Part shown: in pieces, positions 1 to 64,000 of the stretch
How the letters are laid out: the number at the start of each line of letters is the position of its first letter
Position numbering within the stretch: the first letter of the stretch is position 1
Assembly: GCA_965240325.2 (NCBI GenBank)
Contig: OZ251223.1
Coordinates: 3,286,001-3,350,000 of the forward strand
Direction: 5' to 3'
DNA: 64,000 nt
From: Rebecca billardiae RCC1528
Lineage: Eukaryota > Protista > Haptophyta
The notes under the pieces: model-generated
Database searches by the model: none
Told to the model about the DNA's origin: nothing
The model's input: only the letters and a program-made list of their open reading frames with translations
Translations under genes and position numbers: made by a program

Positions 1-227
1 CCGCGCTGCGCATGCTCTACTTGGGATGCCAGGCGCTGTGGGACGAGGTCAACGCGATCGTGCCGGTCGAGAAGCTGCTGTGCACCGTCTTCTGCTGCGC
101 GTGCTGCGGCTTTCTCTTCTTCATTGCCTCGCACTACGGACTGCTCATCTACAGCGCGGCGCGGCGCGCGCGCGACGAGGGCGAGACCTTGGGCGAAGAG
201 GTCGAGGAGATCGCCGAGGGAGAGTAG
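1..227 (+). CDS. 3' end of a gene running in from the left edge; hydrophobic, Cys-rich membrane segment and acidic tail
   Basis: ORF 12..227 (LLCTVFCCACCGFLFFIASHYGLLIY...EEVEEIAEGE*) with coding-like GC3 bias; start not visible. Confidence 0.5.
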   Translation, partial: ALRMLYLGCQALWDEVNAIVPVEKLLCTVFCCACCGFLFFIASHYGLLIYSAARRARDEGETLGEEVEEIAEGE

Positions 228-859
228 CTGCGCCGCCGACTGTTCTGAGGCATCTGACACACCGTCGCTGATGGTCGCTGGTGGCCTGTTCGGTCATAAT
301 GCCGACGGTCCCATCCGCCCAGTCGGCCAGTCCGCTGTGCACATCAGGCCGCACGAATCACTGCGATGACATTCATTCACATTGACCGGCACTGTCCGGG
401 CCCGGCACGCACCCGGTCAGAGTGTCAGACGGCTCAGACGCAGTGATGCTGACTTCTTTTTTTTGCGTTCTGAAAGTATTCGCCTCATCTGGTGGGCTTC
501 CGCTGCCCCGCCACGACGCTCTGGAGCTGAGCGGCAGCAGCAAGAAAGAGCCAAAATAAAAAAGTCTGCTTTATCTTGCCGATGGCGATCGTATGCAGAC
601 AAGACCAGGTTTCGATCGTAAACCGACAGGTTTTCTGAAAACTGGCGGATTTATGGCCATTTTCTCCGCCTAAATTCACGTCGAGTCGGCGGATGATTTT
701 CGCGCGCCGCGAAAAGCAGCCAATATCGAAATGTCAATAAAAGTGATGCTCGAACAATGACGAGTGACGACGTCACCTGCCGCCAAGGGGGTTCAATCCT
801 GCCGCCGCCGCCGTGCGGCAAAGCGACCGTCATCCTGAAATCCCCGCCACAGTTGCAAC

Positions 860-1333
860 TTGCGGCCTGTCGTGAATCTCGAGCCACCGCAAAGCAGGGG
901 ACCGGCTGCACCGCTGCAGGAGCTCGACGACGAGATGGGCCACAGCGACGAGCCTCCCCCGCCCATGTGGCCCGACGGTAAGACGTGCGGGAAGAGCGGG
1001 CATGGCGTGTACGACGCGTATTCGACAACACCGGCCAAGTGTGACGACAACAACCACTGCGACCCCACCAAAGACCTGAACGAACCAATCATCTTCAACT
1101 CGTGCACGCAGATCTGCATGCTGAAGGGGTTCCATGGGGCGGCTGCGAAGCACGGGATGAAGTTCGGGGGCACGTGCTTTGATAACAACCACATTGACGT
1201 CGATAAGTACGGCGAAGACGTCGTCTGCCCGGGCGCGAAATTCTACGAGGAGTTTAAGGCGTTTGGCATCCACATGTTCACATACACGTGCGAGGCAGGC
1301 ACCGTGATCGATTATGGCAAGCCATACAAGTGA
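860..1333 (+). CDS. Small Cys-rich hypothetical protein; 5' end uncertain, possible upstream exon with acceptor cag at ~917-919
   Basis: ORF with normal amino-acid composition and strong GC3 bias (GKTCGK...KCDDNNHCDP...SCTQIC...TCF...VCP...TCE); no family recognised. Confidence 0.6.
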   Translation: MRPVVNLEPPQSRGPAAPLQELDDEMGHSDEPPPPMWPDGKTCGKSGHGVYDAYSTTPAKCDDNNHCDPTKDLNEPIIFNSCTQICMLKGFHGAAAKHGMKFGGTCFDNNHIDVDKYGEDVVCPGAKFYEEFKAFGIHMFTYTCEAGTVIDYGKPYK

Positions 1334-2355
1334 GGGCTGTCCATCGATTCGGAGCGCCTGTTGCGCGCGTGCGCACGGCTTCACACCACGGGTCCTCTGC
1401 ATGGCCTCTCTGATGCCGACAGCGCTCGCCAACTACCATCGACGACGATTTCAGGCCGTGGGGCCTGCCGGCCGGGTGCCTAAGTTGCGCTGTTGCGCCG
1501 ACCAGTAGTATCTATTCGAACGCACTCACGCGCTTTGCTCAGCGCGGCACGGTAGCCTGCTCGAACTTTTTTGAGGCTTCGAATGGCGACTGTAGTCCGG
1601 TTGCCTAATCGCGCGTACGTAACTCGTAAGTAATAATATTATTATAAATATATTATAATAATGTCGTATGCAGTTTATTTACAGTAGGCAGTAGCTTCCC
1701 GGCTCAATCCCGCACGGCCCGTCGCGGGCGTCGGCCGGTGGGTCGGTAATGGTATACATACTATATATTCGTATAACGTAATACTACTACGACTATCTTA
1801 AATTCTTTGACAGACGTATATATATACACATGCATTACTCTCCGAATGACATCATTATTTATTGTATGCACAACACAGTGCAGCAGCCCGCGCCAGTCAC
1901 TAGTCCAAGACGGCAGACTCAGCATAAGGTGACTGCTATGGCTGTGCTAGCTACTGTACTACTCAGTAGCTACTAGTTAATAAGTAGTGCGCTGATCGCG
2001 GACTAATTATAGGGCGAAATGACGCAGCCATTATAGGCATCATAATACGACATCGATTCGAACTCCAAGCTATAGCCAATAGCCCGCCATGGACCATGTA
2101 TAATATATAATGATCATCGATAACTATACGTACGACTAGCCGCTAATTGATATGATGACTGTGCAGCCTGATAATCACATATAATGATCATGTCGGCCTA
2201 GCAGTAGCTATGCCTATTGCCAGTGCCTGCTCCGGGCGTCTACTGACAGTAGTGACGCGTCTACGGTGCCTCACTGCCTGCATGGTCGGCATATCGTCCT
2301 GAAGCAGCATTGAGGTCGGCGTTGTAGCCATTACACCGGATTCACCGTCGCAACC

Positions 2356-5136
2356 TCATGACTGCTCCCGGCGCGCCAACAGAGAGGCGATCAGCTCGTC
2401 ATCCTGCAGCTCGTCGGGCAGATCTGCGCCTGGAAACTCAAAGTCCGGCTGCGGCCCGCCACCATGACCATGCCCGCCGCCCTGCGCGTCGTCGTCGCCG
2501 CGCCCGGGGGGGGCGCCAGCACCCATGATCACATCGGCCAGCGAGCCACGCCCTTCTCGAGCAAACTTGTCCTCGAGGTAGTGCACGTTCCGCGCGACGC
2601 GCTCGTTCTCAGCGTCCTCGGCCACCTCCTCCTCGTGCGCCGAGCTCACGATGGCGTAGTCCGTCGAGAGGGTCTCGCGGCTGCGCAGAGCACGCTCGAG
2701 CGGCTCGTCTGCGAGCAGCCGTGGCCACTCGACAGCCGTGTCGAGCTCGTCCGGCCCGTGCGCCTTGCGCAGCACGACGGACACGCTGCTCCGTCCGATG
2801 CGCACGGTCGAGAGCGGGCGTGCCAGCTCAGCGCCGGGGCGCGCGCCATCCCCAGCGAACGGCTGCACAGGTGCGTGCAGCGGCACGTCGATCTCGTACT
2901 CGAGCTGGGCGCGATCGATTGCGTCCGTCGCGCCGACTGCCGGCAATGCTCGGCGCGGGGTGCCGCGCACGCGAAGCCGCAGGGTGGCCGCGGCCGCTTG
3001 TCGCGGCGCGAGCACGTCGACCGTCGCGCTGCGCAGCTGCAAGGTCAAGTGCACGCTGTCGCCGCGCTGCGCCCACGCAGCCGGCGGGAAGTGCGCCACT
3101 TCGTGCGCGAGCAGGAGCGCGCGCGCATCGGTGAGCACGCGGCGCAGGGCATCAGCCCGCTCGGGAGGCAACGGCACGGCAGCCGCAGCTCCGGCGTCGG
3201 CGGCCGCGCCCACTGCGGCACCCGAGAGCTGCCATTCGGTGCGAAGTGCGTCGAGCGCGGCGCCTTCGCCCTCCGCACGGTGGACGCGCGCGACGCGCAG
3301 CACGTCCGGGCCGCTCAGCCCGGCCGCGCACTCGCCGGCGCGGGCGGCGCCACGCTGCTCGCCCCCCCGTGCGCCATCGTCAGCCGGCCCCGCGCCCGAG
3401 GCCGCGCGCTCGTGCAGCAGCGAGCTGAGCCAGCCGCGCACAGCCGCCTCATCCCACTCGCCGACAGGGCCCAGGCCTGCGCCCGCAGGGCGCGCGCTCG
3501 AGCCGCTGGTGCCACGCTGGTGCGCCGTCGCTCGCTCGTCGTCGGGGGTCGGGAGAGTAGTGGCGGCCGCCGAGCCCGCGGCCGAGCGCGCACTCTCGGC
3601 CTGCTGGCGCAACGCTGCCGCCGCGGCCGTGTAGTAGCCACCAAACTCCGGCGCGCGCGCGCCCTCAGGCAGCGAGCGCAGCTGCTGCACGCGCGCGCGC
3701 GCGATCGCCGCGCACGCCTCGAGGGTCTCCACCTCGAGCGCGCGCAGCGCAGCGGCGGCGAGCTCGAGGGCGGCTGCATCGGCGCGCGAGCCGACGCCGC
3801 CGTGCGCGCGCGCGCGCTCGAGCACGTCCGCGTCCGCGTCGCCGTCTCCGTGCTCTGCGTGCGCGCGCAGTCGCTCGCTCGTCACGTGCTCCAGGTTGCG
3901 CGCGACGAGCAGCTCCGTCGAGCGCGAGAGTGGGGCCACGCGCGGAGGCCGCTCGTCGGCATCGGCGAACGAGTCCGGGTCGCATGCCACGTGCTCAGGG
4001 GGCGGCTCGCCTGTCGCGAGCAGCGGCATCACGAGCTGGCGCAGCTCGGCGTGCTCGGCCAGGTACACCCGCAGCGCGGAGACGGTGGGCGCGGGCACGC
4101 GGTGCGCGCCGAGCGCGAGGTTCGCCTCCTCAGGCACACCCAGGCCCTCGCGCAGCAGCCGCTGGCGCAGCACCGCCTCGGCCGCGTCGGCGGCCGCGGC
4201 GCGCTCGCGGAGGCTGCCTTCGTCCATGTGGAACACCACGCAGTGCGCGCGACCCGCCCCGTCGGGCGCGGCCGGCGCCGGCGCGAGCTCACCCCTCGCC
4301 ACCAGCAGCTCGGCGCTCCGGCGCGCGCCCAAGTCGACACGCACCTCTTCGCCCGCGCGGAGCGGGCGCAGCGCGGTCAGCCGGACGGAGTTGTCCTCGT
4401 CCTCGCTGAGCCGCGCGCCCTCGGCGCCCGCCATGCCCGGCTGCCAGTGCCGCGCGCTCGACACGAACGGCAGGATGGCGCGGCCGTGCGCGTCGAGCTC
4501 GGCTGAGCAGCACCAGACGAGTGCGAGCGACAGACGCCACGCGCCGAGGGCGGGCGGGCGCCCCCTCGCGAAGAGGCCCTCGTACTTCGCGGCGAATGGT
4601 CGGATCAGAGACGCGTGCGTGTCTCGGACCTCCTCGTCCAGATCCGCGAGGAGCGCGCCCGCGTCCGTGCCGCGCAGCAGCTCCAGCGTGCGCTTGTCAC
4701 CAAAGATGGGTAGCCCCCGGAGCTCGCCGGCCTGCGGCAGCGTTGCCAGCAGCGCGCTGTGCAAGGACTTGTTGCCGCGCGAGTGCTCGCGGGCGAGCGC
4801 CAGGGCGAGCATGAAAGGCGGCACCACTAGCTCCTCGTGCTCCCTGGCCACGCGCTGGATGGGCCCTCGCGCCGAGACGGCCACGGCCGCCGACATGATG
4901 GCCGACGCGGGCACGTGCAAGAGGAGCTCGCCAGAGCTCACGTTCCGCGCGGCGTGCAGTCGGAGGCCGTCGGCGGCACGCTCGAGGCGCAGCGCCGACG
5001 CGTCAACATCTCGCGCGCTCAGCCACTCCCGTAGCGTCACGTCCTCTTGCAGCGCGTGCTCGAGAGGTGCATCCTGTGCTCGAGAGGTGCTCGAGAGGTG
5101 CAGGATGACCAGCACGAGCCACGTCCGCGTCGCCAT
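2356..5136 (-). CDS. SET-domain (Rubisco LSMT/SETD3-like) protein with N-terminal signal peptide, SAM-like segment and C-terminal CS/p23-like domain
   Basis: ATG 5136 MATRTWLVLVILHLSSTSRA (signal peptide); SET motifs GLRLHAARNVSSGELLLHVP, ILPFVSSARH, LTALRPLRAGEEV; VGEWDEAAVRGWLSSL (SAM-like); WAQRGDSVHLTL...VSVVLRKA...WPRLL (CS-like). Confidence 0.7.
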   Translation of the reverse strand: MATRTWLVLVILHLSSTSRAQDAPLEHALQEDVTLREWLSARDVDASALRLERAADGLRLHAARNVSSGELLLHVPASAIMSAAVAVSARGPIQRVAREHEELVVPPFMLALALAREHSRGNKSLHSALLATLPQAGELRGLPIFGDKRTLELLRGTDAGALLADLDEEVRDTHASLIRPFAAKYEGLFARGRPPALGAWRLSLALVWCCSAELDAHGRAILPFVSSARHWQPGMAGAEGARLSEDEDNSVRLTALRPLRAGEEVRVDLGARRSAELLVARGELAPAPAAPDGAGRAHCVVFHMDEGSLRERAAAADAAEAVLRQRLLREGLGVPEEANLALGAHRVPAPTVSALRVYLAEHAELRQLVMPLLATGEPPPEHVACDPDSFADADERPPRVAPLSRSTELLVARNLEHVTSERLRAHAEHGDGDADADVLERARAHGGVGSRADAAALELAAAALRALEVETLEACAAIARARVQQLRSLPEGARAPEFGGYYTAAAAALRQQAESARSAAGSAAATTLPTPDDERATAHQRGTSGSSARPAGAGLGPVGEWDEAAVRGWLSSLLHERAASGAGPADDGARGGEQRGAARAGECAAGLSGPDVLRVARVHRAEGEGAALDALRTEWQLSGAAVGAAADAGAAAAVPLPPERADALRRVLTDARALLLAHEVAHFPPAAWAQRGDSVHLTLQLRSATVDVLAPRQAAAATLRLRVRGTPRRALPAVGATDAIDRAQLEYEIDVPLHAPVQPFAGDGARPGAELARPLSTVRIGRSSVSVVLRKAHGPDELDTAVEWPRLLADEPLERALRSRETLSTDYAIVSSAHEEEVAEDAENERVARNVHYLEDKFAREGRGSLADVIMGAGAPPGRGDDDAQGGGHGHGGGPQPDFEFPGADLPDELQDDELIASLLARREQS

Positions 5137-5263
5137 CGTGTGACCGCGGCTGTCCGGGCGTGTCTGGATTCTGGAAGAGTGGAGGGTGGTGTCTGGAAGA
5201 GTGGAAGACGCCATCAACCAGGCTGTGAAATCGTTCAGCGCATGGCGCGATCGGCGAGGCACG

Positions 5264-5782
5264 ATGGTCTTTCACGTGATCCTGCCGGGAAAGCCGATGG
5301 TGTCAGCCGAGGGCTTCACTCAGCTCGAGCCCAACCGCTGGGTCCTCCCGATCGAGGATGCCAAAGCGGTTGACGAGCTCGTTGTCTTCCTCTCAGCCCC
5401 TCTCTCTTCGGAGCTAGGCCTTGGCGTGCACATTGCTGCGCCACCCTTCGAGGTCTCCCAATGGCATTTCCTGGGGAGCATCGACAACGACACGCCGACT
5501 GCCGTGTTCAAGCCACGATACGTGTGGTCCGAGCGCGACGCCATGCCGACCGTCGCACAGGTTGGCCTCGAGCTGATCACACGCGCTGAGCTTGCCGCGC
5601 GCATCCCAGAAAGGGCATCCAACGAGGTGCTCGAGGTTGCCCAGCTCATCGCAGCTGACCTCGTGAGATACATCAGCAGCTTCGACGACGCGCCAGCGAA
5701 CGTCATCGACAGGTGGCTGCAGCGTTTCACCACGCGATGTCAGAGTCAGGGCGTCGACTGGCTTAGGCGTCGGGACTCGTGA
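5264..5782 (+). CDS. HIKESHI: Hikeshi/OPI10 family Hsp70 nuclear import carrier
   Basis: MVFHVILPGKP...VDELVVFL...WHFLGSIDNDTPTAVFK...PANVIDRWLQRF resembles the Hikeshi/Opi10 N- and C-terminal motifs; intronless. Confidence 0.8.
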   Translation: MVFHVILPGKPMVSAEGFTQLEPNRWVLPIEDAKAVDELVVFLSAPLSSELGLGVHIAAPPFEVSQWHFLGSIDNDTPTAVFKPRYVWSERDAMPTVAQVGLELITRAELAARIPERASNEVLEVAQLIAADLVRYISSFDDAPANVIDRWLQRFTTRCQSQGVDWLRRRDS

Positions 5783-6418
5783 GATTACTGCCGCGGCGCA
5801 TTATTACTATTATGATGCATGCGCTAACTACAATCGCACTCTCTCTCGTCTCGCTTTCTCGCTCTATAAGAGTGTGTACACATAAGCAGTGTGAAATCAA
5901 GCTTGGGATGATGCTGATGAGGAGGCCAGAGTCTTCCGCCGCACTTGCGGCGGCCCGAGACAGTCGTGAGTCGTGAGAGCGGTGTCCGCCCACCGGCCCA
6001 GGCTCCGGCCGCCGGGCAGGTCAGGCGGGCCGCGCCCGCGGGCGCCCGAGAGTCCTGAGACGGCCTTATATGGGCTTGAAGTAGTACCAATGCTGTAAGT
6101 ACGGAATAGGGGCTCACGGCTCAATAACGACTGAAGGTGCTAATATAAGATGACTGCTGATATGCGGCGCGGATGCAAATAAACTATATGTATGCGTCGA
6201 ATGGCCGAGTAGCTTATTAGTTATTACTACGCTGTGCTGGGGCTGAGAGAGAGAGAGTCTGACTGAGAGAGAGCCGAGATGAAGAGCGGCCCCGGAGGCT
6301 GGAGTATCACTATCACTTGGTTCTTCAAGTGGAATTGTTGACGACTGAGTCTGACGACTGTCCACGACACTGGACGGACAGTCTGATAGCTAGCTAGTTA
6401 GCTTACTTGATGTTGTTA

Positions 6419-6423
<5 letters not shown>

Positions 6424-6488
<65 letters not shown>
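6424..6488. repeat. (TA)n microsatellite just downstream of the SPO11 stop
   Basis: About 32 TA units seen directly. Confidence 0.95.
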
Positions 6489-6492
<4 letters not shown>

Positions 6493-6505
6493 ATGCGCTT
6501 CATCG

Positions 6506-7612
6506 TCAGCCTGGAGACGCGACCGCTCGCATCAGCTTGCGTGCGATGAGCTGGGCGAGGGTGACATCCTGCGCGGCCGACGCAGACGAGGCCACGGCGC
6601 CGCTCGCCGGGCCGCCGTGTGCCCCGCTGGTGGAGTCTCCAGCGGCAGCACTGGTCCTGCCAATGTGGTCGATGTCGGTTTTCGCGTCCGTGGCGACCAT
6701 CTTGTCCACCTCGTTCTTGATGAGACGCTCGGTCGCCGAGTCGGGGAGCGATCTCGCAAGCAAGCCGCGGCAGATGGAGCGGTCGCGCTGAGTGAGCGCC
6801 TCGAACCTGGAGGGTGGAAGCCGATCGACGTCAGCGTGGTGCAGGCCGAGCCAGCGCATGCGCGGCACTCGCACGCGCTCGCCCTCCATGCTGGCCTGGG
6901 CCGACGAGGCCTCGCGGTAGCTCAGGAAGATCTGCACGCCCGACGGGTTCCAATCGGTCAGGCACATCGGCACAAGGCGCAGCTGGTCATCAAGCACGCG
7001 CACGAAGGCGCGAGTCGCCAGGTCAGGGAAGCCGCGGCCGGTGCACAGGATCGTCGCGTACGCCTGCGGGAACTGTGCGTCCACGAGCTGCTGGAAGACC
7101 GTGTGCTTCTCGACGACGAGGAGGAATCGCGCAGCGGGCGCGCTCGCGACGAGGGTTGAGATCTCCGAGACGTCGCCTGGGATGCTCCACGGACGTGCAG
7201 ATACATCGATCTGCACTCCGTCGGGGGTGCGCAGGTGCAGCGGGCCGGCGACGACGCCCTTGGGCGCCGCGGTGATGTGCACGGCACTCCGAGGCAGCGC
7301 CGCGCAGCCGAGCTGCGCAGAAAGAAGAGCGAGTACGCGAACGAGCGCATTCGACAAGTCTGACGGCCCAGTGAAGAGCTGCGTTGGCTTCAGCTGATAG
7401 TGCAGATCACGCAACGAGCAGCGCTGCGCGTTGGACAGCATGAGCTGGATCTTGGACAACAGCACCCACTGCTGCGCATACGGCCGCACGCTTCGTCGAC
7501 GCGGAAGCCAGACTGTGCTGCCCATACTTGGTGCGCCTGAAGCCAGCAGTGCATCAAGCGTCGCCAACAGCGCATCGTCGATCGCGCCAAGGACTTGAGC
7601 GTCCGAAACCAT
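6506..7612 (-). CDS. SPO11: Meiotic topoisomerase-VI-A-like protein SPO11 (SPO11-2-like)
   Basis: RDLHY catalytic Tyr motif, APKGVVAG, Toprim FLLVVEKHTVFQQL, TGRGFPDLATRAF, LTDWNPSG (DWNP as in SPO11-2), MRWLGL; likely ATG 7612; the ORF-track extension to 8305 is read-through into the inserted palindrome. Confidence 0.9.
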   Translation of the reverse strand: MVSDAQVLGAIDDALLATLDALLASGAPSMGSTVWLPRRRSVRPYAQQWVLLSKIQLMLSNAQRCSLRDLHYQLKPTQLFTGPSDLSNALVRVLALLSAQLGCAALPRSAVHITAAPKGVVAGPLHLRTPDGVQIDVSARPWSIPGDVSEISTLVASAPAARFLLVVEKHTVFQQLVDAQFPQAYATILCTGRGFPDLATRAFVRVLDDQLRLVPMCLTDWNPSGVQIFLSYREASSAQASMEGERVRVPRMRWLGLHHADVDRLPPSRFEALTQRDRSICRGLLARSLPDSATERLIKNEVDKMVATDAKTDIDHIGRTSAAAGDSTSGAHGGPASGAVASSASAAQDVTLAQLIARKLMRAVASPG

Positions 7613-7731
7613 GATGATGAAGGTACTGGTTCCGCCGCCTTCCGCGTCTCCGCCGCCACGCCTAAGCTCTCGACCAACGGTCTCGTCGTCCAAATAAACA
7701 TTTTCTCGGCGACGAGAAAAGATGGAATTAA

Positions 7732-9251
7732 GGTGGCACGGCAGGAAACCGCCGGACTGCGACGTAACAGCCATGGCTGCCGCGTGCGCACGCCGATTGG
7801 GGGCTCGTGCGCGCCGAGCGCGTACAGCACGGTCCGGAGCGCATGCCGGGTGGTCAAAGCACGTGCGCCGGCCTCCTAGCCCGCCCCCCGATGAGCTCGT
7901 CGCGTCTCTCCTCACGCTCCAGCCGTGGACCAGCGTGCACACGTGCGGGTCGGCTGGCGAGCTGCAGACGCAGTGGATGCGCTGCATGGTTTGTGCGCCA
8001 CTGGCCGCCCAGATGGTCAGAGCGTACGGGGGTGGGCGTGCACACGTGCGTCCAGTCGTTTGAACCGCGCGCAGAGGCTGTTTTGGAGGTGTGCACCTAC
8101 TCGCGGATGTCGGCGGCACTCCGTGGGCAGCCCGTGGGGCCACAGAAGCCACGGCGGGCAGCATTCGGGCGAGATGTACATGGCCCCATGACGGCAGGGA
8201 GCGCTCTGTGCGTACGCTACGGGTCCCGCCGAGGTCATTGATACGGGCTTCGCCTGGGTATGTGGCCTGATCACCCTGCTCGGGGGTCCGCGGATCACCG
8301 TGCATGCGGTGCTGGTGGCCCCCAGCGCCCCGGAGTAGGCTATACGCGGCATGCCAAAACTAGAAATTTGACGTAGAACTTCAACCGGGACCCTAGCTAC
8401 TCTCGAGCCCTTCCCATAAGCTGTGTTCAGCCAGCTCGGCATGCGAATCGGGTTGCACGTTTTGAAATTAACACGAAAATGGTCCAAAATCGCCGATTTT
8501 GGACCATTTTCGTGTTAATTTCAAAACGTGCAACCCGATTCGCATGCCGAGCTGGCTGAACACAGCTTATGGGAAGGGCTCGAGAGTAGCTAGGGTCCCG
8601 GTTGAAGTTCTACGTCAGATTTCTAGTTTTGGCATGCCGCGTATAGCCTACTCTGGGGCGCCGGGGCCACCAGCACCATGGGCGGTGATCCGTGGGCCCC
8701 CGAGCAGCCTGTTCTAGCCACGGACACAGGCGAAGCCCGTATCACTGACCTCGGCGGGACCCGTAGCGTACGCACAGAGCGTTCCCTGCCGCCATGGGGC
8801 CGTGTACATCTCGCCCGAATGCTGCCCGCCGTGGCTTCTGTGGCCCCACGGGCTGCCCACGGAGTGCCGCCGACATCCGCGAGTAGGTGCACACCTCCAA
8901 AACAGCCTCTGCGCGCGGTTCAAACGACTGGACGCACGTGTGCACGCCCACCCCCGTACGCTCTGACCATCTGGGCGGCCAGTGGCGCACAAACCATGCA
9001 GCGCATCCACTGCGTCTGCAGCTCGCCAGCCGACCCGCACGTGTGCACGCTGGTCCACGGCTGGAGCGTGAGGAGAGACGCGACGAGCTCATCGGGGGGC
9101 GGGCCAGGAGGCCGGCGCACGTGCTTTGACCACCCGGCATGCGCTCCGGACCGTGCTGTACGCGCTCGGCGCGCACGAGCCCTCAATCGGCGTGCGCACG
9201 CGGCAGCCATGGCTGTTACGTCGCAGTCCGGCGGTTTCCTGCCGTGCCACC
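7732..9251. mobile_element. 1520-bp non-autonomous palindromic (foldback) DNA element with TTAA target-site duplication; Kolobok/T2-like termini
   Basis: Arm 7732..8492 is the reverse complement of 8494..9251 around a 1-nt centre (8493); termini GGTGGCACGGCAGG...CCTGCCGTGCCACC; TTAA at 7728-7731 and 9252-9255; flanks beyond are unrelated; no transposase ORF. Confidence 0.85.
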
Positions 9252-9294
9252 TTAAAACTAAACGCACCGTTTCATCTGCGAGGCGACGACGGCC

Positions 9295-10662
9295 ATGCTG
9301 CTGGTGCCCCCGGGCGCGGGGCCGCGGCCACCGGCGACGCTCGTGTCCGTGCCTTCCGAGAAGCACCTTCTCGAGCCCCCAGTGCCCCTCGTGTCTGCAG
9401 CCTCGCAGTCGCGGCTGCTCGCGCCGCCTGGACAGGAGCTGCACCAACGGCGAGGATCGACAAAGCCGGTGACCGAGCTCGCGCTGAGACCCCCCAAGCC
9501 CCGATCAGCGCAAACTCGCCGCCCACAGCAGCGCTCTTCTCTGGGTGGCCCGAAGTCGAGCGACCCATGGGAGCGCGAGAAAATCGCTCTGCTCCAGGTG
9601 CTCGGTCTCGAGGAGGCGGCTCTGCGCGACGAGCATCACACATCTGGCGTCGATGCTGCCGTTCTCGCGAGCGCTGCCGAGGATGCACGCGCGGACTTGG
9701 AGCAGGCATCCGCAGCGCATGGGAAGAAGGGCGCGGATAGCGATCGTCCAAGCGCATCGCCGAGTAAGCGCAAGGGCGCCGCCGCCGCCCCCGCCCCCGC
9801 CGCCCCCGCCGCCCCCGAGGCCTCCCGCGTCAGCTCGGAGCTGGTGGAGGCGACGAGCGCGCTTGCCACGGATGCGGCCACGCTGTCCAAGGCGAGCGTG
9901 GTCGCAGAGGAGAGGAGCACGCGCGCGCGGCGCGAGCGGCGAGGGCTGCGCAAGGCCCGCGCGAAGCTGGAGCTGGTGCTCAGTGCGGAGGCCATGACGC
10001 GCGAGTCGGCCAGGCTGCGCGTCGAGTACCAGGAGGAGCTCAAGAGCGCGCTGCTCGAGATGAGCCGCACGGGCGGCGCCGAGCGCACGGCGGGCGGATC
10101 CGACACGGCGGCGGCACAGGGCGCATACGCGCCGCGCACGGGGATGGGCTTGACGTCCGCCTCGCTGAATGCGTACACGCTCGCCGGCGCGCCGAACACC
10201 ACGCCTCGAGCACGCGGGCGAGCGCCCGTGTACAGGCAGTTTTGGGACTCGGCGGCGGTGCCGCTCTGCATCTCGCGCACAGGCTTGCAGGCGAGCTTTG
10301 TGCAGCGCCACAGGCCGCCGCGGCCGTGGCACGCGGGGGGCGCTTCGGAATCGCGGCCTCCGATGCCCCCGCCGCACATGACCGAAGGCGAAGCGCCCGG
10401 TTCGCGACGCAGCACTTCGGCATCGGCGGCCAGACTGCCGCCGCTCGACGGGCGGAATGGCCAGCGCGGTGCCGCGACCTTTGGGCACGAGCGTCCGTGG
10501 CGCTCGCCGACCAGAACACCTGGGGAATTCGGGAAGCCACCGGCGTTCCGTCCGCGGGTGGAGGCCATGCGTTCGGCCGTCACGTTTGCGACAGTGGACG
10601 TGCGCCGCTCGCCACCGCAGCATGCGACATCGCCGCCAGCTCACAGTGCTCGCGTGTCCTGA
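9295..10662 (+). CDS. Hypothetical protein (455 aa) with coiled-coil-like centre and Pro/Arg-rich C-terminus
   Basis: Long ATG-started ORF, divergent from SPO11; helical segment EEAALRDE...RVEYQEELKSALLEM; no family recognised. Confidence 0.6.
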   Translation: MLLVPPGAGPRPPATLVSVPSEKHLLEPPVPLVSAASQSRLLAPPGQELHQRRGSTKPVTELALRPPKPRSAQTRRPQQRSSLGGPKSSDPWEREKIALLQVLGLEEAALRDEHHTSGVDAAVLASAAEDARADLEQASAAHGKKGADSDRPSASPSKRKGAAAAPAPAAPAAPEASRVSSELVEATSALATDAATLSKASVVAEERSTRARRERRGLRKARAKLELVLSAEAMTRESARLRVEYQEELKSALLEMSRTGGAERTAGGSDTAAAQGAYAPRTGMGLTSASLNAYTLAGAPNTTPRARGRAPVYRQFWDSAAVPLCISRTGLQASFVQRHRPPRPWHAGGASESRPPMPPPHMTEGEAPGSRRSTSASAARLPPLDGRNGQRGAATFGHERPWRSPTRTPGEFGKPPAFRPRVEAMRSAVTFATVDVRRSPPQHATSPPAHSARVS

Positions 10663-11318
10663 CCTGAGCGCGGTGGTGATGCGCACTCTAAGACTCACTG
10701 ACCGACGGATGCCTTTAGTGTCGACCTGCCTCAGTCTCATGACTCATCGGGAGTCTCATCCCCGGAAGCGGGCTGGTCGACAGTCACGGTACCGTGCGCC
10801 CTGCGGCCCACGGCTGGACGGTCTGGCCGAGTAAGGTCCGTGGCTGAGACGGCTGCTCGGCCCGCGTCGGCTGGTCGCTGAGGCTTGTACCCGTGTCCCG
10901 TGAGACTCTCTCACAGTGGCCGCACTGTCAGTCAGTGTTACACAGCACGGGCCGGCCCGCGCCGCCCGTCCGAGAGTGCCGGAGCGCCGACCCGCTCACG
11001 CTGGCACCGCGCCGTGGCCCGTGCGACGGCTAATAAGTGAGTAACGCTGGACTAGCTACCCGCGCGGATGCAGCACATCCTCACAATGACGGCACACTCC
11101 GGGCGGCGGCGACGGGCGAGTAAGGCAGGCGAGATTGACGCCCGCCACGACTGTCACCGCCCATGAAGCCGTCTTGCTAGTCGATGTGTGAGCCCCTTCG
11201 GCTTCGATCAATCGATGGCCGACCGGCCTCGCTACTTCGCTAGTCGCTGCCGCGACTTCATTAATGATCATTCATTGCGCGCCTTCCCGAAGCGTTTTTT
11301 GTGAAGCAGTAGCTATCC

Positions 11319-12227
11319 ATGGCCTGGGCGGTACTGTCTCTCTTCGGGCTCGGTGTCCTGCAGCTAGCGCGTATCGCCCAAGGTGCTGGCGGAAGACCGC
11401 CTAACGATGGGTTCCGCTTCGATTGCTATCAGGCGTTGACGAGCGACCCCTCGATCACGGCGGGCCAGGCCGTGCGGAAGAACACAATGCTGAGCAAAGA
11501 GCGCCTCGCGAACGTGCACCAGCTGGTCGCACACGCGATTGCAGCAGGCATTGCCGGCGATTGGGTGGAGACCGGGGTCTGGCGCGGCGGCACAAGCCTC
11601 GTCGCCGCCCGTGTCATCCAGCGAAGCCGGCGCGTGAGCGAATGCCCGCAGCTCGAGCGCACGGTGTGGCTCTTTGATTCGTTCGAGGGACTCCCAAAGC
11701 CGCGCGTGGAGGACAGGGGCAGGTCCCGGGGAGGGCGTCCGATGGATCCGCCTGGTTCGTACTCCTTCTCGGGGGGCGTGGACACGGTGGCGAGTCTTTT
11801 CAGAGCGCAAGGTTTCGCCCCCGAGATCGTGCGCGACCGCGCGGCTCTCGAAGCACTGAGCGCTCGTTCTGAGCGTGAGGCAGCAGTGCTGCCGGACGCG
11901 ACTGGCGGACTTCCCGTGAGGCTTGTGCGTGGTTGGTTCAACGAGACGCTCGCCTTGGCCCCCGTCCGGAACATATCGATCCTCCGCCTCGATGGCGACA
12001 TGTACTCCTCGACCATGGACTCCCTGCACGCCTTCTACAAGCGCCTGGCAGCGCGCGGCTTCATGATTATCGATGACTACGGCTGGTGGATCCAGTGCAA
12101 GCGCGCAGTGGACGACTTCTTCATACACGAGCAGGGCTGGATGCCGGCGTTCGTCGCGGTCGACTTCACAGGCCGCTGGATGCAGAAGCCTCACTTACTC
12201 CAGATCAGTCCAGCTCCGTCTGTATAA
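11319..12227 (+). CDS. TylF/MycF/NovP-family SAM-dependent sugar O-methyltransferase with signal peptide
   Basis: GDWVETGVWRGG, WLFDSFEGLP, VRGWFNETL, ISILRLDGDMYSST, MIIDDYG, CKRAVDDF are TylF-family motifs; N-terminal hydrophobic leader; intronless. Confidence 0.9.
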   Translation: MAWAVLSLFGLGVLQLARIAQGAGGRPPNDGFRFDCYQALTSDPSITAGQAVRKNTMLSKERLANVHQLVAHAIAAGIAGDWVETGVWRGGTSLVAARVIQRSRRVSECPQLERTVWLFDSFEGLPKPRVEDRGRSRGGRPMDPPGSYSFSGGVDTVASLFRAQGFAPEIVRDRAALEALSARSEREAAVLPDATGGLPVRLVRGWFNETLALAPVRNISILRLDGDMYSSTMDSLHAFYKRLAARGFMIIDDYGWWIQCKRAVDDFFIHEQGWMPAFVAVDFTGRWMQKPHLLQISPAPSV

Positions 12228-13752
12228 CGAGCACTACTCATTCAATTCGGACTCGAGTCTCCTCACAAGCAGCCTACCGCCCCGTCATGGCTGCGGTATG
12301 GCTGGTATTGCTTTGAGACGGAGGCACTGCAGCAGTGATTGCAGGCAGGTCCCTCCACGGCTGTGCACCCGGCTCGGCGTCCTTCGGACGCCGGCGGCGG
12401 CCGAGCGCGCGGACCCGGCGCGTCGGGCGCCGTCAACCCGGACGCTGCCGGCCGCCCGACTAGCTTAGTTAGTGGCCTAAGCCGCGGCGGCGCGGGCGCG
12501 GCGGCCGGGCAGCCGCTCCGCTATTATAGGCTTGTACCCGCCCGATATTATTATAAAGTACGGCCCGTTTAGGCCGCCGTCACTCGTCAGGTGGGCCGCG
12601 GCGCGACCGGCACGGGCCCGGCGGCGCGCGGATTCCCGCGGAAGCGCCAAGCCGGTGACTTCAAGCAGTAGCTCATCCGGGTTACTATAAAGACGACTAC
12701 TGTGAGTCTCAACGAGTCAACGACAACAAATAGATAAACTGTACGAGCACTATGATGAGATATGTCATATGAGTGGTGCCCACAGAATCTCAATCTGAGA
12801 GTTACCGCCCCGGGATCGGTAGCTTCAGTACTCTGTGAGTGACATCAGTGTGAGTGCATGACTCACACAGATGAGTCACGGTCCGCTACCAGTACCGGTC
12901 GATACCGTATTACCGTCTAAGTACTACTCACTGACAGTTGGCCAAAATATTGTGAATCAGTGGCAGTAGCAGTACTGTCGAGTAAAGAGAGGCAGTCAGC
13001 TAGACGCTAGTTAGTAAGTTTAATTATCAATAGGCGAGCCCGCCATGCGCGGCGCTCGGCACGGGTGCGACGGCGCGGCAGTCAGCCCGCCGGCGGCGGA
13101 CGACGTAGTAGCCGCCCGGGTCCGCGTAGCCGCAAGCACTAAGCAACGGTCCGTAGTGCCAGACTCTTTGAAGAAGTGTCAGAAGTGACTGACTCACCGG
13201 CGGCGCACTGATGACTGAACAGCGCCGCGTGAAGAGCGTGATTCTTGACTCTGACAGACGATGACACCATTGACAAGAAATTGATCGCGCCTAAGAAAGA
13301 AGAGTCCGAATTGCTTTTATAATAATTGCTACATACGTGTCGCCCTTCGGAGCCGAGCCTGTTCCGGAGGACACCGTCACCGGGGTCTGGGCGACGACTC
13401 GACGTAAGGTCGGCACGCAGACGGTCAGTTTATCGTCAGTACTGAGTCGTGGCAGTGAGGCTGAATGGGGTAAGACGTGCTGCCAGGGATAAGGGTCGTC
13501 GTTCGGCCAGACGGCCAGTCTTGAGGCTCCGACTTCCGAGTTCCGTTGAGCAACTGGGCCCGCCTGCGGGGGCGCCCTTGATCAACAGTGAGGGGCAGAG
13601 CCAGAGTGGGCGTCGCTGGTCCGGGCCTGTGTCGGTCCGGGGGTCCCCGTCCGGGCCGGGGCATGCTCAACGGCGCTTCTCACCTGCGCAGTCGCTTGCG
13701 CTCGCAGCCCTCGCGCGAGCTGAAGCCGGTGGCGGCGTACGCGCAGCCCGCC

Positions 13753-16577
13753 ATGCCGGGCGTGGTGGAGGACGACGACTCGGACGAGGATGTGCCTCTG
13801 AGCAAGCGCATCGCGCTCGCAAAGGGCCCGGGAGCGGACGGGGTCTCGCGACCTGCTGCTGCAGCTGCGCCTGCGGCGGCGAAGCCATCATCGTCGACGA
13901 CTGCGCCGCCAGCGCCTGTGAGCAGGCCTGCGAATGGCGATGAGCCGAGGGAAGGCGGCACGTCGAGCGGCAAACTGGGAGCCGAGACGACCGCTGGCTC
14001 GGGAGCGGCCAAGCCGGGTGCGCACGCGGCGAGTGATCACGCCCCCGGCAATGGCGCAGCAGGCACGCAGCCTGCGGAGGAGCGGCAGAAGCCGCCGGCG
14101 CCGGCACCGAAGCCGGCTGCGACTGGATCGGCGGCGAGCGCGCCGCCGAAGCGCCCGCGTGTCGTGGACGACGACGACGATGACGACGACGAGCGGGGCG
14201 GCGGCTCCGGAGCTGCGCAGCTGCCTGCGGCCAAGCAGGCCAAGCCTGCCGACGCGGGCGCCAGCGCAGGGGGAGCGAGCGGCAGCGCACAGCCCGGCGG
14301 TGCAGCGGCGTGCAAGCCGAGCGCCGTCGGCAGCTCCGCGCCCGCCGCGGGGGGCAAGCCGCTGTCGCTGCCCAAGCCCAACCCCAAGGGCGAGCCGGCG
14401 CCCAAGCCGGCGGGCAGCAAGCCGCTCGCGCTGCCAAAGCCCAACCCGGCAAAGCCGGCCGCGCCGGCCGTGCCGAGCGGCGGCGGCAGCGGCAGCAAAC
14501 CTGCGGGCGCGGCGGTGAAGCCCCCTGCGCCCAAGCCCGCCGTGCCCAAGCCTGCCGCGTCGCCGGCCAAGCCCGCCGCGCCCAAGCCCGCCGCGCCCAA
14601 GCCCGCCGCGCCCAAGCCCTCCGCGCCGCCGGCCAAGCCCGCGCCCAAGCCCGCGGCCGCTGCGTCCAAGCCCAGGCCCAAAGTGGTGGACGACGACGAC
14701 GACGACGACAACGACTCGAGCGGCTCGGAGACGTCGGGCTCGGAGGAGAGCAGCGACGAGGAGAGCAGCGACGAGTCGGACGAGCCCATCCAGAAGAAGG
14801 TGGACGCGAAGCGCTCGACCGTCGCCAAGCCCAAGCCGCCGGCCGCGGCCGCCAAGCCGAAGGGCTCAGGCGGCGCCGCGCCGAAGCGCAAGGCTGCCTC
14901 CCCGGCCAAGAGCGCGCCGCGCAGCCGCAAGAAGCCCAAGGAGGAGGAGGGCGAGGCGGAGAACCTGATCGACGGCGACGAGCCGTACGCGCTACGCGCC
15001 GCGCCCCTGGCCCCAGCGCGCGGGCGCTCGCGGCGGGCTCGAGCGCGCGGGCAGGAGCGCGCAGCGGGCGCGCGGGCGGCAGTGCGGGAGGGCGCGCGCG
15101 CGCGCGCCGGCTGCTGGGGAGCGTCCACCGATCCCCACACATTAGTCAGGATCCCAGCCCACGCGCATCTCCGAGCGTGCTTGGAGCGCTGCGCGCTTCA
15201 ATGGCTGCCGACCCGTTGCGTGAGTGGGACAGCGTACCCGCCAACAGGCATGCCACTCGTTCTGAGGGCGGCCGACCGGCGGCTCCGGGGGCGCTGAGTT
15301 GGCGGCGGCCCCTTGCGCACCGCGCGAGGGCCGAGGGCCGCCGCCTTAGACTGCACCCGCACAGCACCGCGCGGGCGGGGTGGTTGGGTGGGAGGGGGTG
15401 CTTCGTGGCGGCGTGGCGCGCGCGCCCAACCACCCGCGCCCGCGCTCTCCAGCTCACCCGCCCTCGGCCGTGCGCGCGCGCGCCGCGGCCGTCCGCGCTC
15501 TGCGCCGCGCGCCCGCGCCGCCGCTCCGTGCGCGCAGCTGGTTCCAGGACAAGGACGACGTGCACTGGAAGAAGGGCGCGGTGAAGTGGCGCTCGCTCGA
15601 GCACGCCGGCGTGCTCTTCCCGCCGGCGTACGTCCCGCACGGTGTGCCGCTCGTGTACAACGGCCACGAGGTCAAGCTCAACGTCGAGCAGGAGGAGGCG
15701 TGCACGTTCTACGCCGCGATGAAGGACACCGACTATGGGCTCGACCCAAAGTTCCAGGAGAACTTCTTCGAGGACTGGCGCAAGCTGCTGGTGAAGACGG
15801 AGGCGGGGAAGGGCGTGAAGGACTTCGCGAAGTGCGACTTCACGCGCATCGCCGCGCACGTCAAGGCGGAGGACGCCAAGAAGAAGGAGCGCTCGCGCGA
15901 GGAGAAGCTGGCAGACAAGGAGGCCAAGCAGGCGCAGGAGGGGCCGTTCAACTACGCCACCATCGACGGGCGCAAGGAGAAGGTGGGCAACTTCCGCGTC
16001 GAGCCGCCCGGGCTGTTCCGCGGGCGCGGGGACCACCCGAAGCGCGGGCGGATGAAGCGGCGGATCATGCCCGAGGACATCACCATCAACGTCGCGGCGG
16101 ACGCGCCCGTCCCGCCCGTGCCCGACATGGAGGACGGCAAGAAGCACAGGTGGGGCGCCGTCGTGCACGACAACAAGGTCACGTGGCTCGCCAAGTGGAA
16201 GGACTCGGTGTGCGGCCAGGACAAGTGCGTGTGGCTCGCGGCGAACTCGTCGTGGAAGGGGATGTCGGACATGGCCAAGTACAACAAGGCGCGGCAGCTC
16301 AAGCTTCACATCGAGCGCGTGCGCAAGGACTACATGCGCGGCATGAAGGACTCGGCGCGCAAGATGCAGCAGCGCTCGGTCGCCGTCTATCTGATCGACC
16401 AGCTCGCGCTGCGCGTGGGCAACGAGAAGAACACCGAGGAGGAGGCGGACACGGTGGGGTGCTGCTCGCTGCGCGTGGAGCACGTGCGCCTGCACGACCA
16501 GTCGCAGCTCGAGCTGCACTTCCTCGGCAAGGACTCGATCGAGTTCCACAACACCGTCACCATCATCCCCGAGGTGA

Positions 16578-16612
<35 letters not shown>

Positions 16613-17260
16613 TGCGGCCGCGCGCGCACGCGCCGCGCCGCGCGCGCCCCGCGCGCCGCGCGCGCTGCGGGCCATCCGCTGGCGGCTGGCGGCTGGCGCT
16701 GCGCTCACCGAGCGCGTGCGCACGCGCCGCGCGCGGCCCCGCCCCGCCGCCGCCGCGCGCACGCGCCGCCGCGCAGGCGCACGCGCTGATCGGCGCCTTC
16801 CTCAAGAAGAAGGGGCCGGAGGACGACCTGTTTGAGCAGATCAAGCCGCAGGACCTGAACGACTACTTCCACGGCATCATGGACGGGCTGACCGCCAAGG
16901 CGCGCGCGGCCACGCGCGCGCGCGCAGAGCAGCGGCGAGGGGCGGCCGCGCGCGCGCACGGCCGCAGCGCAGCCGCGCCCAGCCGGCGCGCGCGCAAGCG
17001 CCTCACGGAGCGCGCTCCCGCCGCCGCGCGCGCGTGACGCGCCGCGCGCGGGGCCGCAGGTGTTCCGCACTTACAACGCGTCGATCACGCTCGAGCGGCT
17101 GCTCTCGCAGACCTCCGAGCGCGTCTCGGCGCAGCAGATCGCGAAGGAGGGGCGCGAGACCGCGCTGTGCAACTTCTACGCAGTCGCCAACAAGGAGGTG
17201 GCGGAGCTGTGCAACCACCAGCGCGCGGCGCCCAAAAACTTTGACGAGCAGGTGCGTGTG

Positions 17261-17296
<36 letters not shown>

Positions 17297-17780
17297 TGTG
17301 TGCGTGCGTGCGTGCGTGCGTGCGTGCGTGTGTGCGTGCGTGCGTGCGTGCGCGCGAGGGTGGAGGTTCGGACTGGGCGCGAGCCGCGCGCCGTTCGCGC
17401 GCCGCTCCCGCCGGCTGCTGCCCGCCGCCGCCTGACCCTCGCCCGCCGCGCGCCGCCCTCCGCCCGCCGCCGGGCAGATGGCGCGCATCGACGAGAGAAT
17501 AGACAAGGTGCGCGCCGAGCTCAAGGAGGCCAAGAAGGGCGGCAGCTCCGCGCGCGCGGAGCAGAAGTCGCGGCAGCTCGAGAAGATGGAGGCGGACAAG
17601 CGCACCAAGATCGAGCTCAAGAACGTCGCGCTCGGCACCTCGCGCATCAACTATAACGACCCGCGCATCACGGTGGCGTGGTGCAAGGCGCACGACGTGC
17701 CGATCACAAAGCCGTTCAACAAGTCGCTGCTCGGCAAGTTCACGTGGGCGATGAGCAGCGCGCCTGACTGGAGATTCTAG
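13753..17780 (+). CDS. TOP1: DNA topoisomerase IB; exons 13753-14984, 15538-16573, 16777-16899, 17060-17251, 17478-17780
   Basis: [66 protein letters not shown]|[22 protein letters not shown] (catalytic Tyr); low-complexity K/P/A N-terminus; splice joins restore the frame. Confidence 0.95.
17252..17350. repeat. (GTGC)n microsatellite starting at the donor of TOP1 intron 4
   Basis: gtgcgtgtgtgcgtgcgtgc... seen directly. Confidence 0.9.
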
Positions 17781-18152
17781 CTAGTGGCGGCCTCAGCCGA
17801 CGGGCGGGCATCGCCGCCAGCTGCGTGCCCGGCGCAACCCGCGTGATGCTGCTCTCAGAGGCGCACCCCTCTGCGGTTGCGAGCAGCATCGCAAGCGAGC
17901 TGCAAGGCCATTGTCGAATGTGCCCGAGCCCCGACGGCTCGGACCGGTGCAGGTGGCCCGAACGAATCATTTCCTGCTCTGCGCAGCCTGTGGCTGTCGT
18001 CAGTGCGGACTGCCTGCTTCTGCGAGTCCGGCGCATTGCTCCGTACTGGTAGTCTTATTAAGTCGGTAGTCGGACAATGGCGGGACATCAGTGGATCGAT
18101 GACGATGGTCGATGCGATGCTCGTCAGTAGTCGCCTGCTCACGGCTGCTGGC

Positions 18153-18736
18153 GGCTGGCTTCGGTTGACCGCCCTGCCAGTGCCAGAGGCAGAGACGGGC
18201 ACTGTGAGCTCCTTCATGAATAAGTCATCGGCTCGTGTCTCGTGCCAATAAAACTGCACGCCTACAGTGTCACGGCACAGGCGGAGGACTACCTCAATGG
18301 ATGCCTATAGAGGCTGCTAGATGATGACTCGACGACTTCACTTTCAGCCGCCCAGCGAGCGACGATATTGGGCCAACAAGCACTTCCTCTATTAAGACTC
18401 TATAGTTCAGACTCTATTTTTACTATCTATTTACCCATTTCAGACTCTGGACAGAACACGGTCCAGGAGCGATCCGGATGCACCCGTAGCTATTGGAAAT
18501 ACGTCACCGGAATGGGTAAATATCTATGAAAAATAGACGCAAGTAGTCACACACTGAGTTTCACACCCTGGGCACTTATTGGCCATCAGCATCCATAGTC
18601 TTAACCCTACTTGGAGCCCTGTGGGACACTTCGCGGGCGTTCATTCGGCCGCAGGAATCATGCGAAGATCATTTTCGGTAGCTACGCCCGGTTTCTATGA
18701 CTACCGGATTGGCAGGGGTCAACCGGAGCCAGAGCC
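18153..18736. mobile_element. Degenerate foldback/MITE-like element, family shared with 39038..39579
   Basis: Outer imperfect inverted repeats (ctggcttcggttgaccgccctgcca ~18155-18179; tggcaggggtcaaccggagccag ~18710-18732); AT-rich core 18381-18537 shares gttcagactctatttttactat with 39222 onward. Confidence 0.6.
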
Positions 18737-19507
18737 TGCTGTCCTTGCCCATGCTCGCGCCCAGTTCATGCACGCCCTGCGACCGATAGGCGATACTAGC
18801 CGATAGTATGATCATTGAATGATTGATACGCCTGATGATGCGCCTCGTGACGCCGGCGCACGCGTCACGGCGGACGACCGAGGAGGGCGCGCGGGCTGGC
18901 CATCTTGGCGGTGGGCTGTACGGGAATGCCCGCGGCGCACGCGCAAAGCGCGTATTCAAACGCTCCCAGACGGGAAATCGACTCGCCGCATCGACTCCAA
19001 ACCGGACGCCGCGCTCGGCGAGGGCTTTCGGGCGTGTGGTTCACAAACATGCCTCTGGGCGGAACTCGCCAGTCTGAACGCGTGCCGCCGCCACCGCGGC
19101 TCCGAGCTTGCCGGGAGATCATAGCGATTTGGCGCGAGACCACAGCAAACGCCGTCTGCCGCCCTCGCGCGCTGACTCGCACGCTCACTCGCGCTCGGCG
19201 CGGCCAGTGGCGCCGATGACGGGCCGTCGCAAGCAACCGCGCACGTCAACGTGTGATCAGTGATGCGCCACGGGCCCGGGCCGCCGGAGCCCCGCCACGC
19301 GGGCTCCGCGCTCCCGCCGCAGTCTGAGTCACAGTGAGTGACACGGGCCGCCGGCGCCGGACTGCCCGCGACGCCCTGTTCGGCTGGAGCGCACGGCTCA
19401 GCCACATTCGGCCGCCCAGGATCACTTAGTATGTGTGACTACAGTATTGGAAATGAGATTTATCGTCAGCCGGTGTGCCGGTGCGGGACTCGACTTGCCC
19501 GACAGCT

Positions 19508-20041
19508 TCAGCTAGCAGTAGGATCGGTAGGCGGGCAATACCGATGGTGCAAGTCCGCAAGCACCCGTGTTGGACCTTCCGTGGCCTCGATGCACTTCTG
19601 CAGCTGCCCCCGGGCCTGATAGGCGCATGCGCCGCCACAGAACTCCTCGATCGTTCGAAGGGCCTCGCGTCGGACCGACTCGTCGGCAGACGCGGCATGC
19701 CGGACGAGGTGCTCCATGCCGCCCTCGACCAGGAAGTCGGAGCATGCCGGAAGCGAGCGCGAGCACCCACGCGCGCGACTGCATCCAGCACGTTGCAAGA
19801 AGGGCTCGGTGGTGTTCAGCAGGATGAGCACATTCTTCGTGCTCGCCGTGTCGACAACCGTGCTGTACATGTACCCCAGCCCGGCCACCGAGACGAGTAA
19901 CGCTCCCTTCGCCACGTTTCCAAATACCTGTGGAAGGCCCGGGTCTTCGCCCGCCCCACCGCCTGTGCGCGTGTGCAGTGCCTCCTGCTTGAGCGTGCGA
20001 GATGCGAGCCGAATTGCTTGGAGTGTTCGCATTGCCGCCAT
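19508..20041 (-). CDS. Hypothetical protein with transit-peptide-like N-terminus, one TM segment and an ARM/HEAT-like helix pair
   Basis: MAAMRTLQAIRLASR leader; ALLVSVAGLGYMY; LVEGGMEHLVRHAASADESVRREALRTI. Confidence 0.5.
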   Translation of the reverse strand: MAAMRTLQAIRLASRTLKQEALHTRTGGGAGEDPGLPQVFGNVAKGALLVSVAGLGYMYSTVVDTASTKNVLILLNTTEPFLQRAGCSRARGCSRSLPACSDFLVEGGMEHLVRHAASADESVRREALRTIEEFCGGACAYQARGQLQKCIEATEGPTRVLADLHHRYCPPTDPTAS

Positions 20042-20438
20042 GATCATCGGTGTTCCCACGGTCACCGATGTGGGGGCCCGCCCCGCCCCGCCCGCGCGGC
20101 GACAGTTAGCCGCGGATTTCAGATTCGCGGAACGGCCGGGCTGCAGGCGGGACGTCGCCCGTGGACGTCGCTCCGTCCGGGCGTCACGCCGTCGCGGACG
20201 TCAGACCGTGAGGATAAGCAGTGTCAGCTAGATCAGATGGAGAGTAGATAGAGAGTGATGCCGAGTTACAATCGGCCTGAGTCCGCGGCGCCCGCCCGCT
20301 TCAACGCACCAACAACGCTGCCAGTCATCACGGTGAGTGTCCTGGCCACTGGCCTCAGATTAGTATTACCTGGGCAGCCGGCGTGACGTAAGCTGATGTA
20401 GCTGTTAGTTTAATAGTTAGCTAGCAGTAAAATCAGCA

Positions 20439-20882
20439 AGTCCCGAGATTTTAATAATCAGCACTACGGTGACAGTGCGTGGCTATACTAGTTTTACTCG
20501 CTAGTCGCTGCTGAAAGCATCAGTGCCGCGGCCTACTGTACTTATATTGGCTTAGTAGACTTCTGCTTAATTGATGCTGATGCTTTTGCTGCCTTTCAGC
20601 AGTGCTTCAAGCTCTGCTGTGAGCGAGGGGAGATCCTCCTCCGGCTCCTGTCGCAGCATGGCGGGCGGCTCAGAGTCCCGAGATTATTTTAATAATCATA
20701 GCGCACTATATGCGGTGACAGTGCGCGTCGCGTTAATAGCTATGATACTAGTTTTACTCGCTGCTGAAAGCATCAGCCATCAGTGCCCGCGGCCTACTTC
20801 TTTTGCTGCTTTTGCTTTGCAAGCTCTGTGAGCGAGGGGAGATCCTCCTCCGGCTCCTGTCGCAGCATGGCGGGCGGCTCAG
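20439..20882. repeat. Degenerate tandem duplication of the kinase 3' end and 3' flank (about 20439-20673 and 20673-20882)
   Basis: 20621-20673 is identical over 53 bp to 20830-20882; the flanking parts align with many short indels. Confidence 0.85.
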
Positions 20883-23118
20883 GCGCCGTTGGGGGCATCG
20901 AGTCCTTGAGCCAGTCGTGCTCAAGCAGCTGCGCGGCCGTCGGCCGCTTCGACGTGTCGCGCTCGAACATGAGCCCCATGGCCGCCTTGAAGGGCGCCGG
21001 GAGCACGGTCGGGTAGTCAGGCGCCGTGTTTGCGTTGACAATGTGGTACATGATGGCGTAGGGGTGCGCTTTGTCGCCGAGCTGGTCGGCCCACGGCGGC
21101 CGGCCCGTGAGCATCTCGATGCACACGCATCCCACGCTCCAGATGTCCGCCTTCCGCCCGTACCCGGTGCCTTGGATCACCTCGGGCGACATCCAGAAGG
21201 GCGTGCCCTTGAGCGTCTGCGCGCCGTCTGTCTTGAACCCCGCGCCCGTCTCCATCATCTGCCACGAGGGCGCAGCCGGGCCGGCGCGCGTGCGCGTCAG
21301 CGTGCTCAACTCGGGCGCAGTGCGGAGCCCGCGCGCGCGCGAGCAGACCACGCGCGGCCGCGCGCGCCACCTTGGCTGAGCCGAAGTCCGCGACCTTGAC
21401 GTGCTGGTAGGTCGCATCGACCAGGATGTTGGCGCTCTTGATGTCGCGGTGGATCACCTCCTTCTCGTGCAGGTACGCGAGCCCGCTGAGCACCTGCGCG
21501 GTGTACGAGGCGATCGTGCGCAGTGGGAGCACGATCTGGTGCGCAGGCGGCCCTGCAGACTCGCCACCGGCCGCCGCCTCCGCCTGCGCGCGCTGCTGCC
21601 GCTGCCGCGCCTGCTGCGCGGCAATCCGTTTGATCAAGTCGGCGAGCGCGCCGCCACGGACGTACTCCATGGCGATGTACAGCTCCTCGTCGGTGCGCTC
21701 GGTACCCAGATAGCGCACGAGGTTCGGGTGCGCGAGCTTGCGCATCACCTGCCGCGGCCGCGCGGGGCGCCGCGGCGCGCGGCGCACCAGTCTGTGAGCA
21801 GGCGGCCAGGGGATGCGGGCGGTGCGCGAGGCTGGGGCGGCGCGCGCGCGCGGCGGTCCGCGCGCACCGCGATCTCGCGCTCGAGCTCCGCGAGCGCCGC
21901 GAGGTCCGTCGCGTTCTGCCCCGCCACCAGGATCTGCTTCACCGCGAAGGTCCGGTGCTGGTCCATGTCCACCGCCAGGAACACGCGCGCGGTCGCGCCG
22001 CGGCCAATCTGTCGGCCGATCTTCCATCGGGAGCGGCCGATCTGCAGGGTGGAGTTCTCGTCGTAGTCGGGGTCGCCGGGCTTGGAGACGCGCGGAGAGC
22101 TGCTGGTCGCCGTGGCCGTCTTCGCCGGCGCCGAGAGCGGGCCCGCCGGCGCGACGACGGAGGGCACGTGCTCGGCCGCCGAGTCGTCGCCCGCGGCTTG
22201 CTTGCGCGGCTTGGGCGAGGGCGGCGCATCGACCGTCAGCACCTTGGACGCGCGCCGCTCGCCGGCGCCGGCGGGCCGAGTGGCGCCGTCGATCGTGGCG
22301 GTGCCCGTCACCTCGATCGACGGCGCCGCTTTCGAGCCGCCCTTCGCGCCCGCCGTGCCCGTCGCCTTGCCCACGGAGGCGAGGCTGGCGACACCGCTCA
22401 CGTCCGTGGCGTCAGCATCCTCGTCGTCCTCAGGCCGGTACGTGAAGTCGACGCCGTCGTCGCTCGAGGCCTCCTCGCCCTCGTCGAGGGCGGCGAGCAT
22501 GCTCTCCGCCTTCTCCGCCGCCGCCGAGCCGCCCGCGGCCGACGCCTCCGCGCGCGCCGCCTGCAGCTCCATCAGCGTCGTCTCAGACAGCCCGTACTCG
22601 AGCGCCAGCGCCTTGAAGTCGAGCTCGGGGATCTCCTCGTCGGCCTGCACCTCGTCGACGACCTGGAGGTCGTCCTCGTCGAAGCCGAATTGGGTCTGCA
22701 GGTGCCACAGCTCGAGCGCCTTCGCCTCGAGCTCCAGGTTCTTCTCCGCCATCATCGTGAAGAAGAAGGGGAAGTCGGCGACCGCCTCGAGCGCATTGCG
22801 CACAACCTTGGTCGACGGCGCGCGCGCGTTGACGGTGCATGCCTGCTGGAGGCGGTCCCAGTTCGCTCCGAGCGAGGTGAGGTGGTTCTCGATCAGATCG
22901 GAAGCCAGCTTCCCGTACGCGGCGTGCACCTGCGACAGAGCGAGCGAGAACCCTTCCCCCGTGTCCCTCGGCTGGCCCTCGACCGGCCATGCTGCCTCGG
23001 GCGACTCGAAGACGGTGCACTCCTGCTCGACGAAGGCGTTCATCGGCTTGGTGAAGGCTTCGGACTTGACGAAGGCCGCCACGGCATCGATCAGCTTGAT
23101 CCCGCCCAGTGAACCCAT
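20794..23118 (-). CDS. STE11/MAP3K-like Ser/Thr kinase with N-terminal ARL2-binding BART (CFAP36-like) domain; exons 23118-21868, 21748-21371, 21258-20794
   Basis: IGRGATARV, FAVKQI, HPNLVRYLG, HRDIKSANIL, DFGSAK, GTPFWMSPE, ADIWSVGC, EMLTGRPPW; N-terminal AFVEQECTVFE...VHAAYGKL...DFPFFFTMMAEKNLELE resembles BART/CFAP36; GT-AG introns. Confidence 0.88.
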
Positions 23119-23273
23119 CGCGCCCGCGCGGCCTCCTGCCGAAAAACCACGCCCAGCAATGCCCGCGATCGCGAGCAACCCTCCCGTCGTCAGCAGTCGA
23201 GTCCGGATCAGCGCACTTCGCGGCTCGGCGCCTCTCGACTACCTGGTATCGAGCGACAGGCAACGGTTGGACG

Positions 23274-24044
23274 ATGGCGGGCTCGAAAACCGACGACGCG
23301 ACGAGCAACGTCCAGGCACAGGCGCGGAGCTGGATCGATGCGCACGCCGAGGTAGCCGACATGAACCAGTATTGGTACTCGCCGGACACGATTGGCGCGC
23401 TCGTCCGTGTGCTGCGGGCCCATTGCCTCGGCGGCGCCCCGCCAAGCGCAGATGGCGGAGCGCTCGACTGCGCCTTCGTGTCCACACCCTCCCTGTACTA
23501 CGTGCTCGCCCCCGAGGAGCGCCAAGCGTCTCGCGTTCTCGACTATGATCGCAAGTTGGCCAGAGCTGACGCGAGTGGCTACGTCTTCTTCGACTTCAAC
23601 GACCCCCCAGAGACGCTCCCTGCGGAGCTCAAGGGCGCTTTCAAAGCGGTCGTGATCGACCCTCCGTTCATCACCCGCGACGTGTGGGAGAAGTACGCGC
23701 GCGTGGCACGCTGGCTGCTGAAGCCGCAGGATGGGCTCGTTATCGCCAGCACCGTCATCGAGAACGCCCCGATGATGGCTGAGCTCCTCGACGTGCGGCC
23801 CAACATCTTCCTGCCGTCGATCCCGCACCTGCCCTACCAATATGCCCTGTACACCAACTTCGACGCGCCCGAGCTGGGCGAGCCCAACCCGGAGATCCCT
23901 GCCGACCCTCACGAGCTGCTGCGCGCGCAGGCAGATGGCGTGCATCTCGCGGAGTCGCGCGCGGCTGAGGCCCCGCTTGCTGGCGCTGGCCCCGCATACG
24001 ACTTTGAGGCCATGATCGAGAAGGCGATGCGCGGCGCCGCCTGA
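23274..24044 (+). CDS. EEF1AKMT1: eEF1A lysine methyltransferase 1 (N6AMT2/Efm5 family)
   Basis: NQYWYSPDT, AFVSTPSLY, LDYDRK, YVFFDFNDP, VVIDPPFIT, YALYTNF. Confidence 0.85.
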   Translation: MAGSKTDDATSNVQAQARSWIDAHAEVADMNQYWYSPDTIGALVRVLRAHCLGGAPPSADGGALDCAFVSTPSLYYVLAPEERQASRVLDYDRKLARADASGYVFFDFNDPPETLPAELKGAFKAVVIDPPFITRDVWEKYARVARWLLKPQDGLVIASTVIENAPMMAELLDVRPNIFLPSIPHLPYQYALYTNFDAPELGEPNPEIPADPHELLRAQADGVHLAESRAAEAPLAGAGPAYDFEAMIEKAMRGAA

Positions 24045-24810
24045 GGGCCTGGGACCGCCTGAGGCGCCTTCAGGTCGGGCCGACGGCTGACTCACCGTCT
24101 GCCGTCACTGACTGTCAGAGTGTCAGACGGTCTGACTGGCAACGAAGCCTACAGTTCCATGTCTGTCACTACTGAGACGAGGGCAGTAGGGGCGGGCTGG
24201 CTGCTCAGCACGGCGATGTACTACGACGACCGTTGGCACGACTCTGACGACTCGACCGAATCCTACCGAGTGCCCGGGGGCCGCGCGGGTCGGCGACTCG
24301 GGCGGTCGGGCGGTCGGCCGGAGTTAAATGAGTCAGACTACTACGGCGGTGAATAACTGAGGCGTGAAACGGCGGAACGAACTGCGCCTGCGGCCTCCCT
24401 GCGGCGGAGTGACGGAGTCTGCGCGCGCCCCGCGGCCGCGCCCGCGGCCCGCGCGGGGCCTCGCGGGCGATGCCCCGCGAGGCCGAGCCCGAGGGTGAGG
24501 CGCGCGTGGCCAGGCGCCCGGCTGAGCGGCCGTCTGTGCCGTGAGGGCGTGAGTGAGTCTGTGCGGCTGGCCGGCCGTGGACCCGATGCTTGCCCGTGGC
24601 TCCACCCCCCCCCCCCGTTACGGCGCAGCCTCCCATATCCGTGGCCCGCAACAGCATCGGCCAGCCGGCAGCAGTGTCAAGCACTGCGGACGAAGTACGA
24701 ACAAAGTCTCGGGCCGAGAGGCCGAGAACGAGTCACGAGACGCGACTCATAATGTGGACCGCCGGCGGTGTGGGCAAGTTGCGGGCGCACCTCACGCCAT
24801 GCCAGCACAA

Positions 24811-26022
24811 TCAGCCCTGCACAGGTTGGCCGTCGTGCACGGAGCCGATCTGCGACCACTCGCCCGGTAGGCTCTCCTGCCACAACGACACCTGCAGCGT
24901 GGTGCGCGTTCATGGGCGGGCAGGGGAGGGGGAGGGGGTGCGTGAGCTGCGGCATGCGCGATCACGCTCATGGCTCACGCCGCACGCGCGTCGCACGCGC
25001 AGTCAGGCGCGCACCTTGTTGTCGCCCGTGCTCACGGCGAGGATCCCGCCCGTGAGCGACCATGACACCTTCCACACGGGCGCGTCGAACTTGGGCAGCG
25101 CCGTCTTGGCCCACTCCGTGGACGAGGCGTCTCGGCACCACACGATCACGCGCTGGTCCTGCGAGCAGCTCGCGATGATGGAGGCCGGCGTCGAGCCGAT
25201 CGGCGCCCACGCGACGTCCCGCACCCAGTCCGTGTGTTCTGCCAGCGTCTTTTCGAGCGACCACGACTGGCTCGTCGCATCATGCCGCCAGACCTTGACC
25301 AGGTTGTCGCAGCCGCCTGTCACGAGCTGCGCGGACGTGGGCAGCTGTGCGCTCGCACTCGCCGAGGAGACGACGGCGGCCGGCTCGTACGCCGGCGCCC
25401 AGCTGACGCTGTTGCAGCCAATCTGGTGGGCGGTCATCTTCGACGCGGTCCACGTGTCGTCCGCCTGGTGCGTGAGGATCGAGACGGTCGTGTCCGCGGA
25501 CGCGCACGCGAGCACAAGGCCGAGCTCAGACGGCGCCCACGCGATCGAGTTGACGGATGAGTCGTGGCCGTCGTACGTGTACACGCGGATCCACTGACCG
25601 GGCGATTGCTCCTTCCACACGCACACCTTGCGGTCGTACGAGCAGGATGCGAGCAGCGCGCCGTACTGCGGGTGCGCCCATGCCACCTGCCACACCGGCC
25701 CTTCGTGCCCCTTCAGCTCTGCCACCTGCACGCGCTGGCCGGTGCCCTCCTGGATGTCGTAGATGCGGATGGTGCGATCAGAGGAGCAGGTGGCAAGCTT
25801 CTTGCCGTAGTAGTCCAGCTGCGCATCGTGCTGAGCGGACCAGCGCGGGGCGCGCATCACAGGGTGCACCCAGGTGTCGTCAGCACACGACGGCGCACGG
25901 TCGGCGCACGCGCGCCGAGCGCGCTGCCCCGTGGGCCGCGCGGGAGAGGGCCTCGGGCGCGCGGTGCACACAATGAGATCCTCGTGCAACGTTTCGATCG
26001 TCTCCGTCTGGGTCGTCGACAT
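24811..26022 (-). CDS. SEC13: SEC13 WD40 protein (COPII/nuclear pore); exons 26022-25972, 25830-25015, 24891-24811
   Basis: HEDLI|HDAQLDYYGKKLATCSSD, GHEGPVWQVAWAHP, SVNSIAWAP, TGGCDNLVKVW, HTDWVRDVAWAP, VWKVSWSLTG, GDNK|VSLWQE. Confidence 0.95.
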
Positions 26023-26190
26023 CGGTGCGAGCTGCCGATACTCGGCCCTCGGCGTCAGCGCGAAGCCGCTGCGTTGTCCCGAGTGGCGCGGACTGGTGCA
26101 GCCACGTCAGCCGGACTTGGGGCGATTCAGCATGGCGGTGCGCGACAGCCGTCGATACTGGTAGGCCTCAAGCTACAAGCTTGCATCATC

Positions 26191-27723
26191 ATGTTGCCCA
26201 GCTTGCACTCAGAGAGCGCGCTGGCTCTGCTGGCCGTGGCGCTGGGTCTTGGAGCCGTTGTGGCCGTCATTCTGGCGGGCCTGCGGCGCCATCGCGCGGA
26301 GAGCTCGCCATGCGGTACACCCACGCGGGCCATCGCCGTGATCGTGCTCGGAGACTTTGGCCGGTCTCCGCGCATGCAGCACCATGCGCTCTCGCTGGCG
26401 CAGCACGGTCGAAGCGTGCACGTGGTCGCGCACAGTGGCACGGCGGCTCACCCGCGCGTGAGCGCCCACCCGCACATCACCGTGCACACTCTCGAGCCGT
26501 TTGTCCCGCCTGCGTGGCTGCCCGGCCTGGCGGCGCTGCCGTTCAAAGCGGTGGCGCAAGCAGCTGCGCTCGCACACGTGCTCGCCGTGCGCCTGCCGAC
26601 CGTGGGCGCCATGCTCGTGCAGAATCCGCCCGCCATCCCGACGCTCGCCGTCGCCCACGTGGCGTGCCGCCTGCGCGGCGCTCGGCTCATCATTGACTGG
26701 CACAACTACGCATACACCATCCTCGCCATCGCGCTCAGCTCGCGGGGTGGGCGCTCTCGCGCTCGGACCGCCGCGTGCGCGGCGGTGGTACGCGTGGCCG
26801 AGATCCACGAGCGGCTGTGGGCGCGGCTTGCAGACTCGCACCTGTGTGTCTCGGAGGCGATGGCGCTCGACCTGCGCACGAGCTGGCGCGTGCACGCGAC
26901 GGTCCTGTACGACCGCCCGGCAGCTGTCTTTGCGCCGCTCTCGGCGGGCGCGCAGCACGCGCTGCTCGCGCGGCTGCACGCCGGCGTGCGCGAGGCGGTG
27001 TTCCCGGCGCTGCCGCCCGCGCTCGCAGCGGCGGAGGTGGCCGCATCCGCCGCGGAGCCCGCCGCCAGGCTCACGCTGCGCACGCGCCAGCCGATGGCGC
27101 GCGGCGCCGGCGCCAATCGGCCCGCCTCTCTGCGCCCCGACCGGCCGGCCATCGTCGTCAGCTCGACCAGCTGGACGGCTGACGAGGACTTCGGGCTGCT
27201 GCTGCGTGCACTGGTCGAGCTCGACGCGCGCCTCGAGGCAGATCGCGCGCGCGGCGCCGAGGCGTGCCGCGTCGTCACACTGATCACAGGCCGCGGGCCT
27301 CTCCGCGAGCACTATGAAGCCCAGCTGCGCACGCTCGCGCTGCGCTCGACCCACGTGGCGACGCTCTGGCTCGCGGCGGAGGACTACCCTCAGCTCCTCG
27401 CGTGCGCGGACGTGGGTGTGTGCCTGCACGCGTCGAGCTCGGGCGTCGACCTGCCGATGAAGATCGTCGATCTTTTCGGCGCGGGTGTGCCCGTGTGCGC
27501 GCTCAAGTACGGCTGCATCGGCGAGCTCGTGCATGAGGGCGAGACTGGCTTGCTCTTTTCGACCGCGACCGAGCTGGCAAGCCAGCTGCACGGGCTGCTC
27601 GCCCGCTACCCGCACGAAACGCGCAGGCTCGACGCGCTGCGCGAGGGCGTCGGCGCGTGGCGTGGGCGCACGTGGGACCAAAACTGGGGCGAGATCGCAG
27701 CGCCTATGCTATGCTGCGAGTGA
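26191..27723 (+). CDS. ALG1: Chitobiosyldiphosphodolichol beta-1,4-mannosyltransferase
   Basis: N-terminal TM; VLGDFGRSPRMQHHALS, VQNPPAIP, IIDWHNYAY, SSTSWTADEDF, LHASSSGVDLPMKIVDLFG; intronless. Confidence 0.95.
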   Translation: MLPSLHSESALALLAVALGLGAVVAVILAGLRRHRAESSPCGTPTRAIAVIVLGDFGRSPRMQHHALSLAQHGRSVHVVAHSGTAAHPRVSAHPHITVHTLEPFVPPAWLPGLAALPFKAVAQAAALAHVLAVRLPTVGAMLVQNPPAIPTLAVAHVACRLRGARLIIDWHNYAYTILAIALSSRGGRSRARTAACAAVVRVAEIHERLWARLADSHLCVSEAMALDLRTSWRVHATVLYDRPAAVFAPLSAGAQHALLARLHAGVREAVFPALPPALAAAEVAASAAEPAARLTLRTRQPMARGAGANRPASLRPDRPAIVVSSTSWTADEDFGLLLRALVELDARLEADRARGAEACRVVTLITGRGPLREHYEAQLRTLALRSTHVATLWLAAEDYPQLLACADVGVCLHASSSGVDLPMKIVDLFGAGVPVCALKYGCIGELVHEGETGLLFSTATELASQLHGLLARYPHETRRLDALREGVGAWRGRTWDQNWGEIAAPMLCCE

Positions 27724-28193
27724 ACTGCCAAGCTGCAAGCAAGTTTGCGAAGCAGCATTGCATTTGCAGTGCCGGGCCCTGCAAGTGCAACGGTGGCTTT
27801 TTGCATTCAAGTGAGTCCCAGTCAATGTTGCGCTGCTGTCTGCTGACTCTGACTCACTCCGACGAGTAGTCTGAGTCGCGCAATGGCTTCAGAGGCTGTG
27901 GCACTCGTTCACCGGGCACTTGCCGGTCACCGACGCAGCAGCGAAATATCAGTGAAATGACGCCGATGCGGCGCCACGGACGACCAGCAGCGACCCCGCA
28001 CCGCTGCCGACGACAATGTCAGCCAACAGCCCAACAGGCGCGAGTGCGTGGCGGTTGCTTTCGAAAATAAATAAATGATGGAGGCGCGCGGCCGGACTCG
28101 TAGAAACCGAGAAACTCATCAGCATCATCAATTCATCATTGTTGATGATATTCATTTCGTCATCATCAGCGGTCGGCGCCACGTCGATCGACG

Positions 28194-29040
28194 ATGGACG
28201 CCACACTCCTCGTCGTCGCGCTGCTCATTGCGCTGGTGCTCGCCTTCTTGCTGCTGCGGAGACCGGCGGTGCAACGTGGCAATGTTGTGCTCCTCGTCGG
28301 ACCTTGCGGCGCTGGCAAGACGCTCGCCTTCTTGCAGCTGCGCGACAGGCGTGACATCCCGACGCACATGTCGATGGCTGTGAATGAGGACACCTTTGAG
28401 CTCAAGAAGGGTGGAACACCTGTGCTCGTAGTCGATTGCCCGGGTGCGCCCCAGCTGCAGGCGGACTACCTGAAGCGCATTTCCACCGCGGGCGCGATCG
28501 TGTTCATGGTAGACTCGGCCGACCCGCTCGCGCAGTCAAAGCTCGCTGGCGGCATGCTGTATGAGATCTTCGTCTCAGACGCCATGCGACGGCTGCACGT
28601 GCCCGTGCTGCTTGCCTGCAACAAGAGCGACTCCGCGCGGGCAATGCCCTCGGCCCAGCTGCGTGCTCAGATCGAGAAGGAGATCGACCGCATTCAGCGC
28701 TCACGCTCGACGATGCAGGACCTCTCAGACAAGACGCAAGGCTCTATGATCAGCCAGGGCAGTGCTGCCTTCACCTTCAAGGATGTGAGCGCCCCCAACG
28801 CCGCGCGGCGAGAGGAGACGCGACGCGCGCGCCTCGCGCACGCCGTCGCGTAGTCGACCCCTGCGCCAGCTGGGCGCTTCTGACCCGGCCCTCGCGACCG
28901 CGCGCCACCACCTGCTTGTGCGCGCGCGCCTGATGGCCCTGCAGGCACCATGTGAGGTCAGCGTGACGGAGTGCTGCGCAAAGAAGCCAGGACTGGACGC
29001 GATCGTCGACTTTGTGTGCCAGCAGCTCAAGCTGCCATGA
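28194..29040 (+). CDS. SRPRB: Signal recognition particle receptor beta subunit; exons 28194-28784, 28945-29040
   Basis: N-terminal TM, GPCGAGKT P-loop, PTHMSM, VDCPG, IVFMVDS, LACNKSD, IEKEIDRIQRSRS. Confidence 0.9.
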
Positions 29041-29258
29041 GCACTCCTCTACAGGCGATGGCTGACGGCCACTGCGTAGGGCAATATTCGGGGAGGGGGG
29101 GGGCATTAATTGGCGTAGGACCGTGTACGCGGCGTTCTGTCGTTCGGTGCCGGCGGCCGACGACGCGCGCACACGGTCACGCCGACAGACACTCGTGTCA
29201 TCAATCTTAGGATAGAGTACTAATTACTATATGAGTAACTGTAGTATGACGAATGCGC

Positions 29259-29283
29259 TATATATATATATATATATATAATT

Positions 29284-29331
<48 letters not shown>
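29259..29331. repeat. Adjacent (TA)n and (ATC)n microsatellites
   Basis: Seen directly between the convergent SRPRB and cyclophilin-like genes. Confidence 0.95.
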
Positions 29332-29534
29332 GCGCGCACTGCGCGCAGTGTCAGTGTTACGGTTCACAACATTGCAGGCGATGCGCGACCGGCGCGTCCG
29401 GACGCGTACGCCGCTCAGCGACTAAGACGACTGTCTGACAGTGCCACACTGAGCCGCGGTCCGAGTGAGTGAGTGAGTCAGTGACACTCCGAAGACAGAC
29501 AGCGCTTCAGGCCCTCAGCTGCGTCAGCACGCGC

Positions 29535-30482
29535 TCATGATTCATAGACCTCCACGCGCCGCGTCTTGGCCATCCCATCCCATGACGAATTCGCGCGGAT
29601 ATACGCGTTGCCGTACTGGTAGAGCAGGCCAAGGCTGGGGCCAGGCCCTCCGAGCTCTGCAACCTCGCCAAAGCTGGGGAAGCTGAGAACATTTTCCATC
29701 CCATCAGCGTCCACCTCGCAGATGGGCACAAAGAGCTGAGGGTCAAGCCACGAGTTGTTTCCTGTGTTGATGAAGAGCTCTGCTGTCGCGTTCCACGTCA
29801 CGCCGTCGGGGAATGCCCGCGTCGTTCTGCCGCTGGTGGACATGGCGAGCGTGCCAAAGGTATTGCTGAGGGCAGGCACATTCGGGCAGGAGCGGCCTGC
29901 CCACGCCGTGCAGCAGGGCATCCGTGGAGGCTGTGGCCGCAAGATGGCGCACCGAGACTTGGTGGTGGACCAGTTGTACACGTTGCTCACGGCCGGGGCG
30001 CCAGCCGTCCCAAACTGCACCACTTTCAGGTGGTCTGTGTCGATGACACGGAAGAAAAAATTCCGCTCGTAATATCCATGGCGCGCGAGGTTGAAGACAC
30101 GATCGACCCATAGCGGAGCACGAGCTCGCACGCATCGTGCCGTGAATGGGCCATAATTGGTGCCGAAGCGGATGTCAAACGCGGATGGCGCCCGCTTTCG
30201 CATGGCAGGCCTGCACGGATGTCGCAAAGCGGCCGCGTACGGCGATCGCCCTTTGCTCTGGGAGTCCTCAACATGTTGTGGTCCTAAGCGCGGCGATGAA
30301 TTTGTCGTCGTCGCGAAGAACACTGCACAGACAACCAGTGCGCTCCCAAAGGCCACCAAGGCCACCCAACGCTGTGAGATGCTCACGCCCCAGGCCGCGA
30401 AGTCGTCTGATGGCACCATGCGCTGCTCGGCAGGGCGCCCGGCCGTGCCGCCCTTCGCGGTCGGGCTCGACACTCCCATCAT
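29535..30482 (-). CDS. Cyclophilin-like (PPIase-fold) protein with N-terminal membrane anchor; start uncertain (30482 or 30419)
   Basis: APLWVDRVFNL..HGYY..NFFFRVI, VVQFG, SNTFGTLAMS, ELFINTGNNSWLD, DGMENV; TM WVALVAFGSALVVCAVFF. Confidence 0.75.
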   Translation of the reverse strand: MMGVSSPTAKGGTAGRPAEQRMVPSDDFAAWGVSISQRWVALVAFGSALVVCAVFFATTTNSSPRLGPQHVEDSQSKGRSPYAAALRHPCRPAMRKRAPSAFDIRFGTNYGPFTARCVRARAPLWVDRVFNLARHGYYERNFFFRVIDTDHLKVVQFGTAGAPAVSNVYNWSTTKSRCAILRPQPPRMPCCTAWAGRSCPNVPALSNTFGTLAMSTSGRTTRAFPDGVTWNATAELFINTGNNSWLDPQLFVPICEVDADGMENVLSFPSFGEVAELGGPGPSLGLLYQYGNAYIRANSSWDGMAKTRRVEVYES

Positions 30483-30996
30483 GGACGTCGGGCGGGAGCA
30501 GCGCATACGCAGTCGGTCGGACACGACCGTACAGTTTACTAAGATTAATAAGAGACGCACACAGCTCAGGCAGGCGAGATTGTAGCTTCAGTAAGATACT
30601 AGTAGTACTATGGATACTACCGTACAAAGGCGGCGCAGGCACGGGCGCACCAGCGCAGAATCGGCAGATCTATCCGGCATCATCACAGCAAGCTGGCCAA
30701 GAGCTAAGTGTGGAGGGACGCTCCACTGCTAGCTTACGGTAGGCGGAGTGAGGGGGTCACATCCGGCAAAGTTCAGTGGGGCGGGAGCGCTTGGGCCTGC
30801 CCGAGATTATCTAATTATAATATGGGCAAGCACATTATAATTAGGACGGACCCATATAATCGGCCCTAAACCTGTAGTCGTCATGGATTCCCCCTTGCAT
30901 CTGAAGCTCGCGCGTGTGCTGCTATCCAGGTGTCGACGATCCGTCGATCGCGGACGCAGTCAGCCACGCGCCGTCCTGTCCTGAGTCCCATTCAGC

Positions 30997-32319
30997 CTAT
31001 GCCGCAGATGCGGCAGCAAGGGAGCTGGATGGGAGCTGCACGTACTCCGCGGGCCGCACAATCACCTCGACCTCGCCTACCGCCCTGCGAAGCATCTCGG
31101 CGGCCTGCACATTGGTCGTGATCGGCACGCCGTTGATTGCGGCCACGAGATCACCCACGCGCAGTCCGGCCGAGGCGGCCAGGCTCTTGGGCGCGACTTG
31201 GCGTAGCACGGGCGGGAGCGTCGTCCCCTTCAGCTGCTTGGCGCCCATGCTGGGCAGCGAGTGCGGGCTGTAGTGCGCGCCGCCTGCGTCCTGCTTCACG
31301 TACTGGAATGTGACGCCAACGGCCACCTTTTCGCTCTGCTTGCGCAGCACGGCGACGCGGCTGCCGCTGGAGTTGGTCGAGCCAGAGTGCTCGGCCTCAG
31401 CGCGCTTGGCATCCTGCACGCAGATGTTCAGAGCGCTGCCGAAGGCCGTTGCATCGTGCGCGCTGGGCGTCCTGAAGACGTAGGGCTCCGGCTCAAAGTG
31501 CATCACAACCGTCACGTCCTCGCCCTGCACGATGATCGCGTCCATCTCCGCGAGGCGCAGGTGCGTGGCGGCGCGCGGGTCGGACCTGCCGGGCTTGGTG
31601 TACACGAGGGACGTCTCGTCGCGGGAGAGCGTGACCGTGCGCACCATGTAGAGGCCTGGGAGCTGGCGCGAGCCCTTCTTGAGAGGCGGCAGCTGCTGAA
31701 GCTCCGCGCGTGCCTTGAGCAGCTTCGCCCGCGGCGCCTCCACGGCTCGCGCACGGTGGCCGCGCGTAGCGCGTGCGATGGTTGTGGCCGCGGACTCGGC
31801 GCGCGCAGCTGCCTCTCGCTCGTCGCGTGCGCGAGATTCCCGCCGCCGCGCGAGCTCTGCGCGTGCGAGCAATGCACGGCCGCGCGTCTGGATGCTGGTG
31901 ATTGCCGAGGCCTCCGTCTCCGCCCGCTTGGCTGCCTCCCTCTCCACCTTGTCCGCCGCAGCAAGGGCAGCTGCCTCCTCCTCCCTCTGCTTGGCGGCCT
32001 CACGCGCCGCGGCCTCCTCCTCCTCCTTTTTCGATTGGACCTCCGCGGTGCGAAACTGTTCTTTGAGCTCGGCGAACGTTACTCGGGCGCGATGCCCGCG
32101 TGCCTTGCTCGCGATCTTGGACGCCGCTGAGTGCTCGCGCTCAGCCGCATCGCGCAGATCGGTCTCCGCGACGCGCTGCGAGTTCGTGCGCTTTGTCCGC
32201 ACGCGACGCTGGATTGTGGCGGCGGCCTCGTGGCGAGCTATGAGGTTGTCATCGTCGAGTTTGCGTGCGGCCTCCTGATGCGTGCCAACGCCAACGCACC
32301 GCAGGAACTTCTCGAGCAT
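30997..32319 (-). CDS. IQ-motif, PH-like and PDZ domain scaffold protein
   Basis: Four IQ-like motifs (AATIQRRVR, ASKIASKARGHRAR, ITSIQTRGRALLAR, ATTIARATRGHRAR); PH-like LKKG...YVFRTPSAHDATAFGSAL; PDZ VAPKSLAASAGLRVGDLVAAING. Confidence 0.75.
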   Translation of the reverse strand: MLEKFLRCVGVGTHQEAARKLDDDNLIARHEAAATIQRRVRTKRTNSQRVAETDLRDAAEREHSAASKIASKARGHRARVTFAELKEQFRTAEVQSKKEEEEAAAREAAKQREEEAAALAAADKVEREAAKRAETEASAITSIQTRGRALLARAELARRRESRARDEREAAARAESAATTIARATRGHRARAVEAPRAKLLKARAELQQLPPLKKGSRQLPGLYMVRTVTLSRDETSLVYTKPGRSDPRAATHLRLAEMDAIIVQGEDVTVVMHFEPEPYVFRTPSAHDATAFGSALNICVQDAKRAEAEHSGSTNSSGSRVAVLRKQSEKVAVGVTFQYVKQDAGGAHYSPHSLPSMGAKQLKGTTLPPVLRQVAPKSLAASAGLRVGDLVAAINGVPITTNVQAAEMLRRAVGEVEVIVRPAEYVQLPSSSLAAASAA

Positions 32320-33094
32320 GCCACAAGTTGCGCGGTCAGCGGACGGCGGCACGGCGCGCTTGTTGAAGGCGGTTGGCGCTCGCACCGCCGCCGCTTTTTC
32401 GCGCGGAGCTGCCGCTGAGCAACCAAGGATTCTCAACGCATTGTCAGCGAGGAAAAATCTCGTTGTCGAAGTTCGCGCTGTCATTTTCCCGCGCTTTATT
32501 ATTCTTGGCGCGTCGCACCCCTGCCAGCGAGGTGACCGCCGGCGGGCGGGACGGTTCTCGCGCGGGATCCTTGCCCTTGGGATCCACCAGGATCTCTTCT
32601 CTGATCTCTCGAGTCTGTGACTGTGCCTGGGTTGTGACTGGGTGTTCATGACGACAACGGGCCTCACAATCGTCGCCGCTATTACTTAGTAAGGACCCTC
32701 ACCCCGTGCTGACGTCACTGAGCGGCCCGGCGTCACTTGGTCTCAGCCAGTGCTGCCCAGTGCAGGCTGCCGCGGCCCGCCCGGACTCTGCGGCGCGGTT
32801 CCGCGGCCCCCGCGGGGCCCGGGCCCGCCGGGGGTGGCCGGACAATCGGGGGCAAACTTGATAAAAGTTCTTCACTGGCCATGGCGCGTTGCAAAGCTGC
32901 GAACGACCGCGCGTATCGGAACGCGAAACTGGACATTTGTCAAGCTGCAGAACCACGGGCGCACGGCCAGCGCGCGCGACGCATCATCCGGGAAAGATCA
33001 TCCGATCACGGGAACGGTTCGCGGTTGCGCGCCGCACTCCGCTGAGCGGACTTGTGATAACCATGAAGGCGCGCCGATGCGAATGGACCCGCGC

Positions 33095-33697
33095 TTAAAT
33101 CTCCTCGAAGTCGAAGGTGTCGTCCTCCACGTCGTCACCATCCAGACCAACGTCGACGTTGATTTGCACTGCGCGATTGAAACGCCGCGCAAGGAGCGTC
33201 GCCGAGCACCGCGTGAGCGCGCAGGGCGCACGCGCAGGCGGGCGGCTCTGCGCGTGCACACACCGTTGTCGGGAAGCTCGCCGTAGGCTTTCAAGCTGCG
33301 CGCCTCTTCGTTGTCGTACTTCAGAATGACGTCCGCCTTTTGGTCCTGGAACTCGCGGAGCCCTATCAACACGATGTCGCCCTGCTGAATCCACACGCGT
33401 TTTCGCAGCTTGCCTCGGATGTGGCACAACCGGCTGACGCCGTCAAAGCAGTACGCCTCGAGGCGACCGTTGCCGAGCATCTTGGTCACCTGCGCATACT
33501 CCTGCCCGTCCTCTTTGTAGGTCAGCTCGCGCTTCGAGTCGTTATCGTTCTTCCCACGCCGGCGGTTCTTGCCACCCTTGCCTGCGGAAGATGCACCGGA
33601 CCGCAGCGCAATCCGCCAAGGTGTCGGCGGCAGGCTGGCGCGAAGCCGGCAGGGCGAGGGCAGTGGGGCGCGCGCGCGCACCCTTATTCTTTGGCAT
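33095..33697 (-). CDS. EIF1A: Translation initiation factor eIF1A; exons 33697-33682, 33581-33264, 33168-33095
   Basis: MPKNKG|[49 protein letters not shown], acidic C-terminus. Confidence 0.97.
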
Positions 33698-33959
33698 GCT
33701 GCGTCGTACGGCCTCAGCAGCGCCGGGCTCGACCTCTCAAGGGCTGCAGATGCGCGCCGCGTGTGCCGGCGGACGAGGCAGCTCTTGCTGATCAAGACCT
33801 TGCAGCGCCAAGCCAAGCCCCGTGCCGCTCTTCACGATGGCTGCGGATTCCGGACGCACGCCGGCATCTTGAGTCTGAGTGTCTTGAGTCTTTGATCGTC
33901 GCCGGACCCAGCGCAGCGGGTGGGCTGGCGCGCCGCCGTCTGGGCGTTCGCCGCGCACC

Positions 33960-35675
33960 ATGGCGGAGGGCAAGGTCCGCGCCAAAGCACCGCTCGCGCC
34001 CACCTTGGCGTGGCGTGGCGCGCCCGGCGTGGCGCCCCCTCGCGCGTGCCGCGTTGCTCCCATCTGCCCAGCCCGCACCCACGGGCCGCTCCGCACGCTC
34101 CCCCTCCGCGCAGTGGCCGCGGAGCTGACGCGCGCGCGTGCACACGCGCATGTGGCTGGCATCTGCCGCAGGTACCAGTGACTGTGCTGACGGGCTTCCT
34201 CGGCGCGGGGAAGACGACGCTGCTGAACCACATCCTCACTGCGCAGCATGGCAAGAAGATTGCGGTGATCGAGAACGAGTTCGGCGAGATCGGCATCGAC
34301 GAGTCGCTCCTCGCGCAGAAGTCCGTCTCGGTCGACGAGGAGGTTTACGAGATGAACAACGGCTGCGTGTGCTGCACGGTGCGCGGCGACCTGATCCGCG
34401 TGCTCACCAAGATCCTCAAGTCGGGCAAGAAGCTCGACGCGATCATCATCGAGACCACGGGCCTGGCCGACCCTGCGCCTGTCGCGCAGACGTTTTACGT
34501 GGAGGAGGAGCTGCAGGAGCGCGCGCACCTCGACGGCATCATCTGCCTCGTCGACGCGAAGCACGTGCACAACCACCTGAACGACAAGACAGGTGAGGAC
34601 GCGAGCGAGGTGGTCAGCGAGGCGACGCAGCAGGTCGCCTTCGCCGACCGCATCCTGCTCAACAAGGTCGACCTCGTACCGGATGCTCGCGAGCTGGACG
34701 CGGTCGAGGAGCGGCTGCGCTCGATCAACAAGTACGCAGAGATCAAGCGCTGCCAGCAGGCGACGATCGACGTGTCGTGGGTGCTCGACCTGAAGTCGTT
34801 CGACCTGGAGCGCGTGCTCGAGATTGACCCCAACTTCGTGCCGAAGAAGGAGCCCGCGAAGGAGGAGCACGGCCACGGCCACGGCCACGGCCACGGCCAC
34901 GAGCACAAGGAGGAGCACGGCCACGGCCACGGCCACGGCCACGACCACGACTGCCACGACGAGAGCTGCACCGTCGACCACGGCCACGGCCACGAGCACA
35001 AGGAGGAGCACGGCCACGGCCACGGCCACGGCCACGACCACGACTGCCACGACGAGAGCTGCACCGTCGACCACGGCCACGGCCACGAGCACAAGGAGGA
35101 GCACGGCCACGGCCACGGCCACGGCCACGACCACGACTGCCACGACGAGAGCTGCACCGTCGACCACAGCCACGGCCACGGGCATGGTGCTGACGATGGC
35201 TCGCGCACCGCCCACTGGAGCAGCCGGGTGTCTTCGGTCGGCTTTGTGCGCAAAGGCGACCTTGACATGGACAAGGTGCGTGCCCTCGCGCACACCGATG
35301 CGGGCCGAAGCGGCCCCGCACATGCTGGCCGCTCTGCTGCACCCCTGCGTCAGCAGCTCGACTGCCGACGCTCATCTCATCTGACCGCGCGGTGCGTCGC
35401 GGGCCGCGGCGCGTGCGCCACGCGCGCAGGTCAACGACTGGATCGGCACGCTCTTGCAAGAGAAGGGCCCGGACATCTACCGCATGAAGGGCGTCCTCGC
35501 GCTCAAGGACACGCCGACCAAGTTCGCTTTCCAGGCGGTGCACATGCAGATGCAGGGCGAGATGCTCGGGCCGTGGAAGGAGGGTGAGCCGCGCGAGTCC
35601 AAGCTGGTCTTCATCGGTAAGGACCTCGACAAGAAGGCGCTGGGCGAGGCACTCGACGCGTGCATGGTCAAGTGA
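33960..35675 (+). CDS. COG0523/CobW (ZNG1-like) G3E metal-chaperone GTPase; exons 33960-33974, 34172-35275, 35430-35675
   Basis: [30 protein letters not shown] (CxCC), [36 protein letters not shown]. Confidence 0.95.
34901..35179 (+). repeat. Three near-identical 93-bp coding repeats ([31 protein letters not shown])
   Basis: Units start at 34901, 34994 and 35087. Confidence 0.92.
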
Positions 35676-36205
35676 GCCATGCGGCGCGGCGCGGCAAACG
35701 CAGCGCCTGCTTGTTGGACCGATGTCCGATCGCAGCGCCGAGGCTTGATGGTGACCCACATGCCATTCCGCCACGGGCGGGCACGGCCCACGTGTGACTG
35801 TGACCGTGCGGAGTGCGGCCGACGTGTGCGCCATCAAAAGCGTTCACTTGATTACAGCATACGGCCGGCGGCCCGGCCGCGACCTCTCGGATTCAGAATG
35901 TCGATCGATCCGATGTGCGGTGCCGGCGTGGACGCGTCACGGCCGCCTCAGTCGTAATAATGGCCCGCGGTGCAGGGCGGAGCGCGTAGCGTGGAGCCCC
36001 GCCGGGGGCCCGCCTCACTACGTTGTCAAAAAGATCTTTTGATCAAAGAAAAGGGGACGGGGGACGATTTTGAGGGCTGTTGGAGGGTGAATTTTCGCTT
36101 TTTCGAGGGGTACACCGTCGTACATTGCTGTCTATCCGCAAGAAGCGATTGACGAAATAAGCGCGCCCGCCAATTCGCCGTATGTCGATGGACGGACGTG
36201 GGATC

Positions 36206-37945
36206 AGATACCCGGGGGTGAAACAAGTGAGTATTCCTATCCCTCTTGTATGCTGAAGTACGAGTTTGCCGAGCGACGTTTGATTGTTTTGGGTCGAAAA
36301 CAGCTATGAGGCCAGATTCTTTTGAATAGTGCTTGTTCAAATACGTTACCCGCCTGTCTCGAAGGATGAACCGCCTCGTCATATCAAAAGAGATTCTTTT
36401 CAATAGCGCTTGTGCAACCAAGTTACCCGCCTGCCTCGATGGATGAACCTCCTGTGTCATAATGAAGGGATTGTTTTGAATGGCGCTTGTTGAACCAAGT
36501 TACCCGTCTGTCTCGATGGATGAACCTCCTGTGCCATATGGGGGTAATGAAAGAAAAACTTCGGGTTACCCGCCCGCCAGCGTCTCGCGACGAGGAGGAC
36601 GACGTGCCCAGCGGCAAGCGCGCACATAATATCATCGCCGTCGGCGGGCCCATCTTCGGCCGGCTCGAGCTGATGCACATCACGACGCTCAAGCAGGCGC
36701 TGTCCGTACCGACGTTGGCGCGCCTCCAGCGGATGGTCGACAAAGCACACGTGGGCGAAGGAGGACCACAATCATGGCCGAGTCATCGGAGACGTCGCTG
36801 ACCTCGCGGCTTCAAACCGAACCGCTCAGCCGGTTGCCACCGCGGCCGAGCAGTGCGCGCTCGCCACCGCGGCCGGCGCTGTGCACGGGCGTGCTGAGCC
36901 CGGGCCGCGTGAGCTCGCCCACCTCGCCCGGCGCGCACGCCGACGCCGCCACCGCGGCTCGGCGGCCGGACTACTCTCGGGCGGCGCGTGCGTCCCCCCG
37001 GCCGGCGCGCGCCGCCGTCGCCGCCGCGCAGGCCGGGCGGCAGGCCGTGCACTCGGTGGATGAGGAGACGGCCCTGCTGCGAGATACCCGGGGGTGAAAC
37101 AAGTGAGTATTCCTATCCCTCTTGTATGCTGAAGTACGAGTTTGCCGAGCGACGTTTGATTGTTTTGGGTCGAAAACAGCTATGAGGCCAGATTCTTTTG
37201 AATAGTGCTTGTTCAAATACGTTACCCGCCTGTCTCGAAGGATGAACCGCCTCGTCATATCAAAAGAGATTCTTTTCAATAGCGCTTGTGCAACCAAGTT
37301 ACCCGCCTGCCTCGATGGATGAACCTCCTGTGTCATAATGAAGGGATTGTTTTGAATGGCGCTTGTTGAACCAAGTTACCCGTCTGTCTCGATGGATGAA
37401 CCTCCTGTGCCATATGGGGGTAATGAAAGAAAAACTTCGGGTTACCCGCCCGCCAGCGTCTCGCGACGAGGAGGACGACGTGCCCAGCGGCAAGCGCGCA
37501 CATAATATCATCGCCGTCGGCGGGCCCATCTTCGGCCGGCTCGAGCTGATGCACATCACGACGCTCAAGCAGGCGCTGTCCGTACCGACGTTGGCGCGCC
37601 TCCAGCGGATGGTCGACAAAGCACACGTGGGCGAAGGAGGACCACAATCATGGCCGAGTCATCGGAGACGTCGCTGACCTCGCGGCTTCAAACCGAACCG
37701 CTCAGCCGGTTGCCACCGCGGCCGAGCGGTGCGCGCTCGCCACCGCGGCCGGCGCTGTGCACGGGCGTGCTGAGCCCGGGCCGCGTGAGCTCGCCCACCT
37801 CGCCCGGCGCGCACGCCGACGCCGCCACCGCGGCTCGGCGGCCGGACTACTCTCGGGCGGCGCGTGCGTCCCCCCGGCCGGCGCGCGCCGCCGTCGCCGC
37901 CGCGCAGGCCGTGCACTCGGTGGATGAGGAGACGGCCCTGCTGCG
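36206..37945. repeat. Recent tandem duplication, 876-bp unit (36206-37081; 37082-37945), each copy with three internal 77-bp repeats
   Basis: Copies look near-identical apart from a 12-bp indel and one substitution noticed; identical ORFs in the track are offset by 876; 77-bp units start at 36315, 36392 and 36469. Confidence 0.92.
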
Positions 37946-38759
37946 CGCGGAGCGCTGCGCGCCACGCGCTGCTCCTGCTGCGGCGCGCAGCAGTCCGCTC
38001 GTCCGCCCCGCGGGCTCGCCACGGAGCCGACGAGCGCGATGACGACAATCGAATGAGCACGTGCGCGTGGATGGAGGCGCTGGGCGCCGAGCTGGCGAAG
38101 CGCGGCGCCGAGCTCGACGCGCTGCACGACGCGGCGACGGACGCGCTGGGCGCGCGCGGCGCCCTCGTCGCGACGCCCCGCGCAGCAGCTCGAGCAGCCA
38201 GCTGTGGAGTAGACGGCCGTCGACTCGAGGGCGCCACCGCGCCGGGTGAGTGAGCACACACGGGCTCCGCGCCTCGGTCGGAGGCTGGCTGGCCGCCGCC
38301 GTGGCTTCGAGGCCGACGCGGCGGAGGAGGCGGCGGGCGAGCACGGTGGCGCGGTAGAGCAGGCGCGCACGCGCGGCGGCAGGCGCGACCCGCCGCTCGC
38401 CTCGTTCCACCCCGAGCTCCGCTCGGTCTCGCCTCTCGGTGCGCGGCTGCGCAGCGCCGTGAGTCAGAGTGAGTGAGCGCAGGCTGGGCGGGTGGGGCCA
38501 GCAGTGGTGCGCGCTCTGGCTCTGCCGGCACGAGGCGCGCCGGCTGAGCGACCAGCGGCCCGTCGTCGAGCGCATGGCGCAGCGCGAGCACCTCAAGGCA
38601 GGTGCGCCCGCACGCCCGCACGCGCCGGCCCGCGCCGCGCGCGGGCCGCGGCGCCTCTCGGAGTTCTCGCTCGCCCAGTGCGCGCGCCGGCGCCGCCCCC
38701 GGCCGGGCCGCTTCTTCGCGCGGCCCGCGGCGACAGTCCTCATCGGCCCGCCATGTTGA
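37650..38759 (+). pseudogene. Frame-disrupted coding-like remnant of unknown family
   Basis: Protein-like stretches (MEALGAELAKRGAELDALHDAATDAL; QWCALWLCRHEARRL...VVERMAQREHLK) lie in shifting frames, broken by short gagt/cagt-type insertions. Confidence 0.35.
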
Positions 38760-39037
38760 CCAGACTGAGACAGCAGCCGACGGAGGGTGCACCGCGGGCC
38801 CCTAACTACGTTGGTTCTACGGTTCCAAGGACCGCGGAACGCGGTCATATATTATTTAAAGGCTATTGTCACTCGATCTATTCGTTATTAGTTCAGACTG
38901 TTCAGAGATTGCTGAGGGCGAGGCGGCCGAGGCGCGGCTCAGAGCTGGCCCGGCGCGCTTGGCGCCGCGCCGCCGGCGCGCTCGCGGCTCGGCCAGAGCC
39001 CAGATGTAGCAGATGCCAGATATAGATCGATGATGAA

Positions 39038-39579
39038 TATATTCTCACTGGCTCCGGCTCCGGTCCACCCCCCCCAGGCGCCCAGCTCCGTTACGTCTTG
39101 GCCCCGAGCCGAAGTCAACCAAGCGGACCCGATGCAGCAGAGTCCCTTCCGACCGCCCCGATTAATTTGGCGATTAATGACTTCAACGATCGAAATGTCG
39201 CATCCGACCACCTCCTAATAGGTTCAGACTCTATTTTTACTATGTAATTACCCGTTCCAGCACAGTGACAGTCCGGGAGTGTTCCGGACACCTGTATGCA
39301 TATGCGAAAATGATACCCGGACTGGGTATTTAGTTATATAAAATAGAGTCTGAACCTATTGGAGGTGTGGCTGATGAAGATCGGATCCATCTGGCCGCGT
39401 ATTCCCGTAGTAATATCGTCCAAGGCAGACCGCCTGGGGTGGTCTAGGAGCTATATATTGCATATCATCAGAGGGCGGCGATCCCGCCGATTGCCAGCCG
39501 GATTGCAGTGTCAAGATGTAACGCTCCAGTGACCGGACTGGGGGGGGGGTGAAGCCGGAGCGGGAGCCCAGTGAATATA
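39038..39579. mobile_element. ~540-bp foldback/MITE-like element with outer imperfect TIRs and an inner ~159-bp inverted repeat (39209-39367)
   Basis: Outer tatattctcactggctccggctccgg..cacccc versus ggggtgaagccggagcgggagcccagtgaatata; inner cacctcctaataggttcagactctatttt versus aaaatagagtctgaacctattggaggtg. Confidence 0.7.
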
Positions 39580-40153
39580 GCGTGAATAGACAATCAGACT
39601 CATTGTCAGTCAGTCAGTGACTCACGACGGCGTCAGCTGCTCCGTGCTCGCGCGCGCCGCACTGTCCGACTGCTGTACGGTCGAGTACTCGTACTCGTAG
39701 ACGAAGTCGTAGAGTGCTAGAGTGTATAGTGTCAGATGAGTGAGATGGATCACCGCAACGGGTATTTCAGCATCAGGCCCGATAATTAGCAGCAGCGCAG
39801 TACTCAGCATATCGTCATCACGGTACTCAAGATTAGTGTCGCCGCCATAATACTTATTGAGTGATGCCAGTAAGTAGAGTGTAGGCCGTCAACTCGGATC
39901 ACGATGATGCGCATCACCGCATGTGACAATCTACTGGATATCCAGCAGTACAGTCGTAATTAATCGCGCAGCTATACACTAATAGGGCGCCGTAAATATA
40001 CCGTCAGTCATCAATCGCTGCGCTGACAGCGCTAAGTAGCATTATTGTCAACCATATGGCATCAGTACTTGCGCGCACCAATTCGCCAGGCGGCCTGTCG
40101 GGCCCCAGCACGGCACCGCGCTCGCCGCGCTTGGGTAGCCTCAGGCTACAAGT

Positions 40154-43100
40154 TTAGAGGGTCGCTGCTGCGGCGGGCGGCGCGAGCTCGATGCGCAGCC
40201 CCTTGTACGCATCGCGGAGCTGCGCGGCTGCGGGCTCGCTGCGCGTGTTCAGGTCGACGATGAAGCCGTCGACGGCGGAGCACACCGCCTGCCGGGCGCT
40301 CAGCGACGGCGCGGCCGCGTGCGCGTGGATCCAGCCGGTGACGAGCTCGTGCACCGCGCCTGGCGCGCAGCGCGCGGCGCGGTGGGGGCGCGGACGGGGC
40401 GCCTCGTCAGCGCCAGCGCGCAGGGCGCGCCCGCGCGGCTCCGCGCGCCGCGCGCCGCCGGTGCGCGCACCGAGCAGGTGCAGGCGCGCGCTGCCGCTCT
40501 GCTCCCACAGCGCCTGCATCCGGCTGCCGCGCGCGCTGGGGTCGGCGTAGGTCTTCCAGAGCCGCTCCCAGGGCACGGGCGGCTCGACGCCGGTCGAGAG
40601 CAGCTGCACGACGTGCGCCGAGCTGCCGTCCGCCGACTGCAGCCGCTCCGCCTCGAGCGTCGCGCAGATCAGGTCGAGGCGCAGCACGTACGGCTCGGCA
40701 GGGTGCGGCGCGCAGAAGGCGGCGCGCAGCTCGCGCACCGCCTCGCACGTCGACGCCCAGCCGCCGTCCATCGAGCGCTCGAGCAGGGCGAGCAGGTGCT
40801 GCGCGCGCGTGCGGGGAGGGGGCAGGGGGCCGAGTGGGTGAGTGCACGCTCGGACGTCGACGCAGGCACACACACACACACTCAGTGCACACACACACAC
40901 ACACACACACACAGTGCACACACACACACACACACACACAGTGCACACACACACACACACACACACAGTGCACACACACACACACACACACACAGTGCAC
41001 ACACACACACACACACAGTGCACACACACACACACAGCGGCCCCCACCCACCTTCTCCACGTGGTCGGCGTACTGCTGGTACGGCGCGGCGACGCCGAGC
41101 ACGGCGAGGGCGGCGAGGTGCAGCTGGTGCTGCTCGCACAGGCCGTACAGCGCGTCCAGCTCGAACAGCCTGCGCGCCGCCACGGAGGGCGGCGCGGGGT
41201 GCGCAGCGCGCGCGGAGGCTGCGCGTGAGGCGCGCGGCGGCGCGCGCGGCCGGGGTGCGCACACGCCAGGGCGCGCGCGCGCGCGCGAGCACGCCCGGCG
41301 GCCGGGGCGGGCGATGCGCGCGCACCGCTGGCCCAGCTCGAGCGTGAGGCCGTGCACGCCCGGGTTCGTGCGCGCCACCTGCTCCAGCTGCGTGAGCACC
41401 TGCCAGCCCAGCCCGGCAGCAGCGCGCACGTCGAGCGCAGGGGCGGCAGCCGCGGCGCGCGCGCTCAGCGCGCGTGCCCGCCGCCGTGGCGCGCGCGCGC
41501 GAGTGACGGGCGCGAGGGGCGGCGGCGGCGCGCGCGCGCGCGCGCGTACCTTGCTCTGCGCGCGCACCACGCTGAGCCGCTCCTCCGCGATCCGGACAAA
41601 GTCCGGGCCGAGCGAGCCCCCGGACTCGGAGGCGGCCCGCGCGGCGAGGAGCGCCTGAACGAGCCATGCCTCCCGCTGCGCGAGGGTGGGGGGCGGCTGC
41701 GGCCGGCCCGCGTCGGCGGCGGAGCCCTCGCGCTCGGCGAGCGCGGCGAACGCGCGCGCCGCCTCCACGTGCCACGCGCGCCGCACGTAGAACGTCGCGA
41801 GCGGCTCCCGATGCGCGAGCTTGTTGCACAGCGAAGGCACGTCCGCGGCCGCGCCGGCCGCGCGCAGCATCGGGCCCCACGTGCGCGCGATGGCGTCGGG
41901 GCCCTCGTCGGCGGCGGTGGAGAGGAAGCGCTCGAGCACGGGCGAGTCGAGCGCGGGCAGCACCGCCCCCTGCCCCGCCGCGAGCACCCACCAGAACAGC
42001 CCGATGTGCAGCGCCTCGTCGAGCGGGCGGCGCTGCAGCCCGTAATCCAGCACGCGCTTCCACATGTCGGGCGCGACGCGCGCGGGGGCGGCGGCGGGCG
42101 CGGGGCGCGCCGCGGCGGCGGGCGGCGTGGCGTGCGAGCCCGCGCTGAGCAGCCCCTGCAGCGCGTCCACGCACACGCGGTACGCCGACAGCCGCTCCTG
42201 CAGCGCGCGCCACGCGGCCGGGCTCGCGCCGCCGCCGCCGCCGCCGAGCGCGCCGCCGCCGCCGCCGCCGGGGATCGCGGCGGCGCGCGCGGCGTGGTTG
42301 GGGTCGAGCAGGGCGGCGCGCGCGCACGGCAGGTCGATGATCGCCTCGTACAGCCCGAGCTCGACGAACAGGCTCACCACCGCGCGCAGGTCGATGGCGA
42401 GCGCGTAGTCGGCGCACGTGCGCAGCGCGCCGCGCAGCGCGCGCGCGCGCTCGGCCGGCGGCGCCGTCGAGGCGGTCGCGCTGGCGAGGTCGGTCCACAC
42501 GCGGTAGATGGCGTGGTCGGCGGCGGAGAAGTAGGCCGGGCACTCGCGCTGCAGCCGCGCCACCAGCGCGCCGTCGCCCGCGTGGTCGCGCAGCAGCTCG
42601 AGCAGCAGCGCGCGCGGTAGTTTCTCGGAAAGGGCGGGGTCCCAGCCGGCCGCGCCGCCGCCGGCCGCGCCGCCGCCGCCGCCGCCGCCGGCGGAGGTCG
42701 GCGTGGCGGACGCGCCGGGCGCGGCGCGCGCGCGGGCGGCGACGAGGTCGGCGAAGGTGAGCGACGCGAGCATCGCCTGCTCCGCGTCGGGCAGCCGCGC
42801 TGCCAGCCGCTGCAGGAACGCGAACGGCTGGCGCGCCGGCGCGTCGGCCGACCAGGATTGCGCGGGCGGCGCGCGCGCCGACGCCGACGCCGGCGGCGCG
42901 CCCGCGGCCCACGCGGCGGCGGTGGAGGTCTCGGCGAGGAGGGCGACGGCGGAGGCGGCCTGCGCGGCGCGGTCGAGCAGCCGCCACAGCGCCTCGAGCG
43001 ACGCGCGCTCCTCCTTCTCCACCATCTGCTGCCCGATCGCCGAGCGCACCTGGTCAGGCGAGAGTGCGCGCCGCTGCAGCGCCGAGCCGTGCGCGGCCGC

Positions 43101-45078
43101 GGCCGCGGGCGGCGCGCGCACGCCCCACTGCTCGGCGTGCTCGCGGACGAAGGCGCACACGCGGCGGAGCGCGTCGGCGAGCGAAGCCCAGTGCTCGCGC
43201 GAGCGCGCGACGCGCACGCCCGTCTCGTCCGTCGCCGTGATCGGCTGCGCCCACACAGCCGCCAGCAGCCGCGCGGCGATGGCCAGGAGCCCGCCATGCC
43301 GCCCAGAGAAGCGCACGGCGTCGGGCTCGATGGCCTGGCCGAAGGCGGTGCCGCCGTGGAGCGCGAGGTTGCCCGCGTCGCGGTGCGCCTCGCCGCCCAG
43401 CTGCCGCGCCCACGCCGAGATCGCCGAGCCGCTCAGCGCGCCGGGCGGCGCGGCCGCCACCGCGGAGCGCGGCCGCAGCGCGCCGATGGCCAGCGACATT
43501 GCGCACGCCTCCGCGGCGCCGAAGCGGGCGAAGAGGGAGTGCAGCGCGAGCTCGCGCTGGAGGTGCTCGGAGGCGGCGTCGCCGAGCGCGCTCGCCATCA
43601 GCTCGATCGGCCGCCGCTTCTCGAACGTGTACACACCGCCGGCGGTGAGCACGGCGAAGCGGCGCGGCGCGGTCAGTAGCTGAGATACGATCTCGCCGAG
43701 GGCGCCGCGCGCGTCCGCGAGCGCGGCGACGTTGGAGGCGGAGGCGAGCGCGGCGCCGCCGAGGCGCGCGAGCGCGTCGGGCGTGGCGCCCGGCGCCGCG
43801 GCGCGCGCGCCGCCGAGCCCGCCGCCGCCGCCCGCCGCCGCGCTCGCGGGCAGCGCGAACGGCGAGGTCGCGTCCGCACACGGCAACTCGCACAGCGCGT
43901 ACACGGCAGCGGGCACGCGCAGCCGCGTCACGGACTCGCAGAGCTCGTCGTAGCCGACGGCGTCGGCGAAGGCGGCGGCGGAGGGGCGCGCGTACGCCGC
44001 CGCGTACGCGCCGCCGGGCGCGGGCGAGCCGAGCCCGCCCGCGCCGCCGGGCGTGCCGCCCACGCTCGCGGCGCTCCCGAACGCGCCGCCGCCGAGGCCG
44101 AGGCACGACGCGCCGCCGCCGCCGCCCGCGCGCGACACGGCAGAGGGCACGGGGGCGAGGCAGACGAGCTCGCCCTTCGGCTCGTCGACGAGCAGGTAGC
44201 ACCCCGAGGCGAAGAGCGCGCCGTCGAGCGGCACGTGCAGCTTGTCGCCGCCGCCGCCGCCGCCGCCCAGCTCGGCGCGGCCGAGCCCGAGACCGCCGAG
44301 CTCGCCCCAGCCGGCGGCGCCGCCGCCGTACCCGCCGCCCAGCGCGCCGCCCATCCCGCCGAAGCCGGCGGCGCGCGCGTCGGCCGAGTCGGCGCCCGCG
44401 GCGCCGAACCCCGCGCTCGGCGGCGGGTCGAGCGCCGCGTACGCCCGCAGCGTGTGCAGCTGCTGCGAGCGCGACGAGCCGCCCTGCCCGTACGACAGGT
44501 AGAGACGCACGCCTGACGCGGACGTGACGACGAGCTGCACGACGCGCGAGACGGCGGTGGGGACGGCGCTCATGCCGACGAGGGCGGCGACGGGCGCGGT
44601 GGGCGCGGCCTTCGCCGCGGCGTCGATGTCGCGCGCGAGCAGGTCGATCGTGCCGCGCCGCACGCACGACTGCTGCAGCTGCGACAGCTCGGCGCGCAGC
44701 GCGTCCGCGCTCTTCGAGCAGAGCCACGCCGTGTCCTCGCCGCCCTCGCCGAGCGAGTAGAGCTGGAGCACGCTGGCGCGCGAGAGGGTGACGAGCACGC
44801 CGCGCTCCGCGTCGACGACCAGGTCGATGATCGGGTCGTGCGACTCGAACAGCGCCGAGAAGACGAAGTGCCGCACGCGCTCGAGGCGGCGCGAGCGCGG
44901 CCGCTTGGCGGCGCGCGGCGCCCACCAGCTGCCCTCGGCGCCGCGCAGCATCAGCTCGTAGAGGAAGCCGTCGGCGCCGCCCATGAAGACGCGACCGGTG
45001 GGCGTGCCAACCATCTTCACCATGTTCACGTTGTCCGTGAGCACGCGCAGCCCCGAGTGGTACAGCTCGAGCGCCGAG

Positions 45079-45110
<32 letters not shown>

Positions 45111-45659
45111 CATCCGCACGCAGAGCACCGTCACCTCGACGGGCGTGGCGAGCAGCACGACGTACGGCACGTCGTCGGGGAACGCCCCCGCGGGTGGCCG
45201 CGCGAGAGCGGCGGAGACGATGCTCTGGTCCAGCCCGTCGTGCTGCACGAAGCCGCCGAGCGGGTCCTCAAAGTCCCACATGAAGAACCGGTGGTCGACC
45301 GTCAGCCACGCGCGGTGGATCTCGGGGAAGAGGCCGGCGAACATCTCGTACTGCACGCCCGCCATCGCCTGCTCGAGTGCCCCCGGGAGCTTGACGAACG
45401 GCCGGTCGTTCACCGGCGCGAACAGCGGGCGGCGCAGCGGGTCGTCGCTGAGCACCTCGTGCGCGCCGCCCTGCGCGTACGGCTGCGCAGACTTCTTGCT
45501 CAGCAGGTCGTAGAGGTCGACCGAGACGACGCGGGCATCGCGCTCGAGCTGCTCGTCCACGAGGGCGCGCGCGCTCTCCAGAGCCCCGCGCTCCTCCGGC
45601 GCGAGCGCCGACTGCGCTGAGAAGCCGACGATCTGGTGCGGGTGCGGCTCCGAAGCCAT
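40154..45659 (-). CDS. NUP155: Nucleoporin Nup155/Nup170; introns 41400-41549, 41170-41325, 40799-41051, 40360-40470
   Basis: GLFPEIHRAWLTVDHRFFMWDF, DGLDQSIVSAALARP..GAF, LATPVEV, GRVFMGGADGFLYEL, DPIIDLVVDAERGVL, FSGRHGGL, DEALHIGLFWW...LDSPVLERFL. Confidence 0.9.
40868..41036. repeat. Compound (CA)n microsatellite punctuated by cagtg about every 28 bp, inside a NUP155 intron
   Basis: Seen directly. Confidence 0.9.
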
Positions 45660-45849
45660 CGTCTGCCGATCGCGCGCTTGACTCGACGACGCGCGGCTCT
45701 CGGCTCGGTCGAGTCCGGCGCCAGAGCGGCCACGCTTGCTCAAGTCCGGGCGGCCGAAACGCTGCCCCGCAACAGCGGCGACGACAGCCGCCCGTGTTCA
45801 GTGTTCTCTCGGTTGATCATCCCAGATTTGAGGCGGTGCCTGGACTGCC

Positions 45850-48800
45850 ATGCTGTGGCGGACGCCGCGGCGTTGTGCGGCGGCGCTGGCCCTCATCAGC
45901 GTGGCAGCGCTGGTGCACGAAGCCGAGTGCCGCAGGCCGCGTGGCCACCGCGAGGTCGGCTCGGGCGTGCTCCAGCCCATCACCACGGGCCACTGGTGCC
46001 ATGGCCGCCACTGCTCGCGGCAGAGCGCGCCGCTGACAAGCACGCGCACGTCGGGGGTGACATACTACGTGCCATCGCCACCGCCGCGGGCGCCGCCGCC
46101 CTCGCCCTCGCCTGCGCCCTCGCCTCCACCTCTGCCCCCGTCGCCACCGTCGCCTCCGCCCGAATCCCCGAGCCCGCCGCCCGACCCGAGCCCGCCGCGG
46201 CCGCCGCCGCCCTCGCCGCTGCCGCCGCCGCGGCCGCCTCCGCCCTCGCCGCCCGTGCCACCACCGCCGTCCCCGCTGTCCCCACCGCCGATGGTGTGGT
46301 ACGAGGGTGGGCAGGCGTGCGTCTTCTCCGTCTCTGCCGGCAAATGCCACACCTGCGCGGCGTACGCGTGCTCGGCGCGCGTGTTCTCGGGGCCGCAGCG
46401 CGCCGACCACACCGCCTCGGTCAAGTGCTGGTACGGCCGCCGCGTGAGGGCGCGGAGGCGGAGCGAGCGGCCGCGCGCGGGTCCGAGCGGTGGGCACGTG
46501 CGCGCGCTCCTCACCCTTGCGCGCCTGCCCCCGCCGCTCCGGCCCCGCCGCGTCGCAGGGGCTGCAACGAAGCGGGCCAGCTGGGCCAGGGCGACACGCA
46601 GGCCAGAGGGTCAACTGCCGAGACGGTGCCCGTGCGCATGCCGACGGTGCAGCTCGGGCAGCCGGCGAGCAGCCTGCTCGATATCTCGTGCGGCGAGGCG
46701 CACACGTGCGTCCTGTGGCGCGGGGGCGGCGTCAAGTGCTGGTGCGCGCCGCGGGGCTCGCCTCCCTCCGCCCCGACGGCAGCGCGCGGCACCGCGCACG
46801 GCGCCGCGCATCGGCCGTGCGCGGCGCTCACGCACGCACGCGCGCGCGGCCTCGTGGTGGCCCTGCGCCGCCTCCCGCGCACACGCAGGGGCGCGAACGA
46901 CTGGGGGCAGCTCGGCCTCGGGAGCAGCCTGCCATCCGTCGGGAGCGGGCCCGGCAGCATGGGCGCCTCCCTGCCGTGGCTGCGGCTGGGCGGCACGCAC
47001 CGCGCGGACGCGGTCGTGGCGAGCGCGGCGCACCACACGTGTGTGCTGATGGAGAGCGGCGAGGCCAAGTGCTTCGGCGCGAACTACCACGGGCAGCTCG
47101 GGCTGGGCGACCAGCAGGACCGCGGCAAGACGCCCGACACGATGGGCGATCGCCTGCCGGCGATGCGCTTCGGCAAGGGCGCGAGAATCAAGGTGAGCGA
47201 GCGCCGCCCCAACGGGGGGCCGGTGCGAGCGCGCGCGCGGCGCGGCTCGGGCTGGGCGAGTGGCGTGCACGCGGCGCGCGCCGCGCCAGACGCGCCGGCC
47301 TCGGCGCGAGAGCGCGAGGCGAGCAGGTGCCCGCCCAGGACGGCGGCGCGCGGGGCGGCGCGGGGCCTCCCCGCGCGGCGTGCACGCCCCACGCCAGCCC
47401 ACTCACGCGCGCCGGCTGCCGCCCCGCCCTTGCGCCCTTGGGCGGCGCAGCTGCTGCGCGCGGGCGAGCAGCACACGTGCGCGCTGCTCGAGCCGGGCCA
47501 CGTCAAGTGCGTCGGTCGGAACGAGTTTGGGCAGCTGGGCACGGGGGACGACGAGGCGCGGGGGGACAGCGCGCAGAGCGTGGGCGACCGGCTACCCGTC
47601 GTCGACCTCGGCACGGCGCCGGGCCACCGCGGCGTGGCCGTGCTCGCCACCGACCTCGTGAGCGGCGCGCACTTCAACTGCGCGCTGCTTGAGACTCGGG
47701 ACGTGCGCTGCTGGGGGGGCAACTACTACGGCGAGCTGGGCACGGGGGACGACGAGGCGCGCGGGCTGAAGCCGGCGCAGATGGGCGACCGGCTGCCCAC
47801 CGTCGCGCTCGGCGCGGGCGTCCTCCGCCTCGACGGCGGCGGCAGCGCGCGCCACATGTGCGCTCTTCTAGAGGACGGCGACTACGCGTGCTGGGGTTCC
47901 AACGAGAAGGGGCAGCTGGCGCAGGGCACGCCGGACGCGCACGTGGGGGACAGGTACGTCGAGCTGAGCGCGCTGCAGCCCGCGCGGCTCTCGGGCGCCT
48001 CCGTGCGCAAGCCGTACCGCGGCGCCGCGGGCCAGTCGCACCACTGCGCGCTGCTCGCGGACGGCGACCTCAAGTGTGTGGGCGACAACGACGACGGCCA
48101 GCTCGGCTACGGTGCGCGCGACACGCGCCGCGCCGTGCCGCCGCCAGGGCGCCCGGGGCGCCGCGCGCGTGCTCGTCGGCGGTGAGCGCGCGGCGCGCGC
48201 TGACGCGCGCCCTGCTCCGCGCACCCGCGGCCCTCCGCGCACGCGCCACGCCGGCCGCGCGCCGCCCCCTTTGAGCAGGCGACCAGCGTGCGCGCGGCAA
48301 GGCGTCTGAGACTGTGGGCAGCGCGCTCAGCTCGGTGCCGCTGGCGCCGCCCTGCCTGCGCAGCGGCAACGTGGCGGAGTCGCCGCCGCCGAGCCCGCCG
48401 CCGCTGCCGCCACCGCCGCCGAGCCCGCCGCCGCTCCCGCCGCCCTCGCCGCCGCTCCCGCCGCCCTCGCCCGCGCCGCCGAGCTGGCCACCGTGGCCAC
48501 CCTCGCGCCCGCCCTCGCCCTCATGGCCGCCGCTGCCGCCGCGCCCACCGCCCTCGCCGTCGCGCGCGGTGCTTCGCACGCTGCGCAACGCGCAGAAGGC
48601 GCTGGAGCGCGCGCGAGAGGCCGAGCATTCGCACACGTCCGGCGGCGCGCTGGGCTCCTCGCGGCACGAGAGCTCGCACGAGAAGGACGATGACGACGAC
48701 GACGACGACAACCGCAAGCACCGCCGCCGCAGGCGATGCCGCGGCAGGCACTGCGATGACGACGAGCCCAAGATGATCACCCTGCCCACGCTGCCGCACC

Positions 48801-49438
48801 CGCCGCCGCCCTCGCCCTCGCCGCCGCCCTCGCCCTCGCCGCCGCCCTGGCCCTCGCCGCCGCTGCCCCCGCCGTCTTCTCCGCCGCCGCCGCCGCCGCC
48901 GGATCCCAACGCGCCGCGCTCGCCGCCACGTCCGCCGCCGATGCCGCCTCCTTGGACGCTCCCGTCGTCAGCCGCCGCCGTGCCGCGCGGCCGCCATCGC
49001 ACCCCGGCGCTGACGGGCAGGCGCGAGCGCGCGCACCACGTGCACACGGATGGGCTCCCGGCGAGCGGCGCTCCGGATCCGACGCAGCGCTCGGCGGAGC
49101 GCAGATGGCGGCCCGTCGGGCTGGTGCTGCTCGGTGGCGTTGGCCTCGCACTCGGCGCGGCGCTGCTCGCGCCTGCGCTGGCAGCGTGGCGCACGCGAGA
49201 GGCCAGCACAGCAGCGTCGCGCCGCGCTGCCGGTGCACAACCCACGGTGGACGCAGAGGCGAGGGGCAGTGGGACCCTCTCCGACGGGCGCTCGTCTGAC
49301 TCGGCTGCTCGGGGTGCAAGACCCGCCGCCAGTCCGCCCTTTGCGAACCACGGCGAGGCGCGACAACTTGGGACCTCGTCCGAGTGGCGCGCACAGCCAC
49401 AGGCACAGTCTGCCCGCCCGGGCTTCAGCTTGCTGTAG
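45850..49438 (+). CDS. Cell-surface RCC1/BLIP-II repeat protein with Ser/Pro-rich stalks, signal peptide and C-terminal TM; exons 45850-46430, 46559-46741, 46889-47192, 47451-48111, 48279-49438
   Basis: Repeated HTCxL..G.VKCWG.N..GQLG.GD motifs; SPPPP tracts; TM VGLVLLGGVGLALGAALLA; GT-AG joins restore the repeats. Confidence 0.85.
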
Positions 49439-49751
49439 GCGACTACGTCGTATAGATCGACGAGTAGCAGAGAGCGTATATATATACACGTGTACTACGT
49501 AGTGACTACTACGCCCTTATTATTGGTATATTAGCAGTTGGTATACGAGTCATCGGCTCGCGGCGCTCGCGCGTGGCCGCAGCTGCCGGCGCCGCCCCGC
49601 AGCAGCCCCGCAGCTCAAGCTGCCCGCAGCATGCTGCATGACGAGCAGTCCGACTGCTGCTTATTCATGATCAGAGTCAGACGCATCGTCTCGCGCGTCT
49701 CGGACTCGGGCTTGGCGAATGGCGGTAGAATGGTAGTGCCAGCCGAGTGGG

Positions 49752-52517
49752 TCAATCGGGCGCCGACGAACTGTGGCTGTGCGTGTGCTCGCGACGCGGC
49801 AGGCCGAAGCCGGTGCCCGCGTCCCCCGCGCGCAGCTCGTGCAGCACAGTGGCCATCTTGTCCGGCAGGTGGTCCACCAGGTTGTGCGCCACCTTGAGCT
49901 CGAGGAACTCATCGGCCGACACCCACAGCGCGCGGTATCGGACCGCCGCCGCGGCACAGCACAGCAGGCGCGAGTACGTCGCGCGGTCGCGGCCGACGCT
50001 CTCGAGGAGCATGATCCGCCCAGCGATGAAGAGCGGAGCGCGGCGGGGCAGCGCCGCCTCCTCCGCGGCTGGCGCCCACGCCGCGGCCGTCGGCACGGGC
50101 CCGTCATTGTCCGTGAGCCGGTTGAAGCCGTCAGACTCGGCGCGCGCCGCGCCGCCGCCGCGCGCGGCCGCGCGGTCGCTCGCCCAGGGCGGCGGCGCGC
50201 CCAGCGGGGTCCGGCGCCCGCCTGAGCCGAGGCACGCTCGGCGCGCGCCCTGCGCAAACGCGCGCAGCCACACGAGCCACTTGGGCGCCTCGCACGCGCG
50301 CATCTCGGCGACCATCTGCGCGGAGAGGGCGTCGACGGACGCGATGGAGAGGCGCGGCACCACGTCGCCCTCGAGCACGACGGTGAGGACGTGCGGCGCG
50401 AGCGCGGCGGCGGCGTCGCGCGGCAGCAGCGGCGGCGGCGAGAACGCGAGGCAGCGCGTGTCCGGGAAGCCCCTCGCGCGCAGCAGCACGCTCAGCAGCG
50501 TCGCCACGCCCGCGCCGAGCGAGTGGCCGGTCACGACCAGCTCGAAGCCTCGGAGCAAACCGGTGCTCGGGTGCAGCTGGCGCCGCAGCGTGTCTAGGAT
50601 GCGCGAGCTCTCGAGCTCGGCGAGGAGCTCGGTCGTCGCGTCGAGGATGCCCTTGTGGCTCGTCCACTGCGCGGAGCCGGCCTCGGCCGCAGGGGCGGCG
50701 GCCGCAGCGCCGACCGCAGCGGCGGCACCGCTGCCGGCGGCGCGCGCCGCTCGCCCGGCAGACGGCTCGGCCGCAGCCGCGGGCATGTCCGCGGATGGGC
50801 ACTCGGCGCCGAGGAGCGCCTCGCGCACGTCGCCGGCGTCGACTGGCTCGCAGTACGCGTCGGTCAGGATGTCGGCGGCGTCCATCGTGCCGCGCACGGC
50901 GATCACCACCGCGCGCCGCTCGCGATCCACGCACACGGCGTACGCGCACGCGCCCATCGGGCGGCCGCGCCGCGCCCAGTCCGCCGCGAGCATGTCGCCG
51001 GCCGCGACGCCGGCGACCTCGGAGAAGATGGTCTCGTACGCCGTGGCCTTCGTGTCGCGGCGGCGCGGCGTGCTGGGCGCGCGCGCGCGCGCAGCGGGTG
51101 CGAAGCAGCACGCGCAGCACCCCTCGGCCGCGCCGGGCGCGGGCGGTGCGCCGCGCGCGCACTGCGGACAGAGCACGGCGCGCGCCGCGCGCTCGTGCCC
51201 GATCCACAGGGCCATCACCCAGCCGTACGCGGCGAGGGCGAAGCGGATGAAATGGGCGGCGTCGTCGAGCATGTCTCGCTCGGACGCGTCCGCCAAGTCG
51301 AGCAGCCGCGTTGCAGCGTACGTGTACGGGCGCCACGCGCTGCGCCGCGCCATCTTGCGGCGGCGCGCAGAGCGCTCGCGCCGCAGGCTCGGGAGCGAGT
51401 TGTTGAGGGCGCTGTTGAGCGCCTGCCATCGGATCTGCGCGGCCTGCCCCGTCGCGACCGCGCGACCCGCCGAGCCGTCGGCGGGCGCGGCGCTGAGCGC
51501 CGCCGCGCGCGCGAAGCTGACCCGCTCGGCGTGCGACGAGATCACCAGCGCTGCCTCGAGCTCTGACACGGCCGCCTCCTCCGGCGTGCCCGGCACGTCG
51601 GCCGCGTCGGCCCAGACCTGCGCCGCGACTGTGGCGAGCGAGAGCGAGCCGTGCTCGCTCGTCTCGCCGCCTTCGGCGTCGGCACCGGCCGCCGCGTGCG
51701 CCTCGGCGCCGTCGCCGCCGTGCTCCGATCCGGCCTCGCGCGCGCACGCGTGCGAGGCATCGGGCGCGGCCGCTGCGTGCCCGAGGTTGGGCAGCCGCTG
51801 CTGCCGATCGCGCACGAGCAGAAGGGCGGTGAGAAGGTCGGAGAGCACGGCGTGCTGCGCGCCATGCGCCTCGAGGAGGTCGCCCAGCAGCATGCCGAGC
51901 GAGCTGTACACGTCGTCCGCACCGCGCCCCACGAAGCAGCAGCACATGGCCGCCAGCCGGTGCCGCCACCACTCCTCGCGCGGCACCATCGAGCTGTTGG
52001 ACCTCGTGGCCGAGAGCCACGCGGCGAGGATGAGGCCGGGCGTGAGCCCGGCGATGAGCACGAGCCACACGACCAGCGCGCTCTTCAGCTCGCTGTGCGC
52101 GCGCCCTCGCTCGTCCCGCCCGACGCACGCGCCAAACAGCTCGCGGTTCATCACGAGCCCAACGGACAGGAGAGCGGCCTCGCACGCGATCAGCACGAGC
52201 TCGAGCGTGAGGAGCGGGCCAACCGCACGGCGCTGATGAGGCTGCCACAGCTGACCGGAGCCAGAGCTCGCGGCGAGCGCCAGAGTTGCGATGAGCAGCG
52301 CCACCGCCAAGCCGGCCGCGGCTGAGACAAAGACAAAGATGCTATGCAGGCATTCGACGTTGGAATCGCCCGCCTCGCCGTCGAGGTGCACCTGGCGCGC
52401 CACGAAGGCGAGGTAGAACAGGTAGAGCACGCGTACGAGCGCGCCCATGAGGCCAAAGGCGACGAAGTCATCGTCTGCCACGGGCCAGCTGCGACCCGCC
52501 CATCTGAGCGCGGGCAT
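49752..52517 (-). CDS. sn1-diacylglycerol lipase (DAGL-like, Lipase_3)
   Basis: MPALRWAGRSWPVADDD (DAGL-type N-terminus), four TM segments, VVIAVRGT..AADILTD, HKGIL, VTGHSLGAG, CLAFSPP, DVVPRLS, DHLPD. Confidence 0.88.
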   Translation of the reverse strand: MPALRWAGRSWPVADDDFVAFGLMGALVRVLYLFYLAFVARQVHLDGEAGDSNVECLHSIFVFVSAAAGLAVALLIATLALAASSGSGQLWQPHQRRAVGPLLTLELVLIACEAALLSVGLVMNRELFGACVGRDERGRAHSELKSALVVWLVLIAGLTPGLILAAWLSATRSNSSMVPREEWWRHRLAAMCCCFVGRGADDVYSSLGMLLGDLLEAHGAQHAVLSDLLTALLLVRDRQQRLPNLGHAAAAPDASHACAREAGSEHGGDGAEAHAAAGADAEGGETSEHGSLSLATVAAQVWADAADVPGTPEEAAVSELEAALVISSHAERVSFARAAALSAAPADGSAGRAVATGQAAQIRWQALNSALNNSLPSLRRERSARRRKMARRSAWRPYTYAATRLLDLADASERDMLDDAAHFIRFALAAYGWVMALWIGHERAARAVLCPQCARGAPPAPGAAEGCCACCFAPAARARAPSTPRRRDTKATAYETIFSEVAGVAAGDMLAADWARRGRPMGACAYAVCVDRERRAVVIAVRGTMDAADILTDAYCEPVDAGDVREALLGAECPSADMPAAAAEPSAGRAARAAGSGAAAAVGAAAAAPAAEAGSAQWTSHKGILDATTELLAELESSRILDTLRRQLHPSTGLLRGFELVVTGHSLGAGVATLLSVLLRARGFPDTRCLAFSPPPLLPRDAAAALAPHVLTVVLEGDVVPRLSIASVDALSAQMVAEMRACEAPKWLVWLRAFAQGARRACLGSGGRRTPLGAPPPWASDRAAARGGGAARAESDGFNRLTDNDGPVPTAAAWAPAAEEAALPRRAPLFIAGRIMLLESVGRDRATYSRLLCCAAAAVRYRALWVSADEFLELKVAHNLVDHLPDKMATVLHELRAGDAGTGFGLPRREHTHSHSSSAPD

Positions 52518-52669
52518 GCGGAAGGACGCTTTCAAGCTTGATCAAGTTGATGATGGCCCGAGCCGCGCGCGAGCTGACGAGCGCGAGGCCGAGGCAAGCG
52601 GCGACCGGAACGACGAAGCCGGACTCTGGCGGCCGCCGCCCCGGCCGGGCCGGCCCCCCATCGATCGCG

Positions 52670-53425
52670 ATGGCGTCGCTGTGCAGACGATTTCTCGCTA
52701 GGTGTTGCCGCGTGGAGGTGCACATCTCGCCGGAGGTGGTGACGTTCCCGCCCCGGGGCCCGTGGGAGCGGTGTGGCGCATTGCTCTACGGCGCGAACCC
52801 GGAGCTTATCGGGCCGCGCTTCACCCCCTCCGAGGCGAACGCTCGGCTCGCGGGCAACCGCGAGCTCTCGCTTGGGCTCATCTATCCGGAGCAGTGCGTC
52901 GATGGGCAGGTGTCTGAGTACGGGGGGCGCGCGCTGCGCACCATGCTCGCGGCCTTCCCGGCGCAGCGCGGGGGTGAGCGAGCGCCGCGTGGCACCGTGC
53001 TGCTCACCGAGGCAGTGGGGCATCTGAAAATGAACTATGACCACCTGCTGCATGCGTGCCCGCCGCAGCACGACACTGCGAGCTGGGAGACGGAGGGGCG
53101 TGGCCAGCTCTTCAGTTGCTACACGGCCGCCTTCGAGCTCCTCTGGGGCAGGGGCTGCCCGCCGACCGCCGACGGGACTCAGCCAGCCAGCATGGCATGC
53201 GCTTTGCTTGGCGCAGGCGCGTGTGGCGTCCCCGTGAGCGAGGCGGCAGCCGTCTTTGCCGCTGCTGTCACGCAGTGGGTGCGCCCAGAAGAGAGTCTGG
53301 GTGCGCCCTCGCCAACTCTCGAGCCACCCGCCGGGCCAGTGGTGTGCATGACTGTCGTCGACGAGCTCACAGCAGACGTTGTCATCGACGCGATGGACAG
53401 TGCGCTCATCAGCAGCACGGGCTGA
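52670..53425 (+). CDS. Macro-domain (ADP-ribose-binding/hydrolase-like) protein, divergent
   Basis: ALLYGANPEL...VDGQVSEYGG, GTVLLTEA, LLHACPP, LFSCYTAAF, MACALLGAGACG. Confidence 0.7.
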   Translation: MASLCRRFLARCCRVEVHISPEVVTFPPRGPWERCGALLYGANPELIGPRFTPSEANARLAGNRELSLGLIYPEQCVDGQVSEYGGRALRTMLAAFPAQRGGERAPRGTVLLTEAVGHLKMNYDHLLHACPPQHDTASWETEGRGQLFSCYTAAFELLWGRGCPPTADGTQPASMACALLGAGACGVPVSEAAAVFAAAVTQWVRPEESLGAPSPTLEPPAGPVVCMTVVDELTADVVIDAMDSALISSTG

Positions 53426-53612
53426 CGCTCTGAAGACACTGAAGTCTGAGACTGAGACTGAGGCCACTGACACTGTGACTGTCATCAGCGCGTCATCATG
53501 AGAAAAACGCGCCGCGGGACGCGAATTTTGTCATCGTCATATCATCATCAGCCTGAGTCTGAGGCATCGTCATAGCGCTCATCAGCATGACTGCTTATCG
53601 GATTCATCCAGT

Positions 53613-53784
53613 ATCCACCCGTCCCAGCTCCCTACATTGTCAAGGCTCCCTGGTATATTGAAAAATACCCGCAGCTATTCGTTGCCAGCCCATTTCATAG
53701 TCACTGAGCTCAAAACATGCCGTGGGCATGTTTTGAGCCCGCTGAGCCGAAGACGGGCTCCGGGGCTTTCTGGGACGGGTGGAT
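53613..53784. mobile_element. ~172-bp MITE-like element with 15-bp terminal inverted repeats and an internal 14-bp hairpin
   Basis: atccacccgtcccag (53613-53627) and ctgggacgggtggat (53770-53784); stem gctcaaaacatgcc-gtg-ggcatgttttgagc (53708-53738). Confidence 0.6.
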
Positions 53785-53805
53785 GCATGACGAATGTGCT
53801 CGTCA

Positions 53806-56490
53806 TTAGGATAACATCGTCACAGCCATCGGAGTCCGTCGGCAGCGTTGTGCCGGGTCACACACATGGCGCACAGCCTCAAATCGCCGCAGCCGCTCCG
53901 AGGGGCTCAGCGCCATGCATGGCAGATTGTCGGGAGCGCCTGCCACTGCGTGGTGCGCCTTGCCCAGATGTGGAATGCCTCCAAGTCTCTGCATGAGCCG
54001 CTCGAAGCCCAGGAGCGCCTGTGCCATCGGCGCAGCAGTCCGCCACCAGACGTTGAAGCACGCCACGTCCTGACCGCCACCGTTGACCGCAAGCAGGGCA
54101 GGCCGATGGGCTGCGGCAGCGACCAGCTTGATCTCGAGCAGCTGGCCGGCGTGCGGCGCGCCCAGCTCAGCGTGAACGGCGCCCATCACCTGCCCTAGCC
54201 GGTGCAGTGGAAACGCGTATTCGCTGGACACCCAGGCAGCCTCCCCGCCAGCCAAGCCGGCGCCGCACGTGTCCTGCCGGCCATCTGCCGGAGAGCTGCG
54301 CACACCCTCGGCCCCCGTCTCGCGGGCGACGGCCTCGTCATCTCCCGCAGGCAGCGCGAATGTGGCGCCTGCGTCGGCGCCGTCGTGCCCACGCGCCGAG
54401 TGCGCACGGGCGAACCAGTTGCGCCCGCTCTGCGGCACGGCGGGCTCGCCGCCGCACGCCGAGCACTCGCCCGGCGCCGTGCGGGCCAGGCAGGTGAGCA
54501 CGGCCTCTGCTTCCCCCAGCCGCCAGTGCGCCCAGGCGTGCTCGTGCGATCGCGCGCACGCGACCAGCTGCTCCGCCGCGTCGTCGGTGAGCATCGGCAG
54601 CCGGTGCTGGCACCGACTCAGCGCGTGGGCGGGCACGACCTCGAGCTCGACTGCGACGACGACACCCAGCATGCCGCAGCCCGCGCGCCACGCGGCCAGC
54701 TGCTCGTCCGCCGCCCCTGTGCCTGCGGGCGTCCCTGTGAGCCAGCTCGCCCCTTGCTCACAGCGCGCGTCGCTGGCTGGCGCCACGGCGGCGGCGGCGG
54801 CTGGCGTGACCACGCACACGCCCGTCACGCTGTTGGACAGCGTGCCGTGGCGCAGGCTCGAGCCGTGCGAGCCGAAAGCGATGGCGCCGCCCACCGTCTG
54901 CTCGAGCAGCATCGGCGGCGCGGCAAGGGTGAGGCCGCGAGCGGCCAGCCAGCGCAGCAGGGTGCTGAGCAGCGTGCCTGCGCCAACCCGTACCCGCGTG
55001 ATGGGCTCGCCGTCGGCCGTGGCGTCCGTCGCGCCCGCCCGCGGCGCGGGCCGCACGTACTCCAGGCGGCGCGTCTCGAGGCGGAGACTCACCTCTGCCT
55101 GCCCCCAGCACGTCCAGGAGTGCTCGGTGCCGACGACGGCAACTGTGCCAGTGTGGCCTCTGAGCGCCGCGGCGACGTCGCGCGCGCTGAGCGGCATGCA
55201 CGTGAGCGCGGCGTGCATCACGCGAGTCCCCGTGGCGTTGGGCACGGCCGGCAGGCGCACGGGGCACAGAGGCGATGCCTCCACACGCACTGCCGACTGC
55301 GCGCGCGCTGCCGCCAGAATGGCTTGCACGACTCTGAGGTCGCACAGCGCGTCCCTCGCGGACGTGTGATGCGCCTCGGCGGCACGGCCCCGTGAGAGCT
55401 GGCCCGCGGCACGCGCGACCGCGAGCATCGCGTCGGCCAGCGCCTCGCGCACGCCGCCGCTCACCCAGCCGTCCCCCTGCACGCGCACGGTGCGCGGCTC
55501 GGCGGGTGGGCGCTCGAGGACAATGGTCTGCGCGTCCGCGTCCCAGGTGAGCGCGCCCGTGCTCCCGCGCACGCGCACGCGCGCCAGCTGCGAAGGCGGC
55601 TCGGCGCCCGGCCGGCCCGACTGCTGCTCGACGAAATGCCACGACAACTCGCCCACAACACGCCCCGCCGCCGCCGCCTCCGCGTGTGACGGGCCGACTG
55701 GCAGTGGGGGGCTGTCGCTGCGCTCGTCGTCGTGGCCACAGTGGGCAAGCCACGCGGTGCCGCGCTCGCCATCACCGTGCATGCTCACGCGGGAGACAGC
55801 GCATGGCTCCCCGAACCAGATCCGCAGCGCCCGCACGACGTGCACGACCACGTCGGTCAGCCAGTAGCCGTCATACGCGCCGGGCTGGCGCCATGCGCAC
55901 CGGTCGAGCGGCGGCACTGTGCGCACCAGCTCGAAGCGATAGTCCAGTGGCTGGCCGAGCGCGCCCTCCTCGAGGAGGTCACGCACGGCGCGCACGCCCG
56001 GCTTGCACGCCCAGTTCTCGAGCACGCACCACGCCAGCGGGCGCTCCGCGGTCTCGAGCAGGCGCAGCACCTCCTCCGCGCGCGCTGCCGACTCACCACA
56101 GATCGGCTTCTCGGAGATGACGTGCTTCCCCGCGAGAAGGGCGGCGCGCACGAGGTCGAGCTGGAGCGGGATCGGCGCTGCGAGGTCAACCACGTCGACG
56201 GACGAGTCGGACAGAAGCTCATCTATGCCGGTGTACCATTGGAGCTGCTCTCCCCATCCGCCCAGGCGCTTGCGGCCGGCGGTGACATCGCGCGTGCATG
56301 CAGAGACAACGCGCACCTCGACTGAGGATCCACCCGGAGCGCGTCGCTCGAGGCGCTGCAGGGCGGGAATGTGAGCACGGCGCATGATGAAGCCTCCCAC
56401 ACCGCAAATGCCCACGCCCAGCCCCCGTCGACTGCTCGCAGCAGTGGCCGGGCTCGACCAGCTTGCAGGAGCGGTCTGCTCGTCGGCCAT
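53806..56490 (-). CDS. Fusion of a Gfo/Idh/MocA NAD(P) oxidoreductase and an FAD-linked aldonolactone oxidase (ALO/GULO-like)
   Basis: N-terminal half: VGICGVG, LLSDSSVDVVDLAAP, ALLAGKHVISEKP, DVVVH. C-terminal half: VVGTEHSW, VGAGTLL, QTVGGAIAFGSHGS, GMLGVV, SEYAFP, GGIPHLGK, VCDP. One uninterrupted ORF. Confidence 0.85.
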   Translation of the reverse strand: MADEQTAPASWSSPATAASSRRGLGVGICGVGGFIMRRAHIPALQRLERRAPGGSSVEVRVVSACTRDVTAGRKRLGGWGEQLQWYTGIDELLSDSSVDVVDLAAPIPLQLDLVRAALLAGKHVISEKPICGESAARAEEVLRLLETAERPLAWCVLENWACKPGVRAVRDLLEEGALGQPLDYRFELVRTVPPLDRCAWRQPGAYDGYWLTDVVVHVVRALRIWFGEPCAVSRVSMHGDGERGTAWLAHCGHDDERSDSPPLPVGPSHAEAAAAGRVVGELSWHFVEQQSGRPGAEPPSQLARVRVRGSTGALTWDADAQTIVLERPPAEPRTVRVQGDGWVSGGVREALADAMLAVARAAGQLSRGRAAEAHHTSARDALCDLRVVQAILAAARAQSAVRVEASPLCPVRLPAVPNATGTRVMHAALTCMPLSARDVAAALRGHTGTVAVVGTEHSWTCWGQAEVSLRLETRRLEYVRPAPRAGATDATADGEPITRVRVGAGTLLSTLLRWLAARGLTLAAPPMLLEQTVGGAIAFGSHGSSLRHGTLSNSVTGVCVVTPAAAAAVAPASDARCEQGASWLTGTPAGTGAADEQLAAWRAGCGMLGVVVAVELEVVPAHALSRCQHRLPMLTDDAAEQLVACARSHEHAWAHWRLGEAEAVLTCLARTAPGECSACGGEPAVPQSGRNWFARAHSARGHDGADAGATFALPAGDDEAVARETGAEGVRSSPADGRQDTCGAGLAGGEAAWVSSEYAFPLHRLGQVMGAVHAELGAPHAGQLLEIKLVAAAAHRPALLAVNGGGQDVACFNVWWRTAAPMAQALLGFERLMQRLGGIPHLGKAHHAVAGAPDNLPCMALSPSERLRRFEAVRHVCDPAQRCRRTPMAVTMLS

Positions 56491-56867
56491 CGTGGGTGAT
56501 TCTACCTTAGTAACCTAACCTGTCTCTTATTCTTAGTCATCATACAAACTGTAGTATCATGACACAGCGGTAAGCAGCTACGACTATTAATTGGCGCAGG
56601 GGCCAGGGGCCCGCACCGGGGCACCCCACCATCCGAGTCCCGGGACGACCGAAGCAGCATCAGTTGTCGCACTTCCGGACCGCCGGCCCGGCGCTCCCGC
56701 TCCGTGGTCGAGTGGATGGACAGTGGTCGGCACGCGCGCCGGCGCGGCCTCCGAGCCGCCTCCGCGGGTCGTGCAGATCCGGTGGCCGGTGGCCGATTGT
56801 ATCAAGCCACCGCGGTCACCAGCAAGTGATCAGCGCACATCGGTGACTCCCGGCTGGGCGGCGCGGC

Positions 56868-57684
56868 TCAGATCTCGTACTTGAGATCGGGGACGTTTTT
56901 CGAGTCGCCGTTGCCCTCCATCAGAGCGTCCTGTGCGGCGGTCACGCGGAGGATCGTCTTCTTGCTCGGCTCCTGCGCGCAGCAGCGTGCGCGCAAAGGT
57001 GCTCGTCAGGGTGGACACGGGCGCAGGGCGGTGGCGAAGATGGGGCGGCATGGTGCGGCGTGGACGCACGCTGGTGCGTTTGACGTGCCTGCAGCTCGCC
57101 CGACATCATCAGCTCATCGAGGATGTGGTACGCCTTGTGGAAGTTGAAGATGAGGTCGAGCTCACACACGTTGCCAAAATAGCGGTCGAGGACCTCGACA
57201 AAGTGGTGGATGGTTTCGAGGACGATCAGCTCGTTGTCGGTGGTGTCGACGCACGCGATGAAGTACAAGCTCGCATAGCGCTTGTAGATGACCTTAAGGT
57301 CGCGCCAGTCCAAAAAGTTGCACTGCTTCTGCTGCCGCGACAACACCATCGCACTCACCTGACGAGCGGCAGCCAGAGGGCGCACGGTGCGATGGCGGGC
57401 GAGGCGTGATGAGCGCGGTGATCACGCCAGGCGCCCGCGCACCCGATGACGCACCTCACGCGTCGTCCGTGTCTTCTCCTTCGCGTTGTAGGGAGAATAC
57501 CACTTTGTCAGCCGGACCTTGCCCTGTCGGCTGCGGGTGCGCAATCCGACGCGCGGGAGCACCGCCGAGAGTGTGGCACGAAGGCGTGCGTGGTCAGAGC
57601 GCGGGCGAGCTGCTAGCGGAGCGCGTGCGTCGGCACGACCGGGGACCGTCGGGCGCACCTGATGAGCATCACGAAGTGAATCAT
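56868..57684 (-). CDS. AP1S: AP-1 adaptor complex sigma subunit; exons 57684-57659, 57530-57455, 57358-57089, 56972-56868
   Basis: [72 protein letters not shown]|EPSKK. Confidence 0.93.
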
Positions 57685-57865
57685 GGCGGACGCCGCCGCC
57701 ACACCCAGCGAGGCAGCGCAGCGATGGCGGCGCGCCGATGTGCTCGGGTGCCTGGGAAAGACATCAGTCCTGGTGAGTAGTCCGGATGGAGGCAGCCTCG
57801 GCCTTCTGCGCGTGCCGCAGCCTGACAGGGCGCCACGGGCGCCGCGGCCTGCCAGCCAGCGGTGG

Positions 57866-60800
57866 ATGGCGACGGGCAAATCGACGATCAGCTTCAAGCT
57901 GAAGAGCGCGCGCGACTATGACAAGATCGAGTTCGCGGGCGTTTTCCTCTCCGTGTGTGACCTCAAGCGCGCCATCATCGACAAGACGATGAAGTCGGCC
58001 GCGAGCGACATGTTCGCGCTCGTGCTGTCGAACGCTTCATCCGGCGAGGGTGAGTTGGCCGCGCGCGCACGGCCGGCCCGGGCGCCCTCGTCTCGGCGGA
58101 TGCGACAGCGTGGCCGCCATGCATCAACATTGCACTCGCCCTCTGATCGCAGTGCCGCTGGCCGCGGCTTCCCGCTGTACCGTGCCGTTCGCAGAACTCG
58201 CCGATGATGACTTCTTAGTGCCCGCAAACACGTCAGTCCTAGTTCGGCGTGTTCCACTCACGCACGGCACGCAGTCATCGACGAGCAAGCCACCCGATGC
58301 TGCGAAACCGTCACCAACGTACGCATGCCGGCCCACCTCGCGCGCGGCTCGCGCAAGCGGGCCTGCGCGGTCTGGCGGCGCGAGGCCCAGCGGGCCGTGG
58401 CCGCCCCCACCATGGCTGCGCCGCCCGCTGCCCGCGTGGCCTGCACGTCGGGCTCCGGCGCGGGCGGAGTATGCTGAGCGTGCGCAGTATGTCCCAGCCA
58501 AGCACGCCCTGTGCCATCGCAGGTGGCCCTGGCCCGCGTGTGTGCATGCGCTGACAGCGCCCGCCCTCCTGTGCGCGCGCGTGCCCGTGCGCGCAGGCCC
58601 GTGCCACCGTCGAGAAGTCGACCGGAGTCGGCAGGGAAGGCTGCTATGGTGCGCGCTCGCGCGTTTGCTCGCGCGCGCGCGCCTTGCCTCCCCCCCCCGC
58701 TCGATCGAGCCGCGTCCATCCCTCTGGTGCTGCCTCGGCCCAATCGCTTCGTCAGCTCACGTGCTGTGCCGTGGCCATCGCTCTGCCCATGTGTGCGCAC
58801 ACCCTTCCGCTCGCGCGCGCAGGAGCCGGCACCGACGGCGCCACGGCCGCCCCCGCCAGCGCCCGCGATCACATCCGCGCTCCCCGCGAACGACGGCTCG
58901 GTCTCGCAGCCGTCCTTTTTGAACGACCTCCTGCCGCTGGCCGATGCGGAGCGCCCAGAGCCGTCGCTGTTGGCTGCTGCGCTGGACGCACCGCCGCTCG
59001 ATCCGCCGCCGCCGGCCGGCCATCGCAGCTCGGAGGACGACTTGCTCAAGGCGATGATGAGCGACGAGGCCACCAAGTGGAAAGGCAGCGGTGGGCGCGG
59101 CGGCGGCGGCTTCATCGGTGGGCGCGGTGACTACGGCGGCGGGCGCGGCGGCGGCTGGGGCCGTGGCGGGCGCGGCGGTGGCGCGCCACAGGGGACGCCC
59201 CCGCCTGGTTACGTGTGCTTCAAGTGCGGCATCCCGGGCCACTTCATCCAAAGCTGCCCGTCCGGCCCCGGCGAGCGCCCCGCCGAGGTGAAGCTGCACC
59301 GCGCGCCCGTCGGCATCCCCAAGTCGTGGCTGCAGGCTGTTGCAGACAAGGAGGAGGGAGGGCTGATGCTTCCGGACGGAACCTTTGCCAAGATGGTGCC
59401 TCAGGTGCAGCAGTTCGAGGCGGCGACGCAGAAGGCGCCGGGCGCGGGCATGGAGGTGCCCCCCGAGCTGCGCTGCCCGGCGCAGTCGTGCTCGCGCATG
59501 TTCCGAGAGCCGGTGCGTGCCGCCTTGCGCCCCGCGGCCGCACCCAGCCGCGCCGCGTGCCCGCGCGCGTGTGTCCGCGCGCGATCCACGGATGAGACTT
59601 GACCAAACTATAGGAAGTGCCGTCTGACACCCACGTGATTATGCTGGTTCTCTGAGGATCGCGAGCGCGACACCGCGGCGAGCAGCAGCGAGCTGCGTGG
59701 CGAATCCCGTGCCACGGCTCGTGCCAGCCCGCCCGCTGACGCGCGCCAGCGCCCCACGCGCGCGGCGCGTCCCCGGCCGGTCATGGCTGTGCTGCGCCTG
59801 CGCCGCACGCGCTGCTTTGCTCAGGTCGTTCTGACGTGCTGTGGCAACTCAGTCTGCTCGGAGTGCGTGCCGTCGGTGTTGGTAAACGACGGTAGCGATG
59901 ACGGTGGCACGCGCTGCCTGCTCTGTGCCAAGCCAGGCATCAGCGTCGACGACCTGATCCCGAACAAATTGCTGAGGCAGGTCGTGGCCCTGTACACCGA
60001 GCTGAGCGCTCGGGACGCAAAGCGCCCGCGGCCGCGGCCAAACGCGCCCGGCACGGGCTCGGCGGCGCCGGCTGGCGCGGAGGCGCAGAGTGAGGACGAG
60101 GGCGCTCCAGCCGCCGCTGCGTGCCCGGCGTCCGCGCTCGTCACAGCCGAACCAGCGGCCACAGAGCCGCTGCCACGCGACCCCAGCGCCGAGCCTGCTG
60201 CGCGCGCTGTCGCGTCCGAGCGCGCGCCCGCCGCTGCCGACGCGAGCGCAGCCGCCGCGGACACGCACGCCCCTGGTGCGGACGGCGAGGCGGATGGGGC
60301 GAACGAGACGACCGGGACGCGGGCAGACGCGTCCGCGCCCGCGGAACACGCGAGGTCCGCCTCGCCATCGAGGTCGAGGACGCCGCCCTCTGAGCGGCGG
60401 TTGCGCGACGGAGATGTCCGGAGGCCGGGCGCCGGCGGCGCGAGCGGCGGGCGTGGAGGCGCAAACGACGGCAGGCGGCGCGGGTGGAACGAGAGGGGTG
60501 CTGGCTACGGCATGGGCGGCGGCGGCATGGCATCGGCGTGCGCCTCGGGTCCGGGCATGTTCGGCGGCGGCTTCGGCCAGATGGGCGGTGGCGGTGGCGC
60601 CGGCTACAACCCGATGGCTGCCATGATGGCTGCCGCGCAGATGAGCCAGATGATGGGCGGCGGGCCGGCGATGCTCGGCTGCGGCAACATGATGGGGGCG
60701 GGCGGGATGCTCGGCGGGCCGATGATGGGCCCGCCGATGTGCGGCATGCAGGGCGGCATGTACGGCATGATGAACCCCGCCATGATGGGCATGGGCGGCT

Positions 60801-62578
60801 TCCCGCCCCAGATGGGGCCGATGGGCGGAGGAGGGAGCGCCCCCTCGGCGCCCGGCTTTGGCCCTGGCCCGCGCATGGGTGGTGATGACTGGGCGGCGGA
60901 CCGCTTGGGCACGGCGCGCGGGCGCGACGCCGAGGGACGCGGGAGGGGCTCGGCTCGGGGCCGCGGCGGCCGCGACGGTCGCGGTGGCCGCGAAGGCCGC
61001 GACGGCCGCGACGCGCGCCCTGCCGGCGGCTCGCACACGGAGCCGCGACGGCCCGCAGCCGGCGGCGCGCCGCGTGGCGCAGCCGCGGAGAGGAGAGTCG
61101 GTGGCAGCAGCGGCGACGATGACGACGGCCCTTCGCTGGTTGAGCTTGCCCTGCAGAAGAAACGAAGGGCGTCGGAAGCGCTGGGTGCCGACGCGGGAGG
61201 TCCGTCGGGCGCTCCAGCCTCTCCCACGCGCGTGGGTGCTGCCGACGAGCCGAAGCATGCCGCTGCCGCCGCCCGCCCCGATCAGCCACGCACGGCTGAT
61301 GCCTCCGGCGGCGCGTCAGCCGGCGGCCGGCCTGCGCGTGAGCCGTCGTCGCGTGCGGCTCCGGCCGCGCCGCGTGACGAGGACGATGAGGAGTGGGGCC
61401 TCGGCCTGGATGACGACGACGACATCGACCTGGCGGACATGATCGTGGGCGAGGACGTCGAGCAGGATGGTGGCGAGGCGAGCCTGGACGGCGGTCGTGC
61501 ACTTGCGCCGAAGCCGGCGAGTGCGGCGCGCACTGAGGAGCAGCCATCGCCACGGCCGCGCGCAGACGCGCCTCGTGAGCGCGAGCCGCGCAGCAGCGGC
61601 ATCAGCGCCGGTGAGCGGGCAGGGCCGAACGGCGCGGCGGGTTCCAAGCACGGTCGGCCACGCAGCCGCGACGACGACAATGACGCGCGGCATAAGCGCC
61701 CTCGCGGCGGTGGCGGCGGCGGCACCGGTGGCGGAATGTCGTCGCGCGAGCCTGCTGGCGCGGGCAGGTTTGAGACGCCGGCGGCGCGCCCCTCGGCCGG
61801 CGAGCGCTCGGCCGACGACCGAGGCCCCGGCGATCGGAGCCGGGACGCCAATCGTGATCGAGGCCACGACCGCGACCGGGACCGCGACCGGACCCGCGAC
61901 CGGGACCGCGACCGGGACCGCGACCAAAGCCGAGATGGTCGCCGAGATCGAGATCGAGATCGAGATCGAGAGCCCGGTCGCGGGCGTGAGAGGCCGTCCG
62001 GCCATGACGGCGGGCAGTCGGCGACAGACGGAGGCAGGGCGCACCACGGCGGAGACTGGCGCGAGCGCTGGCATGAGCGCGACCGGAGCGGCGAGCGCGG
62101 GCGGGACGATCGAGAGCATGGGCGAGATGATCGCCGCGAGCGCGAGCCCGCCCGCCCTCGCGAGCGTGATCGCGGGCACGGCCATGAGCGCGACCGCCGT
62201 GGCGACCATGACAGGCACCCTTTGCGTCAGCGCGACCGCTCGCGCTCGCGCGAACGCGAACGCGAGCGAGTCGGTCGCAGCGCGGATGAGGGCAGCAATC
62301 GTGGTGGGAGCGACCGTGGTGGCCACTCACAGCGCAATGCCAATCCCCCGGAGCGCGAGCACCGGGTGGAGCCCTCACGCCCCTCCGGAAATGGCTCCGC
62401 GCGCGACAGCACGCCGTCGCGAGGGGACGCGCATGCCGGCAGGGGCGGACCCCGGAGTCGCGGTCAAGGCCCCCGCCCAGGGCCTGGCCCGGGCGGAGGC
62501 TCTGGACACGGAGGGGGCAGGAGCAACGGACCTCCAGGCGACCTTCGCGCTCGTCTGCAAGAGATGAAGCGCCGATGA
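57866..62578 (+). CDS. RBBP6: RBBP6/Mpe1-like E3 ligase (DWNN, zinc knuckle, RING, RD/RS-rich tail); exons 57866-58049, 58195-58318, 58597-58648, 58823-59512, 59825-62578
   Basis: ISFKLKSARDYDKIEF...LSVCDLKRAI...LVPANTSVLVRRVP (DWNN); PPPGYVCFKCGIPGHFIQSCP; GIPKSWL; PPELRCP...FREP|VVLTCCGNSVCSEC...CLLC...DLIPNKLLR; the small middle exon is less certain. Confidence 0.88.
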
Positions 62579-62817
62579 TGTTATATATTTATTATTTTTA
62601 AAAACATATCTGATGTAGTCGTAAGCTACTCGGTACTTAATACGCGTACGGCGGCCCGCGGCGGCGTACGCCAGTACAGTATGACAGAATCAGATGACTC
62701 ATCAGATGAGCCATCATCGTCCGGTACGATCAACCGGTACTGCCGCTGCCACCGGAAACGTCGTCGCTGGCTATTGAAGGCGGCTGTGGGCCTCGTAGAG
62801 CAGTTACCGTTGCCCAA

Positions 62818-63692
62818 TCACTTCTTCTTGTCCTCATCGGCTGGCTTGATCACACGCAAACGAATGAGCTCATCGCGTACGCTCTCAACACGGCTGAAGA
62901 CGAGAAGCGCCGAGCCGAGCTGCGCCACCATCACTTTGCTGCCCGCGTACTTGACGTCAAGCGTCACGATGCGCTGGGAGGAACCGTCCTTGGCCTGGAT
63001 CTGCTTGCCCAGGCCATCGACCATCGACGAATAGACGAGCCTCAAGCGCGGGCTCTCCAGCGAGTACGTACCCGACAGGACATTCCGGATATTCGGAAAG
63101 GGTCCAAAGACGCGGAGGATCTCGTTAGCCTGTCGTGCGTAATGGCGGGCGGCGGGTTCCGCGTCCAGGGGTGCGTCAGGCGTGCGCGCCGGGCCAACGC
63201 ACGCGGGGTGAGATGCGGCGCACTTCGAGCTCTCACCTCGCACTTCTTCGCCTTCCCGGAGCCGATGCTGAGGAAGAAGTCCTCGAAGGACGTGCCGGGC
63301 AGCGTGTGGAGCCCAGTTCCAATCGATTCGAGCGCCTCAGCGGTAGGCACCCACTGCAGCGACCAGGCGCCTGCCACGAGATCGATTGTCGGGGCTTGGC
63401 CAAGGCCGACGAGCTTGTCAATCAGCGCGTCGATGGCCGTCATATCGCGCTTCGATTCGCCCACTCTCTCCAAGAGCTCTGTCTCGGCCGTTTCATCCTT
63501 TGGTTGCTGCGCGAGCGCTGACGGAGCTTTCTGCTTCTTGCGGGCTGCCATGGTCACGATGCGCGAGCGGCAGCCCAGTGCACGAGTCATAGAGACAGGG
63601 TGCATCGGCCGCACAAGCGCCGTCGCGGCACCCACGGCGAGCCAGGCCAGGCAGATTGTCGCCGTCATCGATGGGCAAGGCCGGGGCACCAT
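62818..63692 (-). CDS. Plastid-targeted PAP/fibrillin-like protein; intron 63130-63236; start at 63692 or 63668
   Basis: Signal peptide (ICLAWLAVGAATA) plus Arg/Ser-rich transit-like stretch; IDALIDKL...LVAGAWSLQW fibrillin-like start; beta-rich C-terminus ending LLVFSR. Confidence 0.6.
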
Positions 63693-63864
63693 GCTGAATG
63701 AAGTCCCCGCGCGTCTCTCTCGCGAGTGTTCGATGTCCTGAGCGTCCACTGTCGCGCGACTTCCGGCTTCGTCCCCGCCGAACTGCCGAAGAGTCGAAGA
63801 CTGAGCCATCGGCAGTCCTGCAATGGCGGTCGGAGGTGTGCGCGACTCAACCAACCAGACGACC

Positions 63865-64000
63865 ATGGGCGCAGCGCGCAGGGTCGCGGTGGCGTGTTTG
63901 CTGTGGGCGTGCCTCGTGCGCGAAGTGGGAGCTACCCAGCCGGCACAGCGAGCCCGCACGACGCTCGCACCACTCATCACAAGCGGGCGGGTTGCCGTCT
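63865..64000 (+). CDS. 5' end of a probable secreted-protein gene running off the window
   Basis: ATG 63865 MGAARRVAVACLLWACLVREVGA.. is signal-peptide-like and open to the edge; 172 bp head-to-head with the previous gene. Confidence 0.45.
   Translation, partial: MGAARRVAVACLLWACLVREVGATQPAQRARTTLAPLITSGRVAV

Follow-up and report, generated by a model that had tools for sequence, protein, structure and literature searches.

Results

SPO11, its putative divergent neighbour and the region between them

The locus studied here comprises two head-to-head reading frames, SPO11 and a putative neighbour, with a long palindrome between them (Table 1); it lies in a 64-kb window, the whole stretch of Rebecca billardiae DNA that was analysed. 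Both flanking genes are intact. The SPO11 product, which also gave a weak TP6A_N match, shares 49-56% identity with SPO11 proteins of haptophytes, among them that of Diacronema lutheri, and its start is conserved, the N-terminus lining up with those of five homologues from haptophytes. The catalytic-tyrosine context of the 5Y-CAP region was recognized, with the tyrosine of the DLHYQ motif invariant in the alignment; together with the Toprim domain and the full length of the protein, this identifies it as SPO11/TopoVI-A.

For the neighbouring ORF, strand and frame agreed with those of the Logan gene caller (L055 gene 3-875). Its 455-aa product had no homologue in Pfam, the PDB or the databases searched. 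An earlier note on this DNA had described the intergenic region as a bidirectional promoter. This is not established, since it depends on this orphan frame, which is coding-like in composition and lacks a homologue or domain. The remnant on the SPO11 side contains an inverted repeat with an 8-bp stem (7701-7720). Removal of the palindrome and one TTAA joins 7613-7731 (119 bp) to 9256-9294 (39 bp), and our recalculation agreed with the 158 bp given before. This spacing had been called the same as in the other head-to-head pairs of the window, which is true of two pairs (155 and 168 bp) but not of three more (49, 32 and 333 bp; ORF-based starts).

Table 1. Features of the SPO11 locus (positions in the 64-kb window)
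Feature	Position	Strand	Basis
SPO11, 368 aa, intact	6506-7612	-	Pfam TOP6A-Spo11_Toprim (PF21180), 2.1e-32
SPO11-side intergenic remnant, 115 bp to left TTAA	7613-7727		sequence
Left TTAA, read as target-site duplication copy 1	7728-7731		junction in Logan contigs L057, L058
Left arm, non-coding, 761 bp, starts GGTGGCACGGCAGGAAACC	7732-8492	+	arm alignment, GC by codon position, no Pfam match or homologue
Subterminal exact 15-mer GCGTGCACACGTGCG, left-arm copy 1	7933-7947	+	repeat search
Subterminal exact 15-mer, left-arm copy 2	8036-8050	+	repeat search
Divergent patch, left-arm version, 76 bp	8257-8332		arm alignment
Central core, spacerless palindrome of 2 x 160 bp, one mismatch (8368/8618)	8333-8653		arm alignment
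Central base C, palindrome axis	8493		arm pair with 1 nt between
Right arm, 758 bp, reverse complement of left, ends GGTTTCCTGCCGTGCCACC	8494-9251	-	arm alignment
Divergent patch, right-arm version	8654-8726		arm alignment
Subterminal 15-mer, mirror copies in right arm	8933-8947, 9036-9050		repeat search
Right TTAA, read as target-site duplication copy 2	9252-9255		
Neighbour-side intergenic remnant, 39 bp	9256-9294		sequence
Putative divergent neighbour, 455-aa orphan ORF	9295-10662	+	coding-like GC, 0.72/0.64/0.80 by codon position

A 1,520-bp palindrome bounded by TTAA

The palindrome spans 7732-9251 (1,520 bp), with arms of 761 and 758 bp about the single base 8493. Self-comparison of the window recovered it as two inverted-repeat pairs, 7728-8306/8677-9255 (579 nt, 97%) and 8320-8492/8494-8666 (173 nt, 98%, 1 nt apart), and the arm-to-arm alignment gave 98% identity. 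Its ends read GGTGGCAC...GTGCCACC with TTAA outside each (5' start, GGTGGCACGG; 3' end, CCGTGCCACC), and complementarity between the flanks is absent outside both TTAAs. Re-measurement thus reproduced the palindrome as first described, with arms of ~760 bp, an axis at 8493, TTAA on both sides and GG...CC ends. The 23-nt terminus is present in the window at these two sites only (0.00 expected), and TTAA, which is scarce (30 sites in 64 kb, ~5×10−4 per position), adjoins both ends of the element. Because TTAA is self-complementary, the two copies may be taken for a target-site duplication or for four further bases of the palindrome.

The arms are non-coding. Their GC content was flat over codon positions (0.63-0.67 in all six frames; SPO11, 0.68/0.51/0.80), and their ORFs had neither Pfam matches nor homologues, which together with the absence of codon periodicity supports the non-autonomous nature proposed before. 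The SPO11 frame stays open through the entire left arm; we rejected a coding remnant, as the frame was likewise open in 51 of 500 shuffles and codon periodicity was absent. Repeats within the arms were limited to one 15-mer pair and one 11-mer pair. All four exact copies of the 15-mer in the window lie within the element, and it may be a binding site for a transposase or other factor.

The arms differ at 24 positions, 17 of which fall within 8257-8332 of the left arm and the corresponding 8654-8726 of the right (binomial P=1.7×10−12), close to the patch that had been placed at about 8255-8335 and 8650-8730. This patch is ~20% diverged, including 3 indel bases, with transitions and transversions in equal number among its substitutions. 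The remainder of the arms is ~1% diverged (7 differences in ~685 bp, six of them transitions), so that the histories of the arms differ in the patch. Divergence of 1% outside the patch could be older than the insertion, and the insertion is therefore not established as 'recent', as it had been called. We rejected a structured RNA in the patch, where Rfam gave no matches and no compensatory pattern was noticed by eye. A 24-nt likeness between the patch and the start region of the neighbouring gene (E=0.005) is probably due to chance.

In the core (8333-8653), GC content is reduced to about 45-58%. A single hairpin without interruption was predicted for the central 201 nt (-134.5 kcal/mol, DNA parameters), and as RNA the element is predicted to form a perfect stem of 745 bp. 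Rfam matches to mir-548, mir-7131 and MIR8001 (57, 56 and 51 bits) were all below the gathering thresholds (90, 74 and 90 bits) and reflect only the generic perfect hairpin. Transcripts running outward from the centre would be identical and not complementary; hairpin RNA would arise only from read-through of the whole element.

The junction in independent assemblies

Logan has k=31 assemblies for two sequencing runs of this organism (ERR14847148 and ERR14847151), which we consulted. In both, a contig matched the window from 6463/6464 to 7756 at 100% identity, crossing from the flank through TTAA into GGTGGCAC... and ending 25 nt inside the element, where a repeat branch is expected. This supports a real insertion rather than a fold-back read artefact. 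An empty-site path was absent in both runs, as the contigs continue beyond 7731, and a complete SPO11 product was not on the Logan record among nine predicted complete-ORF products looked up. An empty allele would break the contigs at 7731 and give a complete SPO11 product; neither was seen, and these two runs thus show no empty TTAA allele. Three predicted edge-cut products of the right junction or arm were looked up, and none was on record.

A k=31 graph constructed from the window alone reproduced another Logan contig end exactly (14596) and predicted an end at 7757 for the junction contig. The contigs of both runs end at 7756, one base short of the prediction. This one-base offset hints at an extra graph path sharing A+TTAA+arm, which would most simply be a further copy of the element.

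The SPO11 loci of D. lutheri and two metagenomic relatives have other neighbours, no palindrome and no likeness to the element. These nearest relatives are too distant, and their loci non-syntenic, for an empty-site comparison.

Search for relatives and for a transposase

No second copy was present within the window. With the terminal 19-mer as an exact probe, viral contigs gave no matches and metagenomes gave 45, none of which extended more than 2 bases past the probe and which were without TTAA context. One common flank was shared by 33 of the 45, apparently a single recurrent gene, in samples that were seemingly soil. The central 21-mer had no viral match and one match, without extension, in a Phycisphaerae genome bin (~0.3 expected by chance). 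All these exact-probe matches cover only 19-21 nt and are chance. A word-index protein search with the arm ORFs found nothing, and an exhaustive HMMER search returned one match (E=6.7×10−4) to a seemingly unrelated protein with a likeness in amino-acid composition. Relatives of the element were thus found in none of the viral, metagenome, prokaryote-genome and protein collections searched. No transposase was detected among 15 larger ORFs of the window (Pfam) or in a 952-aa SETD6-like ORF. Kolobok is without a Pfam model (PMC5751038), so that failure to find a transposase by Pfam is weak evidence.

Discussion

In this study we describe a palindrome that probably represents a genuine insertion of a 1,520-bp non-autonomous foldback-type cut-and-paste DNA transposon at a TTAA, mobilized by a DDE transposase acting in trans. 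The TTAA-specific enzyme would have cut the TTAA within the 158-bp divergent intergenic region, and the element would have inserted with duplication of these four bases. As both ends of the element are one end in opposite orientation, either terminus would be a valid substrate. The palindromic build is most likely older than the insertion; one end of a longer element may have been copied back on itself, either by fold-back priming or by template switching at an internal break. Conversion from another member of the family could, for example, have produced the patch.

Assignment to a transposase superfamily

The ends of piggyBac elements start with CCY (5'-CCY...RGG-3'), and Kolobok DDE transposases carry a C/DxxH signature and often a THAP domain. 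TTAA specificity is a feature of both superfamilies (PMC13565253), and Kolobok has TTAA duplications with 5'-RR...YY-3' termini, unlike piggyBac (PMC9587614), in agreement with what the earlier note had stated. Non-autonomous elements are classified via their termini and duplications; the Repbase rule demands equal duplication length and, relative to a classified family, a match at terminal positions 1-11 with at most 1 mismatch (PMC4455052). In the element described here, TTAA directly abuts both termini, although this is one insertion in which TTAA is inseparable from the inverted repeat, and the termini are 5'-GG...CC-3' and hence of the RR...YY form, as are those of ~1/4 of random sequences. 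These termini match the signature published for Kolobok rather than the ends usual in piggyBac, and it is from them that we infer the superfamily. Kolobok membership is not thereby established, as no partner transposase or related copy was found and RR termini are a weak criterion. With non-autonomous Kolobok elements, including Xenopus T2, the element shares the TTAA duplication, RR/YY termini, lack of coding capacity and movement in trans. However, short Kolobok derivatives are smaller (insect average ~386 bp; PMC5199201) than the 1.5 kb found here and have short terminal repeats about an unrelated core, whereas the present element is a palindrome throughout. Reports of Kolobok from haptophytes were not found.

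A mobile element of this kind could instead have been moved by another enzyme, either a piggyBac transposase with atypical ends or a Tc1/mariner/pogo enzyme with a TA duplication (TA/AGGTGG...CCACCT/TA), a reading that we regard as possible but rather unlikely. It draws on the one haptophyte with surveyed transposons, Tisochrysis lutea, in which piggyBac families are reported and Kolobok is not (PMC5963040), and on the formal possibility of reading any TTAA-flanked element as flanked by TA. Non-autonomous elements derived from piggyBac share the TTAA target; the piggyBac superfamily starts with pyrimidines at its ends, which are set apart from the Kolobok RR..YY type (PMC9587614), whereas the ends here are GG...CC (GGTGGCAC...GTGCCACC), and DDE_Tnp_1_7 was absent among the window ORFs scanned. 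Parsing by TA demands that the outer T and A match by chance and results in A...T termini. Such termini are untypical for Tc1/mariner. We also rejected a PIF/Harbinger parse (3-bp TWA), which would require asymmetric termini.

Comparison with foldback elements and other palindromes

Palindromic non-autonomous families exist, such as the PALTTAA elements of C. elegans, and the arms of Drosophila FB elements contain tandem subrepeats and are associated with 9-bp duplications. Like these two groups, the element is little more than a pair of long inverted arms, is non-coding and can fold as one long hairpin. It differs from Drosophila FB in its unique-sequence arms, its TTAA flanks and the lack of a spacer beyond one central base. 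In a strict sense it is also not a MITE; it is non-coding and has inverted repeats and a duplication, but its 1,520 bp exceed the usual size of <~800 bp of these high-copy elements. With precursors of the mir-548/Made1 type it has in common that its central ~85-125 nt match several covariance models as a perfect hairpin. These matches reach 50-57 bits against gathering thresholds of 74-90, and the likeness is in the generic stem, not in a sequence family. Hairpins, cruciforms and provoked breaks are to be expected of long, near-perfect, spacerless palindromes (PMC7999016). The element resembles the fragile palindromes of this kind (human AT-rich repeats, engineered yeast) in these properties and in its lower-GC centre, but is GC-rich outside the core and has its mismatched patch off centre.

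Explanations other than transposition

Large spacerless palindromes are uncommon and are known to arise as errors of long-read libraries, and contigs for the right junction and the centre were not recovered from Logan. A false inverted duplication might have been created by a long read that was chimeric or folded back, or by a mis-join. We consider this extremely improbable, in line with the earlier note. A fold-back would have copied the flank too, whereas the flanks here are unique and different and their joining restores a plausible empty site of 158 bp; the arms are unlike at 24 positions; the left junction occurs in de Bruijn assemblies of two runs, ending at the expected repeat branch; and a genome free of the insert would have given a run-through assembly with a complete SPO11 product, and no such product is on record. 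A real palindrome could also have formed without a transposase, from DNA of another site captured at a break and made into an inverted dimer by fold-back priming, with TTAA at its ends by coincidence. Only one copy was seen directly, and two papers document fold-back priming at breaks as a route to inverted duplications (PMC10622511; PMC7999016). Such an origin is nevertheless improbable. It leaves unexplained the rare tetranucleotide at both ends (~5×10−4 per position), the clean restoration of the intergenic region and the extra graph branch through A+TTAA+arm, and a chromosomal fold-back would duplicate the adjacent flank, whereas the arms here are unrelated to the flanks.

The position of the palindrome exactly in the promoter, its 745-bp perfect stem on folding as RNA and the likeness of its centre to microRNA precursor models from short transposons (mir-548, 57 bits; mir-7131, 56 bits) would also suit a functional element of the host, that is, a palindromic regulatory module or a hairpin- or small-RNA locus kept to control SPO11 or its neighbour. 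This explanation is highly unlikely, considering that the Rfam scores are under the gathering thresholds of 74-90 bits, that no counterpart exists upstream of SPO11 in D. lutheri or the two metagenomic relatives, and that the TTAA flanks and the restored empty site indicate an insertion.

Possible consequences for the locus and for haptophyte mobile DNA

Under transposition, which we favour, the likeliest effect would be on the neighbouring gene, which keeps 39 bp of native upstream sequence, rather than on SPO11, which keeps 115 bp. Silencing, cruciform formation, hairpin RNA or rewiring of SPO11 is speculation. It is very doubtful that the palindrome is stably kept as a symmetric upstream module for SPO11 and its neighbour, with read-through giving hairpin RNA of 745 bp as input to the control of a meiosis gene by small RNAs. 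If true, this would imply an unusual tolerance of long perfect palindromes in the lineage, and no Kolobok-type foldback family would have been described in haptophytes before it.

The insertion is an ordinary kind of event and not a new principle. As a single insertion, it can aid annotation and serve as a strain marker. Lying upstream of both genes, at 115 bp from SPO11 and 39 bp from the orphan gene, it might change how sexual reproduction is controlled. Confirmation as a family would give haptophytes, whose mobile DNA is poorly catalogued, a TTAA-targeting foldback transposon and would provide a natural test case in which a long spacerless palindrome is tolerated in a compact GC-rich genome.

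Structure and coding content of the palindrome

SPO11 and a divergent ORF are separated by a TTAA-flanked palindrome. A repeat finder reported an outer arm pair (7728-8306/8677-9255; 579 nt, 97% complementary) and an inner pair (8320-8492/8494-8666; 173 nt, 98%), with the single base 8493 between the inner arms. When the left arm was aligned with the right arm's reverse complement, identity was 98%, and the similarity ended directly beyond the TTAA on both sides. The element starts with GGTGGCACGG and ends with CCGTGCCACC. Its 23-nt end including TTAA was found at two places only in the window, the two element ends (expected: 0.00), and the exact 15-mer GCGTGCACACGTGCG occurs twice per arm, 103 bp apart, and nowhere else in the window. 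The repeat finder, the arm alignment and the TTAA flanks confirmed all that the earlier note had described of the palindrome.

The arms differ at 24 positions, 17 of which (including three indel bases) lie in a patch at 8257-8332 in the left arm and 8654-8726 in the right (P = 1.7e-12 for clustering). Divergence is ~20% inside the patch, with as many transitions as transversions, and 1% in the remaining arms (7 differences in ~685 bp, of which 6 are transitions). In the central 2 x 160 bp there is one mismatch, and GC content is lower.

The element is neither coding nor a structured RNA. In each of the six frames, GC content in the arms is even over the codon positions (0.63-0.67; SPO11 for comparison: 0.68/0.51/0.80), and five arm ORFs yielded no Pfam match even at E = 1. 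The SPO11 frame (6506-8305, minus strand) stays open for 231 codons upstream of the conserved ATG, crosses the left arm and reaches another ATG at 8305; because 51 of 500 dinucleotide shuffles reached an equally long stop-free run, we regard it as a by-product of composition. Rfam matches to mir-548, mir-7131 and MIR8001, centred on the palindrome axis, scored 51-57 bits, below the thresholds of 74-90, and were rejected as reflecting a generic perfect hairpin. The predicted single-stranded fold is one stem whose 745 pairs are all arm-to-arm, with a predicted energy for the whole element of -1755 kcal/mol (RNA parameters) or -1134 (DNA parameters).

Features of the window
Feature	Position	Strand	Remarks
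952-aa ORF	2356-5214	-	weakly similar to SETD6 lysine methyltransferase (PDB 3qxy, E 1.7e-4)
SPO11	6506-7612	-	TOP6A-Spo11 Toprim, 2e-32
Flanking TTAA	7728-7731 and 9252-9255
Element proper	7732-9251		1,520 bp; arms 761 + 758 bp
Neighbour, putative orphan gene	9295-10662	+	coding-like GC by codon position
(GTGC)26 microsatellite	17252-17356
Tandem repeat	34885-35184		93 bp x 3.2, almost exact; largely CACGGC units, inside long ORF
Tandem duplication	36191-37909		876-bp unit, copies 98% identical
CA-rich array	40867-41036		27-bp unit

Insertion site and flanking genes

The SPO11 N-terminus (MVSDAQVLGAID) aligned with the N-termini of five homologues, and ATG 7612 is therefore the conserved start. 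The nearest named relative of the protein comes from the haptophyte Diacronema lutheri (SPO11, 49% identity); metagenomic relatives reach 56%. The 455-aa neighbour was called on the same strand by an independent gene caller; searches of Pfam, PDB and 5.8 billion proteins yielded no domain, no relative and no homologue, respectively. It is a putative orphan gene, so that a bidirectional promoter between the two genes is a plausible proposal only.

With the element and one TTAA taken out, the two start codons are 119 + 39 = 158 bp apart. The claim that other head-to-head pairs have the same spacing holds for two of the five divergent ORF pairs in the window (155 and 168 bp) and fails for three (49, 32 and 333 bp). 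Both flanking ORFs are intact. SPO11 retains 115 bp of native upstream sequence and the neighbour only 39 bp; the neighbour is more likely than SPO11 to be affected by the insertion.

The 115 bp on the SPO11 side, a promoter remnant, include an inverted repeat at 7701-7720 (TTTTCTCG-GCGA-CGAGAAAA; 8-bp stem, 4-nt loop) that is 7 nt to the left of the target TTAA. It could be an element of the promoter or belong to the target site, and SPO11 itself contains a weaker relative (7107-7122). Positions 8661-8684 in the right-arm patch match the neighbour's start codon region (9290-9313) in inverted orientation at 21 of 24 nt (E 0.005), probably by chance in GC-rich sequence.

Read-level evidence

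Logan assemblies of runs ERR14847148, ERR14847150 and ERR14847151 hold six window proteins, and their contigs match the window at 99.98-100% identity, so the same organism is present in the Logan collection. As a control, gene products cut at contig edges were confirmed as indexed. Our prediction for a k=31 de Bruijn assembly was that the contig with SPO11 would stop ~30 nt beyond the point where both flanks converge on a common TTAA and arm. The predicted edge-cut product (6506-7756, minus strand) was found in two runs, and contigs L057 and L058 span 6463/6464-7756 at 100% identity, reading ...GGAATTAAGGTGGCACGGCAGGAAACCGCCGGA. Reads assembled by a different method thus also contain the junction of left flank, TTAA and element. 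Contigs also break at a (TA)34 microsatellite (6420-6488) that starts 18 nt beyond the SPO11 stop codon: L053 ends at 6450 and L057 starts at 6463.

An empty TTAA allele, sought in these runs, would branch contigs at 7731 and yield a complete SPO11 product (in-frame stop 9272-9274; starts at 7612 or 7693). L057 and L058 continue beyond 7731 and no such product is on record; therefore the samples hold no appreciable empty allele.

Built from window sequence only, a k=31 graph reproduced another Logan contig end exactly (14596). For the SPO11 contig it predicts 7757, whereas both runs stop at 7756; the k-mer from 7727 (A+TTAA+arm) must therefore have a second predecessor outside the window. The simplest source, as a hint rather than proof, is another element copy that likewise has an A just ahead of the TTAA in its flank, the alternative being an allelic variant. 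By the same graph, one unbroken unitig should run from 9226, but in two runs contig L055 begins only at 9788; the all-GC Ala/Pro-coding stretch 9777-9817 must either vary from read to read or have k-mers in common with sequence beyond the window.

Relatives and other genes

No second copy or fragment of the element occurs elsewhere in the 64-kb window. Exact terminus and centre probes found no real match in viral, metagenome and prokaryote-genome collections (extent only 19-21 nt). Protein-space searches with the arm ORFs found no homologue; the sole match (E = 6.7e-4) appears to be an unrelated protein picked up through its amino-acid composition. The SPO11 loci of D. lutheri and two metagenomic relatives contain neither a palindrome nor similarity to the element, and, not being syntenic, provide no orthologous empty site. 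In D. lutheri (locus L046, 9070-10000) SPO11 is divergent from deoxyhypusine synthase across 931 bp, far longer than nearby gaps; this gap, too, lacks a palindrome and similarity to the element.

The other large ORFs examined (Nup133, RCC1, class 3 lipase, topoisomerase I, glycosyltransferase, TylF methyltransferase and a SETD6-like SET protein) are ordinary eukaryotic genes, and none is a transposase. The 952-aa ORF, which has no Pfam match, is divergent from a Hikeshi-like gene (5264-5782) 49 bp away. Each 876-bp copy of the tandem duplication contains three 77-bp repeats (36314-36538 and 37190-37414), and the 93-bp repeat may encode a histidine-rich repeat protein. Surroundings of the (GTGC)26 and CA-rich arrays are very GC-rich, and GC reaches 75-80% across 40-52 kb.

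Nature and origin of the element

Insertion of a cut-and-paste transposon fits the evidence far better than any rival. The rare tetranucleotide TTAA adjoins both ends, the flanks are unique and unlike each other, deletion cleanly restores a typical intergenic region, the non-coding arms carry a subterminal repeat, and at the junction the assembly graphs branch as they would at a repeat. A fold-back artefact of assembly would have copied flank as well and would not recur in the Logan graphs; we consider it very improbable here. Two independent head-to-head insertions are ruled out because the axis lacks a TTAA. More likely, the palindrome would have formed before insertion, one end of a longer element being copied by fold-back, a process documented for inverted duplications (PMC7999016, PMC10622511). 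In-place decay of the patch is ruled out by its ~20% divergence and different substitution spectrum, given 1% elsewhere; the likely explanations are a tract converted from another family member or an asymmetry that the source copy already had.

TTAA specificity is listed for piggyBac and Kolobok (PMC13565253), and Kolobok has TTAA duplications and 5'-RR...YY-3' termini, unlike piggyBac (PMC9587614). The GG...CC termini and TTAA of the element agree with Kolobok, a two-feature match of low information (the Repbase criterion is an 11-nt terminal match; PMC4455052), and do not match the usual piggyBac ends. The one haptophyte transposon survey we found reports piggyBac and no Kolobok (PMC5963040). 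The earlier interpretation is thus partly supported: as to a real, non-autonomous insertion and a Kolobok-type signature, with Kolobok itself a candidate superfamily. We classify the element as a non-autonomous transposon of the foldback type that targets TTAA and bears a Kolobok-like signature: a new family of a known kind of element.

Among palindromes, those that are long, near-perfect and spacerless are the most likely to form hairpins or cruciforms and to break (PMC7999016). Outward transcripts from the centre would share one sequence instead of being complementary, and hairpin RNA would arise only by read-through across the element. The insertion lies at an interesting place, yet its wider interest is modest unless an effect on SPO11 emerges from expression or small-RNA data; a transcript initiated inside the element could encode SPO11 with an N-terminal extension.

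Follow-up and report, generated by a model that had tools for sequence, protein, structure and literature searches.

A tandemly duplicated kinase gene end in Rebecca billardiae, probably reshaped by serial micro-insertions of a kind also found in transposon copies of the same genome

The haptophyte Rebecca billardiae RCC1528 has a 72-Mb genome in 41 contigs with a G+C content of about 68%. Here, we describe a locus in a 64,000-nucleotide stretch of contig C3 (hereafter the window) at which the end of a kinase gene and its 3' flank stand in two adjoining copies. The kinase coding sequence (CDS) lies on the minus strand and is of MAP3K-like Ser/Thr type, with a Pfam Pkinase match (E=9e-23) in its last exon; this exon alone, not the spliced protein, served as the query in all kinase searches (Pfam, orthologues and relatives). 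The kinase frame closes with the stop codon TAG at 20794-20796, on the minus strand. The neighbouring minus-strand gene begins at about 20042, and the duplication is therefore located in the kinase 3' flank. Beside it the last exon is frame-intact, and orthologues of this exon from metagenomes show 72 – 84% identity, with C-terminal tails that cannot be aligned with the kinase tail and are not conserved. Searched for other copies of the kinase, whether near paralogues or a second haplotype, the genome gave a best match of 48%, and a metagenome scan for close relatives gave only ones at 35 – 38% and no same-species contig. The features of the locus are as follows (position 1 is the first base of the window).

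20794-21258, minus strand: inferred last kinase exon, 154 codons plus stop, borders read from the sequence
21259-21370, GT..AG: inferred intron next to the last kinase exon, likewise read
20439-20673, no strand: copy A, 235 nt, downstream of the kinase stop and non-coding by position
20674-20882, no strand: copy B, 209 nt, made up of the true kinase CDS end (20794-20882) and 120 nt of flank (20674-20793)
20617-20673, no strand: exact block of copy A, 57 nt, 100% identical to 20826-20882
20826-20882, minus strand: exact block of copy B, 57 nt, coding, within a stretch reading ...EPPAMLRQEPEEDLPSLT
20533-20616, no strand: former CDS tail in copy A, expanded relative to copy B (84 nt versus 32 nt)
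20794-20825, minus strand: tail of the present CDS with its stop, in copy B, reading ELAKQKQQKK-stop, K/Q coding of low complexity
20674-20793, no strand: 3' flank in copy B, eight sites longer than in copy A, among them ATT-ATT, AT-G-AT and CATCAG-C-CATCAG
20439-20532, no strand: 3' flank in copy A, with one 7-nt extra piece, TCGCT-AG-TCGCT

Copy A adjoins copy B head-to-tail without a spacer, with homology from end to end, and the content duplicated is the final 89 nt of the kinase CDS together with its 3' flank, which bears out the tandem duplication proposed in a first-pass annotation of this DNA. A genome search found no further occurrence of the duplicated unit in the 72 Mb. The junction is blunt, with no shared border base, no microhomology and no filler. 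The identical block seen in that annotation is real and 100% identical, but measures 57 nt, not 53; the diverged tail is therefore 32 nt in copy B versus 84 nt in copy A, so that the reported expansion from 36 to 88 bp stands as a length gap and not in its sizes. Short repeats in tandem are plentiful in the copy A tail (TAGTAG, GATGCT twice, CAGCAG, CTGCTG), with 18 micro-repeats versus 6.7±4.3 in shuffles. In the kinase frame, copy A stays open for 16 codons past the exact block, reading ...PSLT-AELEALLKGSKSISIN-stop. Use of copy A as an alternative 3' exon was considered and is not supported, as no upstream GT donor that would join it in frame was found by eye and the tail is unconserved in orthologues. 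A search of 20000-21000 against Rfam matched no family, and folding of the target region is no stronger than that of shuffled sequence (z=-1.4).

Global alignment of the two copies, repeated under four gap/mismatch scoring schemes, gives 171 – 175 matches, 0 – 3 mismatches and 12 – 16 gap events of 1 – 44 nt (in one alignment, 173 matches, 1 mismatch and 14 indels), and the earlier observation that the copies differ by indels more than by substitutions holds under every scheme. Copy A is longer at six sites (61 nt) and copy B at eight (35 nt); within the low-complexity CDS tail the alignment is ambiguous. Extra bases copy the adjacent flank for 21 of 96 nt, versus 9.1±3.2 by chance, and take forms such as ATT-ATT, CTG-CTG, AT-G-AT, TCGCT-AG-TCGCT and CATCAG-C-CATCAG. 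The largest extras (43 – 45 nt in copy A, 11 nt in copy B) are not simple flank copies: within the window, the 45-nt extra at 20538-20582 lacks any template of at least 12 nt, and it matches nothing else in the genome; nor was a template for the 11-nt extra found in the genome. These pieces need several nested events or another origin, and may represent nested events at a hot site. As for the untouched 57-nt block, about 2.3 events would be expected in it by an estimate from the event counts at the locus, with P(0) of about 0.1; because the block is coding in copy B, only that of copy A has been free to change, and its integrity is of weak significance at this locus.

Which copy has changed cannot be read from the intact CDS, as had been argued in favor of a gain of sequence, since the tail is unconserved in orthologues, the flank of the CDS-bearing copy B is altered as much as that of copy A (exceeding it by 26 nt), and no outgroup was found. 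The long version in copy A could accordingly lie near the original C-terminus, with the coding copy B shortened by deletions. The 16 open codons past the exact block in copy A, the lack of constraint on the tail in orthologues and the ambiguous alignment in this low-complexity sequence are in keeping with such an opposite polarity at the CDS tail. Small deletions, however, are rare in the transposon copies described below (1 versus 26 insertions), and the extra sequence of copy A contains unusually many tandem micro-repeats, which is what one would expect if DNA had been added; we regard shortening of copy B as distinctly unlikely.

The polarity of small changes in this genome is recorded in a family of miniature elements (MITEs), about 465 nt long and bounded by 28-nt terminal inverted repeats (GGCTCTGGCTYCGGTTGACCCCTGCCAG), with a further, internal inverted repeat. 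At least 160 candidates are present in the genome, and an old copy, swollen by insertions, lies in the window 1.7 kb from the duplication. The copies used and two zones of their consensus are listed here.

window ~18240-18741; L009:8759-9260; L030-L041 at ~1385-1980: MITE copies
MITE consensus 49-165: GC 0.47, 5 substitutions, 18 insertions
MITE consensus 165-274: GC 0.47, 6 substitutions, 0 insertions

Polarity is clear in this family because 12 young, near-identical copies (pairwise about 95 – 99% identical) yield a consensus with which each can be compared. Changes private to single copies comprise 22 substitutions, 26 insertions and 1 deletion (binomial p=4e-7). Insertions are 2 – 17 nt in length with a mode of 2 – 3 nt and none of 1 nt; 16 of the 26 measure 2 – 4 nt, many with a filler base, and 10 measure 5 – 17 nt. 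With the older L009 and window copies included, 114 of 245 inserted nt copy the adjacent flank, versus 27.6±5.9 at random. A frequent form is a repeat, 1 – 2 nt of filler and the repeat again (GA-T-GA, AC-G-AC, ACTGTGA-CT-ACTGTGA, AGTAAC-A-AGTAAC); compound inserts also exist, such as one of 17 nt in L039, and a few events add units to a repeat already present, (AT)n in L038 and ATC in L041. Among the 35 near-full-length copies listed against a 344-nt consensus stretch, none is shorter and 30 are longer (lengths normalised by hand).

The insertions are also unevenly placed. At equal GC, the hot zone has 18 and the neighboring cold zone none, an empty block that has a P of about 0.001 under uniform placement, and consensus sites 63 and 122 have three insertions each. 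With 26 insertions versus 1 deletion and such zoning, the MITE copies support the annotation's proposal of an insertion-biased, locally clustered process. As single-stranded DNA the MITE folds strongly (z=-8.3) and its cold zone lies inside the internal inverted repeat, yet DNA structure gave no clear rule for hot and cold zones and was set aside as an explanation of them.

In their signature, the A/B indels match the insertions polarised in the MITE. Their bias is stronger than the MITE average in the alignment with 14 indels (14:1 versus 27:22 indels to substitutions, Fisher p=0.006), less clearly so in the most substitution-friendly one (12:3, p=0.13), and resembles that of the MITE hot zone (18:5).

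Other repeats and duplicates were surveyed in about 330 kb of the genome in total, and the principal ones are given below.

L019:1467-3073 and L039:8-1498: dispersed repeat pair, 1.5-1.6 kb, ~90% identity
window 39050-39561; L015:6309-6766; L008:7801-8285; L013:4029-4348: family of short dispersed repeats with partial relation to the core of the MITE
L011:9418-9865 (G000:C3 ~3,035,418-3,035,865): perfect tandem duplication, 224 nt x2, 100% identity
window 36206-37081 / 37082-37945: tandem duplication, 876 nt x2, 1 mismatch and one 12-nt indel

The dispersed pair differs by 25 mismatches and 30 indels, L019 being the longer at 23 of the 30 sites; 60 of its 148 indel bases copy the flank, versus a null of 18.7±4.6, with GC-rich contexts included. 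In the short dispersed family, the window member differs from those of L015 and L008 by 18 – 28 mismatches and 19 – 21 indels. AT-rich segments contain near-tandem 5- to 7-mers 3 – 4 times more often than shuffles, an excess that is present in the kinase 3' flank and absent from the rest of the last exon. In contrast, a 114-nt tandem satellite (L031:7-447, L034:192-930), whose unit length equals 38 codons, has units about 10% substituted, with about 50 mismatches and 0 – 1 gaps, while palindrome arms differ by 21 mismatches and 2 indels and 77-nt repeats by 22 mismatches and 2 gaps. The outcome of comparing indels with substitutions across the duplicates sampled, a check proposed in the first-pass annotation, is divided: the MITE and two further families are indel-rich, while the satellite, the palindrome arms and the 77-nt repeats are substitution-dominated, and the insertion process is therefore patchy. 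An initial view of the locus as a lone outlier among window duplicates that are perfect or substitution-dominated was overturned by the MITE and the other repeat families.

Larger tandem duplications occur as well. The perfect one in L011 covers the end of a minus-strand CDS (...FLSHLQA-stop) and about 200 nt of its 3' flank, with a blunt junction. The junction of the 876-nt duplication is also blunt, as in all three local cases (n=3, statistically weak), and its 12-nt indel is a near-tandem repeat of GCAGGCCG. Each 876-nt copy holds 2.9 units of the 77-nt repeat and an apparent plus-strand ORF start (MAESSETSL...). Elsewhere in the window, 34885-35184 is occupied by 3.2 units of a 93-nt repeat, 99% identical, GC-rich and probably coding, with CAC/GGC (His/Gly-like) codons.

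We consider the locus to have arisen probably by a blunt tandem duplication, after which both copies would have gained micro-insertions one after another, through a process typical of this genome. A segment of about 175 – 210 nt (the 89-nt CDS end plus 3' flank) would have been copied in tandem, head-to-tail, across a blunt junction; copy B, upstream, would have kept the gene intact, and copy A, downstream, would have become additional 3' flank. Both copies would then have diverged via the frequent de novo insertions of 2 – 17 nt that appear typical of non-coding DNA here, each duplicating adjoining bases, often with 1 – 2 unrelated bases at the joint, recurring at hot sites and accumulating within hot zones some 100 nt long. 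The targets would be the 3' flank of each copy as well as the low-complexity former CDS tail of copy A, freed from selection. As to chemistry, fill-in of the overhangs left by staggered breaks or paired nicks, followed by end-joining, would fit best, because this would explain duplication of unique sequence, fillers at the joints and blunt junctions, and it is the most likely route by our inference. Error-prone break repair, one of the candidates named in the annotation, is by the same inference the best fit among them. The nearby tandem duplications of 209 – 876 nt may be the large end of the same insertion spectrum.

All differences between copies A and B might instead stem from one messy duplication, in which template-switching repair synthesis (of MMBIR or polymerase-theta type) skipped and re-copied sequence. 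The 0 – 3 substitutions beside 12 – 16 indels would suit a single event, as would the stronger indel bias at the locus than in the average MITE, and the other two tandem duplications nearby consist of identical or almost identical copies, with no gradual series visible. Against this, micro-insertions of the same kind distinguish individual MITE copies at many unlinked loci, and serial accumulation therefore occurs in this genome; moreover, extra pieces are found in both copies, the largest lack a template nearby or elsewhere, unlike templated MMBIR or TMEJ inserts, and the junction has no microhomology. We judge a one-step origin unlikely.

It is very unlikely that mis-joined haplotypes or a poor long-read consensus made the duplication or the inserted bases during assembly or polishing. 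The 41-contig, 72-Mb assembly is probably a long-read one, and errors there are mostly indels; the inserts, however, are flank duplications of 2 – 44 nt and not 1-nt homopolymer errors, their signature is seen privately in individual copies at more than 12 unlinked loci, with repeated hits at identical sites, the neighboring exon is frame-intact, and the assembly has no second haplotype copy of the kinase gene.

Repeated transposon insertion and excision, another candidate in the annotation, would leave target-site duplications with leftover bases. DNA transposons are active in this genome, and in the two 7-nt extras (TCGCT-AG-TCGCT and CATCAG-C-CATCAG) the filler can be read as the reverse complement of the bases just before it, a feature of hairpin-resolved footprints of hAT type. 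Across 38.7 kb of AT-rich DNA, however, palindromic fillers occur at chance (about 25% for 1 nt, 5 – 7% for 2 nt), and a hairpin/hAT footprint reading is thereby rejected as a general signature. Insert lengths at single hot sites range from 2 to 17 nt with no fixed target-site length, and most inserts are of 2 – 3 nt and of the form XY-N-XY. Excision scars are accordingly a very unlikely source, and the annotation's suggestion of them is not supported.

With serial micro-insertion as the preferred reading, the locus is one more local instance of an insertion-biased habit that also marks transposon copies here. A more far-reaching proposal, which we put forward tentatively, is that this haptophyte possesses a dedicated or unusually active source of staggered breaks (a topoisomerase, a nuclease or chromatin-phased nicking) coupled to fill-in end-joining, with small duplicating insertions about as frequent as point mutations and about 25 times as frequent as deletions in neutral DNA, in composition-independent hot zones of about 100 nt. 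Such a source would build stuttering AT-rich DNA after genes, and wider spacing of nicks would give tandem duplications of gene ends of 200 – 900 nt. A genome whose neutral DNA grows by micro-duplications would be exceptional, and this growth could explain how AT-rich spacers and 3' flanks are made and kept in a very GC-rich alga. The locus also serves as a natural experiment, with a coding tail freed from selection beside its still-selected twin, and would show that the same process can remodel gene C-termini.

Among known systems, replication slippage and cryptic simplicity resemble the present case in that short near-tandem repeats are in excess in the 3' flank and in AT-rich DNA elsewhere, and in that a few events simply add a unit to an (AT)n or ATC repeat already there. 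For slippage, a repeat must exist beforehand, and units are lost as well as gained, whereas here mostly unique sequence is duplicated, often with filler bases, and losses are very rare; microsatellite-type slippage was rejected as a general explanation, as it explains few events, most starting in unique sequence, with losses about 26 times rarer than gains. In Plasmodium falciparum the non-coding spectrum is dominated by indels, driven by microsatellites in an extremely AT-rich genome. As in that species, non-coding indels here are as frequent as or more frequent than substitutions; unlike it, the present genome is about 68% GC and events also fall in GC-rich contexts.

In plants, patch-mediated insertions are small tandem duplications produced by fill-in of staggered breaks and end-joining. 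Fill-in by Pol alpha-primase followed by NHEJ likewise yields small tandem duplications, through the Pol alpha-primase/CST/53BP1 axis (PMC8355091). The likeness to fill-in and NHEJ lies in de novo duplication of unique adjacent sequence, in blunt joints without microhomology, in sizes from a few to hundreds of nt and in occasional extra bases at the joint. Unlike in that pathway, insertions here equal or outnumber substitutions and exceed deletions by about 26:1 in neutral repeat copies, and they gather in hot zones about 100 nt long; the pathway itself is proposed here from sequence signatures. De novo duplications of 1 – 4 bp that depend on Top2 and are joined by NHEJ have been described in yeast (bioRxiv 10.1101/2020.05.03.075358), and a human TOP2A mutator gives small duplications of the Top2 type (PMC8795545). 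These resemble the present insertions in duplicating small pieces of unique sequence and in recurring at the same sites, as expected for the cleavage preferences of an enzyme; unlike the published 1 – 4 bp events, 10 of the 26 insertions here are of 5 – 17 nt, many carry 1 – 2 nt of filler and none is of 1 nt.

Follow-up and report, generated by a model that had tools for sequence, protein, structure and literature searches.

Introduction

In mycobacteria, DprE1 and DprE2 make up a two-enzyme epimerase for decaprenyl-phospho-ribose, in which an FAD oxidase and an NAD(P)H enzyme work on a glycan precursor via a labile keto intermediate. DprE1 belongs to the FAD_binding_4 and ALO clade, as do the alditol oxidases and the aldonolactone oxidoreductases. 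The alditol oxidases AldO of Streptomyces coelicolor (PDB 2vfr) and AldOAb (8ot8) consist of a VAO-type FAD domain and a short ALO-type cap. The aldonolactone oxidoreductases include GULO, ALO, GalDH and GLDH (8qmy, 8qnb), and we know of none that is fused to a dehydrogenase. In all of them Arg388 (GalDH numbering) is conserved and pairs with Lys456 to hold the 2-alkoxide (PMC11099136), and the C-terminal motif HWXK is a feature of the group (PMC11505616). Haptophytes carry GLDH (PMC4396506). The Gfo/Idh/MocA protein TM0312 of Thermotoga maritima (1zh8) is itself uncharacterised; cellobiose induces its operon, TM0312-13 (PMC3750489).

Here we describe a gene in a window of 64,000 nucleotides from Rebecca billardiae RCC1528 (contig OZ251223.1). 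It is a single-exon gene from a haptophyte of the Pavlovales kind, and it encodes a predicted bifunctional carbohydrate oxidoreductase of a conserved, uncharacterised fusion family. Both halves of the protein belong to well-studied enzyme families.

One uninterrupted reading frame encodes both modules

The open reading frame (ORF) on the minus strand translates to 894 amino acids without a stop, and its two halves are joined without a frame change (Table 1). GC3 in this frame is 0.71-0.92 over the whole length, codon position 2 has the lowest GC, and both flanks are AT-richer spacers. Because of this GC3 pattern, the spacers and the end-to-end alignment of relatives, the ORF is coding and not a chance open frame in GC-rich DNA. 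The deposited gene model (P0001) has 859 residues and begins at Met36; since that start loses strand β1 and the glycine-rich loop, the 894-residue ORF is the better model. Both folds are present in an AlphaFold2 model of the full protein (pTM 0.77), and besides the insert listed in Table 1 there is a second lineage-specific, low-complexity insert, predicted to be disordered, at residues 572-591. An initial annotation had described one intronless 894-residue ORF joining two modules, which the ORF listing, translation, Pfam matches and colinear relatives bear out. The motifs that it quoted for both modules were all found in the translation, alignment and residue table, and the Pfam matches and motifs uphold its view that two modules that look complete and apparently active are joined in one gene. 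In R. billardiae the fusion gene lies beside unrelated genes, one for a class-3 lipase and one for the small chain of a clathrin adaptor.

Table 1. Features of the fusion gene, with positions in the window and residue numbers of the 894-residue protein
Feature	Position	Strand	Basis
Whole coding sequence, 894 codons and stop, one exon, ATG start	53806..56490	(-)	ORF listing, translation, colinear alignment to relatives
AT-richer spacer just 5′ of the ATG, presumably promoter and 5′ UTR	56491..56620	(-)	Base composition
NAD(P)-binding Rossmann domain, residues 24-150; loop 28-33, T66-R67, E127-K128-P129	56041..56421	(-)	PF01408, residue table, model strands/helices
C-terminal alpha/beta domain, residues 151-404; E158-N159-W160, K163, W200-R201, D213/H217	55279..56040	(-)	PF22725 and PF02894, TM0312 profile, Foldseek
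D340-x-W342-x-x-G345-G346 motif	55453..55473	(-)	Family alignments, residue table
FAD-binding (PCMH/VAO-type) domain, residues about 421-632	54595..55230	(-)	PF01565; HMM alignments to AldO 2vfr, AldOAb 8ot8, GLDH 8qmy
H457, covalent-flavin position	55120-55122	(-)	HMM alignment
P526, oxygen gatekeeper position	54913-54915	(-)	Mapped via GLDH Ala113 and AldO Ala105
Cap (substrate) domain, ALO/AldO type, residues 633-894	53809..54594	(-)	PF04030; cap profile; invariant residues
Low-complexity insert in cap domain, residues 694-748, predicted disordered, lineage-specific	54247..54411	(-)	pLDDT <50; gap columns in most relatives
E786-x-K788	54127-54135	(-)	Cap domain residue table
N813	54052-54054	(-)	Cap domain residue table
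H841-K844 of P840-H-L-G-K844	53959-53970	(-)	Cap domain residue table

The N-terminal half is closest to TM0312

Residues 24-404 form a complete Gfo/Idh/MocA module. Pfam GFO_IDH_MocA (PF01408) covers residues 25-150 with a score of 50.9 bits (cut-off 24; 3e-13) and GFO_IDH_MocA_C3 (PF22725) covers residues 166-234 (30.4 bits against 27). The alpha/beta domain closes with a conserved helix at residues 378-397, for which the family consensus is EALRDxAV with an invariant D384. The catalytic features of the Gfo/Idh/MocA enzymes are present, namely the glycine-rich loop at 28-33, Lys128 of EKP and D213xxxH217. K128, D213 and H217 are invariant across the fusion family, and the loop is not. T66-R67 follows strand β2 (family consensus C-S-R) and resembles an NADP-type signature, although a preference for NADP read from single residues would follow a rule with known exceptions. 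The DxWxxGG motif does not vary within the fusion family, and neither TM0312 nor ordinary single-domain Gfo/Idh/MocA proteins have it; in the sequences compared, this makes it a family signature, and it may have a role at the domain interface.

Among PDB profiles, TM0312 (1zh8) is by far the best match to this half (4e-53, 184 bits), with every other at 113 bits or less. The two share S/T-R after strand β2, EKP, ENF/W, W-R and D-x3-H, and Foldseek superposes the two-domain fold of this half on 1zh8 (target TM-score 0.83, E 3e-20). Further Foldseek matches are scyllo-inositol dehydrogenase, AFR and levoglucosan dehydrogenase. Unlike the R. billardiae protein, TM0312 is single-domain and lacks the DxWxxGG insert, and, being uncharacterised, it lends no function to this half. 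Behind TM0312, the top-scoring proteins of established function include WlbA (3q2k, 3q2i) and KijD10 (3rbv), two enzymes for C3 of nucleotide sugars, both at about 1e-31. GFOR, aldose-aldose oxidoreductase, WlbA and KijD10 match about equally (1e-27 to 1e-31), so these scores leave open which carbon is attacked, and no notable closeness to aldose 1-dehydrogenases was seen in the comparison with PDB profiles.

The C-terminal half is an alditol-oxidase-like flavoenzyme with an altered active site

A complete FAD_binding_4 and ALO-type flavoenzyme module occupies residues about 420-894. Pfam FAD_binding_4 (PF01565) matches residues 448-563 (37.4 bits, cut-off 26.4), and ALO (PF04030) matches residues 755-881 with a marginal pass (23.4 bits, cut-off 23.1); the ALO score is higher in relatives, for example 66 bits in P0013. 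The motifs of this half are GTEH457SW, TVGGAIAFGSHG at 532-543 (including H542-G543) and GGIPHLGK at 837-844. In comparison with PDB profiles the half aligns end to end with AldO (9e-51) and AldOAb (7e-48). Its FAD domain matches the GLDH profile at 8e-50, the profile match to DprE1 is at 8e-27, and the cap-domain profile retrieves only AldO (1.5e-12) and AldOAb (1e-9), with GLDH not found at E values up to 1. Foldseek finds AldO (target TM-score 0.71-0.73, the VAO fold) and GLDH. By profile scores against PDB and NCBIfam, the half is assigned to the VAO-type flavoenzymes of the alditol-oxidase, aldonolactone-oxidoreductase and DprE1 clade. The NCBIfam DprE1 model matches 20 of 23 family members. 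In sequence AldO is a far closer match than DprE1, and the R. billardiae protein scores 14.3 bits with NF053785, where the cut-off is 500.

Like AldO and AldOAb, the protein keeps the histidine at the covalent-FAD position, a glutamate, H542 and the lysine of H-x-G-K. In the HMM alignment, H457 falls on the covalent-FAD histidine of alditol oxidase (His46 in the literature, residue 50 in the PDB chain) and is therefore predicted to be placed for an 8α-histidyl link. Unlike them, its module stands behind a Gfo/Idh/MocA enzyme, carries the two disordered inserts and has proline at the gatekeeper position, where they have Ala or Gly. A histidine together with a non-Ala gatekeeper is also the pattern of oxidase-type GULO and ALO, and would point to O2 as the electron acceptor; such a reading from a single residue has known exceptions. 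AldO is one of them, an oxidase despite Ala at this position. Of the AldO active-site set (Ser106, Glu320, Arg322, His343, Thr345, Lys375 and His46), only the glutamate, Lys375 and His46 are kept. The R. billardiae protein has Met for Ser106, Lys for Arg322, Asn for His343 and Trp for Thr345, and its score with the alditol oxidase model TIGR01679 is 54.7 bits against a cut-off of 292. A MurB-like relay of electrons from NADPH to FAD was also considered and dropped, because its sole support was a match at 0.06 and, to our knowledge, VAO-clade sugar oxidases do not take NADPH.

The fusion is conserved in algae and a bacterial clade

The initial annotation did not recognise the architecture; an exhaustive HMMER search returned about 30 clusters (at 50% identity) that share it, aligning colinearly with both halves. 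Annotated proteins of Diacronema lutheri, Prorocentrum, Cymbomonas and Chrysophaeum belong to them, other members are from Polykrikos and bacterial metagenome-assembled genomes (MAGs), and two are assembled transcripts (Polykrikos, TRINITY; and MMETSP). The nearest relative, Diacronema lutheri KAG8458724.1, has 38% full-length identity to the R. billardiae protein, and the tree pairs the two with support of 100/99. The distribution is patchy, with at least four algal lineages and one bacterial clade. Members carry automatic names only, one of them L-gulono-1,4-lactone dehydrogenase (JGI), and literature searches for a Gfo/Idh/MocA-FAD/ALO fusion found no paper.

Across 22 aligned members 24 columns are invariant, among them the catalytic residues of both halves. 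The invariant residues that mark the family include K128, E158-N159, W200-R201, D213, H217, D340..G345-G346, D384, S458, H542-G543, E786, K788, N813 and PHxGK. The R. billardiae protein keeps all of these and the colinear two-module architecture. The junction between the halves is conserved as well, including helix 378-397 and P427.

A word-index protein search with the whole protein and the C-domain alignment returned almost only the protein itself, a misleading blank since low-complexity words dominate the index. In the ESM Atlas, searched by features and by shape, there were single-domain clusters only and no large fusion cluster. A GTDB scan gave 80 loci, mostly ordinary single-domain genes because the search patterns fell within the Gfo/Idh/MocA half, with the fusion in only three Alphaproteobacteria MAGs. 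The closest standalone Gfo/Idh/MocA genes in GTDB, from Chloroflexota, had no gene for the C-terminal half nearby.

Relatives are linked to glycan-synthesis genes

In one bacterial relative (P0010), a single ORF combines GT43, Gfo/Idh/MocA, FAD and ALO domains. At locus L089, one uninterrupted ORF joins the ALO part to a GT2 domain, following on from the Gfo/Idh/MocA-FAD reading across a short change of frame. L090 resembles it, although the alignment of the R. billardiae protein reaches residue 563 only and the continuation rests on gene models P0060 and P0107, each with a GT2 domain; P0107 is probably over-merged, because it also contains HPF1. The spliced GT2-bearing gene of these two loci was read as separate exons. 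Elsewhere the link is one of proximity: a GT2 gene neighbours the fusion at L003, a Wzx-type Polysacc_synt gene lies 10 nt downstream at L008 with MBOAT and GDSL genes upstream, and directly upstream on the same strand at L091 are genes for LicD, an IspD and SDR protein (CDP-ribitol-synthase-like) and an NTP-transferase. In the tree, these links fall on three or more separate branches. The relatives that supply them are only 25-31% identical to the R. billardiae protein, which has no glycosyltransferase domain. In some other bacterial contexts no glycan genes were seen: L007 has an FGGY kinase and a cupin together with sugar MFS transporters, and L092 and L094 hold mobile elements.

Discussion

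Relatives of this protein are fused to or lie beside glycosyltransferases, a Wzx-type flippase and sugar- or alditol-activating enzymes, and we therefore propose, tentatively and at a little short of even confidence, that the fusion protein is a carbohydrate oxidoreductase working in two steps on a building block for glycans or glycosides. Two steps on a single carbohydrate, as in the initial annotation, are the natural reading. The N-terminal half is a TM0312-like Gfo/Idh/MocA dehydrogenase/reductase with Lys128 of EKP and the pair Asp213 and His217. In the flavin module, Glu786, Lys788, Asn813, His841 and Lys844 stand at the positions that face the substrate in alditol oxidase. This module would abstract hydride from a C-OH group of a sugar or polyol, with Lys788 and Lys844 holding the alkoxide, and pass the electrons to O2. 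The Gfo/Idh/MocA module would act on that molecule too, by hydride transfer with NADP(H), in which case a labile carbonyl intermediate would be passed from site to site. The candidate substrate is a sugar or alditol linked to a nucleotide, a lipid or an acceptor. The two steps could be an oxidation followed by a reduction, giving net epimerisation as with DprE1/DprE2, or two successive oxidations.

The resemblance to DprE1/DprE2 would lie in the pairing of an oxidase with an NAD(P)H enzyme and in the glycan-synthesis genes around relatives. Unlike the N-terminal half here, DprE2 is a short-chain reductase on a separate polypeptide. Epimerase chemistry is something that we infer by analogy, and we think it rather less likely than not that the family does on one chain what DprE1 and DprE2 do on two, remodelling a sugar or alditol unit, by epimerisation or double oxidation, for a partner glycosyltransferase.

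The annotation's own proposal was an ascorbate-type enzyme: the Gfo/Idh/MocA half would make a 1,4-lactone by oxidising a free aldose such as L-galactose, L-gulose or D-arabinose, the flavin half would turn this lactone into ascorbate or an analogue of it by oxidation at C2, and the fusion would capture the hydrolysable lactone. An ALO-type module is indeed present, and several likenesses go further. Glu786 and Lys844 are the counterparts of GalDH Glu386 and Lys456, a lysine at 788 could hold an alkoxide all the same, there is a GLDH match in the FAD domain, His457 and the gatekeeper recall oxidase-type GULO and ALO, and the sugar-1,4-lactone oxidase model TIGR01678 is the family's second-best NCBIfam model (best E 5e-45). 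Aldose 1-dehydrogenases are numerous among Gfo/Idh/MocA enzymes, dehydrogenases for L-arabinose, D-galactose and L-glucose appear among the PDB matches, the JGI name agrees, and a fused glycosyltransferase might conceivably make glycosides of an ascorbate analogue. An ALO or GULO identity, however, does not follow. Lysine replaces AldO Arg322, which we take from published knowledge, rather than from an alignment of our own, to be GalDH Arg388, in all 20 members aligned there. HWXK is replaced by H841-L-G-K844, its second residue being W, L, F or Y across the family. The scores fall far below the curated cut-offs (TIGR01678, 44.9 against 396.8 bits; TIGR01677, 38.7 against 383.1; TIGR01676, the GLDH model, 18.3 against 458.25), and the cap is not detectably GLDH-like in sequence, retrieving AldO instead. 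Moreover, haptophytes already have GLDH (PMC4396506), bacterial members sit in polysaccharide-type clusters or carry a fused GT43, and the half proposed to make the lactone is by far closest to uncharacterised TM0312 and not to aldose 1-dehydrogenases. On these points the ascorbate-type reading is unlikely, and the enzyme may still carry out lactone chemistry.

Slightly less likely still is the catabolism of free polyols or turnover of osmolytes, in which the flavin half would oxidise the terminal CH2OH of an alditol to an aldose and the other half would turn this into an aldonolactone. Alditol oxidases are the best full-length structural family for the C-terminal half and the only one that its cap matches; an FGGY sugar kinase lies near the gene at L004 and L007, the latter also with the sugar transporters, and D-xylose dehydrogenase Gfo6 is among the NCBIfam matches of the N-terminal half (9e-11). 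Yet four AldO substrate- or flavin-contact residues are replaced family-wide (Ser106 by Met, Leu, Val or Phe; Arg322 by Lys; His343 by Asn; Thr345 by Trp, Leu or Tyr), with positions 527 and 815 varying but never returning to the AldO residue. The glycosyltransferase fusions would be left unexplained, and because the aldose intermediate is stable, a conserved fusion would have little reason. A link to the cyclitol osmolytes of Pavlovales was also considered, and no evidence for it was obtained. As for the gene itself, chance long ORFs are common at about 75% GC, many overlapping ORFs lie in the window, the ALO score is marginal and a search for RNA runs of this alga listed 0. A misreading of two neighbouring genes as a single one, or a pseudogene in decay, would nonetheless be hard to square with a join free of stops and frame changes, uniform GC3, a conserved junction, the same join in about 30 clusters with two transcripts among them, and the retention of every family-invariant residue. 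We regard such an artefact as highly improbable and the fusion gene as almost certainly real and conserved.

Should the family be such a single-chain DprE1/DprE2-like system, it would provide an unusual sugar unit to the surface glycans or scales in haptophytes, dinoflagellates, prasinophytes and pelagophytes, as well as to polysaccharides in some bacteria, and would be a new route to a rare sugar. An alternative route to ascorbate-type compounds is the less likely outcome; neither an ALO Pfam domain nor an automatic gulonolactone dehydrogenase name is evidence for vitamin C synthesis. The family, repeatedly joined to glycosyltransferases, offers a defined, clonable candidate for a step in algal or bacterial surface-sugar synthesis, with a distinctive active-site signature of Glu-x-Lys, Asn, HxGK and DxWxxGG.

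The fusion gene encodes two catalytic modules on one chain

Long ORFs arise frequently by chance in DNA as GC-rich as the region around the fusion ORF (0.69-0.76, with an AT-richer spacer at each end), and direct signs of coding were therefore sought. In the ORF listing and translation the frame is free of stops, its GC3 stays between 0.71 and 0.92 over the entire length, and codon position 2 has the lowest GC. Together with four Pfam domains (see table), this bears out the initial annotation's description of a single ORF joining two modules, and all of the motifs it quoted are found in the protein. In the public gene model P0001 (859 aa), translation begins at Met36, so that strand beta-1 and the glycine-rich NAD(P) loop are lost, although every relative has both. 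The 894-aa reading, with its upstream ATG, is the better one. The AlphaFold2 model of the protein has a mean pLDDT of 74 and a pTM of 0.77, with three disordered inserts. As judged from sequence, two complete modules share one chain with the predicted catalytic residues of both retained, and we consider it very improbable that the fusion is an artefact.

Coordinates of the fusion gene, its domains and residues, its neighbors and selected relatives
Feature	Location	Remark
Fusion ORF	window 53806-56490 (-)	ATG at 56490, 894 codons
Part missing from P0001	window 56383-56490 (-)	strand beta-1 and glycine-rich loop
GFO_IDH_MocA	residues 25-150	Pfam
GFO_IDH_MocA_C3	residues 166-234	Pfam
DxWxxGG	residues 340-346	invariant across the family
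FAD_binding_4	residues 448-563	Pfam
ALO	residues 755-881	Pfam, marginally over cut-off
His457		covalent-flavin histidine position
Pro526		oxygen-gatekeeper position; GalDH Ala113, AldO Ala105
Glu786		AldO Glu320 position
Lys788		AldO Arg322 position
Asn813		AldO His343 position
Lys844		AldO Lys375 position
Class-3 lipase ORF	window 49752-52535 (-)	927 aa; PF01764, 2e-14
317-aa ORF	window 52532-53485 (-)	start codon 53485; no Pfam match
Clathrin adaptor small chain	window 56942-57385 (-)	PF01217, 8.5e-40; just upstream of fusion gene
GT43-fused bacterial protein	L004:9263-12229	988 aa; also in L005 and L006
LicD to fusion gene	L091:1953-8321	same strand
Split C half	L011:9085-11735	Alphaproteobacteria MAG
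P0024 gene in two pieces	L007:10001-12311	last ALO part a separate 77-aa ORF

The class-3 lipase and clathrin adaptor genes in the window are unrelated to the fusion gene. The lipase ORF overlaps the end of the 317-aa ORF, and both look like unrelated downstream neighbors. Because the adaptor match is limited to positions 32-127 of the profile, another exon probably lies at the 5′ end of this gene.

The fusion is old, conserved and fairly rare

The initial annotation had not recognized the architecture, but it is not unique to this genome: the same arrangement occurs in other algae and in bacterial MAGs. Searched exhaustively with HMMER, a set of 1.84 billion representatives yielded 4588 matches (28 with E < 1e-30), many of them 680-1035 aa long and covering both halves. 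BLASTP covered both halves colinearly in 29 representatives, and an alignment of 22 sequences keeps 24 columns invariant, distributed across both. A word-index protein search had returned only the window protein itself, a blank that is misleading given the later HMMER matches. The nearest relative, Diacronema lutheri KAG8458724.1 (871 aa; identity 38-42%, 38% over the full length), pairs with the window protein in the tree (support 100/99), and the bacterial members, from Alphaproteobacteria MAGs and one Frankiales MAG, form a single clade (100/100). Further members come from Pavlovales sp. CCMP2436 (a partial model), Prorocentrum cordatum, Polykrikos kofoidii (a TRINITY transcript), an MMETSP transcript, Cymbomonas tetramitiformis and Chrysophaeum taylorii; in the two transcript-derived relatives both halves lie on one mRNA. 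Names of members are all automatic, such as ‘predicted dehydrogenase/FAD/FMN-containing dehydrogenase’, ‘FAD-binding PCMH-type domain-containing protein’ and, for some, ‘L-gulono-1,4-lactone dehydrogenase’. Literature searches for the Gfo/Idh/MocA-FAD-ALO architecture found no paper, and the ESM Atlas held no large cluster with it. The fusion is real, old, conserved and fairly rare, and the window gene is a new, divergent member of a family made of two known enzyme kinds.

Each half is assigned to a broad enzyme class

The best match of the family's N-half profile is the putative Thermotoga maritima oxidoreductase TM0312 (1zh8; 4e-53, 184 bits), encoded in an operon that cellobiose induces (PMC3750489). 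Other matches reach at most 113 bits and are mixed in kind: WlbA UDP-sugar 3-dehydrogenases (3q2k, 3q2i), glucose-fructose oxidoreductase, the dTDP-sugar 3-ketoreductase KijD10, levoglucosan dehydrogenase and aldose-aldose oxidoreductase. Lys128 (of EKP), Asp213 and His217 are invariant in the family. The C-S-R that follows strand beta-2 in most members, C-T-R in the window protein, suggests by analogy that the cofactor is NADP(H). Unlike the fusion family, TM0312 and ordinary single-domain relatives lack the DxWxxGG motif. The N half is an intact Gfo/Idh/MocA enzyme, with no specific mark of an aldose 1-dehydrogenase.

The C-half profile matches alditol oxidases end to end (2vfr, 9e-51; AldOAb 8ot8, 7e-48), whereas its match to GLDH (8e-50) is limited to the FAD domain and that to DprE1 is weaker (8e-27). 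With the cap alone, the two alditol oxidases are the sole matches, and GLDH gave none at E up to 1. Foldseek also placed the entire C half on GLDH (target TM-score 0.65-0.66), so the difference in the cap lies in sequence, not fold. Residue positions were assigned via the alditol oxidase alignments. Histidine at position 457 is confined to one subgroup, the others having L, Y, S, N, T, Q, D or G.

The initial annotation had called this half an aldonolactone oxidase, an assignment that the residues argue against. An Arg388-Lys456 pair that holds the 2-alkoxide is conserved among aldonolactone oxidoreductases (Boverio et al. 2024; PMC11099136), whereas every fusion member has Lys at the Arg position; the HWXK motif described for all of these enzymes (PMC11505616) is HLGK in the window protein. 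These differences make that assignment less likely and are compatible with lactone chemistry. NCBIfam subfamily models all score far under cut-off, for the window protein in the order bact_FAD_ox, FAD_lactone_ox, pln_FAD_oxido, then GLDHase and DprE1; by the best E-value among family members, the DprE1 model comes ahead of GLDHase. The C half falls outside both GULO/ALO/GLDH and AldO, and is best described, on present alignments, as a separate subfamily within the AldO/ALO/DprE1 clade.

Bacterial and algal relatives show recurrent links to glycan synthesis

GT43 glycosyltransferases are known chiefly from animals and plants. In the bacterial protein P0010, a GT43 domain (Pfam 3e-30; human glucuronyltransferases 4e-16) precedes both modules in one ORF. 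On the alga-like contig L089, the window protein aligned in two successive frames, first at residues 24-562 and then at 556-853, and the second ORF continues directly into a GT2 domain; taken together, the two ORFs would make up a single Gfo/Idh/MocA-FAD-ALO-GT2 gene, interrupted by a small intron or a change of frame. The related contig L090 has the same layout, with the window protein aligned only up to residue 563 and the second ORF matched by gene models P0060 and P0107, each of which carries GT2. In P0107 (1912 aa), Gfo/Idh/MocA-FAD-GT2 is also joined to HPF1 (histone PARylation factor 1), probably a neighboring gene that the gene caller merged in.

Neighboring genes in relatives include a Wzx-type Polysacc_synt gene 10 nt downstream of the fusion gene, with MBOAT and GDSL genes upstream (L008), a convergent GT2 gene (L003), and a DUF3431 gene 18 nt upstream of a fusion protein with TPR repeats (L096). 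At L091, LicD, an IspD+SDR protein of CDP-ribitol-synthase type and an NTP-transferase precede the fusion gene and a flagellin gene adjoins, a row that may represent an island for glycosylation of flagellin or of the surface. Links to glycosyltransferases occur on three or more distinct branches of the tree. Out of line with this pattern are L007 (FGGY kinase, cupin, sugar transporters) and L092 and L094 (mobile elements).

A two-step reaction on a carbohydrate is likely

The idea of a two-step sugar enzyme, put forward in the initial annotation, remains likely, but its ascorbate reading is not supported. We tentatively favor a glycan or glycoside building block as the substrate, a distinctly possible reading, because of the Rosetta-stone and neighborhood evidence. 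We infer that the flavin module would oxidize a sugar or polyol C-OH, probably as an O2-using oxidase as the covalent-type His and Pro gatekeeper suggest (a rule with exceptions), and that the Gfo/Idh/MocA module would then act on the same carbohydrate by a hydride transfer linked to NADP(H). The two steps may be oxidation then reduction, a net epimerization like that of DprE1/DprE2, or two oxidations, and fusion may serve to hand over a labile carbonyl intermediate.

Conversion of an aldose through its lactone to an ascorbate analogue is unlikely. Haptophytes possess GLDH for making ascorbate (PMC4396506), so a second terminal enzyme would be superfluous, if conceivable. An AldO-like enzyme would instead turn an alditol into the aldose and then into the lactone; the end-to-end alditol oxidase match speaks for this and the substituted AldO residues against it, and it is quite unlikely too.

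Irregular relatives

At L011, the C part to residue ~321 ends at 10047 and the remainder resumes from 11412; a mobile element or an assembly error might account for the ~1.36 kb inserted. The split call at L007 suggests a frameshift or sequencing error in the metagenome contig. The metagenomic protein P0105 (1311 aa) combines DUF4246, a related Gfo/Idh/MocA module and a TauD-type dioxygenase.
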